From: Candidatus Thalassarchaeaceae archaeon | GTDB taxonomy: Archaea; Thermoplasmatota; Poseidoniia; Poseidoniales; Thalassarchaeaceae | Direction: 5' to 3' | Assembly: GCA_963694325.1 (NCBI GenBank) | Contig: CAVOCV010000002.1 | Location: 1-39,667, forward strand | Length of the DNA stretch: 39,667 bases | Position numbers and translations under genes: made by a program | The notes under the pieces: generated by a model | Told to the model about the DNA's origin: nothing | The model's input: the letters and a program-made list of their open reading frames with translations, nothing else | The model's database searches: none | Shown here: piece by piece, positions 1 through 39,667 of the stretch | How the letters are laid out: each line of letters opens with the position of its first letter | Position numbering within the stretch: position 1 is the first letter of the stretch

Positions 1-2
1 GC

Positions 3-962
3 CAAGCCGAGGACACCCTGCTCGTCACCGGACCTTCCGGATTCGGTTGTGACCACCCCGCCCAGATGACCCTGAATGCCGGCGCGGCGGCGAGCAGCCA
101 TGCCGTGACCTGTGTGGCGATGAACGAATTGGCTGCGGGCAGCCATTGGCTCAATTTCACGACCACATCGTTGACCGATTCGAGTGAGTCCGCTTCGGAT
201 GGATTCGAGGTCGACATCGCCCCGGCCCGTGGTCAGAATGGCGACCCACTCATCACGGTGGAGATCCTCGGTGAGGATTGGTCACTGGCGTGGAATGCAT
301 CGGCGACCTATACCGTGGTCGTGACAAATGCTGGAAATGAGCACATCTCGGGCTTCCTCCACCTCGCGGGCGAGGATGTCAAGCAGCTCTACCCGGTCTG
401 GTCGATGGTCGATTCGGGATTGGAGGCCAGCGCCTTCTCGGTTGCACCGGGAGCCTCCTCCACCTATTCCCTGACCTTGACAGCGACGACCGAGCCGAAT
501 ATCGGCACCATCCAGTTCCGCATCGACGCCAGCGGCACCTTGTCCGATGGTCAGGGCTTCGCAGTGCCGAGCCCGGTCGTCGAGATGACCGTGGAACACC
601 AACCCGCCCCGGCGACCGAGGCGGAATTGTGGGAAGGCGGCCCGATGGTCAATGCGTCGAACCTCGCCATCGGCATGCTATCCGGCTGGTTATTCGCCGC
701 CCTGCTCCTCTTCTTCATCCGTCGCAGCGTCAAACTTCGCTCTGCCGATTCGGTTCAGGATGCCTGGGACGAGGCGGCCGAAGAAGAGTCCAAGGACGAT
801 GATCTCGAACATGGAGAAATTCGCCCCGACGAGGATGGCACGGCCCGTTGCCACGATTGCAGCGCGCGCATTCGTCTGCCCACCGAGAAGGAGGCGCCGT
901 TCCGATTCAAGTGTCCGACCTGTGCCAAGATGAACCGCGTGATGCCACCGCGTGACGACTGA
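3..962 (+). CDS. Surface protein, C-terminal fragment (5' end off-window): CARDB-like ectodomain, one TM helix, cytoplasmic 4-Cys zinc ribbon
   Basis: Frame 3 is open from nt 3 with no stop before the ATG at 66, so the ORF probably continues upstream. It has the motif YTVVVTNAGNEHISG, the TM helix LAIGMLSGWLFAALLLFFI, an acidic linker, and CHDC...CPTC near the C-terminus. The stop is TGA at 960-962. Confidence 0.7.
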   Translation, partial: QAEDTLLVTGPSGFGCDHPAQMTLNAGAAASSHAVTCVAMNELAAGSHWLNFTTTSLTDSSESASDGFEVDIAPARGQNGDPLITVEILGEDWSLAWNASATYTVVVTNAGNEHISGFLHLAGEDVKQLYPVWSMVDSGLEASAFSVAPGASSTYSLTLTATTEPNIGTIQFRIDASGTLSDGQGFAVPSPVVEMTVEHQPAPATEAELWEGGPMVNASNLAIGMLSGWLFAALLLFFIRRSVKLRSADSVQDAWDEAAEEESKDDDLEHGEIRPDEDGTARCHDCSARIRLPTEKEAPFRFKCPTCAKMNRVMPPRDD

Positions 963-963
963 A

Positions 964-1725
964 TCAGCGCTTTTCGGCGATCAACAGGAAGGCGGTATGC
1001 CCCATCGGCGTATTGCCTGGACGCACGCCGCCACGGCTCGCTTTGGTCCACAATCTCTCGATCATTTCACCGGCCCAATCGACGGTCAATCCGACCTCTT
1101 CACAGGCCTCCCACGCTTTCTCCAATTGATTGGACACCGGGCAATAGCAAGCCAAACGACCCCCATTTCGAAGATTTGCAGCCATCTGAGGGATGACCGG
1201 CCAGATCTCAGGAAGGTCGAGGATGATCGCATCCAGATCCTCAGCGTCGACCTCGGCCACATCACCCTCGATCAAGGTCCAATCTGGGAATTGTGACAGG
1301 GCACCGCGGGCACGCTCCATGTTTTCGCGTCCGACCTCGGCGTGTTCAGGTCGATTTTCGACCGAGATGAGGGTGCCTTTCTCCCCCAAGACATTGGCCA
1401 GATGCAGTGCGAGTCCGGCCGAGCCATGGCCGGCTTCGAGCACCTTTTGACCGGCCCCGATACCCATCCACGCGATCAGGAATCCCGCATCTTTCGGACT
1501 GATGATTTGGGCGCGACGCTTCATGCCGCGCCGCAACTCGGGCAGGCCCGCAGCGATGCGGGTGAACACCTTCTGTCCAATTTGGACACGATCGCCATCG
1601 ACGGTGCCTTCCAAGACCTTCATCGGGTCGAAACGACCGATGCCTCTGACCTTGATTGCTCCCGTTTCCAACGGCACGATGTAGGTGCGGCCGTCGGCTT
1701 CTCTCAATGCTGTGAATGCTGTCAT
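964..1725 (-). CDS. trmI: tRNA (adenine-N1)-methyltransferase, TrmI/Gcd14 family
   Basis: This is the C-terminal 253 aa of the 842-aa track ORF, starting at MTAFTALREADGRTYIVPLE (ATG, complement of 1723-1725). It carries the SAM-binding motif VLEAGHGSAGLALHLA and the DLPEIW motif typical of TrmI. The upstream 589 aa of the track ORF are antisense to lon. Confidence 0.85.
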   Translation of the reverse strand: MTAFTALREADGRTYIVPLETGAIKVRGIGRFDPMKVLEGTVDGDRVQIGQKVFTRIAAGLPELRRGMKRRAQIISPKDAGFLIAWMGIGAGQKVLEAGHGSAGLALHLANVLGEKGTLISVENRPEHAEVGRENMERARGALSQFPDWTLIEGDVAEVDAEDLDAIILDLPEIWPVIPQMAANLRNGGRLACYCPVSNQLEKAWEACEEVGLTVDWAGEMIERLWTKASRGGVRPGNTPMGHTAFLLIAEKR

Positions 1726-1947
1726 CGTGTCACTTCCCGGGTCCGTGGAACTCGACCCTGCGCGCAGGGTGCCGACCTGTTGAGGCGGCTGAGTGGATGT
1801 TTGGCCGACCGTGGTGGGATGTATCAATCCAACGATGGATGCCATCGCCTCGCCCACGGGGGCTAAAGCCCCCTTGGGCGGTTGACTTCGGCTTCCCGCA
1901 CATTCAAGAACGTGGCCGAGCCCGAGAGAAATGCAGGAGCGAGGGCG

Positions 1948-4005
1948 ATGGTGAACGAGGAGGTTGCCGACGAGGATGCCGTGCTCGAGGATCTCTCGCC
2001 TGACGTCCCCGAGAAGTCCTCTTTCGGCATGGGCGCCGTCGCCGAGGGCGCGGACGACCCAATCATCGATACGCCGGTTGAAGAATGGCTCTCCGGCATC
2101 GCCTTCGAGTCGACGGCCGACGTGCCGATTCCCGACCGCTTGGTCGATCAGGTGATCGGCCAGGAAGACGCCGCAGTGGTCATCCGCAAGGCGGCTGAAC
2201 AACGGCGCCACGTGATGATGATCGGCGATCCCGGCACCGGTAAGAGCATGCTCGCCAAAGCCATGACCGAACTCATGCCCAGCGAATCCCTTGAGGACAC
2301 CCTGTGCTACCTCAATGACGACGATGAGAACGAACCCCGCATCCGCACCGTGCCAGCGGGCCGAGGTGACCGTCTGGTCAAGGACCTGCGCGGCCAGATG
2401 CGAGAACAGCGCGAGCGCACCAGCCGCACCCTGATGTTTGTCGCATTGCTGATCGGTGGTGTCCTGATTCTGGCCACCATCCAAACCGGTGAGATCATCA
2501 CGCTGCTCTTCGGCATGTTCCTGCTCGCCTTCGGTTACATGTTTATCAAAAACCGATTGGTCTCTGGAGAGGATGCCCGAATTCCGAAACTCCTCGTCAA
2601 GCACAAGCGTGGCGACGCACCCCCCTTCATCGACGCGACCGGCACATTGGCAGGCAGCCTGCTCGGCGACGTGCGCCACGACCCCTTCCAATCCGGCGGC
2701 ATGGAGACCCCGGCCCACGAGCGGGTCGAGGGTGGCGCCATCCACAAGGCGCACGGCGGTGTGCTTTTCATCGATGAAATCAATCTCCTTCGCCTCGAGG
2801 AACAACAGGCCCTCTTGACAGCGATGCAGGAGAAGGCCTTCGCGATCTCTGGCCGATCCGAGCGCAGCAGCGGCGCGCTGACCAAGACCGAAGCCGTGCC
2901 CTGTGACTTCATTCTCATCGCCGCGGGCAATCTCGACGCGGTCGGTCATATGCACCCGGCACTGCGCAGCCGCATCCGCGGCTATGGCTACGAGGTTTAC
3001 GTCAATTCCACGATGCGCGACACGGCGCGAAACCGTCGCCGCCTGATTCGATTCATCGCACAAGAGGTGCGCAATGAGGAGAACAAGAAGACCGGCACGC
3101 CGATTCCCCAGTTCGACCGTTCCGCGGTCGGCGTCATTCTGCGCGAGGCACAACGCCGCGCCGGTCGTCGTGGCAAGCTCACCCTGCGACTGCGTGAACT
3201 CGGTGGACTCGTCCGAATCGCCGGCGATCTCGCCTGTGAAGAAGACGCCACCATCACCTCGGCGCACCACGTCCTCGGTGCGCGTCGCATCGCGCGACCG
3301 CTGGAACAACAAGTTGCAGACCGCATGATCGAACATCGTCAGGATTACTCCCTGCTCGTCAACTCGGGTGAGCGCGTGGGTCGGGTCAATGGCCTGGCAG
3401 TTCTCGGAGCCGACAGTGGCATGTCCGACTTCAGTGGCATCATGCTGCCCGTCGAAGCGCTCGTCACCCCTGCACAGTCCAAGACCGGTCAAGTATTCGC
3501 AACCGGTGGCCTATCCGACCTCGCCAAGGAGAGCGTCACCAACGTCAGTGCAGTCATCAAGAAACTCACTGGCAAGGATGTCGGTGATTTCGACATCCAC
3601 ATCCAATTCGTCGACACCCACGGCGTTGATGGGGACAGCGCCAGCATCACCATCGCCACCGCCATCATCTCCGCCTTCGAAGACATCCCCATCGACCAGA
3701 ATCTGGCGATGACCGGTTCGCTCTCCGTGCGCGGCGAGGTCTTGCCCATCGGAGGGGTCACAGCCAAGATTGAGGCCGCGGCCAAGTCCGGCATCAATCG
3801 CGTCATCATCCCTCGCGCCAACATGAAGGACGTACTCATCGATGATGCCTACAAGGACATGATCGAGGTCATCCCGGTCGACACCCTCGACGAGGTCATG
3901 GAGAGCGCACTCGTCGCCAATGTCAACAAGTCCTCTCTGGTCGAGCGACTCGGTTCGGTGATCGACCGCCTGACACCGAACCCGAGCGGACAACCATCGG
4001 CCTGA
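1948..4005 (+). CDS. lonB: Archaeal membrane-bound Lon protease (LonB)
   Basis: It has Walker [15 protein letters not shown] and two TM helices inserted in the AAA+ domain ([34 protein letters not shown]). Walker B is VLFIDEI, the protease Ser lies in [16 protein letters not shown] and the Lys in [10 protein letters not shown]. The ATG at 1948 is preceded by a GGAG-like sequence; the track start at 1882 is a TTG. Confidence 0.93.
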
Positions 4006-4041
4006 GCAAAGGTCATCCCCTTTCGGCCATGGCCGAAGGCC

Positions 4042-5379
4042 ATGAGTGACGAGAAGAAGACCCCCACTGGCATGGGGATTGTTTTCGTTTGCATTCTTGT
4101 AGATATGATTGGATTCGGCATCATCATCCCTTTCCTGACCTACATGGTCGATCATCTGGCTCCGTCTGGAGAACCCCTTGGCTTGTGGGTGGCTGGGTTG
4201 ATGGCTGCCTACGCGGGCATGATGTTCCTGTTCAGTCCGTTCTGGGGTGCGCTTTCGGATCGGGTCGGACGCCGGCCCTTGCTGATGTTCGGTCTGCTCG
4301 GGAATTCATTTGCATTCCTCATCTTCGGAATTTCCAGTTCGCTGATGATGGCCCTCGGCGCACGGCTCCTGGCGGGTATCGTCAACGCGAACATGTCTGT
4401 CGCCCGAGCCTACATCGGTGACATTTCCGAACCCCATGAAATCGCACGCCGACAGGGTATTCTCGGGGTCGCTTTCGGAATCGGTTTCTCCCTCGGGCCA
4501 GCCTTGGGTGGCCTTCTCTCGTCACCAGCCGATTGGCAGTGGACCGATGTGTTCGTCGGAACGGTGTTCGAAACCTACCCCTACCTACTGCCCTGTCTCG
4601 CATCGAGCGTCCTCTCATTCACAGGATTCCTGTTCGCCATCACGAAGTTGCCAGAAAGTCTTCCGAAAGAGAAGAGAGTGGGTGTTGAACAGCGGACTGC
4701 GCTGGGGACACTGAAACGGAATATGATGAACATCGGTCGGATGTTCAAGCACCCCGAACTCTCACCGGTACTTCTCTCGATGCTATTCTTCTGGATCGGA
4801 TTCACCATCATGCACGTTGTTTTCATCCTCTTTACGATGAGAGCAGTGGTCGACGGCGGATTTGGATTCGATGAACAGGACAATGGTTGGGTATTCGCAT
4901 TCATCGGCTTATCTGGCATCATCACCCAAGGCTTCTTGATCGGTGTATTGACTGACCGTTTCGGTTCATCTCGCCTGATGGCAATCGGCTTCCTCATCTG
5001 TGGATTGGGTTTGACCTCCATTCCGTATGTGCCTACTTCCCACCCAATGCTGGGCATGTTCTTGGTCAGCGGGCTCATCGCGTTCGGCAATGGCTTGGTG
5101 ACACCGAGTAATATGGCGATTCTAACCCACATTTCGGGGCCTGAAGAGCGAGGCGCTGTGATGGGTGTGAGTGAGAGTCTCCGCGCCTTATCCTCGTTCA
5201 CAGGCACGCTGTTGGGTGGCTTGGTTTGGGACCTGACGGTCAACCGGACCGACATGTGGGATTTCCACACCGCGTTCATGATTTGTGGCGTCACCTCGGT
5301 GATTGCGTGGGCCAGTTTCAGGTTCAGCAAGGCCTGGCAGTCGGAGGAATCCTACATTGATCGGGCGGTGGTTGGGTGA
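4042..5379 (+). CDS. MFS transporter (drug/H+ antiporter-like)
   Basis: About 12 predicted TM helices. MFS motif A is present as GALSDRVGRRPLLMFG between TM2 and TM3. Confidence 0.88.
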   Translation: MSDEKKTPTGMGIVFVCILVDMIGFGIIIPFLTYMVDHLAPSGEPLGLWVAGLMAAYAGMMFLFSPFWGALSDRVGRRPLLMFGLLGNSFAFLIFGISSSLMMALGARLLAGIVNANMSVARAYIGDISEPHEIARRQGILGVAFGIGFSLGPALGGLLSSPADWQWTDVFVGTVFETYPYLLPCLASSVLSFTGFLFAITKLPESLPKEKRVGVEQRTALGTLKRNMMNIGRMFKHPELSPVLLSMLFFWIGFTIMHVVFILFTMRAVVDGGFGFDEQDNGWVFAFIGLSGIITQGFLIGVLTDRFGSSRLMAIGFLICGLGLTSIPYVPTSHPMLGMFLVSGLIAFGNGLVTPSNMAILTHISGPEERGAVMGVSESLRALSSFTGTLLGGLVWDLTVNRTDMWDFHTAFMICGVTSVIAWASFRFSKAWQSEESYIDRAVVG

Positions 5380-6149
5380 TTGAACCAATGCTCGTCTGTC
5401 ATGGCGGGGCTGGCCATGGTGCCAAGGACCAACCCGGGGTCGATGCGGCTGCGGATGCGGGTTGGGAGATTCTCTCAGGGGGAGGTTCAGCGCTCGATGC
5501 TGTTCTCGCTGCGGTTGCGGTGATGGAAGACGACCCCGCACTGAACGCCGGAACGGGCGGGCGAATGCGTTCGGATGGCAGCGTTCAATTGGATGCGGCG
5601 GTCGCGACCAGCGATGGTCGCCTCGGCATCGTCATGGCCCTGGAGGATACACCGAACCCGATTCACGTCGCCGCTGCGCTCCTCGACGAGCCGATACACA
5701 TTCTCGCCGGCGATGGCGCCCGAACCTGGGCGGATGCGCAAGGATTCTCGCGGGCGACAGTGGTCGGTAGCGCCCGACCGGCCGATACCGACACGGTTGG
5801 CTGTGTGGCCATCGATGCGTCCGGCGCGATGGCGGTCGCCAGTAGCACCGGCGGTTGTACCGGCCGGCCCCGCGGCCGGGTCGGAGATACACCCTTGTGG
5901 GGCCCGGGCTTCTGGGTTGACGAACACTGTGTCCTCGCTGCGACCGGCATCGGTGAGGCGATCACTCTGGAGATGCTATGCTACCGCGTCTCTGGCTACG
6001 CAGGTACACTTGAGGAGAAGATGGCCAAAGGTCTGGCCCTATTCGACGAGGACATCGAGGTCGGTCTGATTGGCCTTTCAGTCACCGGGGAAGGATTGGG
6101 TCTTGCGAACACGACCATGCCGTGTGCGATCAGGCGTGCAGATCGTTGA
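5376..6149 (+). CDS. Isoaspartyl peptidase / L-asparaginase (Ntn-hydrolase, asparaginase 2 family)
   Basis: Motifs are HGGAG near the N-terminus, the autoprocessing/nucleophile region DTVGCVAIDASGAMAVASSTGG, and GRVGD. The GTG start overlaps the MFS stop by 4 nt. An alternative ATG lies at 5388. Confidence 0.82.
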   Translation: MIEPMLVCHGGAGHGAKDQPGVDAAADAGWEILSGGGSALDAVLAAVAVMEDDPALNAGTGGRMRSDGSVQLDAAVATSDGRLGIVMALEDTPNPIHVAAALLDEPIHILAGDGARTWADAQGFSRATVVGSARPADTDTVGCVAIDASGAMAVASSTGGCTGRPRGRVGDTPLWGPGFWVDEHCVLAATGIGEAITLEMLCYRVSGYAGTLEEKMAKGLALFDEDIEVGLIGLSVTGEGLGLANTTMPCAIRRADR

Positions 6150-6405
6150 GCATCTGCTCGAGCGCGGTGTTGATCTGTAGAATCAGGGTGCCGAACTCCA
6201 TTGGAATGTTGGGGTCCTCGTAGAGTTCCTCCAACTTGGCCTGCGTGATGGCGATTCGAATATCCATCTGCTTGCCTTTGTTGAGCAACCACTTTTCGAC
6301 GGCATCCTTGGCACCCTTGCGGATGTTTCTGGGTACTTTCGGGTCATCCAATTGCGTGATCACAGTGGCGATTTGCTGCATGCGATTCTCGAGATCCGTG
6401 GTCAT
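6130..6405 (-). CDS. UPF0147 family small archaeal protein
   Basis: 91 aa. The PRNIRKGAKDA ... EDPNIPMEFGTLI pattern matches the conserved VPRNxRRAA ... DPNMP signature of UPF0147. Confidence 0.7.
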   Translation of the reverse strand: MTTDLENRMQQIATVITQLDDPKVPRNIRKGAKDAVEKWLLNKGKQMDIRIAITQAKLEELYEDPNIPMEFGTLILQINTALEQMLNDLHA

Positions 6406-6422
6406 GAAATGTCACCTCGAAC

Positions 6423-7502
6423 ATGCGTTCTGAGCGTTGGGGGGCCGGGGCTGCTTTAAGGCGCTTTCCGGTGCAGCAACTGAGCCACATGCTGGAAAAC
6501 CTCTCTCCGCAGGATCTCATCGGGTGGACCCGACTCGCCGTTCTCATCCTCTGTTTCGGTGGTGCAGCTTGGTTGGACCACAAGACCCGCCGGGTCTCCA
6601 ACGGCTGGTGGTTCGGTTGGGCAAAGCCCACGATTTTCTTGTTTTGTCTTGAATTGCTGGTGCTCGAAGCGGATTGGATGGTCTGGTTGACCGCCTCCGC
6701 GATGCTCGCTTTCGCCTCGACCGCCTTGATCGGACGCCCCTCTCTCGGCGATGTGCTGGCCGGGTCCAAACTCGACATCATCGTCAGTGGATGGTATCTT
6801 GTCGGCGCGGTCGGACTGGGCATGGGCGCGATGGCGCACGGACCCGTTCTTCTCGACATGTTCAACCCAGACAAGGCCTGGATGGTCGCGCCCGAGGCGG
6901 AACGGATGGCCATGCTATGGGGCCAGATGCTGCTCGTTGGTCTGGCGTTGCTATTCTTCGAGATGGCCTGGCGATTCCGCATGCTGCACGGAGGTGCCGA
7001 TGCCAAGGCGATGATGCTCGCTGCACTGCTCATTCCATCCTGGAGTGGCGCACCTTGGCCGCTGTGCGCGACGGCACAGGGCAATCTGATCCCGCCGGCC
7101 ATCGCTCTGATGATTTGGGCGGGACTGGCCTTCCTCGTTCTGCCGCTAATCATGCTCGTTCGCAATGCCAAGGCTGGGGATTTGATGCCGATATCGATGT
7201 CTTGGCACGCATCGCGCATGGCACTCGACCAGATTCCAGACAACCATGTTTGGCTGCTCGAGGAGGTCGTCGACAAACCGGATGGCAGCCGAGGCGTTAC
7301 GCGAAGGATGCGACCTGTGCGCGGAAGTCGAGCAGAAACCGATGTCGAAGCCGTGCTCTTTGAACTCTCTGAAGAGGGATTGGAGCGCGCTTGGGTGACG
7401 GCGAAGCACCCCTTCCTGCTCTTTGTTTTCCCGGCGATTATCCCCTTGGTGATTCTCGGCGACCCCATCACTTGGGGCCTTGAGTTACTCGGGCTGATTT
7501 GA
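6423..7502 (+). CDS. A24-family aspartic prepilin/preflagellin peptidase (FlaK/PibD/EppA-like) with archaeal C-terminal domain
   Basis: Polytopic membrane protein. The first catalytic Asp context is AWLDHKTRRVSN and the second is the GxGD-type motif HGGADAKAMMLAALL. A TTTAAG TATA-like box at 6455-6460 favours the downstream ATG at 6489 as the true, leaderless start. Confidence 0.8.
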   Translation: MRSERWGAGAALRRFPVQQLSHMLENLSPQDLIGWTRLAVLILCFGGAAWLDHKTRRVSNGWWFGWAKPTIFLFCLELLVLEADWMVWLTASAMLAFASTALIGRPSLGDVLAGSKLDIIVSGWYLVGAVGLGMGAMAHGPVLLDMFNPDKAWMVAPEAERMAMLWGQMLLVGLALLFFEMAWRFRMLHGGADAKAMMLAALLIPSWSGAPWPLCATAQGNLIPPAIALMIWAGLAFLVLPLIMLVRNAKAGDLMPISMSWHASRMALDQIPDNHVWLLEEVVDKPDGSRGVTRRMRPVRGSRAETDVEAVLFELSEEGLERAWVTAKHPFLLFVFPAIIPLVILGDPITWGLELLGLI

Positions 7503-7504
7503 AC

Positions 7505-8326
7505 TCAGGCGATTCTCTCGACCGTCTCGGGCGTGATTGCCTCATCCTTGGTCACTCGGAATGAGATGGCCTTGAGATTCTCCGGGCCATTTCGGAACTT
7601 TCGGATGACCATTCGGGTCTCGAAGTCCGTGCCCATCATGCCAACCTCGAATTCCATCACGATGTCACAGATCGCATACAATTCGCGCTCGACGGATTTG
7701 TCGACCATGTCACTGGATATGTTCAGGAGCAGAATGCCTCGGTGTAACTGGGTGTGGGCCTGCATCATGCGGAGCATCGAGATCACCCGCGCGGGGTCAT
7801 TTCGTGCGAAGAAGAAGTCGAGATTGTCGACCACCGCGCGGAAGTAAGTCGGCAACGAGGTCACCTGGCTGGTCAGGTCGGTCAGATAATCGTGCACCTC
7901 TGTCTCGACGAAGCGGGTCTGCGCAAGGCGTTGGATGTCCTCCATCGAGAATCCTTCAAGCCGATAGCGGCTGGCCCGGAGGTCGCGCTCGAGGACGTTT
8001 CGGTTGTATTCCTCGCCCAGCGTTCGAACCATGATGTCTGTCGGCCAGTCATAGCGCTTGTACAGCGCGAGAATTTCGGATTGGCTCTCCACGGTCGACA
8101 CCAGCAAGGTGTTTTCCGGGTCTTCGGCCACTGAGGAGAACTGCTTCCCGAACAGGTCCATGCCCGCACCTTGGTTGCCGATGGCGAGGAGGGTGAATCC
8201 GCGCGGGATGCTGCCCTCATTGTGTGGGCTTCCGGTGAGGATGGAGTCGAATTTCGCAGAGCCGATGCTCCCCATGTCGCCGTAGAACTCCTCATCATCG
8301 GATTCGAATCTCACAGTTGTGACCAT
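7505..8326 (-). CDS. KaiC/RecA-fold protein with degenerate Walker A (GNQGAGMD instead of GxxGxGKT)
   Basis: GGAGG lies 8 nt upstream of the ATG. The KaiC-like layout includes IPRGFTLLAIGNQGAGMDLFGKQF and a C-terminal RMVIRKFRNGPENLKAISFRV, comparable to the KaiC R..K.RG....F.I motif. Confidence 0.7.
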   Translation of the reverse strand: MVTTVRFESDDEEFYGDMGSIGSAKFDSILTGSPHNEGSIPRGFTLLAIGNQGAGMDLFGKQFSSVAEDPENTLLVSTVESQSEILALYKRYDWPTDIMVRTLGEEYNRNVLERDLRASRYRLEGFSMEDIQRLAQTRFVETEVHDYLTDLTSQVTSLPTYFRAVVDNLDFFFARNDPARVISMLRMMQAHTQLHRGILLLNISSDMVDKSVERELYAICDIVMEFEVGMMGTDFETRMVIRKFRNGPENLKAISFRVTKDEAITPETVERIA

Positions 8327-8340
8327 GTTTCATTCCTCCA

Positions 8341-8937
8341 TCAGTTGATGACGACCTGCCCGCGATCGATCAGATCGGTGCAATAGAGATCCAGATTCGC
8401 CAGCACACCGGGAGGCGTCTGGTCGGGCACGTTGACGATCGCGGTGAGCACCTCTCGTGCGCGGAATGTGTTGATGAAGGTGTGGAGGTACTCGGCCAGC
8501 ATGCGACCCTCATTGTAGATCGAGAGTGCATTCACCGAATCGAGGAGTACGAATGACCCGGTGTCGGTGTGCTCACCGAGGTGGTAGAGGGTCTGCAACA
8601 TGATCGATTCGAGCATGATGGGGCTGTCGACGAATCGGACGTTTTCGTAGGGGGTTTCCGTGCCACCAATGAAACCTGCCGAAACCGTGTCGATGAAGGT
8701 GATTCCAGTGGTGTCGATGCCGATCTCGTCGAGGGTCTGGATGATCTCGACCGCGCGGCGTGAGGCACAGATGTAGACGCCTTTCATCTCGAAGCCTTGA
8801 ATCAAGGGTTGTAGAATACTCGCGATGATGAGGAAAGAATTGCTCGTGCCAACCCGCACCTGGATGGCGGAGGACGGGTTGACCTCTTCGGCCAATTGTG
8901 CAGCGATGCCGCCATCGAGCTCAATCATTCGCGGCAC
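8341..8937 (-). CDS. KaiC/RecA-fold protein lacking a P-loop
   Basis: The RecA-core-like strand pattern is present (FVLLDSVNALSIY, EVLTAIVNVPD) but there is no GxxGxGK[ST]. The GTG at 8937 or the ATG at 8928 overlaps the stop of the upstream kaiC-like gene by 17 or 8 nt. Confidence 0.65.
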   Translation of the reverse strand: MPRMIELDGGIAAQLAEEVNPSSAIQVRVGTSNSFLIIASILQPLIQGFEMKGVYICASRRAVEIIQTLDEIGIDTTGITFIDTVSAGFIGGTETPYENVRFVDSPIMLESIMLQTLYHLGEHTDTGSFVLLDSVNALSIYNEGRMLAEYLHTFINTFRAREVLTAIVNVPDQTPPGVLANLDLYCTDLIDRGQVVIN

Positions 8938-9682
8938 CCCACTTCAGCATCGGAGTCATCATGACGCCTTTCCGGGTGAGCTCCATCGCATACTTCGCGC
9001 GCGAGTGTTGGGTACCGCGCATCTTGACGACCTGGATGAACCGGAGCAGGTGACCCATGCGCTCGACATCGCCGAGCACGAGGATCCCATCGAGAATCGC
9101 CTCCTCCACACCGAAGGAGGACCAGTAGGCCTTGGCACCGGAAGAGGTGATCTCAGAGACGAGCAATGCCGTGCAGCCCAATGTTGAGAGCGCCTTTCCG
9201 AGTTTGAAGAGGAAATCGCGAATCAGCTGCTCGCTGGGAATCTTGTAGCAGAGCGTTGTCACCGAATCGATCACGAGTCGGGTGACTCCGATCGTGTTTA
9301 CGATGTCGGTAATCGACTTGACCATGGCGTCAATATCCGTGAGGTCGAAGGTGGATTTCGTCATGCCGAGCCAAGAGAAGAGCACGTCCATGTCGAAGAC
9401 ATTGATCAGGCCTTGATCGACCAGTCGCATGTCGAAGAAGTCGAATTGCCGAACGTTTTCCAACAATTTCACCGAAGGTTCTGTGGCTGAGAAATGGGCA
9501 CATGCTTCCCCCGCGCGCGCGCCGTTTACGAGGAATTCCATGCACATCGTCGTCTTGCCCGACCCGCACGTTCCCGCCACCAACACGGTCGACCCATAGG
9601 GGATGCCACCGCGGAGAATTTCATCCAGCCCGCGGATGCCCGTGACACAGCGGTCACGCTCGTACTGTGGGTTCGGCATCAT
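8921..9682 (-). CDS. KaiC-like single-domain RecA-superfamily ATPase (intact)
   Basis: It starts at MMPNPQYER (ATGATG, complement of 9677-9682). It has the GIRGLDEILRGGIPYGSTVLVAGTCGSGKTTMCMEF Walker A, a Walker B-like RLVIDSV, and the KaiC C-terminal motif VVKMRGTQHS. The track ORF extension to 9820 overlaps the upstream gene and was not used. Confidence 0.85.
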   Translation of the reverse strand: MMPNPQYERDRCVTGIRGLDEILRGGIPYGSTVLVAGTCGSGKTTMCMEFLVNGARAGEACAHFSATEPSVKLLENVRQFDFFDMRLVDQGLINVFDMDVLFSWLGMTKSTFDLTDIDAMVKSITDIVNTIGVTRLVIDSVTTLCYKIPSEQLIRDFLFKLGKALSTLGCTALLVSEITSSGAKAYWSSFGVEEAILDGILVLGDVERMGHLLRFIQVVKMRGTQHSRAKYAMELTRKGVMMTPMLKWGAAND

Positions 9683-9752
9683 GGTGAACGCACCTCGGAT
9701 TCGGCAGCCCTTAGATAAGCCGATTGACGGAACCGTGCTGAAATGGTTTGCC

Positions 9753-10832
9753 TCACCATCCGGGCGTCCCACCCACCATCGATGTCCAATTGGTGACGCT
9801 GCTCGGACTGCCGCCTCCATCGTAGGTCAGGGATTGGTTCGAAGCGATCGTCCAGGAACTGTCCCATGTGATGATCATCACCTCTTCTGTGTAGGCGGTT
9901 CCTGCCTCTGTCCAACCGAGCGTGAGGGTATCTCCGCCAGACGACAGGGCATCGATGCCACCGACGCCGAGCACGCCCGAGGAGAGCAGGGTGATCGTCG
10001 GCACGCCAAATGGATTGTATTGGGTTTCACCATCGCCCGTACAGATGAGCAATCCGCCGCCGGCCAAGGCGCCGCCGCCGCCGAGAGGCGCGGAGGCTTC
10101 GGGAATTGCGAGGCTCCAACCGGAGAGGTTGACGGCAAATCCATCCGGGTTGTACAATTCGATCCACTCGGGAGGCCCGTTCAGCGGGTCGACCATGAAT
10201 TCGGAGATGTGGAGGGAAGAGGGCATCCGTCCCGCATCGTGGACCTCGAGTGTGACGCGCACCTGTTCGAGGTCCACATGCATCAAACGACTGGCGGTCG
10301 AGCCGCGGGTGGCCGAGGCGCGTGGGGTACCATCTGCGAACAATTCAAGTCCGATGCGACTGGCATTGGAACTGTCGACAACGGTGATGGTCAGGTTGAT
10401 GGCCAAACCTTCCTGAATGCCCAAGCCATGAATCAGCCGATCTTCGGTCACATTTGCGAGAGCGGCGATACGATTCACATCGAGATGGCCGCGACCGTCG
10501 CCGAGCCCGGGCAGATGATCCGCTTTGAGCAGGGTCGTGGCGTTCATCAGATGCCAATCTGAGGTAGAGTTCGCAATGTCTCTCACGCCGTTCACATGCG
10601 GGACGACATGACCGGGTGAATCGGTCAATCGCTCCAGCCCATCGATCGCCATCTGATCGTAACGGTCCGCATCGGGGACATTGCTGCCGAGTTTCAATTG
10701 ACTGAGGGCGAGGAAGGCGGAGACGATGACCAGAAAGAGCACGAATGCCGAGAGGAATTCCACGACGGCGGTCATGGCCTGTTCATCCGATTCTCTGCGC
10801 GCGCAGGATTCGACCTCTCGACCGCTCGCCAT
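9753..10832 (-). CDS. Pilin-like membrane-anchored protein with C-terminal lamin-tail domain (LTD)
   Basis: The N-terminus RRESDEQAMTAVVEFLSAFVLFLVIVSAFLAL resembles class III / TadE-like signal anchors. The LTD signature is ISEFMVDPLNGPPEWIELYNPDGFAVNLSGWSL. Several N-x-S/T sequons are present. Start is the ATG at the complement of 10830-10832. Confidence 0.72.
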   Translation of the reverse strand: MASGREVESCARRESDEQAMTAVVEFLSAFVLFLVIVSAFLALSQLKLGSNVPDADRYDQMAIDGLERLTDSPGHVVPHVNGVRDIANSTSDWHLMNATTLLKADHLPGLGDGRGHLDVNRIAALANVTEDRLIHGLGIQEGLAINLTITVVDSSNASRIGLELFADGTPRASATRGSTASRLMHVDLEQVRVTLEVHDAGRMPSSLHISEFMVDPLNGPPEWIELYNPDGFAVNLSGWSLAIPEASAPLGGGGALAGGGLLICTGDGETQYNPFGVPTITLLSSGVLGVGGIDALSSGGDTLTLGWTEAGTAYTEEVMIITWDSSWTIASNQSLTYDGGGSPSSVTNWTSMVGGTPGW

Positions 10833-10922
10833 CGCTCCGCCATGGTGCCGCCGACCATCAATCCTGTGGCCGAGTCCACCCCCTTTCGAACCCTTCTCGG
10901 GCCGCATCGGTTCGCCGAGGGG

Positions 10923-10928
10923 TATTTA
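10923..10928 (+). promoter_or_regulatory. TATA-like box (GGTATTTA) 31 nt upstream of ATG 10954
   Basis: This is an AT-rich hexamer in otherwise GC-rich DNA. The same motif and the same 31-nt spacing recur at 25879/25910. Confidence 0.45.
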
Positions 10929-10953
10929 CGGACTGTTTGAACTCGTGAAGGTG

Positions 10954-13900
10954 ATGGCTTCCTCTCAGCGCGCCCTACGGGCGCGTTCAGGTCAGCGGGC
11001 GAGCGCCCTCGTTCTCCTCCTCATTTTGAGTTCTTTGATGGCCTTCGTGACGCCGGTATCGGCCTCCCCCGCAACCGATGATCTGTCCATCGATGCAGGC
11101 ATCAAACCCATCGTGAATGCCCACTACGACTTCAACGAACTCGTCTTTCCCGAGGTGCTGATTTCGAATGAGTTGACCTCAAATTCGGACAGTCGCCAAA
11201 TCATGGCGGCGATCTGCCCCGGGGATCACACGGCGACGATGACCTGCCCCACCGGGAGTGGCACGACAGATTCGTTGAGCCAGGTCCCCAACCTCGGTCC
11301 CAAGGAATCGGTGACGATCACGTTCAACACCCTCTTCTTCTTCCCCAGTTCACCGGGCGTTCACACCGTCGTCTTCTGGTTCCCCGCCACGGATATTGAC
11401 GATACCGATGACCGGGTGGCTTACACCTTCGATTATGACCAGCCGCTCCGCGATTTGATTGTCAACGGACATGATGTCGATACCTCAGTGATTTACAACA
11501 GCGGCGTGCCGATTCCCGCCAATCTCGACTTGAGAGCCCGTTCATGGCTGGACGGCCTGAACTTCACGACGGGATGGACCATGCATCTGATCGAACCACT
11601 GGTGGCCGAAGCCGAGGATTGTGTGGATTGGCAGAAAAATTTCACCGGAGTCGGCGACGCGTTCGGCAATGAGATTATTCTACACGATGTCACCCACGAC
11701 GATGTATCGGAAACCATACACTACGCCCCCTACGACATGCGGATGAATTTGAGCAATGACTCGATGTGGATCCACGCCGATATCGATGTGCTCGGTAGCG
11801 AATACGGCCAGCCGCATTCCGTTGAGATTGTCGCCATCAACAACGGGACGGAATTATTCACCACTTGGTTCAATTTCACTGGTGATGGTACGCCCCGGAA
11901 TCAGCGCGTTTCCCAGTCCATCGCAGGCATCGACAATGGCACCACCTGTTTCTCTGCCCGGATGACTGTGCCAGACATTCAGGTTGCGAGCGATTCCATG
12001 GATGTCGGTGGAATCAGTGGTTCATTCAACTCCCAACCTCTCGCCTTGCCCAATATCACAGCCCCTTACGCGGGTGAATTTGAGGTTCGAGCAAGCATCT
12101 CTAACACCTTCATCGACCCGAACCCTCACAATGATCAAGTCTCCTTTGACATCATCGTCGATGACACGGTCAACGCTTGGATTCGCGAAGTCGTCCCGGC
12201 CCGTGGCACGACCACCTACGTCGATGTGAATGGCAATACCGTGGTGCGGTTCCCCTACGGTGATGATTCGATACGAATCGTCTCGGGCAACATCGGGTGG
12301 AAACCGGTCCAAGCACTGGTGGAAGTGAACATACTCGAATTCCATTCTCGAGATCTCGCCGCGGGACCCTACACGTGCAACATCTCGCTGCTGCCGGGTG
12401 AGGAGATTCGGTGTGATTTCGACTTCGCCAGCACCGGCCTGTACATTCTCAATGCATCGATCGTGATGACGGACGGTGGCATCGATGTGGACACGAGCGA
12501 CAACTGGTATGAGGTCGGTATCACGGTCGACTTCGGCCTGATCAATCCAGTCATCGCCAATCCGGGACCCAACGCCATCTATGAGACCGGCGACACGATT
12601 CTCGCTGTGGCGGGAGTGAACCCCCTCGCGCCGATGCCCTTGAATTTCACTTGGAAATTGAACTATGTCGAGGTGCTCGGTTATGGGCAGACTGCGAACA
12701 TCACCATGCCGATGGGCGAATGGCTGCTGACCGTCTATGTGACCGATGAGGCGGACAACCTCGAGATTGCCGCCCAATCGGTTCGCATCCTCAATCGTGT
12801 CGAGTTCGCAGCCGCACCCCACATCATGAGCGGTGTCGCCGTCTCGACCGCGCCGATGGAATTGACCTTCGACACGCCCGAGCTTCCACCGACGGGCATC
12901 CTCTATCCGACGGCATTCAACAAAGGCAAGGACCCACTCGTGATGTTCAACGCGTCGATGCGATCCACTCTTGGCGTCCCGATCGAGGTCGACGTCTTCG
13001 AAGCCTGGCTCGATCTCGCGGCTTTCCTTCCGCCCGCGATCAATGCCTCGACAGTCGAAATTCTCCGCATGCCGACCTGGGGCGGTTTGATTCTGGAAGA
13101 GTTTGATTTGGATGGGTATTCTGAAATCTACGAGAATGGGACCCTATACTTCCGCGTCGAAGGTGATGCAGGTGGCGCTTTCATGCTGATCGGGGCACTG
13201 GACCCGGTCGTTGTCAACCCTGGGTCGCTGGATATCGTTCTGCAGAAGGACGGCCAGGTCAAGGTGGTGTGGGACAACGAGGGAGACACCGAAAATCCCT
13301 ACTTCGGTGGATGGCGCCTGTATCGCAAGACGACGCTGACGTTCTCCTATCCCTTCAACTCGCAATCACAGTTCAATTCCGCCACCCTCGGCTATCACGT
13401 GCTGGACCTGGCGCCCGGAACTGAAGAATGGCAGGATCCGAATTTCTACGAGGACGGCACCTGTCTATCCTTCCTCGTCATGTCCCATTCGCGCGGCGGC
13501 GTGGCCGACTGGCATTACGGAAACGTCACCCGTGGCACTTGGAATGAAATCACTCAACGGATGGACGTCCCTGAGATCTGCGTCGATGATCTCTCCCCAT
13601 CGACCGAGGTCATTGGCATGCGTGGCAAGGTGATCTTCGACAACGCCACAAAGAAACACAGCACCAACATCTCTTGGACCTGGCCACCCGTCGGTGATGA
13701 AGGACCCTTGACATGGTCTCTTTACCGGGCCCAATCGACGGTATCAACGGTCGAATTCATGGAACCGCTCGTCTCTGGCTTGGTGGCGGTCCCCGGTGAG
13801 AAGGCTTGGTACGGTGAGACCGAGAGCGCATTGCGAGAATCGGTTCACCTCGAGCAATTCTACTATTACGTCTTGATTCCGTTCGACGCCGTCGAAAATA

Positions 13901-14256
13901 GCGATTTCCTGGTCCGTTCGAACAATGCCGTTGGGTTGACGCTGGATGACCAGTTCTGGGATTACCATCTCCCCCCACCTCCACCGCCGGAACCGGCGCC
14001 TCCAGAAGTGCCGTTTTACGGGCCTTCACCTTGGTATGGGCGCCTGCTCGATGACATGGAGAAGGGTGGATTCCAGCAGGCGGGACTTGCCGCGGCTGGC
14101 GTCGTCCTCATGAATCTCTTCCTGATTCCGCCGATGATCAACAAACTGCGCGCCAAGAAGCGGAAGGTTCGACGAATGAAGGCACGGCAGGCACATCAGC
14201 AAGGCATGCTCGATGCGGATGAATTCGCGGACGACTTCGATGAATTCTTCGACTGA
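10954..14256 (+). CDS. Giant (1100 aa) secreted surface protein with C-terminal TM anchor
   Basis: The signal peptide is MASSQRALRARSGQRASALVLLLILSSLMAFVTPVSA, and many N-x-S/T sequons follow. A proline stalk HLPPPPPPEPAPPEVP precedes the TM helix GLAAAGVVLMNLFLIPPMI, then a KKRKVRRMKAR segment and an acidic tail. The track ORF start at 10726 overlaps the divergent gene. Confidence 0.8.
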   Translation: MASSQRALRARSGQRASALVLLLILSSLMAFVTPVSASPATDDLSIDAGIKPIVNAHYDFNELVFPEVLISNELTSNSDSRQIMAAICPGDHTATMTCPTGSGTTDSLSQVPNLGPKESVTITFNTLFFFPSSPGVHTVVFWFPATDIDDTDDRVAYTFDYDQPLRDLIVNGHDVDTSVIYNSGVPIPANLDLRARSWLDGLNFTTGWTMHLIEPLVAEAEDCVDWQKNFTGVGDAFGNEIILHDVTHDDVSETIHYAPYDMRMNLSNDSMWIHADIDVLGSEYGQPHSVEIVAINNGTELFTTWFNFTGDGTPRNQRVSQSIAGIDNGTTCFSARMTVPDIQVASDSMDVGGISGSFNSQPLALPNITAPYAGEFEVRASISNTFIDPNPHNDQVSFDIIVDDTVNAWIREVVPARGTTTYVDVNGNTVVRFPYGDDSIRIVSGNIGWKPVQALVEVNILEFHSRDLAAGPYTCNISLLPGEEIRCDFDFASTGLYILNASIVMTDGGIDVDTSDNWYEVGITVDFGLINPVIANPGPNAIYETGDTILAVAGVNPLAPMPLNFTWKLNYVEVLGYGQTANITMPMGEWLLTVYVTDEADNLEIAAQSVRILNRVEFAAAPHIMSGVAVSTAPMELTFDTPELPPTGILYPTAFNKGKDPLVMFNASMRSTLGVPIEVDVFEAWLDLAAFLPPAINASTVEILRMPTWGGLILEEFDLDGYSEIYENGTLYFRVEGDAGGAFMLIGALDPVVVNPGSLDIVLQKDGQVKVVWDNEGDTENPYFGGWRLYRKTTLTFSYPFNSQSQFNSATLGYHVLDLAPGTEEWQDPNFYEDGTCLSFLVMSHSRGGVADWHYGNVTRGTWNEITQRMDVPEICVDDLSPSTEVIGMRGKVIFDNATKKHSTNISWTWPPVGDEGPLTWSLYRAQSTVSTVEFMEPLVSGLVAVPGEKAWYGETESALRESVHLEQFYYYVLIPFDAVENSDFLVRSNNAVGLTLDDQFWDYHLPPPPPPEPAPPEVPFYGPSPWYGRLLDDMEKGGFQQAGLAAAGVVLMNLFLIPPMINKLRAKKRKVRRMKARQAHQQGMLDADEFADDFDEFFD

Positions 14257-14328
14257 CAGGTCGGATTCATCGCGGGGAAAAGGCAACCGCTCGGCTTAAG
14301 GCACGGGCTTCGGTGGCGCGGCTGCACA

Positions 14329-14414
14329 GCGACGATCGCATAGCCTGGCCATTGCGCTGGATTGCTAATCCAGTGGGTTCACCCACGGGAGTTCAAATCT
14401 CCCTCGTCGCGCCA
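14329..14414 (+). tRNA. tRNA-Ser (anticodon GCT), class II, CCA encoded
   Basis: The acceptor stem is GCGACGA/TCGTCGC. The anticodon arm is CTGGA-TTGCTAA-TCCAG. The long variable arm is TGGG-TTCA-CCCA, and the T arm is GGGAG-TTCAAAT-CTCCC, followed by discriminator G and CCA. Confidence 0.93.
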
Positions 14415-14635
14415 AAAATCACCAAAAGTCAGCGACAGGGAGTTTGAACTGCGGTCACGCCGAACACCAAAAAGCATCACAGCCGCGTGGCCGCGAAGTT
14501 CAAATCTCGGCGCTCGCCCAAAATAAGCACCAATAAGCGGTGCGAGCGGCTAACCGACTGTGTTCGCTTGGTACGTTCGCGCTTCCTTCGGGCTTCGCCC
14601 TCAGTCCAGCGCTCAGATATCCCTCGTCGCGCCCA
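14415..14635 (+). repeat. Three successive units (14415-14462, 14463-14520, 14521-14635), each ending in a decayed copy of the tRNA-Ser 3' end
   Basis: Unit ends are GGGAGTTTGAACTGCGGTCACGCCG, GAAGTTCAAATCTCGGCGCTCGCCCA and TCCCTCGTCGCGCC(CA). The genuine tRNA end is GGGAGTTCAAATCTCCCTCGTCGCGCCA. Each unit begins with a variant of the tRNA 3' flank AAAATCACCAAAAG. Confidence 0.75.
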
Positions 14636-14665
14636 CCGCGCCGCCACCGCGGCACAACCACAATC

Positions 14666-17584
<2,919 letters not shown>

Positions 17585-17593
17585 TGAATCCCC

Positions 17594-19641
<2,048 letters not shown>

Positions 19642-19849
19642 CGAACTGTTCTTGGGTGGTCCGTGGGGGTTCTTGAATGATTCGACTGGAGTCCCTCTGA
19701 AACCGCTGAAAGTGGACCCCTCGAACCCCGCTGAAACCACCTGAAAATGGCATTTCTGGGGGTTGAATCTGGACCTGAAAGTGATGCCCCCTCGCGTACG
19801 GGTGGGGAATGTATCTCGCGCACCCGCGCCCATGTGCGCTCGCAATACG

Positions 19850-19855
19850 ATTAAA
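19850..19855 (+). promoter_or_regulatory. TATA-like ATTAAA 31 nt upstream of aroD ATG 19881
   Basis: The spacing is the same as at three other genes in the window, which suggests a leaderless mRNA. Confidence 0.4.
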
Positions 19856-19880
19856 CAGGGAGTGCCGGTCGCCGCGCTCG

Positions 19881-20678
19881 ATGAGTTCGACACTGATCTG
19901 CGTCACCCTGCGCGGCCATTCGATCGAGAACATGATCCGAGACGCGAGCCGGGCCACCGCCGCAGGTGCCGACCTGGTCGAAGTGCGCTTCGACAATCTC
20001 TATGTCAACCGCATCGAAGTCGATTCGATCATCACTCAGGATTCCAAGGGTGAGGATGTCGTCGACCGCCAACCGCCGATCATGGATCCCCGACCAATCG
20101 AAGAGATTGATGTCGCCGCTTCGATCGAGGCGCTGAAGGATGGCATCCAGATCCCCGTCATCTTCACCTGCCGCGCCACTGGCGAAGGCGGTCAATTCCA
20201 TGGAGATGAGGCCAGCCGAGCCACGGTTCTCGCCGCCGCAATCGAGAGCGGTGTCAGCTGGGTCGACATCGAGGTCTCGATGGAGGAAGGGCTTCGCAGT
20301 GGGCTGTTGAAGGCCGCAGGAGAAGCGACGAAAATCATCGCATCCGCACACCTTCAAGCCGTCCATTCGACCGAAGAAATCCTCGAGCAAGTGGAAATCC
20401 ACTCTGAAGAGGGCAGTCTCCTCAAATTCTGCTTCACCGGCGTCGAGCACGGCACGAGCCTGCACATCTTCGAGGCCGCACACGCACTGGCGAAGGAAGA
20501 GAAATCCGTGGCCCTGATGGCCAGAGGTCCGGGTGGAGACTGGACCCGCATCCACGCGCCGCTGCTCAAGCAACCGTTGGTCTACACGACCCTCGACCGA
20601 GATTACTCACTCTTCCAGCGCGGCCAGGTCAACATCAACGACCTGCGTACCGCCTGGCGACTGCTCGAATACGAGTGA
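19881..20678 (+). CDS. aroD: 3-dehydroquinate dehydratase, type I
   Basis: It starts MSSTLICVTLRGHS and has GADLVEVRFD. The TIM-barrel AroD pattern includes IIASAH. The track ORF start at 19809 is upstream of the TATA-like box. Confidence 0.8.
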   Translation: MSSTLICVTLRGHSIENMIRDASRATAAGADLVEVRFDNLYVNRIEVDSIITQDSKGEDVVDRQPPIMDPRPIEEIDVAASIEALKDGIQIPVIFTCRATGEGGQFHGDEASRATVLAAAIESGVSWVDIEVSMEEGLRSGLLKAAGEATKIIASAHLQAVHSTEEILEQVEIHSEEGSLLKFCFTGVEHGTSLHIFEAAHALAKEEKSVALMARGPGGDWTRIHAPLLKQPLVYTTLDRDYSLFQRGQVNINDLRTAWRLLEYE

Positions 20679-21665
20679 TCAGATTTGGTCTGGCGGTGGC
20701 AGCACCGGTTCGGGCTGCGCCGGCGCAATCGCCACGACAGGCGCAACGCCCTCCGTCTTCAGATGATCCATCTGGGTATCGCTCACCATCGGGTCCAATC
20801 CGGCTTTCATGTACCGGTGATGAACGAGGAAGGGCGCGGCGAGAATCCCCAACAAGGCACCACAACAGACCATCGTCACCGTCCAGTTGGGCAAGGCGAA
20901 GCGCTCCTCGACCATGACGACAAGATCGACCGTGAAATTTCGATTCGGCACCCCGGCATCGTACTGGCGAATATTGTCCCATGAATCGATCATCAGATAC
21001 ATCGTCTGCCAGTGGACGGAATCACTCCACGGATCTTGGCTGCGCTCCTCGTGGTCAAGCGACACGGCGAACTTCACCTCGTCGACCTTCTCATAAGAGT
21101 GCACATCACGGAACGGGTGCCAGAAAATGGCATTCTGCATCCACGGTGGGGAATCTTCGATGCCGTCCCTGAAACCATCTCCGAGGTTATTTCGGGTGGT
21201 GTAATCCCATTGATAGCGACCTCGATCCATCTCTTTGAGCAGGTAGACATCCGCGATTGGCGTCGCTTGATTCCCCCCTTCGTATTCGGGTTGGAAATCG
21301 ATGCAGAATGTGTACTTCCATCCCGTTGTGAGGTTCATTCGCAGGCTCACTGCGGAGTCATTTGCCAAAAAGAAGGAGGTGTGAAACCCCTCTTCCAGAC
21401 GGCTCAGACCTGTGTTCCAATATTCGTAATCTTCGTCCCAGCCACCCTCGTCACCGTAGTAATATTCGTCCCCTTCACTGATGAGCACCTCTTTTTCGAT
21501 CGTCGTGCCCCACGCAGGGGTCGACCCGCCGTCTTTGAGGGTACAGTTGGTCGCGGCCTCGACGACGGGTGCAGGATCGAGGCCAATCTCTTGGGTGATG
21601 ATGGTGAGCAACGGCAGCAGGATGAGGGCGATTACCCACACTGTACTCCGCTGTCCATTGGCCAT
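20679..21665 (-). CDS. Membrane-anchored exported protein of unknown function (N-terminal signal/TM plus C-terminal TM), co-transcribed with the upstream giant peptidase
   Basis: It starts MANGQRSTVWVIALILLPLLTII, 7 nt after the stop of the 1390-aa gene. The ectodomain is acidic and rich in Trp and Tyr. The C-terminal TM helix is WTVTMVCCGALLGILAAPFLV. Confidence 0.7.
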   Translation of the reverse strand: MANGQRSTVWVIALILLPLLTIITQEIGLDPAPVVEAATNCTLKDGGSTPAWGTTIEKEVLISEGDEYYYGDEGGWDEDYEYWNTGLSRLEEGFHTSFFLANDSAVSLRMNLTTGWKYTFCIDFQPEYEGGNQATPIADVYLLKEMDRGRYQWDYTTRNNLGDGFRDGIEDSPPWMQNAIFWHPFRDVHSYEKVDEVKFAVSLDHEERSQDPWSDSVHWQTMYLMIDSWDNIRQYDAGVPNRNFTVDLVVMVEERFALPNWTVTMVCCGALLGILAAPFLVHHRYMKAGLDPMVSDTQMDHLKTEGVAPVVAIAPAQPEPVLPPPDQI

Positions 21666-21672
21666 TCTCGGG

Positions 21673-24600
21673 TCACCGCCGGCGTCTGCTGGTAACAGGA
21701 CGCACATAACCCGATTCCTGGCTTCGCCGGTCATCCTTGGTCAGATGTTTGGGTTTCGGAGGTGGTGTGTGCTGGTCCATGCCGAGGATGCCGCCCTCGG
21801 TGTGAACCTCGGCGACATCGTAGGTGGAAGCCGCATCTTCAGCCGCCACTTCAACCTCCTCGGGTTGGCGCATCACCAGCCATCCAAGGGTCAGAACCAA
21901 GGCGATCAGGATGATGATGTAGAGACTGCCGGAATCGGATGAAGGCAGAAGATCCTGCCAGGACAAATCGCCGACCCCGCCCCCGTTCGCATCCGGTGGT
22001 CTGACACTGACCTCATAGGCCTGCATGGTGCAGACGCCGGTGTCATCACAGACCTTCAGCAGGATTGTCACCTGACCGGATTCATTCCACGAACTGTCGA
22101 TTCCACGTCCATTTCGAACCTCGAGATTGGTCACCCAATCGTCGTGCAGGTCGCCATTTCCATCCGCGTCGACGCTGTCGTCAAGATCCCACCAATAGGT
22201 GAGGCGCGCATTGAGCTCGACATCTCGATCGTTGGTCGGGTCGCCGTCAGAATCGCTGTCATTGCCGAGGTCTTCATCGCGCCAAGCGACGATGCCCTCA
22301 ATCAGATCCGCATCCTCTGCGAATCCTTCGAAAATGTTGACTTCATTCGTGATGACGAAATCTGAATCGATGATTGATTCGGCCATGATGATCGGCGCAC
22401 TGGAGACCCATACTCGGATCGATGTGCTGTTGGTGTCACCGGTGCCATAGCCGTCGCGAACGATCAGTGTCACGGTGTACTGCCCCGGCGAGTTGAACGT
22501 GTGCCAGGCATCGGTTGCATGGGTTGGAGGCGATGCATCGCCCCAATCCCAAATCGTGTCGACGATGCCGTTCCAATCGGCGGCGTTCGAGTCCGGATTC
22601 GTCATGCCGCCAAAGGCGATGTCCGCGTCGTGCGAACCTGCGGATGAGAAGTGCATCACGGTGCCGGGTGCGACGAAGATGTCGCCTTCATCGGTGAAGG
22701 TTCGACGCCATTCGTAGACGGAGAGGTCCGAACCGGGGACGTCGATCGGTGCCCCGTTCAGCCAGGCTTCCTGCGCTGTCATCACCGGCACGGGGAGCGG
22801 GTTGGCGATGTGAATCGTGTAGGACTTCGGCAGCGAATCATCTCCTCGCTCATCGGTCACGATCAAGGTCACGGTATAGACGCCGGGCTCGGTGAACTGG
22901 TGCATCACCATGTTGCCTGCAATCGGATCATCGATGCTCGTGATCGTCCAGTTGTGGGTCAGGTTGCCTGAATTCCCATCCGGGTCGAAGGAGGACGAGA
23001 CGAAATTGTAGGCCTGCAGGGTTGTGCCGTCAGCGGGGCGCGGGAAGATGGCAACAGGTCGCTGATTCAGCACTTCGATGCTGAGCACCGCAATGCCGAC
23101 ATCACCGGTGTTATCCACCGCGATCACGGTGACATTCTTCCAGCCAGGGCTTGCCCAAGCGGGTGTCGGCATCAAATCCGTGGTGTGATTGGTCCCGAAC
23201 GAGGACGCCATCGTCACGGTTCCACCATCGAGATTGACATCCTCATCGAACCACCAATCGATGGAGATGATCGTGCCATCATCATCGGTGAACATCGTCG
23301 GCAGGAGAATCGGTGTCAGCGTCGTGGTCTGGAGGTCGTCGAACCAAATCTGGCGCGGGACGCGATTCATGATCAGAACAGTGACCGTCTTGTTTGCCTC
23401 GTGGGTGCCATCATTGACGATCAATGTCAACTGATAGGGCGTTCCGTTGGTTGAAGTGCTGACCGCCCATTCGTGGGCCACGTCGTAGAGACCGACACCG
23501 CTCAGGACCGTGCCATCGCCGAAGTCCCAGGTGAAGTGGAGTTGCGCCAAGGGCACGTTGTCGATGGTGTTCGCCGCCGAGAACCTCACCCGTTGTGAGG
23601 TCAACAGTGGATAGGGATCGGGAATCGAGACCGGTGGGGTGCCGACATCGATGCGCGGGACGGGCACCTGGGTGTCATCGACATCGATCTGCCAGGTCTG
23701 AACCGCGCTCACTCCGCCGCCTTGATCGACGACCTGCAGTGTGACATTGTACGACCCGGGCGTCTGCCATGCCCGCATCGGGTCCTTCAGGCCGGACCCG
23801 GGAAGTCCATCGTCAAAGGACCAAACATAACCGGTCGGTGTGACGTTGTGGGTGAAGGATTGGTTGGTCATGCCGAGGCCCCAGAGATCGTAGCCAGCGC
23901 CGAAGAATTGCAACGGGAGGTAGGTCTGGGTGGCGTTCGATGCCGCGCTTCCTGCCCCCTCTGGCGCCATGTTGGAAAGGGCGAGAGGCAGGGTCAGGGC
24001 TTCATCGACGAGGGCGCCAATCTGATTGCGCATGGTGAAGTGCAGGGACCAAGCGCCATCCCACGGTGGGGTGAACCAGATCGTTCGGTTGACTGGGACG
24101 CTGTTTCCGGCCTCCACAGAGAGGCTCATGCTGTCCATCAGTGTGTTGTTCACATAGGCATCGACCTGCACGTCGAGAACCTCGTAGAAGGCTGAGGAGG
24201 TCACTTCGATGGTCGCTTCCACGGTGTCGTGGTCCCCATCTCCGTCTCGGTCGGTCGTGTATTCCTGCGCCACGGCGATCGTCGCGGGTTGGGTGATGAG
24301 ACCGGCGAAGATGTCGAATGTGGCGATCGGATAACTGGCGCCGCCGGGGAAGTTGCAGTTCGGACTCGTATAATCGCAATCGTCGACGCCGGATTCGTAC
24401 CAGGTGACCAGGTAGACATCGTCGGTCACATTGCCGAAGCTCGGCACCAGTGCCGTGCCGATGCCCGTGGTCGAATCGAATCGCATGCGTTCCATCGACC
24501 ATGTTCCTGCGGAGGAATCGTGTTTGAGAATGGCGCCCTCAAAGCCGAGTTCGTTCGGCTGAATCATGATGTTGAGCGGCGCGCCGGTGCCATCTTTGAA

Positions 24601-25845
24601 GCGGAATGCATGGGCGCCCCAGCCCTCGATATCGTGGGGTCCACTGGTCCACATTCCGGCCCAATTCAGATTTGAATCGGACAATTGAAGGGTGCAGAAT
24701 TGGCCCGAACCACAGGTTTCGTACATGTCGATATTGTCGAGTCCGAAACCGGGCTGCGTGGCGTCATCCAAGAGGACTGATGCGGTGAAATTGGCAAAGA
24801 TGTCGGTCATCGTCGTGCCAATCGGCGTCGCACCTGGGCCCAAGGTATTCGCCAGTTGGATGATGCCCGCACCGCCGGTTCGAGAATCAGCAACCAGTTG
24901 CCGAATCGCCGTACCGCCACCGAGATTGTCGGCGAGGAAGAGCATGAACAGGAAGCCCGCACCATAGTCGCCCAGTCGCTGGTTCCACCATCGCACGGAG
25001 GCGCTCGCATTCTGCGCCCAGGCATTGGCGTGGCTGATGACCGCGTTCGATGCCCCGAAGCAGAGGAAGGCGGCCATGTCGGCATTGCCCTCATCGATCC
25101 AGATGTATTCGAAGGGGTCACGGGCGTTGTGGAGAAGGTGCTGGAACTCGTGGGCGAGGATGGTGTTGCGCCAGGCCATGTCGTCGATATCGACGTAGAT
25201 TACCTCGCGTTGGCCCGACATGCCCGGCATGAAGTAGCCGCCGGTATTGCCACCGCCATCGATCGCATAGATGACGATCTCAATCTGACAGTTGTTGTCG
25301 ACATCCGGCGCCGCGCCGAAGTAGGTGGTGTCGGTCGGGAAGATGGTCGTCTCCCAAGTCGAGCCGATGTTGTTGAGGGTGGTCGAGGAGAGACTCTGAC
25401 CGTTCTCGATGAGAATCGCTGCGTTCTGGGTGACGTGCATGGCCGAGACTTGAATCAGACCTGAGGTTGTCTGAATCGTTCCGGTGCCGCCGGCCGACCA
25501 AGCATTCTCACAAGCGCGCCCCGCTGTCCGTCCGCCGGTCGCATCTTCCTCGAATGGCATCACGAGGCCGGGCGTATCGTCCGCCAACCAAGATTGCTTG
25601 AGGAATCGGGTCGCGCTGTAGATCGATTCGCCCTCATCTCCAGCATACAGGTAGGCCTTCCCCATCGTGGCGGGATTGAAGCCGTCCAGGCTGTAGATCG
25701 TCGGTTCGATCACGGTCGGCGGCGGCGTCTCTGCCCCCTCGTCTCCAGCGGCGAGAGGCGAGAGTGAGGCCAACACCATCAGGCCGGTCAGAATCAGACT
25801 TCGACAGCGTTGTGCATCGACCAAGAGAATCACCTTCGGAAACAC
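21673..25845 (-). CDS. Giant (1390 aa) secreted gluzincin-type metallopeptidase with multiple PKD domains and a C-terminal TM anchor
   Basis: A signal peptide is followed by the HEXXH motif ILAHEFQHLLH and a downstream WIDEGNADMAAF. There are at least 4 PKD-like repeats (WSFDDG...GSYNVTLQVVDQGG, WDFGDG...YQLTLIVNDG, GVYTVTLIVTDERG, GQYTVTLIVRDGYG). The TM helix is LYIIILIALVLTLGWLV. Confidence 0.85.
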   Translation of the reverse strand: MFPKVILLVDAQRCRSLILTGLMVLASLSPLAAGDEGAETPPPTVIEPTIYSLDGFNPATMGKAYLYAGDEGESIYSATRFLKQSWLADDTPGLVMPFEEDATGGRTAGRACENAWSAGGTGTIQTTSGLIQVSAMHVTQNAAILIENGQSLSSTTLNNIGSTWETTIFPTDTTYFGAAPDVDNNCQIEIVIYAIDGGGNTGGYFMPGMSGQREVIYVDIDDMAWRNTILAHEFQHLLHNARDPFEYIWIDEGNADMAAFLCFGASNAVISHANAWAQNASASVRWWNQRLGDYGAGFLFMLFLADNLGGGTAIRQLVADSRTGGAGIIQLANTLGPGATPIGTTMTDIFANFTASVLLDDATQPGFGLDNIDMYETCGSGQFCTLQLSDSNLNWAGMWTSGPHDIEGWGAHAFRFKDGTGAPLNIMIQPNELGFEGAILKHDSSAGTWSMERMRFDSTTGIGTALVPSFGNVTDDVYLVTWYESGVDDCDYTSPNCNFPGGASYPIATFDIFAGLITQPATIAVAQEYTTDRDGDGDHDTVEATIEVTSSAFYEVLDVQVDAYVNNTLMDSMSLSVEAGNSVPVNRTIWFTPPWDGAWSLHFTMRNQIGALVDEALTLPLALSNMAPEGAGSAASNATQTYLPLQFFGAGYDLWGLGMTNQSFTHNVTPTGYVWSFDDGLPGSGLKDPMRAWQTPGSYNVTLQVVDQGGGVSAVQTWQIDVDDTQVPVPRIDVGTPPVSIPDPYPLLTSQRVRFSAANTIDNVPLAQLHFTWDFGDGTVLSGVGLYDVAHEWAVSTSTNGTPYQLTLIVNDGTHEANKTVTVLIMNRVPRQIWFDDLQTTTLTPILLPTMFTDDDGTIISIDWWFDEDVNLDGGTVTMASSFGTNHTTDLMPTPAWASPGWKNVTVIAVDNTGDVGIAVLSIEVLNQRPVAIFPRPADGTTLQAYNFVSSSFDPDGNSGNLTHNWTITSIDDPIAGNMVMHQFTEPGVYTVTLIVTDERGDDSLPKSYTIHIANPLPVPVMTAQEAWLNGAPIDVPGSDLSVYEWRRTFTDEGDIFVAPGTVMHFSSAGSHDADIAFGGMTNPDSNAADWNGIVDTIWDWGDASPPTHATDAWHTFNSPGQYTVTLIVRDGYGTGDTNSTSIRVWVSSAPIIMAESIIDSDFVITNEVNIFEGFAEDADLIEGIVAWRDEDLGNDSDSDGDPTNDRDVELNARLTYWWDLDDSVDADGNGDLHDDWVTNLEVRNGRGIDSSWNESGQVTILLKVCDDTGVCTMQAYEVSVRPPDANGGGVGDLSWQDLLPSSDSGSLYIIILIALVLTLGWLVMRQPEEVEVAAEDAASTYDVAEVHTEGGILGMDQHTPPPKPKHLTKDDRRSQESGYVRPVTSRRRR

Positions 25846-25878
25846 TACGTGTTCCGGGTTGAAACCGGCCCGAGCAGG

Positions 25879-25885
25879 TATTTAA
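25879..25885 (+). promoter_or_regulatory. TATA box TATTTAA 31 nt upstream of ATG 25910
   Basis: The GGTATTTA motif is identical to that at 10921-10928. It is only 7 nt from the first ATG (25892), which argues that 25910 is the real, leaderless start. Confidence 0.5.
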
Positions 25886-25909
25886 CACAAGATGGAGCAT
25901 TGTTCGGAC

Positions 25910-26860
25910 ATGGGTTGGGGGCGTGCTTCAGCGAGCGCCTGTCTGCTCGCCCTTCTCCTCGCCTCATCTCCCCTATCAACGATGGCGGAATCGGGTGACT
26001 CTGCGCCCATTCAAGCTGATTCTCTAAACGTCGTCATCATCGATTCCGCCCCCCACGATCCTGCGGCCTACACCCAAGGCCTGGCCTTCCGTGACGGCCG
26101 TTTGTTCGAGTCGACCGGCCGCTATGGCGAATCGACCCTTCGTGAGGTTGAACCCGTGACGGGAGAGGTGTTGCGAAACCACAGTCTCAACGGCTCGGAA
26201 TTCGGTGAGGGACTGACCATCGTCGGGGATGAAATTCTCCAGTTGACCTGGCGGGAGAACGTCCTCCACCGCTACCGTTGGGATACCTTCGAGGTACTCG
26301 GCAACCACACGTTTTCGGGAGAGGGTTGGGGCCTTGCCCACGATGGACAGCGACTCATCATGTCGAACGGCAGCGATCAACTGACCTATCGCAACGTGAC
26401 AACTTTTGAAGTCGAAGGGACGCTGAACGTGACACTCAATGGTACTCCTGTGCAGAAACTCAACGAATTGGAAGTGTGGCAGGGGCTGATTCTTGCGAAT
26501 GTCTACCAATCCGATCACATCGTCGGCATCGATCCAGCCTCAGGCATCGTCGTCCTCGACATCGATGCCTCCGGTCTGCGTACAACGGGTGGAAAAGAAC
26601 TCAACGGCATCGCCTGGGATGCGACGACGGATTCGCTTTGGATCACCGGGAAGGATTGGTCATTGATGTATTCCATCACCTTTGAGGCACCGCCGCGTTA
26701 CGAGCCCGACCCGGTCGAGGACAATCCAGATGTTCAAGCCCAAGCACAGGGTGATGTGAGTGTCATCCTCGTCGCCATGGGACTGCTCGTTCTCATGCTT
26801 CTCGCCATGAACTTGAAGGACGGCGAGCGGAACGGAGAGGAACGGGGGGGGTCACCATGA
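25910..26860 (+). CDS. Glutaminyl-peptide cyclotransferase (beta-propeller plant/bacterial QC type), secreted with C-terminal TM anchor
   Basis: Motifs are YTQGLAFRDGRLFESTGRYGES, FGEGLTIVGDEILQLTWRE, GEGWGLAHDG and LNELE...ANVYQSD. The signal peptide is MGWGRASASACLLALLLASSP and the C-terminal TM helix is VILVAMGLLVLMLLAM. The ORF is open from 25892. Confidence 0.82.
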   Translation: MGWGRASASACLLALLLASSPLSTMAESGDSAPIQADSLNVVIIDSAPHDPAAYTQGLAFRDGRLFESTGRYGESTLREVEPVTGEVLRNHSLNGSEFGEGLTIVGDEILQLTWRENVLHRYRWDTFEVLGNHTFSGEGWGLAHDGQRLIMSNGSDQLTYRNVTTFEVEGTLNVTLNGTPVQKLNELEVWQGLILANVYQSDHIVGIDPASGIVVLDIDASGLRTTGGKELNGIAWDATTDSLWITGKDWSLMYSITFEAPPRYEPDPVEDNPDVQAQAQGDVSVILVAMGLLVLMLLAMNLKDGERNGEERGGSP

Positions 26861-27636
26861 GCGCAACGGAAGAGGATCTCGTCGTCAGACTCGACCCCGA
26901 TGATGAGGTCGAGGCCGCGACCCATCGGCTCGGCGATGAGGATGACTTCGAATGGGCCCGCAGCGTCGCTATGGGGCTGATTCTTGCCGGTTCCCTGCTC
27001 GGACTTTGGTTTGGGATTCTACTGTTCGCGGCCGATCCGCAGGATGTGCTCGATAGCGACTTGTTCGGCCGCGAGGACAAGGCGATGGTGACCGGTCAGA
27101 TCTTGACCGAACTCGACGAGGGGAATCTGACCGGCGGCGACCCCGTCGAGGGCGTCCACATCCGGCTCCTCGACCTCGATGGAACGAATTCGAGTCACGA
27201 GGCCTTCACCAATCGGGACGGCCGTTTCCGCATGTTCGAAGTCCCCCAGCAATCCTGGATCGTCCTCATTGAGCACCCCGGCAATCAGAGCCTTCGGATC
27301 ACCTTCAATCCAGGCGACCAATCCGATTTGATGCTCACCCTGACCGAGGGCGAGGGCACCGTGGAGGAGGATTGGCGATATGAGAGCCATTTGGAGGAGG
27401 CCGTTTTCCTCGCATCCGTCATCGCATTGGTGACAATCGGCGCAGCACTTCTCGGGCTCGTCGGTGCAGCCGAGGTCAAACGCGGCCAGTGTTATCGACG
27501 TACTCAGTACCTGTGCGGCTTGGCCCTCTTCAGCCGCGGTGGCATCTTCATCGGACCGATGTTGATCCTTGCGGGCATGGGGATGCTGGCCGCGACCAAG
27601 CGGCAATTCGCTGACGTCACGGATGACGATGATTGA
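26857..27636 (+). CDS. Membrane protein with carboxypeptidase-regulatory-like beta-sandwich domain
   Basis: It overlaps the upstream stop by 4 nt. A TM helix is followed by VEGVHIRLLDLDGTNSSHEAFTNRDGRFRMFEVP (CarboxypepD_reg-like), then 2-3 C-terminal TM helices. Confidence 0.65.
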   Translation: MSATEEDLVVRLDPDDEVEAATHRLGDEDDFEWARSVAMGLILAGSLLGLWFGILLFAADPQDVLDSDLFGREDKAMVTGQILTELDEGNLTGGDPVEGVHIRLLDLDGTNSSHEAFTNRDGRFRMFEVPQQSWIVLIEHPGNQSLRITFNPGDQSDLMLTLTEGEGTVEEDWRYESHLEEAVFLASVIALVTIGAALLGLVGAAEVKRGQCYRRTQYLCGLALFSRGGIFIGPMLILAGMGMLAATKRQFADVTDDDD

Positions 27637-27645
27637 GGGGATGCC

Positions 27646-28989
27646 ATGTATCTCATCAGCGTCGAGGGGGGTGACGGCTCCGGCAAGGGGCTCGCCACCC
27701 AGATGATCGCCGAGATCCTCGCCCGGGAGTTCACCTTCGCCGGCATCGATGTCACGGCAGAACCGAGGCGAGATGCGGAACTCGGCCTGCTCGCCGTCGA
27801 AGCGGTGCGGACCGGTGAGGCCGGTCCAGTCCGTGAAGCCGTCTACTTCGCCGCCGACAGAATGGACCACTCACACACTTGGATTCGCCCACGGCTCGGG
27901 CGCGGGCGGGTCGTCATCTCCGAGCGCAACGTCCACTCTTCACTGGTCTATCAGGGACTGGTGGGGGAACTCGGCATCGAGGAGGTGGCGCGGATGAATG
28001 CCGCGGCGATGATCCCCGATCTGTGCGTCTGGGTCGACTGTGATCCGGGCGCGGCTCTGAAACGGATCGAACACGGCACGCTGAGGCTGTCGTCCATGAA
28101 CAAATCAGAGTATTTCGAGACCGATGAGTTCCAGATCAAGATCCGCCAAGGCTACCACGACCTCCTCGGCGGCGTCGTGGGGATGCCCGCGCCCTTCGAC
28201 CGTGGGCGCATCGTTGGCCCACTCATCAATGACGGTACCAAGAATGACTTGCGAAAGAAACTCCAGAAGGTCATCCGTGGATTCCTGCACGAGCGCCCCA
28301 CCCCGCTCAATCTGCCCGCCGAAGAGGTCGAATTGATCTTGCTCGCCCAGGCCATGGTCGCCCAACGCGGCCAGACCACACTCGATGTGATGGAGGCCCG
28401 CCCCGCCCGTTCAAACAAGGATTGGTTGGATGGAGCCAAACCCTGGGAGGTCATTCGTGACGCCTCGAAGATGTACATCGAAGCGGTGGAAGCCAGCGAT
28501 GCCCCGCCGCGCATGGATGCGCCCAGCGACCCACTCGGCCATGCCGTTTTGGCCATCGTCGGCACCCTTTCCCTGCTGCCCGGGGCAGAGATCACCGAAT
28601 TGCGACGCTGGCTTGGCCCAGTTCGCATGGTGACCGAGCGTCACACCCAACGCATGGTCAAATTCCTGCACGAACAATCCGGTTGGGTCCGCGTCCACAG
28701 GCCATTGACGGGTAGCGATGCCCCACGCAGCGAATTGCGGCCTGATTGGCAGGCATTCGGCCGCGTCGGCCTGGCACTTTGGCCGTTCAAAGAGGCACTC
28801 TCCGAATGGCGGCGCAACCACGACACATCCTCGTGGAAGCATGGACTGAGCGCCATCATCGCCGCGGATCCCGCCGCCGCAGATGCGAGCCTTGCACGTC
28901 TCGCCCTGCTCGGGTCGGGCAAGCAGGGCGTCGCTTCACCCACGACCCGTACCGAACTTCTCGCCTGGTATCAGAACGGCGTCGAGTGA
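27646..28989 (+). CDS. tmk: Thymidylate kinase-like domain fused to a ~240-aa C-terminal domain of unknown function
   Basis: The N-terminal ~200 aa carry YLISVEGGDGSGKG (P-loop), AADR, ISERNVHSSLVYQG (compare DRYxxSxxAYQ) and PDLCVWVDCDP. Total length is 447 aa. Confidence 0.75.
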   Translation: MYLISVEGGDGSGKGLATQMIAEILAREFTFAGIDVTAEPRRDAELGLLAVEAVRTGEAGPVREAVYFAADRMDHSHTWIRPRLGRGRVVISERNVHSSLVYQGLVGELGIEEVARMNAAAMIPDLCVWVDCDPGAALKRIEHGTLRLSSMNKSEYFETDEFQIKIRQGYHDLLGGVVGMPAPFDRGRIVGPLINDGTKNDLRKKLQKVIRGFLHERPTPLNLPAEEVELILLAQAMVAQRGQTTLDVMEARPARSNKDWLDGAKPWEVIRDASKMYIEAVEASDAPPRMDAPSDPLGHAVLAIVGTLSLLPGAEITELRRWLGPVRMVTERHTQRMVKFLHEQSGWVRVHRPLTGSDAPRSELRPDWQAFGRVGLALWPFKEALSEWRRNHDTSSWKHGLSAIIAADPAAADASLARLALLGSGKQGVASPTTRTELLAWYQNGVE

Positions 28990-29835
28990 TCAGGCCTTCT
29001 CGGGCTCCTTCTCTTTTTCTTCGGGGGCCATCAGGTGGGCACCTGCGGGCAGCTTGACCCGACTCGCATCCGAATCGAATTTCACCGGCCTCGACGATAG
29101 ACTCGAGGCGAAGAACCAGCCGATGATGAAGCCGAAGGGAATCCCGGTGGCCAGCCGCAGTGGATTGTTCGATTCATACGAGGTCACGGCCTGCAACCCA
29201 CCGTCGAGCACCAGTGGCAGGACGAAGAGGAATCCGATGCCAAGCATCGCCATCAGTCGTTTGTCCTGCACGTATAGGCCTTCGATTTTTTCATCGGGGA
29301 ATAAGGTCAGGAAGGAGTCGCGCAACGTCCAGCGGTTCAGACCGCGACGTGAGAACCACAATCCACCGATGAATAACCCGGCAAAGATGCCGACATCGCG
29401 CGCACAGACGGCCAACTGATTGCCATTGATCTGCCAAGAACGATCGTGTTTTTGATGACAATTCAGGTCACCAAACGCATAGACGAAGGCGTAGTATGGA
29501 TTCAATTCTGACCATTCGAATGATCCGCCATGCGCACTTTGGTTGTGCCCAGCCACGCCGTCTCCGGAATGATTCTGATTGCCCCAACTATCGTCGGAGG
29601 CATAGTCGAGCATGTTGGCCCGACCGGACAATTCAGGCACTGACCCGGTCGGCATCAGGGCGGGCACGAGAAAGAGAGAGAAGAGGTAGAATCCCGACAC
29701 ACCGGCGATCCACAGACCGACTTTGCGCTCCCGGTCCCGCACCTCGAGACCGTTGCGGAAGGGTGGTTCCATGTGACGTCCAACTCGACTCGCCTCTAAG
29801 GCGCTTCGGTGCCCGCCCTCAGCCGTCTCCTTCAT
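28990..29835 (-). CDS. DUF2085-like polytopic membrane protein
   Basis: The motif CHQKHDRSWQINGNQLAVCARDVGIFAG matches the DUF2085 CHQ..RS...CAR..G signature. Several TM helices are present. Confidence 0.65.
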   Translation of the reverse strand: MKETAEGGHRSALEASRVGRHMEPPFRNGLEVRDRERKVGLWIAGVSGFYLFSLFLVPALMPTGSVPELSGRANMLDYASDDSWGNQNHSGDGVAGHNQSAHGGSFEWSELNPYYAFVYAFGDLNCHQKHDRSWQINGNQLAVCARDVGIFAGLFIGGLWFSRRGLNRWTLRDSFLTLFPDEKIEGLYVQDKRLMAMLGIGFLFVLPLVLDGGLQAVTSYESNNPLRLATGIPFGFIIGWFFASSLSSRPVKFDSDASRVKLPAGAHLMAPEEKEKEPEKA

Positions 29836-29861
29836 ATCCGAATCAGCAGCATCGTGGGTCG

Positions 29862-30638
29862 ATGACCGAACTCAAGGTGAGTGACCTGTTCACCCTCTCC
29901 TTCGTTCTCGGACTGATGATCGGCACGATGGCCTTCTTCATGCACATCTTCGCCAATGGCATGGCGGTGGATGATCTCGGCACCTCGCTTCGCATTGGGG
30001 GGATGTTTGGTGGATCCGCCACGATCATCACCCTGACCTACATTTCTGTGCGCTATGTCGAGCGCAATCGAAGGCTTTCGGAAGCCGAAGCCACCGTGGA
30101 TGTGGTCGACCGACTGCAGATGGCCCTCATCTCGATCGAAGACGAGGCCCAATCCCTGCCGTGGGCGGAGGAGAGCCCGTGGACCACAGCCTCTCACATC
30201 CGACGGGACCGCGGTGTCCTGTCCTTGGATTTGCACGACCTCGATGTGCCGCAAGCCCGCAAAGCGGTCGAGGTCGTCATCGCTGGGCGGTCATGGCTTG
30301 GCCGCATCCGTATCGTCACCGGTCGCGGCCTGCATTCCAAAACAATCCCCAAACTGCGGCCGATGGTCATCAAACGCCTGCGCGAGGTCGATCACGAATT
30401 GAATTGGGAACTTCTTCTGAAGAAGGGCAGCCTCACCTTGCGACCCATCGGCAAGGCGCCGACCTTGGCCCGTTGGATGCTGCGTTTCGTCTTCCTCGGC
30501 GGGCCGATCACCATCGCCTTCGCCTTCGCATTCCGCGACCTCGCCGGCGAGGGTGCCCACGAACAGGGCCAAAACGTCGGCATCGCCCTCGGCATCCTCC
30601 TCTCCGGCATGCTCGCCTCCTACCGCGAACGACAGTGA
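29862..30638 (+). CDS. Membrane-anchored Smr (small MutS-related) domain protein
   Basis: It starts MTELKVSDLF and has two N-terminal TM helices. The Smr motifs are LDLHDLDVPQARKAV and IVTGRGLHS. Two C-terminal TM helices follow. The track ORF start at 29496 is antisense to the DUF2085 gene. Confidence 0.72.
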   Translation: MTELKVSDLFTLSFVLGLMIGTMAFFMHIFANGMAVDDLGTSLRIGGMFGGSATIITLTYISVRYVERNRRLSEAEATVDVVDRLQMALISIEDEAQSLPWAEESPWTTASHIRRDRGVLSLDLHDLDVPQARKAVEVVIAGRSWLGRIRIVTGRGLHSKTIPKLRPMVIKRLREVDHELNWELLLKKGSLTLRPIGKAPTLARWMLRFVFLGGPITIAFAFAFRDLAGEGAHEQGQNVGIALGILLSGMLASYRERQ

Positions 30639-30705
30639 ACACCCGGTGCACAGTGTACAGTGCACAGGTAACAGCAACATCGAATCACCAGAAAGCGATA
30701 CGAGA

Positions 30706-30931
30706 TGTTCGCGCCGGGACCTGAGCGCTGGACTGAGCGAAGCGAAGGAAGCGCGAAATCAAGAAGCAATAGCAGTCGGTGGGGCGCGAACACCGACTCT
30801 TATCGATACATATCGAGGTGCTCGCGCCGGGACCTGAGCGCTGGACTGAGCGAAGCGAAGGAAGCGCGAAATCAAGAAGCAATAGCAGTCGGTGAGGCGC
30901 GAACACCGACTCTTATCGATACATATCGAGG
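30706..30931 (-). repeat. Two tandem 113-bp direct repeats (30706-30818, 30819-30931) immediately 3' of tRNA-Glu, each carrying a copy of the tRNA's terminal 14 nt
   Basis: The period is exactly 113 bp. The two units differ at 2 positions (30708/30821 and 30782/30895). The 14-mer TGCTCGCGCCGGGA (+ strand) occurs at 30932, 30819 and, with 1 mismatch, 30706. A degraded partial third unit extends to about 30655. Confidence 0.9.
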
Positions 30932-31006
30932 TGCTCGCGCCGGGATTCGAACCCGGGTCAGCGGGATGAAAACCCACCATGATGGGCCTGACTACACCAC
31001 GCGAGC
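30932..31006 (-). tRNA. tRNA-Glu (anticodon TTC), CCA not encoded
   Basis: The reverse complement is GCTCGCG-TGGTGTAGTCAGGCCCATCATG-GTGGG-TTTTCAT-CCCGC-TGAC-CCGGG-TTCGAAT-CCCGG-CGCGAGC-A. The D-arm sequence is typical of archaeal tRNA-Glu. Confidence 0.9.
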
Positions 31007-31048
31007 GACAAGCCCCCCGCGGCGAATCGGGTTCATGAGGCGTTCGGT

Positions 31049-31660
31049 TCACTCTTCCTCATCGAGGAGGCCGTCCCACCAGCGCTTCGAGGGGATGAGA
31101 AGGGCGACACCGAGGATGCTGACGAGCACCCAGGCCTTCCAATCGCTGAGGGTATCCATGAGTTCAGCACCCCAGAATCCGATGGCGACCGCCTCGATAC
31201 CGAAGCGCAAGCCGCGGCCGAGAAGTCCGGCCTGAATGAAGCGGCGACGATCCATCTCACCCATGCCTGCAACCCAGGCGAATACCTTGTACGGAATGGG
31301 ACTCAATGCGGCGATGAAGACGCCCATCTCACCATATCTGCGGGTCAGATTCTGCAGTCGCTTGACATGGTGTGAGGCAAATAATCGCTCGGCGACGCTG
31401 AGCCCGAGACGTTGACCGAGCCAATGGCCGACGACCGCACCGGCCACACTGGTGATGGTTGCGACGAACCAGATGGCGAGAATCATGCCCCACGAGCCAT
31501 TTGCGGCGATCAGCATCGGCAGGATGAGTGCCTCGGGCGGAATGGGATGGATGATGGCCTCGGTGAACGAGAGGATGCCGAGGCCGATGAGTCCGAGGCT
31601 GTCCGCCCAATCGACGAAGGCATTCATTGCCGACCAGAAGAAGTCGGGTAAGAGGCCCAT
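31049..31660 (-). CDS. DedA/YqaA-family (SNARE-associated) membrane protein
   Basis: The motif SFTEAIIHPIPPEALILPML and several TM helices are typical of COG1238 YqaA. Confidence 0.75.
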   Translation of the reverse strand: MGLLPDFFWSAMNAFVDWADSLGLIGLGILSFTEAIIHPIPPEALILPMLIAANGSWGMILAIWFVATITSVAGAVVGHWLGQRLGLSVAERLFASHHVKRLQNLTRRYGEMGVFIAALSPIPYKVFAWVAGMGEMDRRRFIQAGLLGRGLRFGIEAVAIGFWGAELMDTLSDWKAWVLVSILGVALLIPSKRWWDGLLDEEE

Positions 31661-31749
31661 GTCGGCTTGGCGCTACCAAGAAGGGATGACCCTTTCCCAT
31701 CGACGACGGTGCCGGAAGGCTGATTTCACGGCGCTGCCGAGTCGTCACT

Positions 31750-32199
31750 ATGGAGGTACTCGACACGGCTGCGTTGCTCGCTTGGCCGCTCGAAGCACTC
31801 TCTGCAGGCATCTGTGCGCCGAGCCAGATCGCTGAATTGGAACGATTGTCCCCTTCACGGGCCCTGCTGATCGAATCCCAAGGCCCTCGCTTCCAAGCGC
31901 CGCAGTCCTTGGATGCTGCGATTTCCGCTGCGCAGCAGACCGGTGACCACTCGGGCTTGTCAGATGTCGACATCGAGTTGCTCGCCCTCGCATTCGAATT
32001 GAGCATCCCATTGGTGACGGATGATTATCGAATGCAGAACGTGTGTGAATTCATGGGGCATCCCTGGCGGGGCGTCCTTCAATCGGGCGTGACAGAAGTG
32101 CGTCACCACAGCCGGATTTGTCAGGGTTGCAAAGCGGTCCATCCCACCGCTGAGACCTGTCCGGATTGTGGGTCGCCGATGCGCCTCAAACGAGATTGA
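31750..32199 (+). CDS. nob1: Nob1-like PIN-domain endonuclease with C-terminal zinc ribbon (16S rRNA 3'-end maturation)
   Basis: PIN motifs are VLDTAALL and LSDVDIELLALAFELSIPLVTDDYRMQNV. The zinc ribbon is CQGC...CPDCGSPM. Confidence 0.8.
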   Translation: MEVLDTAALLAWPLEALSAGICAPSQIAELERLSPSRALLIESQGPRFQAPQSLDAAISAAQQTGDHSGLSDVDIELLALAFELSIPLVTDDYRMQNVCEFMGHPWRGVLQSGVTEVRHHSRICQGCKAVHPTAETCPDCGSPMRLKRD

Positions 32200-32267
32200 A
32201 TTTCCAGTTGAAGTTCAACAATCGATGAATGGAAATTTACAATTGAAAAAATCGAATTTCCAATTGG
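32200..32267. terminator. AT-rich convergent intergenic spacer (nob1 / tatA) with oligo-T (minus strand) and inverted repeats
   Basis: A6 at 32246-32251 gives T6 on the tatA strand, 17 nt after its stop. AATTTCC (32199, 32255) can pair with GGAAATT (32231). There is a palindrome TTGAAGTTCAA at 32208-32218. Confidence 0.5.
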
Positions 32268-32543
32268 TCAATCAGATGACTCTTCTTCGACTTCATCGGG
32301 GGTCTTTCCCTCGATGTCGACCCCGGCATCCTCGGCCTTCTCAGCGATGGCCGCGGTTTCGGTGCGGCCGCCGCGGTCGAGATCTTCCTCGGTCGGGTCG
32401 CCCGCCTTCTTGACATCTGCCAATCCCTCGTGGAACTCTCCTTTGGCCTGTCCAAAGGCGCGGGCCAGCTTCGGCAGGCGCTCTGCACCGAAGAGAACGA
32501 AGAAGGCGACGAGGAGGATGACGACTTCGTTGTTACCGATCAT
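32268..32543 (-). CDS. tatA: Sec-independent (Tat) translocase subunit TatA/E
   Basis: It starts MIGNNEVVILLVAFFVLFGAERLPKLARAFGQAKGEF, the canonical TatA TM helix, hinge and amphipathic helix. The tail is acidic. Confidence 0.85.
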   Translation of the reverse strand: MIGNNEVVILLVAFFVLFGAERLPKLARAFGQAKGEFHEGLADVKKAGDPTEEDLDRGGRTETAAIAEKAEDAGVDIEGKTPDEVEEESSD

Positions 32544-32595
32544 GAACTCACCATTCCTTCGGGGGACGTGTGCCCTCATTCAACGTTGCGCCGCT

Positions 32596-32823
32596 TCAAC
32601 CGCCTGAAACCGGCGGAAGGAGGGCGATCTCAGCCGGCTGGTTCAGGACAGTATCCACATCGACAATGTTGCCGTCAACGGCGGCTTTGGTGTGCTCTGC
32701 ATCGATGTCTAGCTCGCTGAGAAGCTGCCCGAGAACGGCCCCCGCAGCGAGTTCCACAGTGATACTGCTCGCTTTGAATCGGTCCCGCAGTGGTCCGAAT
32801 AGAAGGACAGTGTGCCGGAGCAT
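32596..32823 (-). CDS. MoaD/ThiS-family ubiquitin-like small protein (SAMP-like) ending in Gly-Gly
   Basis: 75 aa. It has the beta-grasp pattern VLLFGPLRDRF and the C-terminus EIALLPPVSGG. Confidence 0.75.
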   Translation of the reverse strand: MLRHTVLLFGPLRDRFKASSITVELAAGAVLGQLLSELDIDAEHTKAAVDGNIVDVDTVLNQPAEIALLPPVSGG

Positions 32824-32847
32824 GGGGTGGGCTGTGAAGCCGGACTG

Positions 32848-32853
32848 TTATAT
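32848..32853 (+). promoter_or_regulatory. TATA-like TTATAT 29 nt upstream of ATG 32877
   Basis: This is an AT hexamer in a GC-rich spacer, with spacing similar to the other putative leaderless promoters in the window. Confidence 0.4.
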
Positions 32854-32876
32854 CCCTGCTCCGGGGGCGCCATGCC

Positions 32877-33575
32877 ATGTCGAACGTGCTTCGTGCCCAC
32901 GAACTGTGGAAGGTCTACGAGACCGGAACGAATCGGGTCGAGGCCCTGAGAAAAGTCAGCGTCTCATTTCAGGCCGGTGAGATGGTCGCTGTCATGGGTC
33001 CATCCGGCTGTGGAAAAACGACCTTGTTGAACTGCCTTTCAGGCTTGGATGATTTCTCTTCAGGTGAGGTATTTGTGCATGGGGATGCCCTGTCTCAGAT
33101 GAGCGATCGGGTGTTGACCGAGATGCGTGGGACACAGTTGGGATTCATCTTTCAGGCCTTCAATCTCCTGCCGGTTCTGACCGCGGTTGAGAACGTCGAA
33201 TTGCCATTGTTGATGGCCGGTCATTCCCCCCGTGAAGCGCGTACCATGGCCCTGGCCGCCCTCGAATCTGTGGGTTTGGACGACCGCGGTGGACACCTGC
33301 CTGCGGAATTGTCCGGCGGGCAGCAACAGCGCGTCACAATCGCTCGTTCGTTCGTCCACTCCCCGGCGATCATCCTCGCCGATGAAGCGACGGGGAATCT
33401 CGACACTCAAACCAGCGATGAAATCCTCGATCTCTTGCTCGGTCTCAATGCCGAGCGGAACCTGACCATCATCCTCGTGACACACGATCACGACGTCGCA
33501 TCCCGCTGTTCGCGCGTCCTCGAGATGCTCGATGGTCGCATCGTATCGGATACTCGGTCAGACGAAGAGGAGTGA
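32877..33575 (+). CDS. ABC transporter ATP-binding protein (MacB/LolD-like)
   Basis: Walker A is GPSGCGKTT, the Q-loop is present, the signature is LSGGQQQRV, Walker B is IILADEATGNLD, and the H-loop is VTHD. Confidence 0.92.
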   Translation: MSNVLRAHELWKVYETGTNRVEALRKVSVSFQAGEMVAVMGPSGCGKTTLLNCLSGLDDFSSGEVFVHGDALSQMSDRVLTEMRGTQLGFIFQAFNLLPVLTAVENVELPLLMAGHSPREARTMALAALESVGLDDRGGHLPAELSGGQQQRVTIARSFVHSPAIILADEATGNLDTQTSDEILDLLLGLNAERNLTIILVTHDHDVASRCSRVLEMLDGRIVSDTRSDEEE

Positions 33576-33588
33576 GGAGGCCGCTTCG

Positions 33589-36500
33589 ATGTCGCTCGCA
33601 GGCCCTTGGTCATCCACTCGCCTTGCGATGACGTTGGGTCTGAGTTTCCTCGTTTCATGCTTTGTCGGCTATTTTGCCTTCAATTCGGGCTCTCTTGGGG
33701 AGATTTTGACCTGGATTGGCCTGACGCTGATGTCCGGATTCATCACCTATACCGGCGTGCAATGGCTGGTCTCAAGCCGGCATCGAATGCTGGCCACGTT
33801 GGCGCGCAATAACTTGACCCGCCGCAAGCGAAACACGGCCCTCGTCGTCGTCGGATTGCTGGTGGGTTCGGCCATCGTCTCCTCTTCTCTGGTCATCGGC
33901 GATAGCTTGGATGCGACGATGGAAGAGCAATTTCTCGCGCCGCTGGGTGACACGGATTACTACATCCGGGGTTCAGATCATCTGACTGGACTTCCCATCG
34001 AGTGGAATGAGAGTCGGGCGGCGTCTCTATTCGATGAACTGAGTGGCTGGAATGATATTGACGGCTTGCGTGGTGGCCTGTCGATTTCCACCTCCATTCG
34101 CCATGATGGATTGGGCGATCCAATCGTCAATTGGTATGCCTTCAACAGCACACAATCCGCTGCCGGAGGCTTCCGTGCGATCGGTGGCGCGGACGGCATT
34201 CGCTATGCGGACATCGAGCCGGGGCATGTCGTCATCAATGCCGAATTGGCAGAGAGTGTGGATGCCGGTCCTGGGGATGAAATTGAAATTCATTGGATGG
34301 ACATTTCCCTCGAGGAAGGGATCAGCCGTGATTCGACCAACCTGACCGTGCAAGCCGTCGTCGACGATGTCAACACGGGTCATCGCAATGCCCGCCAATC
34401 CCTGATTTTCACCCCGGTGGACGTCGCCCAATCCTTGACGGGAAAATCCGACGTCATCACCCATCTGGCCATCGCTGTCAAAGGCGATGGAAACGACGCA
34501 CTGCACTCCAGAATTGAGACTTCGGTCAATGAAATTTTGGTGGCGGAAGATGCCGGATTGATGATCGAGTCTGTGCCCTCCAATGGCATGTTTGGCGTCG
34601 CCCGAACGACCGGCCTCGGCATGCTCGATGTGGGCGAGGTCACCAACCTCTCCGCCGCGGTGGAAGGGGTCGGTTTGGATGTCTCGATGACCGGCCTTCT
34701 TCAGGTGCCGATCTACAACATCGCAAAGCAGGGATTGAACGTCTCTGGGTTGGCCTCGGCCTCGATTTCAACGATTGCGCAATCGGGCGACTGGGACCTG
34801 TATGCGACCTCTGCGGGCCTGTCGTTGCAGGCACCGGACGGTGAGTGGTGGATCTACAGCCCTGATGGACTGGATGACGAATCGGTGCGCGATGTACTCC
34901 TGCTCGGGCCCGAACATATTCTCGCCGCTCATGCCGACGGTATTCGTGAGCTGAATCTGACCGCGAACGCACCCGATGATGACCACCTGATGGGGCATGA
35001 TATCACCGCACTGGAACGGTTTGGGCCGACGATTCTCGCCCTGGAATTGCGAGATGGGCAGGTCACCCTCCACAGCTCAGAATCGGACTTTGATTGGACG
35101 GCGACCGCCCTCCCAGGCACGGATACCCAATCGGCATCCCTCGCTGTGGACGAGGATGAGATCGTCGTCATGCTCGATGGCATTCTCGGCACCGTTCTGT
35201 GTTCGGGTCCAGCGCCTGACGAGTTGATCTGCCAGGTGGGCAGCGACCTTCGTGGCCTGTTCAGCCACGGGGATTCCACATGGATTACCATCGGGCAAAC
35301 CCTCCATCAATTCGACGCGAACAACACGACCGAAGCGTGGACACTCGGCCTGCCAAACGGCACCATCCTCGCCCAAGATGCGGCGGCAATCTGGGTGGAA
35401 GGTGCAGGCTTGTGGGCATGGAATGGCACTGTGTTCGAAGCCCTTGAGTTGGAAATTCCCTCCGCGGCGACAACGGAGGATGCCGTGTTCAGTCTGGTCG
35501 ATGATTGTCTGATCATCAGCACTGGAACCGGCGTATCGATTCTGGAGAATGGCACCCTCTCCGGCCGCCTGCCGTCGAGCATCAAGGTCGATGTTCTCAA
35601 TCGATTGCCGCTGATGGTCGTCGCCATCGAAGGCGCGGGCATGCCGGGCTTTGAACCGGTCCAAGCCGGTCGCATCAACGTCTCTGCATGGGCCGGCGAA
35701 ACCCTGGCGTTGCAGTCCATCGACGGCGTGGTACTGCGCGGCTATCTGCCGGCGATTCGAGGGCAATTGGATGGCGAGCGTCTGGTCGTCGATGCGCCCA
35801 ATATCTCCTTCCCGACACCACCCGGTCAAGATGCCTTTGCCGCGGTCACCTTTGGCTTTGTTTCCATCTCTGATGCCGAGGCATTGGCCGGGGGTGGCGA
35901 GGGCGACCGCTCGATGGTCATCATCGCTGGATTCTCGATGTTTGACTCTGAGAATTTCACTGCCATGCACGCGGCGTTGGAGGTCTGGGCCGACGAACAA
36001 GCCGACCTGCAGACGACCGGCCTGAAGGTTGCGCCCATCAAGCAGAATCTGACCGAGAATACCGCTCAGGCCGGCGAATCCTTCGCCATGCTCTTCCTCA
36101 TCTTCGGAACCTTCGTCATCTTCGCCGGCATTCTCCTCGTGATGAATATCTTCGTCATGCTTGCAGATGAACGCAAGCCCGAGATGGGCATGGCCCGCGC
36201 CATCGGCATGCAGCGCTCCGATCTGCGCGCTCTCTTCGTTCAGGAGGGCGCCCTGCTCGGGCTGATTTCGAGTGCTCTTGGATCCCTTGCAGGCATCGGT
36301 GTGGCCTGGGCCTTGATGCAGATGATGAACGTCGCTTTCCGCGACACTCTCGGGTGGGATGTGGTCTTTGATTGGAGTGTGCAAAGCCTGCTGGCGGGCT
36401 TCGTCACGGGATTCATCGTCACCTGGGTCACGCTGTGGTTGACCTCCTTGTGGATCAGCCGATTGAACGTCGTCGCGGCGATTCGTAGCATTCCAATCCG

Positions 36501-38175
36501 GTTCAAGGGCGGCCTGCCGTGGTGGTCGATCCTCATCACTCTCTTCTTGGGCTTCTCCGCTGCCTCGAGCATTGGCCTCGCCTTCCTCGTCGGGGATCCA
36601 AGCGACGGTTCTCGTCATGCTTCGTGGACATTTGGAATCTTCATGCTGATGTTGGCGATGGTGCCTCCCGCGTTCTGGATTCTTGGCAGGGTTCTGCCCG
36701 AGGACATCCAGATTCGGGGCATGCGACTCCACCGTCCCGTCGTGCTACCACGGATCATCCTCTCGATCCTTTCCGTGTCGATGATGCTGTTCGGTTGGAA
36801 GGGTGACCCCATCAGTGCGGAGTGGCAACAGGGGGCCTTTTCTTTCATCGTTCTCGGCCTGTTCATGGTCGCTGCGGGTGTGATGTTGCTCACCAGCCTT
36901 GCACCGTTGGCCGCGCGGGCGGGGGCACGTCTGCTGTCGCCTCTGTCCAGTCGAATCGCTTCGGTATTACCGACCAGTCTGTCCTATCCGCTGGCCACGC
37001 CGTTCCGCACTGCGATGACGATGGGCATGTTTTCACTCGTCGTATTCGCGGTCGTCGTCCTGTCCGGCTACAGCGCTCTGTTTGGCAACTACATCGCGGA
37101 CCTCGGCGATGAGGCCGGGGGCGATTTTGAAATTCTCGCCTTCGGAGAAGGCATCGACGGTGACCTTTCGACCTGGAACCTCGGCGGGGCGGACGCGGAA
37201 GATTTCGACGGCTTTGCAGTCATTTCAGCCGGGGTAATCAACGCCGAGCGCAGTGATGGTGATGGCGATCGATTGATGCTTTACGTCAACGGCTTCGATA
37301 CGAATTTCACCGACCATGGCGCACTGACTCTGGATGTATGGGCAGAGGAACTTGGCCCCACCCAAGCCGACGCATGGCAAGCTGTTCTCGACGATCAAAG
37401 TCTGGTCATCATCGATCATTCTCTGACGCGTCAACCGCCTGGATTCGGGGTGCACTCCTCTCTGAATTTAACCGTGGGAAGTCAGATTCTGATTAGCGAC
37501 CCTACGAATTCTGGCATCAATCGCACAGTCTATGTCGCTGGTATCTTGAAACAGGAATCCTCGATTTTCATGACGGGCATCATCATGAATGCCTCCTTCG
37601 CCGAGGAACGCTTCGATGCCGAACCCACCTACGCATGGTTCAGCCTGCCCGAGGGCACAGACGCCGCTACGCAGGCCGCACTCGCCGACGAGATCGAGCG
37701 CGGCATGATCGAGCAGGGCATCGCCGTCTTCGTCATCGAGATAGAATTCGAGAAGGCGCAGGCCTTCTTCCTCTCGATGTTCAATCTGCTCCAGGCCTTC
37801 CTCGGCCTCGGCCTTGCCGTCGGCATCGCAGGACTCGCAGTGGTCACCATCCGCAACGTCAGCGAACGGCGTCACCAGATCGGCATTCTCCGGGCCCTTG
37901 GGTTCCAGCGGGGCATGGTCGTCGCAGCATTCCTTGTGGAATTGTCATGGGTCTCATTCCTCGGCATTCTCAACGGCGCACTCGTGGGCATTGGATTCCA
38001 CTACTCATTGTACGAGCGATTTCTCAAGGACGATGGCGCTGAGTTCCTGATGCCGTGGGCGGAAATCTCTGCCATCATCATCGGTGCCTATGCCCTAACG
38101 CTGATCGCCACCGTCTGGCCGGTTCTAAAGGCGGCATCCATCCGGCCTGCGGAGGCACTCCGGGATGTGGATTGA
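33589..38175 (+). CDS. Giant (1528 aa) fused double FtsX/MacB-type ABC permease with a ~740-aa extracytoplasmic insertion
   Basis: GAGGAGG lies 8 nt upstream of ATG 33589. The FtsX TM1 context is LARNNLTRRKRNTALVVVGLLVGSAIV. Two FtsX C-terminal modules are present (ERKPEMGMARAIGMQRSDL..., ERRHQIGILRALGFQRGMV...). The long first loop has repeats reminiscent of beta-propeller blades. Confidence 0.85.
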   Translation: MSLAGPWSSTRLAMTLGLSFLVSCFVGYFAFNSGSLGEILTWIGLTLMSGFITYTGVQWLVSSRHRMLATLARNNLTRRKRNTALVVVGLLVGSAIVSSSLVIGDSLDATMEEQFLAPLGDTDYYIRGSDHLTGLPIEWNESRAASLFDELSGWNDIDGLRGGLSISTSIRHDGLGDPIVNWYAFNSTQSAAGGFRAIGGADGIRYADIEPGHVVINAELAESVDAGPGDEIEIHWMDISLEEGISRDSTNLTVQAVVDDVNTGHRNARQSLIFTPVDVAQSLTGKSDVITHLAIAVKGDGNDALHSRIETSVNEILVAEDAGLMIESVPSNGMFGVARTTGLGMLDVGEVTNLSAAVEGVGLDVSMTGLLQVPIYNIAKQGLNVSGLASASISTIAQSGDWDLYATSAGLSLQAPDGEWWIYSPDGLDDESVRDVLLLGPEHILAAHADGIRELNLTANAPDDDHLMGHDITALERFGPTILALELRDGQVTLHSSESDFDWTATALPGTDTQSASLAVDEDEIVVMLDGILGTVLCSGPAPDELICQVGSDLRGLFSHGDSTWITIGQTLHQFDANNTTEAWTLGLPNGTILAQDAAAIWVEGAGLWAWNGTVFEALELEIPSAATTEDAVFSLVDDCLIISTGTGVSILENGTLSGRLPSSIKVDVLNRLPLMVVAIEGAGMPGFEPVQAGRINVSAWAGETLALQSIDGVVLRGYLPAIRGQLDGERLVVDAPNISFPTPPGQDAFAAVTFGFVSISDAEALAGGGEGDRSMVIIAGFSMFDSENFTAMHAALEVWADEQADLQTTGLKVAPIKQNLTENTAQAGESFAMLFLIFGTFVIFAGILLVMNIFVMLADERKPEMGMARAIGMQRSDLRALFVQEGALLGLISSALGSLAGIGVAWALMQMMNVAFRDTLGWDVVFDWSVQSLLAGFVTGFIVTWVTLWLTSLWISRLNVVAAIRSIPIRFKGGLPWWSILITLFLGFSAASSIGLAFLVGDPSDGSRHASWTFGIFMLMLAMVPPAFWILGRVLPEDIQIRGMRLHRPVVLPRIILSILSVSMMLFGWKGDPISAEWQQGAFSFIVLGLFMVAAGVMLLTSLAPLAARAGARLLSPLSSRIASVLPTSLSYPLATPFRTAMTMGMFSLVVFAVVVLSGYSALFGNYIADLGDEAGGDFEILAFGEGIDGDLSTWNLGGADAEDFDGFAVISAGVINAERSDGDGDRLMLYVNGFDTNFTDHGALTLDVWAEELGPTQADAWQAVLDDQSLVIIDHSLTRQPPGFGVHSSLNLTVGSQILISDPTNSGINRTVYVAGILKQESSIFMTGIIMNASFAEERFDAEPTYAWFSLPEGTDAATQAALADEIERGMIEQGIAVFVIEIEFEKAQAFFLSMFNLLQAFLGLGLAVGIAGLAVVTIRNVSERRHQIGILRALGFQRGMVVAAFLVELSWVSFLGILNGALVGIGFHYSLYERFLKDDGAEFLMPWAEISAIIIGAYALTLIATVWPVLKAASIRPAEALRDVD

Positions 38176-38252
38176 GTTACAAATCGTATGTTCCAGAGTT
38201 AATTAAGGAATCTAAGTTTTAACCCCGAAAAATATCAGAATACCCCCCACAC

Positions 38253-38260
38253 TATAAATA
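38253..38260 (+). promoter_or_regulatory. TATA box TATAAATA in a ~130-nt AT-rich spacer, followed by GGAGG (38295-38299) and GTG 38308
   Basis: Read directly from the sequence. This is the strongest TATA-like element in the window. Confidence 0.5.
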
Positions 38261-38307
38261 CGCGATTTTGGTGTGGCGGAGTACCCACTGTGAGGGAGGA
38301 CTGTAAA

Positions 38308-39667
38308 GTGAAACAAATTGTGCCTATTGTGCTCACGGCGTTGATGATGACCAGCTTGTTTGTTGGAATCAATTTCGCTGAAGAGCTGGAGGATACGAAC
38401 GACAAGGACACCGGCGGACGCGCAGCATACGAGTTGCGTCTCCACGACGTCCTGGAACCACGCGAAACATTCGTGGACCAGGCCGGGAACACGCGAAACG
38501 GAATTGACGTCGGTGACGTCGTGTATTTCCGTCCGATCGTGCTCAACGACGGTGACAACGACCAGGATGAGTTCAACATCCTCGTGACGGTGACGCCAGC
38601 GGCGGACTCGACCATGCTGTTGATCGACACCACCGACGATGCGGTGTGTTCTGGTGGAACAGCTGTGGGCTGCAGTTTCAGCTCGCTCGCTGCCGGCGAT
38701 TTCCTCGGCGGCGGCAATTACCGCGTGCAGGCGGAGAGTGGCGGCGATCTGTCGTGGACTCCGGCCCTGCCCGGTGCATACACCGTGACCGTCAGCGTCC
38801 AATTGTTGGACAGCGCTCACGACAGTGACCTGACGAACAACGACATTTCCTACGACGTCGTCGTGCAGCACTACACCGACATCCAGGTCAGCCTCTGCTG
38901 GACCGATGGACCCGGTGGCGACTGCTCGGCAACTCAAGGCGCCAAGAACGGTGCCGGACCGCACAACTTCGCGCTCAACGCGAACGTCAGTGGATCGCAG
39001 ACTTGGAGCGCCCGTGAGACGACGATTGATGTCAACTTCGATGGTGCCTTCGACCCGACCCAGACCTCGCTCGATGCGGATGGTGACGGTGGTCAGGATG
39101 CTCAGGCGTCCAGTTACTCAGTCGTTCTCGGCTCGGATTCACCGACCTTGGTCGACGTGTTCCACAACCTCTCGGACGCGGAGCAGACGTCCGCCCATCT
39201 GGACAACCCCTGCCCGAACAATGCGAACCCCTGCAACCAGACACGCAACGTGGCTGTGTATGGCAACGTCTACACCTTCCATGGTGTTGTGACGGGCGAC
39301 TCCAGCTCTTCTGGCGGCGTCGCAGGATTCTCGATCTCGGCCGGTCTGACCTCCTTCGAATCTTACGAAGCGCACCAAGAGACGTATTCGGACCCCGCCG
39401 ACCCGGGCAACGAGACAACCTCGCTCATCATGACTGAAATCTCGATGGACTACGACGACCGCACTGGCAACAATGCGGATTCGCTCGCGGGTTACTTCAC
39501 CGTCTTCCACGATGTCGCCATCACCTCTCTCACGGGTGGCGAGAACGCGGCGACTGAAGGCACCTTGAACGTCGGGCCGACGCGCCTGACCGCACAGGTC
39601 GCCCCGATGGGCAGTGACGTTACGAATTCTTACGATTGGTCCGTCACCTTCTCCGTCAAGGATGAAG
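38308..39667 (+). CDS. Secreted surface protein, N-terminal fragment (runs off the 3' end of the window); CARDB-like repeats
   Basis: By manual translation, frame 1 is open from 38203 to 39667. A GTG start with GGAGG 8 nt upstream gives the signal peptide MKQIVPIVLTALMMTSLFVGINFA. Motifs such as DLTNNDISYDVVV are present. It is absent from the ORF track because no stop occurs in the window. The 250-aa minus-strand ORF 38212-38964 is its antisense shadow. Confidence 0.75.
   Translation, partial: MKQIVPIVLTALMMTSLFVGINFAEELEDTNDKDTGGRAAYELRLHDVLEPRETFVDQAGNTRNGIDVGDVVYFRPIVLNDGDNDQDEFNILVTVTPAADSTMLLIDTTDDAVCSGGTAVGCSFSSLAAGDFLGGGNYRVQAESGGDLSWTPALPGAYTVTVSVQLLDSAHDSDLTNNDISYDVVVQHYTDIQVSLCWTDGPGGDCSATQGAKNGAGPHNFALNANVSGSQTWSARETTIDVNFDGAFDPTQTSLDADGDGGQDAQASSYSVVLGSDSPTLVDVFHNLSDAEQTSAHLDNPCPNNANPCNQTRNVAVYGNVYTFHGVVTGDSSSSGGVAGFSISAGLTSFESYEAHQETYSDPADPGNETTSLIMTEISMDYDDRTGNNADSLAGYFTVFHDVAITSLTGGENAATEGTLNVGPTRLTAQVAPMGSDVTNSYDWSVTFSVKDE

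What the first reader, a model, noticed from the sequence alone, without database searches (positions are those of the whole stretch)
14521..14635. The same ~100-nt element sits downstream of two different tRNA genes, each copy capped by the 3' end of its own tRNA
Unit 14521-14635 (tRNA-Ser locus, + strand) aligns with the reverse complement of the 113-bp units at 30706-30818 and 30819-30931 (tRNA-Glu locus), so both lie in the same orientation relative to their tRNA. The core TTCGCGCTTCCTTCG / CTTCGC / TCAGTCCAGCGCTCAG (14576-14616) matches the complement of 30721-30757 and 30834-30870. All 37 nt are identical, interrupted only by two 2-nt insertions in the Ser copy. ACCGACTG lies exactly 15 nt upstream of the core in both loci, and an ATAAG...CGGTG segment precedes that. 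The sequence after the core is locus-specific. It is TCCCTCGTCGCGCC, the last 14 nt of tRNA-Ser, at one locus, and TCCCGGCGCGAGCA, the last 14 nt of tRNA-Glu, at the other. A conserved sequence joined to a target-specific duplication is the geometry expected for an integrative element end (attR-like) or a miniature non-autonomous derivative, not for ordinary tRNA trailers. No integrase is present in the window, and I know of no described element of this kind in this lineage.
Basis: seen in the sequence. Interest (0 to 1): 0.78.

Follow-up and report, generated by a model that had tools for sequence, protein, structure and literature searches.

The report
Hairpin repeat units anchored to tRNA ends
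In one group of uncultured marine archaea, tRNA genes are followed by an inverted copy of their own 3' end and by 0-2 copies of a ~113-bp repeat ending in a direct copy of that end; the repeat number differs between strains, so this looks like a small recombining DNA cassette of an undescribed kind, not the scar of a large integrated element.

Summary
The 37-nt core occurs three times in the window, only downstream of tRNA-Ser and tRNA-Glu, each time followed by 14 nt of the local tRNA 3' end. The organism is a Marine Group II (Poseidoniales) archaeon.

New findings:
1. A third tRNA (Gly-UCC) in contigs from the same samples carries the same core with its own 14-nt cap.
2. Every cap has a partner: an inverted copy of the same tRNA end, ~22-25 nt downstream of each direct copy. 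It co-varies with the tRNA across three tRNAs and three related lineages.
3. Unit number varies between assemblies: Gly 0.5 or 1.5 units; Glu 1, 1.4 or 2.
4. A related lineage (73% identity in the neighbouring gene) has a homologous unit. Its core differs at 5 of 38 positions, including one compensatory U-A to C-G change.
5. No integrase, transposase, Cas1 or full-length element was found.

Best reading (about 0.4): a non-autonomous, cargo-less cassette that expands, contracts and spreads between tRNA trailers by recombination at duplicated tRNA ends. Main rival (about 0.3): a structured RNA co-transcribed with the tRNA.

The parts
14329..14414 (+). tRNA-Ser(GCU); its last 14 nt before the terminal A (14400-14413, TCCCTCGTCGCGCC) are direct-repeat copy 1
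   Evidence: ARAGORN; Rfam 53.5 bits; sequence
14432..14450 (+). Inverted copy of tRNA-Ser positions 62-82 (acceptor 3' strand, T-stem and T-loop; 19 of 21 matched with two 1-nt gaps). It pairs with the tRNA 3' end across an 18-nt A-rich loop.
   Evidence: Local alignment; fold of 14398-14524 gives -46.5 kcal/mol, z = -5.35
14443..14504 (+). Second long hairpin: arms TTTGAACTGCGGTCACGC and GCGTGGCCGCGAAGTTCAAA, with an A-rich loop
   Evidence: Fold; inverted repeat I3
14497..14523 (+). Diverged direct copy of the tRNA-Ser 3' region (AGTTCAAATCTCGGCGCTCGCCCAAAA, 74% to the tRNA). It marks the boundary between a 107-nt first unit and a 113-nt second unit.
   Evidence: the repeat finder family D1, spacing 107 and 113
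14539..14550 (+). Inverted acceptor-like segment GGTGCGAGCGGC of the second Ser unit. It is complementary to the preceding pseudo-3' end (9 of 12) and to the final cap plus flank (10 of 12).
   Evidence: Sequence; pair counts
14551..14575 (+). TAACCGA motif plus an 18-nt spacer
   Evidence: Alignments
14576..14616 (+). Conserved core hairpin, Ser version, with GG/CC insertions that add two base pairs
14620..14633 (+). Direct-repeat copy 2 of the tRNA-Ser 3' end (14 of 14; 19 of 21 if extended into a T-loop-like TCAGATA)
30930..31006 (-). tRNA-Glu(UUC); 30932-30945 is direct-repeat copy 1 (TCCCGGCGCGAGCA on the tRNA strand)
30819..30931 (-). tRNA-proximal 113-bp unit: loop, inverted copy (30896-30907), TCACCGA, spacer, core (30833-30870), direct copy (30819-30832)
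   Evidence: TRF; the repeat finder; alignment
30706..30818 (-). Distal 113-bp unit: inverted copy 30783-30794, core 30720-30757, direct copy 30706-30719 with GAACA. This cap is the exact complement of the inverted copy.
30680..30705 (-). Flank after the array (TCTCGTATCGCTTTCTGGTGATTCGA on the tRNA strand). By eye it resembles a decayed loop plus inverted copy. Weak.
   Evidence: Sequence; alignment test not significant

Best explanation
The finding is one member of a small family of composite DNA repeats anchored to tRNA 3' ends. The family is specific to one clade of Marine Group II (Thalassarchaeaceae-like) archaea.

Shown. Each tRNA gene examined (Ser-GCU, Glu-UUC, Gly-UCC) is followed after about 18-25 nt by an inverted copy of its own last 10-13 nt; the inverted copy is longer at the Ser locus and in one relative. 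Together these form a strong palindrome. Behind this come 0-2 units of 112/113 bp. Each unit has a 56-nt segment shared between tRNAs (spacer plus a roughly 30-nt hairpin), followed by a direct copy of the tRNA end and of the palindromic trailer.

Inferred. The unit is a non-autonomous, cargo-less cassette, in effect nothing but attachment-site-like DNA. It gains and loses copies by recombination between the duplicated tRNA-end blocks. It has spread between tRNA trailers either by site-specific recombination at the T-loop/3'-end region or by microhomology-guided copying (TCACCGA on one side, TCCC on the other). The hairpin core would be the part recognised by a trans-acting protein encoded elsewhere. 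That would explain why the core is identical in all copies of one population yet differs in the related lineage. It is not the right end of a large integrated element.
For: Same core behind three different tRNAs, each with its own 14-nt cap and its own inverted copy. In about 1.1 Mb of fetched loci the spacer+core occurs only at tRNA 3' ends. Copy number differs between independent assemblies. At Gly, 0.5 unit in L125 and L129 versus 1.5 units in seven contigs, differing by exactly 112 nt between two identical 56-nt blocks. At Glu, 1 unit (L001, L003, L007), 1.4 units (L002) and 2 units (window, L006). In two-unit Glu alleles the tRNA-proximal cap equals the tRNA (GAGCA), while the most distal cap has diverged (GAACA). 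This is compatible with addition at the tRNA side. The core is 100% identical at the Ser, Glu and Gly loci while the neighbouring spacers are only about 55-80% identical. The homologous Gly unit of the 73%-identity relative differs at 5 of 38 core positions. That is the pattern of a repeat family kept uniform by turnover, conversion or a shared trans factor. Contigs and scaffolds often break or carry N-gaps exactly at the units (L004, L005, L123, L133). Poseidoniales are known hosts of tRNA-adjacent integrating elements with integrases (bioRxiv 10.1101/2025.08.03.668216).
Against: No recombinase, transposase or Cas1 is encoded in the window or in the 20-kb Gly loci. No full-length or free element was found in IMG/VR, GTDB genomes, phage or plasmid records. 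A duplex circle of 112-113 bp is a poor recombination substrate. The core-less allele is explained equally well by plain homologous deletion between 56-nt repeats, and copy-number differences could in part be assembly collapse. The palindromic trailer exists without any core in relatives and co-varies with the tRNA, and the core shows compensatory changes. Both fit a selected RNA or DNA structure as well as a selfish element. All three tRNAs examined carry it. How both a direct and an inverted copy of each new tRNA end arise is not explained.
Confidence: 0.4

Rival explanations
1. A functional structured RNA made from the tRNA trailer. The tRNA and the units are co-transcribed. The inverted copy and the next direct copy close a roughly 90-nt RNA (a 10-12 bp helix mimicking the acceptor/T-stem stack) around a U-rich stretch and the core hairpin. 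This RNA could act as a processed small RNA. It could instead act as a terminator or insulator protecting the convergent downstream gene, or as an 'anti-acceptor' regulator of tRNA maturation.
For: The inverted-copy:direct-copy helix is 93% paired, with 5 covarying pairs across Glu, Gly and Ser units. The core shows a U-A to C-G double change, and the Ser insertions add two G-C pairs. The closed unit folds with z = -4.6 (ours) and -3.5 (relative); the tRNA-end/inverted-copy hairpins fold with z = -4.1 to -7.1. The core and part of the spacer are conserved at 87-89% identity between lineages whose neighbouring proteins are only about 70% identical. The units always have the tRNA's orientation and travel with promoter and tRNA when the block is flipped. 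All three tRNAs have a convergent downstream gene. Two mismatches in the helices are G.U on the tRNA-sense strand.
Against: A functional helix has no need to copy the neighbouring tRNA's end, so the match points to a DNA duplication process. Unit number, including zero cores, varies within the population, and a related lineage has none at tRNA-Glu, so the core is dispensable. One helix mismatch (L146) is C.A on the sense strand. No Rfam family matches: no ribozyme, C/D box or tRNA-like hit. No expression data are available. The predicted hairpin competes with the tRNA's own acceptor stem.
Confidence: 0.3
2. Neutral by-product. Local tandem duplication and quasi-palindrome 'correction' by replication slippage or template switching occur at highly transcribed tRNA genes. 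Occasional ectopic gene conversion then homogenises the copies. There is no dedicated machinery and no function.
For: Arrays end at arbitrary phases (0.5, 1.1, 1.4, 1.5, 2.1 units). A distant Poseidoniales MAG has an unrelated 168-bp, two-copy array capped by 22 nt of tRNA-Ser and containing an inverted T-arm piece, so the process recurs with different sequences. The tRNA-Glu trailer of relative L140 continues as an inverted, decayed copy of tRNA positions 38-56 (15 of 19, p = 0.036). That suggests an old inverted partial duplication of the gene.
Against: It does not explain how the same 56-nt segment reached three unlinked tRNA loci. It does not explain why a 37-nt core stays identical while adjacent DNA diverges. 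It does not explain the conservation with a compensatory change across lineages.
Confidence: 0.1
3. Remnant (attR side plus attL side) of a large tRNA-integrating provirus or plasmid that lost its interior by deletion.
For: Direct repeats of the tRNA 3' end start at the T-loop/T-stem border, a classical crossover sublocation (own knowledge: Williams 2002, not read here). Integrase-bearing elements integrate next to tRNAs in Poseidoniales.
Against: The junction between 'left arm' and 'right arm' is the same at three tRNAs and in a second lineage (ACCGA plus about 18-19 nt plus core). Independent deletions would not give that. No full-length relative was found. The core is under constraint.
Confidence: 0.08
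4. Integration of a small single-stranded DNA through a folded hairpin that mimics the target, as in CTX phage at dif or integron attC sites. Direct copy, loop and inverted copy would be the folded attachment site, and the core hairpin a rolling-circle origin.
For: The order direct copy - loop - inverted copy - body - direct copy is what hairpin-mediated single-strand integration leaves behind (own knowledge of CTX phage, Val et al. 2005, not read here). Tandem arrays fit. The apex of the core on the opposite strand is GCGAAGC, a known very stable DNA mini-hairpin (own knowledge).
Against: No Rep/HUH gene, no free form, and a 113-nt genome with no coding capacity. The inverted copy exists in relatives without any core.
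Confidence: 0.07
5. Casposon- or CRISPR-like polar insertion. An integrase reads the T-loop as a 'leader', inserts DNA just after it, and duplicates a fixed 14 nt.
For: The cap is 14 nt at Ser and Glu and starts at the T-loop border. The newest Glu cap is tRNA-proximal. The A. boonei casposase makes a 15-bp duplication overlapping a tRNA-Pro 3' end, needs the T-loop segment upstream, and tandem casposon arrays are known (PMC5137440).
Against: The unit has no terminal inverted repeats (only CCT...AGG). No Cas1 or PolB is present. The inserted DNA is the same every time. At Gly the repeated block is 56 nt. The casposon duplication overlaps the tRNA by only 5 bp.
Confidence: 0.05

Closest known systems
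Cis-mobilisable, att-flanked mini-elements and tandem 'accretion' at tRNA-type integration sites (CIMEs of Streptococcus ICEs; tandem remnant arrays of tycheposons in Prochlorococcus). Recalled from my own knowledge; only the tycheposon abstract was seen.
   Same: Non-coding DNA bounded by direct repeats of a tRNA 3' segment, arranged in tandem next to an intact tRNA, with copy number varying between strains and no recombinase of its own.
   Different: The units are only 112-113 bp, versus kilobases. Each carries an inverted copy of the tRNA end. The same unit occurs at three tRNAs with three different ends. No helper element or integrase has been identified. The core is conserved with compensatory changes.
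Casposon tandem arrays at tRNA 3' ends (A. boonei tRNA-Pro, Methanosarcina; PMC5137440)
   Same: Archaeal; the target lies next to the T-loop of a tRNA gene; a duplication of 14-15 nt; polar tandem insertion.
   Different: No terminal inverted repeats, no Cas1 or PolB, and a unit size of about 100 nt. The duplicated segment lies inside the tRNA instead of mostly beyond it.
Hairpin-mediated integration (CTX phage attP at dif; integron attC cassettes). Own knowledge.
   Same: The order direct copy - loop - inverted copy - body - direct copy; tandem arrays; dependence on a folded imperfect palindrome.
   Different: The target is a tRNA end, not dif or attI. There is no evidence of a single-stranded form or of Xer, IntI or Rep proteins. 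The palindrome is also present without the body.
REP/BIME-type extragenic hairpin repeats kept uniform within a species by a dedicated HUH enzyme (own knowledge)
   Same: A short hairpin that is identical within a genome, differs between related species, and lies at 3' ends of transcription units.
   Different: So far seen only behind tRNA genes, joined to copies of the tRNA end; no RAYT-like gene is known here.
Circularly permuted tmRNA/tRNA genes (weak Rfam hit RF04321, 15 bits, E = 0.45)
   Same: The order T-arm, acceptor 3' strand, loop, then a 5'-acceptor-like strand.
   Different: The score is far below the gathering threshold of 47 and is driven by the real tRNA T-arm. There is no coding or tRNA body downstream, and archaea lack tmRNA.

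Membership tests
tRNA-integrating element (tyrosine recombinase) att site or remnant | Inserted DNA bounded by direct repeats of the tRNA 3' segment, with an intact tRNA on one side | tested here: met
   14-nt caps at Ser, Glu and Gly; 22 nt in L070
tRNA-integrating element (tyrosine recombinase) att site or remnant | An integrase encoded in the element, or a full-length relative with the same arms | tested here: not met
   No recombinase Pfam hit on any called gene of the window or the Gly loci. Core and arm patterns are absent from IMG/VR and GTDB genomes. The collections are incomplete for this clade.
tRNA-integrating element (tyrosine recombinase) att site or remnant | An empty site in a related strain that lacks all element DNA | tested here: inconclusive
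   Gly alleles L125 and L129 lack the spacer, core and second cap but keep the loop and inverted copy. More distant relatives lack everything (L134, L137, L017, L018).
Casposon | Cas1-solo and PolB genes, terminal inverted repeats, 14-15 bp target duplication | tested here: not met
   The duplication length is compatible (14 nt). No terminal inverted repeats beyond 3 nt (sequence). No Cas1 or PolB among the called genes.
MITE | Terminal inverted repeats recognised by a transposase, plus a short fixed target duplication | tested here: not met
   The only inverted repeats are the tRNA-specific copies, and they differ at each tRNA.
CRISPR array | Identical repeats separated by different spacers | tested here: not met
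   The roughly 99-nt intervals between the 14-nt caps are the same sequence.
Known RNA families (tRNA-like, self-cleaving ribozymes, C/D or H/ACA guides) | A covariance-model match at or near the gathering score | tested here: not met
   Only the two real tRNAs pass. The best hits on the trailer or unit DNA are tmRNA_permuted (15.1 bits, threshold 47) and, covering part of the unit together with the tRNA, YrlA (13 bits, threshold 69). No C box or K-turn found by inspection.
Hairpin-mediated ssDNA integration (CTX phage / attC type) | Integrated order: site - loop - inverted site - body - site | tested here: met
Hairpin-mediated ssDNA integration (CTX phage / attC type) | A single-stranded circular form and a Rep or Xer-type enzyme | not testable with these tools
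   No read-level or ssDNA library data. No such gene in the fetched loci.

The most novel reading that the evidence does not exclude
A new kind of tRNA-anchored genetic element: a cargo-less hairpin cassette whose built-in inverted copy of the tRNA 3' end acts as a target mimic or guide, either as folded single-stranded DNA or as RNA. A trans-acting enzyme could then install and amplify the cassette behind any tRNA whose end it has copied. The same chemistry could account for the in-place flipping of promoter-tRNA-trailer blocks seen between lineages.
Probability: 0.12. Interest if true: 0.85.

Novelty: new variant of a known kind. Interest (0 to 1): 0.6.

Why it matters
Marine Group II archaea are among the most abundant archaea in the surface ocean. 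They remain uncultured, and their mobile DNA and small RNAs are almost unknown. If the mobile reading holds, this would be the smallest tRNA-targeted cassette described. Its anatomy (direct plus inverted copy of the target, and a shared hairpin) does not match integrase att remnants, casposons, MITEs or REPs. It would also give a handle on how tRNA loci in these genomes are rearranged. If the RNA reading holds, it would be a new class of tRNA-trailer RNA whose closing helix imitates the acceptor arm of its neighbour. There is also a practical point. These repeats break assemblies at tRNA genes and generate spurious ORF calls, which may help explain why the tRNA regions of this clade were not found in reference MAGs.

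Tried and rejected
- Rfam at gathering and at E<=10: no family for the unit.
- Inspection for hammerhead, C/D box, H/ACA and K-turn motifs. CUGA boxes exist on the opposite strand, but there is no C box and the bulge geometry is wrong.
- Casposon or MITE ends: no terminal inverted repeats.
- Exact-pattern scans:
  - Core in GTDB genomes: 0 hits.
  - Core in IMG/VR: 0 hits.
  - Core followed by a pyrimidine in JGI metagenome contigs: 0 hits.
  - Relaxed core: one true new locus (L101) plus four chance or coding hits.
  - Left-arm patterns and tRNA-end patterns in IMG/VR: nothing relevant; two low-GC viral tRNA genes.
  - L070 unit hairpin in GTDB: only L070 itself.
  - Loop motif in GTDB: one chance hit.
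- BLAST against phage and plasmid records: no meaningful hit.
- Protein search with six-frame translations of the unit, hoping to catch spurious ORFs at other loci: only the window's own ORF.
- Extending the window by end genes: two look-ups failed because the start codons differed. A third gave 6 kb more sequence with no further tRNA.
- An inverted copy of the tRNA end upstream of the promoter, as a driver of tRNA flipping: not significant (p = 0.06-0.99).
- Flanks as decayed units: not significant.
- Trailer after the inverted copy as an inverted tRNA 5' end (Gly): 9 of 10 matched but p = 0.13.
- Loop inversion between our tRNA-Glu and L140: abandoned, because the loop is itself palindromic (TATCGATA) and aligns in both orientations.
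- Complementarity of the core to the tRNA-Ser anticodon stem (I2): judged to be chance.
- Origin of the inverted copy from mature tRNA (primer-binding-site idea): it matches the genomic trailer bases as well as it matches CCA, so this is uninformative.

Full report
**Check of the observation.**
ARAGORN and Rfam agree on two tRNA genes: tRNA-Ser(GCU) at 14329-14414 (+) and tRNA-Glu(UUC) at 30930-31006 (-). The 17-mer CTCAGTCCAGCGCTCAG occurs three times, all downstream of these tRNAs and in the tRNA's orientation; no shuffle out of 100 gave three matches. TRF reports a 113-bp repeat, 2.2 copies, 97% matches, at 30701-30945. BLAST aligns the Ser core to the Glu cores with no mismatch and two gaps. 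The 14-nt caps, the ACCGACTG motif 15 nt upstream of the core, and the ATAAG...CGGTG segment are all as described.

**Host.**
Gene content includes gyrAB, ThiS, PIN_6, KaiC-like DUF7125 and a large PKD protein. The contigs come from marine metagenomes. GyrA is at best 65-78% identical to Poseidoniales/Thalassarchaeaceae MAGs. Together these place the window in Marine Group II archaea, with no same-species genome among the GTDB representatives.

- Each direct copy of a tRNA end is followed, after about 22-25 nt, by an inverted copy of the same end.
  - Glu: GGCGCGAGCACC ... GGTGTTCGCGCC.
  - Gly: GTCACCCGCAC ... GTGCGGGTGAC.
  - Ser: the tRNA end pairs with GCGAC-AGGGAG, which continues as an inverted T-loop (19 of 21).
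- The Ser locus is itself a two-unit array. Three 27-nt tRNA-3'-like segments are spaced 107 and 113 nt apart. Its first unit folds into two long hairpins (z = -5.35).
- The two 2-nt insertions in the Ser core are GG and CC. They are placed symmetrically and extend the apical stem from 2 to 4 bp.
- A unit therefore reads: direct copy (14 nt), loop (about 22-25 nt), inverted copy (10-12 nt), TCACCGA, spacer (18-19 nt), core hairpin, then the next direct copy.

**More copies.**
One relaxed scan of metagenome contigs found a third locus, L101. There, tRNA-Gly(UCC) is followed by the same unit with a 100% identical core, the cap TCCCGTCACCCGCA and the inverted copy TGCGGGTGAC. The contigs come from the same samples and have similar GC content, so they probably belong to the same population; this is not proven. 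In all fetched loci (about 1.1 Mb, of which roughly 70 kb, non-redundant, comes from this population) the spacer+core occurs only behind tRNAs. All three tRNAs seen in this population carry it.

**Population variation.**
- Glu locus: contigs encoding the identical neighbouring protein carry one unit (L001, L003, L007), two units (window, L006), or one unit plus a truncated second (L002). Two further contigs end inside the repeat.
- Gly locus: seven contigs carry 1.5 units. Two (L125, L129) carry 0.5 unit, that is tRNA, loop, inverted copy and TCACCGA, then flank. One scaffold has an N-gap there.
- The two Gly alleles differ by exactly 112 nt. This is a 56-nt unique part (spacer plus core) plus a second copy of a 56-nt block (cap, loop, inverted copy, TCACCGA).
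- The Ser locus is identical in seven contigs.
- Caveat: de Bruijn assemblies can collapse such repeats, so read-level confirmation is needed.

**Relatives.**
- tRNA-Gly locus. Synteny is conserved (ABC transporter, tRNA-Gly, small ORF, MFS, PKS).
  - The 73%-identity lineage (L131, L132) has a homologous unit. The cap and inverted copy are the same as ours, the spacer is similar (16 of 18 to our Glu spacer), and the core differs at 5 of 38 positions.
  - Two of those differences convert a U-A pair into C-G.
  - In that lineage the whole promoter-tRNA-unit block lies in the opposite orientation between the same neighbours.
  - The 66% and 63% lineages have no core and no inverted copy, and again differ from each other in tRNA orientation.
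- tRNA-Glu locus.
  - The 71-72% lineage (L140, L150) has a different acceptor and T-stem. Its inverted copy matches its own end perfectly (TGCTCGCATCGG, 12 of 12).
  - The DNA that follows is an inverted, decayed copy of tRNA positions 38-56 (15 of 19, p = 0.036). There is no core and no second cap.
  - The 69% lineage (L146) has an 11-of-12 inverted copy.
- tRNA-Ser locus. In the more distant relatives the tRNA is co-directional with gyrA and abuts the next gene with nothing in between. In the window it is flipped and followed by about 220 nt of repeats.
- A systematic score of tRNA end against downstream complement is 8-13 in this clade, against 3-6 (background) at 19 other Poseidoniales tRNA loci.
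- A distant MAG (L070) has an unrelated array of two 168-bp units capped by 22 nt of tRNA-Ser. It also contains an inverted T-arm piece, so the process recurs with other sequences.

**Structure.**
On an alignment of five units, 96% of cells in the proposed structure form standard pairs. Six pairs change on both sides, and sliding the partners by 1-3 columns drops pairing to 19-49%. The helix between inverted and direct copies accounts for five of these covarying pairs, and the core for one. The closed units fold with z = -4.6 and -3.5. The tRNA-end/inverted-copy hairpins fold with z = -4.1 and -7.1. These data show that complementarity is maintained. They do not show whether this happens in RNA, in single-stranded DNA, or through arm-to-arm correction of a DNA palindrome. 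Wobble evidence is mixed: two G.U pairs on the sense strand against one C.A.

**Interpretation.**
The 14-nt cap is the best-preserved part of a larger repeated block, so the simple picture of a conserved end joined to a target duplication is incomplete. Three points argue against a decayed end of a large integrated element:
- The junction between the two 'arms' is the same at three tRNAs and in two lineages.
- The core is constrained.
- No full-length relative or recombinase was found.

Three points argue for a DNA-level, recombination-driven cassette:
- The caps and inverted copies are copies of the neighbouring tRNA, which a purely functional helix would not require.
- Copy number is polymorphic, including loss of the core.
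- Cores are identical within the population but diverged between lineages.

I therefore favour, at about 0.4, a non-autonomous cassette made only of attachment-site-like DNA. It would turn over by recombination at the duplicated tRNA-end blocks and would have spread between tRNA trailers. The core hairpin would be the likely recognition element for a factor encoded elsewhere.

The strongest rival, at about 0.3, is a co-transcribed structured trailer RNA. It could be a small RNA closed by an acceptor-like helix, or a terminator or insulator in front of the convergent downstream gene. This reading is supported by the conservation, the covariation and the fixed orientation. It is weakened by the dispensability of the core and by the absence of any reason to copy the neighbour's end.

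Minor rivals are a neutral slippage and conversion product (0.1), a deletion remnant of a large element (0.08), hairpin-mediated single-strand integration (0.07) and casposon-like polar insertion (0.05; compare PMC5137440).

**Comparison with known systems.**
The closest analogues are att-flanked non-autonomous elements that accrete in tandem at tRNA sites, casposon arrays at tRNA ends, and hairpin attachment sites of the CTX phage or attC type. None shares the full anatomy, and the defining enzymes of each were looked for and not found. No paper found in three literature searches describes such units in Poseidoniales. One preprint reports integrase-bearing elements next to Poseidoniales tRNAs.

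**Verdict.**
The feature is real and statistically solid. It is richer than first described, population-variable, and conserved within a clade. The mechanism is unresolved. I rate it as a new variant of a known kind (tRNA-anchored repeat or integration cassettes), with interest 0.6.

Noticed in passing
window 14257-14660 versus L017, L018, L069 (about 5750-5950); L121 9652-9723 versus L131 2558-2629, L134, L137: The promoter-tRNA(-trailer) block lies in opposite orientations between the same flanking genes in different lineages, at both the tRNA-Ser and tRNA-Gly loci. A conserved promoter-like motif, GGACCGAATCGGATAAGA, travels with tRNA-Gly. No flanking inverted repeat that could drive the inversion was statistically supported.
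   Followed up: partly
L070 5758-6600 (CAYFFQ010000001.1): A distant Poseidoniales MAG has two identical 168-bp units behind tRNA-Ser. Each is capped by 22 nt of the tRNA end and contains an inverted T-arm fragment. About 500 bp of further 57-184-bp repeat families follow. The unit hairpin occurs nowhere else in the GTDB genomes.
   Followed up: partly
L131 about 2740-2790 (tRNA-distal end of the unit): There are three degenerate copies of the 10-nt tRNA-Gly end, GTCACCC(G/C/A)(C/T)A, spaced 16 nt apart. They form a mini-repeat of the cap itself.
   Followed up: no
window 30705-31235 (+): A 176-aa ORF reads through both units and the antisense of tRNA-Glu. It has been called as a gene in public assemblies (cluster P0001, 6 members; also 66-aa and 177-aa calls). 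It is almost certainly a spurious ORF created by the repeats.
   Followed up: partly
window 30646-30673: A composite near-palindrome, GTGCACAGTGTACAGTGCACAGGTAACA (GTGCAC and TGTACA half-sites), sits between the Glu array and the stop codon of the Smr-like gene.
   Followed up: no
window 30742-30748 and 14593-14599 (opposite strand of the core apex): On the strand opposite to the tRNA, the apex of the core reads GCGAAGC. I recall this as an unusually stable DNA mini-hairpin found at some ssDNA phage origins (own knowledge, not checked in the literature here).
   Followed up: no
L146/L147 about 3330-3460: In the 69%-identity lineage, about 230 nt downstream of the tRNA-Glu trailer encode a 44-aa CxxC...CxxC zinc-ribbon ORF. 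It is preceded by a GACCGAATGG motif that resembles the tRNA promoter element.
   Followed up: no
L122-L129 about 12120-20400: A PKS/PUFA-synthase-like gene of about 2750 aa lies near tRNA-Gly, together with a phosphopantetheinyl transferase gene. In L121 the gene call is split by a 100-N scaffold gap.
   Followed up: no
L004, L005, L007, L101, L123, L133: Contigs end, or scaffolds carry N-gaps, exactly at the units. Many relatives of the VTT gene sit on contigs of 1-2 kb. The repeats probably fragment assemblies at tRNA loci in this clade.
   Followed up: partly

Follow-up and report, generated by a model that had tools for sequence, protein, structure and literature searches.

A tandem array rebuilding the 3′ end of tRNA-Glu, with apparent copy-number polymorphism, in a Thalassarchaeaceae archaeon

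Repeats that rebuild the 3′ end of a tRNA gene are commonly taken for traces left by the integration of viruses or plasmids. The tyrT repeats of Escherichia coli also rebuild a tRNA end; they are said to have been treated in older papers by Egan and Landy in 1978, Rossi et al. in 1981, and Boesl and Kersten in 1991, and to our knowledge their origin and purpose have never been settled. In a repeat check of the tyrTV locus of E. coli K-12 MG1655, tyrV was found to be followed by a 178-bp unit in 3.1 copies, and the last 19 nt of tRNA-Tyr were found to occur six times. The sequence GGGGAAGGAT, complementary to part of this 19-nt core, is present in all of the full 178-bp units. The rttR annotation terminates exactly at the CCA of the first core repeat, and the tpr ORF is located inside the repeat region. 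The rttR gene is encoded by one tyrT operon repeat unit (PMC3318445), and the rtT RNA has been proposed to take part in the stringent response and in the processing of the tyrT transcript (bioRxiv 10.1101/2024.07.17.603846).

A tandem array with a comparable layout was found behind tRNA-Glu in a Thalassarchaeaceae archaeon, within a contig stretch of 39,667 nucleotides that was analyzed as a whole (hereafter the window; G+C about 59%). Two tRNA genes were identified in the window by ARAGORN and Rfam, namely tRNA-Ser(GCU) at 14329-14414 on the plus strand and tRNA-Glu(UUC) at 30930-31006 on the minus strand, the latter being of the archaeal type with no encoded CCA (ARAGORN, 30930/30932 to 31006; Rfam RF00005, 56.2 bits), and a walk outward over about 6 kb on the left side of the window and 1.7 kb on its right side revealed no third tRNA. 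Based on gene calls and Pfam, a gene for a VTT/DedA-family membrane protein (31049-31660, minus strand) is located upstream of tRNA-Glu, and a gene for a 258-aa membrane protein with a weak Smr domain (29862-30638, plus strand) converges on it. The neighbors of the array are housekeeping genes; the other window genes recognized by Pfam encode thymidylate kinase, DUF2085, PIN_6, ThiS, TatA and a MacB/FtsX transporter, as well as archaeal LonB, KaiC-like ATPases and gyrB-gyrA. Homologues of the VTT and GyrA proteins are labelled in their source records as Thermoplasmatota, Euryarchaeota, Candidatus Thalassarchaeaceae or Poseidoniaceae, which points to an uncultured marine archaeon of the Poseidoniales (Marine Group II).

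Since tRNA-Glu is a minus-strand gene, units located 3′ of it in the tRNA sense have lower window coordinates. The end of tRNA-Glu reads ...TTCGAA-TCCCGG-CGCGAGC-A-CC in this sense, and a pattern search placed its last 16 nt, including 2 nt past the discriminator, at 30930-30945 on the minus strand (core c1, TCCCGGCGCGAGCACC). What follows is a 97-nt body, an exact TCCCGGCGCGAGCACC, the same body with one change, a degenerate core TCCCGGCGCGAACATC, and then unique sequence. Two tandem units of 113 nt were thus delimited on the minus strand by TRF and repeat search, which sit directly 3′ of tRNA-Glu in the same orientation as the tRNA and each hold the tRNA 3′-terminal segment. The tRNA-proximal unit 1 (30817-30929), with a T marker in its hairpin loop, is made of a trailer body (30833-30929, 97 nt) and core c2 (30817-30832), which is identical to c1; the distal unit 2 (30704-30816) is made of a body with a C marker (30720-30816, 97 nt) and the degenerate core c3 (30704-30719), which has two mismatches to c1. 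TRF called a single array at 30701-30945, with a period of 113, 2.2 copies, 97% matches and a score of 469, and when the units are phased as 30706-30818 and 30819-30931 they differ at exactly two positions, 30708 and 30782. An earlier note, made from the letters of the window, had claimed two 113-bp tandem units with two differences 3′ of tRNA-Glu, and both TRF and the unit alignment bear this out. It had further described a 14-mer of the tRNA end, TCCCGGCGCGAGCA in the tRNA sense, as present three times, in the tRNA, at 30819 and, with one mismatch, at 30706. The pattern search recovered all three occurrences and confirmed the position in the cloverleaf, comprising the last T-loop nucleotide, the 3′ strand of the T-stem, the 3′ strand of the acceptor and the discriminator. 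Identity with the tRNA end in fact extends to 16 nt, which is exact at 30930-30945 and 30817-30832, and the third core at 30704-30719 has two mismatches over the 16 nt, one of them inside the 14-mer. Chance would give 0.00 occurrences of a 53-nt piece of the unit that was found twice, and we judge that the duplication was rightly called recent or homogenized. The degraded half-unit proposed to follow c3 appears borderline, as it was supported by an anchored alignment (43 of 5000 shuffles as good) but not by an unanchored one (1305 of 2000).

The contents of the unit were then compared with the trailers of related lineages. Nucleotides 1-34 of the unit body match the single-copy trailer of a sister lineage, L033 (score 51, 0 of 2000 shuffles as good), in which they stand, altered by one substitution and a 1-nt deletion, directly after a near-identical tRNA. 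This alignment indicates that the first 34 nt of the unit are the native trailer of tRNA-Glu. An inverted complement of the last 12 nt of tRNA-Glu, hereafter Psi (GGTGTTCGCGCC in the tRNA sense; 30896-30907, with a second copy at 30783-30794, minus strand), is located 22 nt past c1. It was identified by alignment to the reverse-complemented tRNA (28 of 2000 and 92 of 3000 shuffles as good), and in predicted folds it pairs with either flanking core over 12 bp. Past Psi, the unit holds an 8-bp GC hairpin, a T-rich stretch, and then 40 nt ending in CTCAGTCCAGCGCTCAG(G). The GC-rich hairpin (AGTCGGTG / CACCGACT; 30887-30911, second copy 30774-30798, minus strand), found by reading the sequence, has a 9-nt loop in which the T/C polymorphism sits, and the pyrimidine/T-rich tract GCTATTGCTTCTTGATTT comes next; together, the hairpin and the tract look terminator-like. 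An intrinsic terminator scan of the locus, the rule of which demands a loop of 8 or less and fits archaea poorly, called none, and a sigma-70 promoter scan, which also suits archaea poorly, found nothing. The 17-mer CTCAGTCCAGCGCTCAG (30834-30850, second copy 30721-30737, minus strand) marks the distal end of the unit body. The unique flank F (30639-30703, minus strand) fills the interval between c3 and the stop codon of the Smr-domain gene that converges on the array. A weak resemblance to the unit start was seen in the first ~30 nt of F, GTGCACA occurs three times at 30646-30667, and the distal trailer of L033 is orthologous to F (23 of 2000 shuffles as good). A palindrome after c1, TCGATATGTATCGA, is not concentric with c1/Psi, and the other spacers are not palindromic.

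No coding capacity was found in an ORF scan of the unit, the period of which, 113, is not a multiple of 3. A tpr-like small protein was rejected as a candidate, with the only ORFs either overlapping real genes or shifting frame between units. Also rejected were a decayed tRNA in the distal unit body (1850 of 2000 shuffles as good in comparison with the tRNA 5′ 61 nt) and a known RNA family, C/D-box sRNA or permuted tRNA (no Rfam match; box motifs and a T-stem 5′ strand absent by eye). The Rfam search gave no additional tRNA match in the array at E up to 10.

To read the alleles of this locus, many contigs of the same species, from differing samples and assemblers, were retrieved by their exact VTT, Smr and FtsX proteins, and their flanks were 99.5-100% identical to the window. 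All alleles were read from short-read metagenome assemblies, in which copy numbers above two are not countable. One unit, bounded by c1 and the degenerate c3, was found to be the majority state, present in six distinct contigs (L001/L024, L004, L007, L023, L025 and L027) and at further similar places. Two units were found in the window, L003, L026 and L130, and at least two in L028 and L131, the contigs of which end within the array, as those of L005 and L006 also do. In L002, one unit is accompanied by 29 nt of a second; its 84-bp deletion runs from within Psi to 3 nt beyond c3, points that form the two ends of the Psi:c3 helix. Read in unit order, the loop marker of the window is T,C and that of L130 is C,T, while L003 and L026 share C,C and L028, with at least two units, has T,T; every one-unit allele carries C. 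No zero-unit allele was found among the same-species contigs, and tRNA-Glu is undamaged in every allele. The check for copy-number polymorphism at orthologous loci, suggested by the earlier note, therefore yielded variation (one, two, at least two, and one plus partial units) rather than the invariant single copy that the note had held to speak against its reading. These allele structures point to the array as a real copy-number polymorphism among contigs that are >99.5% identical.

Taken together, the feature is probably a non-coding, copy-number-polymorphic tandem duplication of a “tRNA-tail module” composed of 16 nt of the tRNA-Glu end and 97 nt of its own trailer. Two mechanisms had been proposed for it. 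Expansion by unequal crossover or slippage is supported by the polymorphism, the four marker phases and the native trailer, whereas serial insertion is not supported for the step from one to two units, with no recombinase found in the window, no parent element in the collections searched and no coding capacity in the unit. A change between one and two units would proceed by misaligned exchange, that is, by replication slippage or by unequal sister or homologous recombination, with the first exchange using the 11-16-nt direct repeats c1/c3 and later ones the full 113-nt homology. In the one-unit allele, c1 and c3 are 113 nt apart, identical in their first 11 nt and matching at 14/16 positions overall. 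Misaligned exchange within this shared stretch would produce a two-unit allele with a middle core equal to c1, and the observed c2 is equal to c1. Once two units are present, 113 nt of near-identity would permit further unequal exchange and conversion between units, with which the four T/C marker combinations fit. The tRNA gene would be rebuilt intact in all alleles because the exchange points lie in or between identical cores. The L002 deletion joins two hairpin feet because Psi and c3 are complementary; such a junction is the usual outcome of slippage across a stem, and the deletion probably arose in this way. Judged from the allele structures, unequal exchange of the tRNA end plus its flank is the best-supported account of the two-unit state. 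Several points count against the tandem-duplication reading: no zero-unit allele was found in this species, the tRNA-Psi spacers are non-palindromic, unlike a pristine snap-back junction, the haplotypes could in principle be strain chimeras, and local duplication alone leaves a homology to the tRNA-Ser trailer, described below, unexplained.

Next, the locus was compared across related lineages, the nearest of which share about 70% identity with the window in these neighbor proteins. The VTT > tRNA-Glu synteny is kept in 69 of 80 related metagenome loci, and those relatives that were looked at closely also have the convergent Smr gene; a scan of GTDB with the VTT protein, with one genome per species, returned only two Dehalococcoidia loci at 48% identity and no close relative. 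In L019 and 10 other examined lineages, tRNA-Glu is directly followed by CTTTTCGACC or CTTTTCTACC and nearly always then by a small zinc-ribbon ORF. Inverted tRNA-end copies were found after tRNA-Glu and tRNA-Ser in several related lineages, and the Psi-bearing lineages are without the oligo-T that adjoins the tRNA in most relatives. The inverted copy is 26 nt long in L033, reaching into the T-arm (0 of 3000 shuffles as good), 39 nt in L010, reaching into the anticodon stem (0 of 3000), and 12-14 nt in L016. The tRNA end and Psi were found to change together between lineages, as GGCGC : GCGCC in the window and L033, where Psi is one C short, and as GATGC or GATAC : GCATC in L010 and L016, and the hairpins are strong in all six loci tested by fold prediction (z of −2.1 to −9.1).

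The locus in L016 comprises, in order, the tRNA, a 21-nt spacer, Psi, 18 nt, a partial direct tRNA-end copy (GGCGCGCACC), CTTTTCGACC and the zinc-ribbon ORF, so that direct-inverted-direct tRNA-end copies are interposed between the gene and the ancestral trailer. The distal core in L016 keeps GGCGCG, while its tRNA and Psi carry GATAC / GCATC. The idea that the proximal spacer in L016 is a copy of its own ancestral trailer was rejected (2628 of 5000 shuffles as good). Another short insertion between tRNA-Glu and the ancestral trailer was found in L049, and the direct-inverted-direct order of tRNA 3′-end copies occurs at both the Glu and the Ser loci. A search with the unit profile found no match in any other lineage except the shared first 30 nt in L033. 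The lineage comparison indicates that Psi predates the array, and the window array is a species-specific elaboration of the direct-inverted-direct design. As for the older origin of the module, this order would fit a template-switch or tandem-inversion-type duplication better than an insertion of foreign DNA.

Another reading is a selected functional RNA module, which we regard as conceivable but doubtful and which may coexist with the duplication mechanism. A read-through transcript would be processed at the repeated tRNA-like ends into a stable RNA of ~113 nt closed by the Psi:core helix, or the hairpin and T-rich tract would form a terminator shared by the convergent genes. In its favor, the E. 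coli rttR has its 3′ end on the CCA of the first repeated core, with the core complement in each full unit, the helix between the tRNA 3′ end and Psi co-varies between lineages, and lineages with Psi are without the oligo-T seen in most relatives. The tRNA plus array is also predicted to fold better than shuffles (z = −3.3), but a single unit is predicted to fold no better than shuffles (z = −1.4). Moreover, the helix extends over the discriminator and the CC after it, which sets it apart from a tRNA minihelix substrate, and a concerted change of close inverted repeats is possible without selection. The free population variation in unit number, together with the absence of the unit from all other genera, argues against a strongly selected product. 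Under the preferred tandem-duplication reading, we infer that the unit is the trailer/terminator region of tRNA-Glu between two convergent genes and that its extra copies are neutral or redundant terminators; as with E. coli rtT RNA, trimming of read-through transcripts might take place wherever a tRNA-like end is repeated.

A second array, also of two units, was identified behind tRNA-Ser(GCU) on the plus strand (14329-14636, of which 14329-14414 is the tRNA; nhmmer with the unit profile, E 1.3e-25). Core-like copies on this strand are located at 14390-14416, 14497-14523 and 14610-14636, with spacings of 107 and 113 nt. A 17-nt spacer after tRNA-Ser is followed by an inverted pseudo-tRNA-Ser at about 14432-14492 (1 of 3000 shuffles as good), and a diverged direct copy of the tRNA-Ser T-loop-to-3′-end with a similar spacer was also detected (0 of 3000 and 32 of 5000). 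The second unit (14523-14636, plus strand) is homologous to the Glu unit and ends in tRNA-Ser’s own TCCCTCGTCGCGCC, which at 14620-14633 is an exact 14-nt copy of the tRNA-Ser end at 14400-14413. From Psi to the 17-mer, the Ser segment is 74% identical to the Glu unit over 53 ungapped nt (score 87, 0 of 2000 shuffles as good), and the 17-mer CTCAGTCCAGCGCTCAG itself, within a common segment of ~80 nt, is identical behind tRNA-Ser (3 matches against 0.15 expected). The tRNA-Ser array is older than the Glu array. The tRNA-Ser locus is identical in 7/7 same-species contigs that span it; in a related genus tRNA-Ser has a plain oligo-T trailer, and in another the tRNA-Ser, spacer and inverted copy are kept on the opposite strand relative to the flanking genes. 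A distal direct copy of the tRNA-Ser end in L129 was tried and rejected (1755 of 3000 shuffles as good).

Both tRNA genes in about 47 kb hence carry such arrays, with ~80 nt in common that derive from neither tRNA. Because local duplication leaves this ~80-nt Glu/Ser homology unexplained, some transfer between tRNA loci is needed, which may have involved a small mobile cassette or an ectopic copy arising from a template switch at the TCCC that both tRNAs have. In a further reading, the unit would be a self-contained “tRNA-tail cassette” spreading between tRNA genes in this Thalassarchaeaceae lineage and rebuilt with the 3′ end of the cognate tRNA, through a trans-acting recombinase or through template switching primed at the shared T-arm TCCC. 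We consider this unlikely, though if true it would represent a previously undescribed miniature tRNA-end-associated repeat element in archaea. A dispersal of the MITE/REP type was not seen, with only two loci, both of them tRNA trailers, in about 47 kb.

Serial site-specific integration (accretion) would regard the 113-nt unit as a miniature attachment-site cassette, formed by a tRNA-end core and arms, that is a remnant or non-autonomous derivative of a tRNA-integrating element; with an integrase acting in trans, one copy would be added per insertion and the tRNA end regenerated. As an explanation of the origin we hold it to be quite improbable, and for the recent doubling even more so. Direct repeats of the tRNA 3′ end do flank extra DNA, as att repeats do, and the span of the core is typical of the T-loop class of tRNA attachment sites, a class reportedly defined by Williams in 2002. 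The homologous unit behind tRNA-Ser ends in tRNA-Ser’s own 3′ end, the short insertions in L016 and L049 part tRNA-Glu from its ancestral trailer with a partial distal tRNA-end copy, and the distal core in L016 is unlike the present tRNA end, as would be left by an element bringing its own core. In a distant relative (L114), a gene for a 324-aa Phage_integrase (tyrosine recombinase) and a 177-aa ORF directly follow tRNA-Glu, which is thus an integration site in this family. However, no integrase or transposase was found by Pfam among the major ORFs of the 39.7-kb window or in ~6 kb beyond its left end, and a circle of 113 bp is implausible on mechanical grounds. Integration predicts the native trailer after the distal core, whereas the L033 match places it after the proximal one; pointing the other way, flank F beyond the distal core is also shared with L033, and in L016 the ancestral trailer adjoins the partial distal core. 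Integrase models also do not predict the inverted core, and none occurs in the first 90 nt at L114. A parent element was searched for by exact-pattern scans of viral contigs (four patterns) and metagenome contigs (one pattern) and by blastn against phages and plasmids, and neither the unit nor its junction was found; two viral 17-mer matches were dismissed as chance matches inside unrelated sequence. Insertion is kept as a less likely alternative for the module's older origin. Integrase-bearing elements of Poseidoniales are reported to adjoin tRNA genes (bioRxiv 10.1101/2025.08.03.668216).

An assembly artefact, in which a single unit was wrongly expanded or two strains were threaded in tandem, is very unlikely: although short-read metagenome assemblies were used throughout and contigs often break in the array region, complete two-unit alleles were independently assembled in three other samples (L003, L026 and L130) and at least two units in two more (L028 and L131), with differing pipelines and marker phases, assemblers collapse tandem repeats rather than expand them, and mis-threaded one-unit reads could not yield the internal junction “body end - GAGCACC core - body start” because it does not exist in one-unit genomes.

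With tandem duplication by unequal exchange as the preferred reading, a signature that resembles an integration scar would arise, and still change, in wild populations with no element genes, which calls for caution with prophage and island callers that rely on tRNA-end repeats. Compared with the tyrT repeats, two facts are new: the inverted tRNA-end pseudo-copies conserved across genera and a homologous unit common to two tRNA trailers. Transcription of the units, if it occurs, would make them a candidate source for tRNA-linked small RNAs in highly abundant ocean archaea.

Among known systems, the array is like CIME/ICE-type att repeats in that direct repeats of a tRNA 3′ end bracket DNA, the tRNA is regenerated and internal cores would offer further targets. 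It differs from them in having no recombinase or element genes, in bracketing 97 nt that start with the tRNA’s own trailer, in containing an inverted core, and in that a free or integrated parent element was not found in the collections searched. Like the tandem inversion duplications and quasipalindrome template switches of Salmonella and E. coli, it has a short segment in direct-inverted-direct order beside stem-loop DNA and later deletions that end at the hairpin base, as in L002. The known cases, however, are laboratory-selected, kilobase-scale and unstable, whereas the archaeal copies are 12-75 nt, old and common to several genera, and the archaeal junction spacers are non-palindromic. 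The closest known analogue is the 178-bp repeat of E. coli tyrTV, and this in architecture only. At both loci the tandem units sit directly 3′ of the tRNA in its orientation, the unit restores the stretch between the T-loop end and the tRNA 3′ end, which measures 16 nt in the archaeon and 19 nt in E. coli, an inverted complement of this core is present in each unit, and about 2-3 near-identical units are followed by a unique flank after the last core. The two have no sequence similarity (964 of 2000 shuffles as good), which makes the likeness an analogy rather than homology. They also belong to different domains of life and to different tRNAs, with units of 113 and 178 bp; the archaeal unit has no tpr-like ORF, and the archaeal array is known here from sequence while rtT is known as an RNA. 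Two full tandem tRNA genes are present at the E. coli locus and one at the archaeal locus, and in the archaeon a second tRNA, tRNA-Ser, bears a homologous unit. In this architectural sense, the array behind tRNA-Glu would provide an archaeal counterpart to the tyrT repeats of E. coli.

Besides the two-unit array 3′ of tRNA-Glu, a second tRNA gene of the window, tRNA-Ser(GCU), was found to carry a two-unit array of its own, the gene and array together occupying positions 14329-14636 of the plus strand. Copies resembling the core, that is, the tRNA 3′ end, start at 14390, 14497 and 14610, at spacings of 107 and 113 nt, and an inverted pseudo-tRNA-Ser lies inside the array at about 14432-14492. 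The tRNA-Glu unit is homologous to the second unit of the tRNA-Ser array; despite this homology, the latter terminates in tRNA-Ser's own 14-nt end (14620-14633). No variation in the tRNA-Ser array locus was observed across the seven same-species contigs spanning it.

In a related genus (L129; ENA ERZ930063 k127_86932), the tRNA-Ser block is located between gyrA and a 1097-aa gene and keeps tRNA-Ser, a 20-nt trailer (15/20 identical to that of the window) and an 18-nt inverted copy of the tRNA-Ser end, with the entire block on the opposite strand relative to its flanking genes when compared with the window arrangement. A palindrome near this tRNA-Ser, CTGTACACAG, resembles the GTGCACA motif of the window, which is present three times at 30646-30667, inside CCTGTGCACTGTACACTGTGCACC, immediately past the stop codon of the convergent Smr-domain gene.

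Four separate metagenome contigs (L005, L006, L028 and L131) terminate within the tRNA-Glu array, and another (L122) in the tRNA-Ser T-loop. That independent contigs stop inside the repeats shows that these break short-read assemblies, and hints that the samples concerned may contain more copies or a mixture of copy numbers.

In most related lineages, tRNA-Glu is followed by a small zinc-ribbon ORF with the pattern M[VP]DYCE.IVCHCG...CPRCGHV[VI]EACCEGAP.W (L016/L017, ~3790-3950; L019/L020, ~3745-3890; many of L036-L081), which is missing from the window, L033 and L010. A 176-aa ORF, predicted by the gene finder in two-unit alleles only (window 30705-31235, plus strand; same-species L026, 2344-2874), runs antisense across the units, tRNA-Glu and the upstream VTT/DedA-family gene, and is almost certainly spurious.

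Additional sequence behind tRNA-Glu was also found in related lineages. In L049, an insertion of about 75 nt, located in the first ~80 nt downstream of tRNA-Glu and flanked by a 6-nt direct repeat, separates the gene from the ancestral trailer (GAGCAC...GAGCAC CTTTTCAACC). In L114 (identical to L097; JGI Ga0209554_1000943), a distant relative with 53% identity in the VTT protein, tRNA-Glu is immediately followed by a 177-aa ORF and a gene for a 324-aa Phage_integrase (10814-12314); the far end of this putative element falls beyond the contig end, and the two genes probably represent an integrated element.
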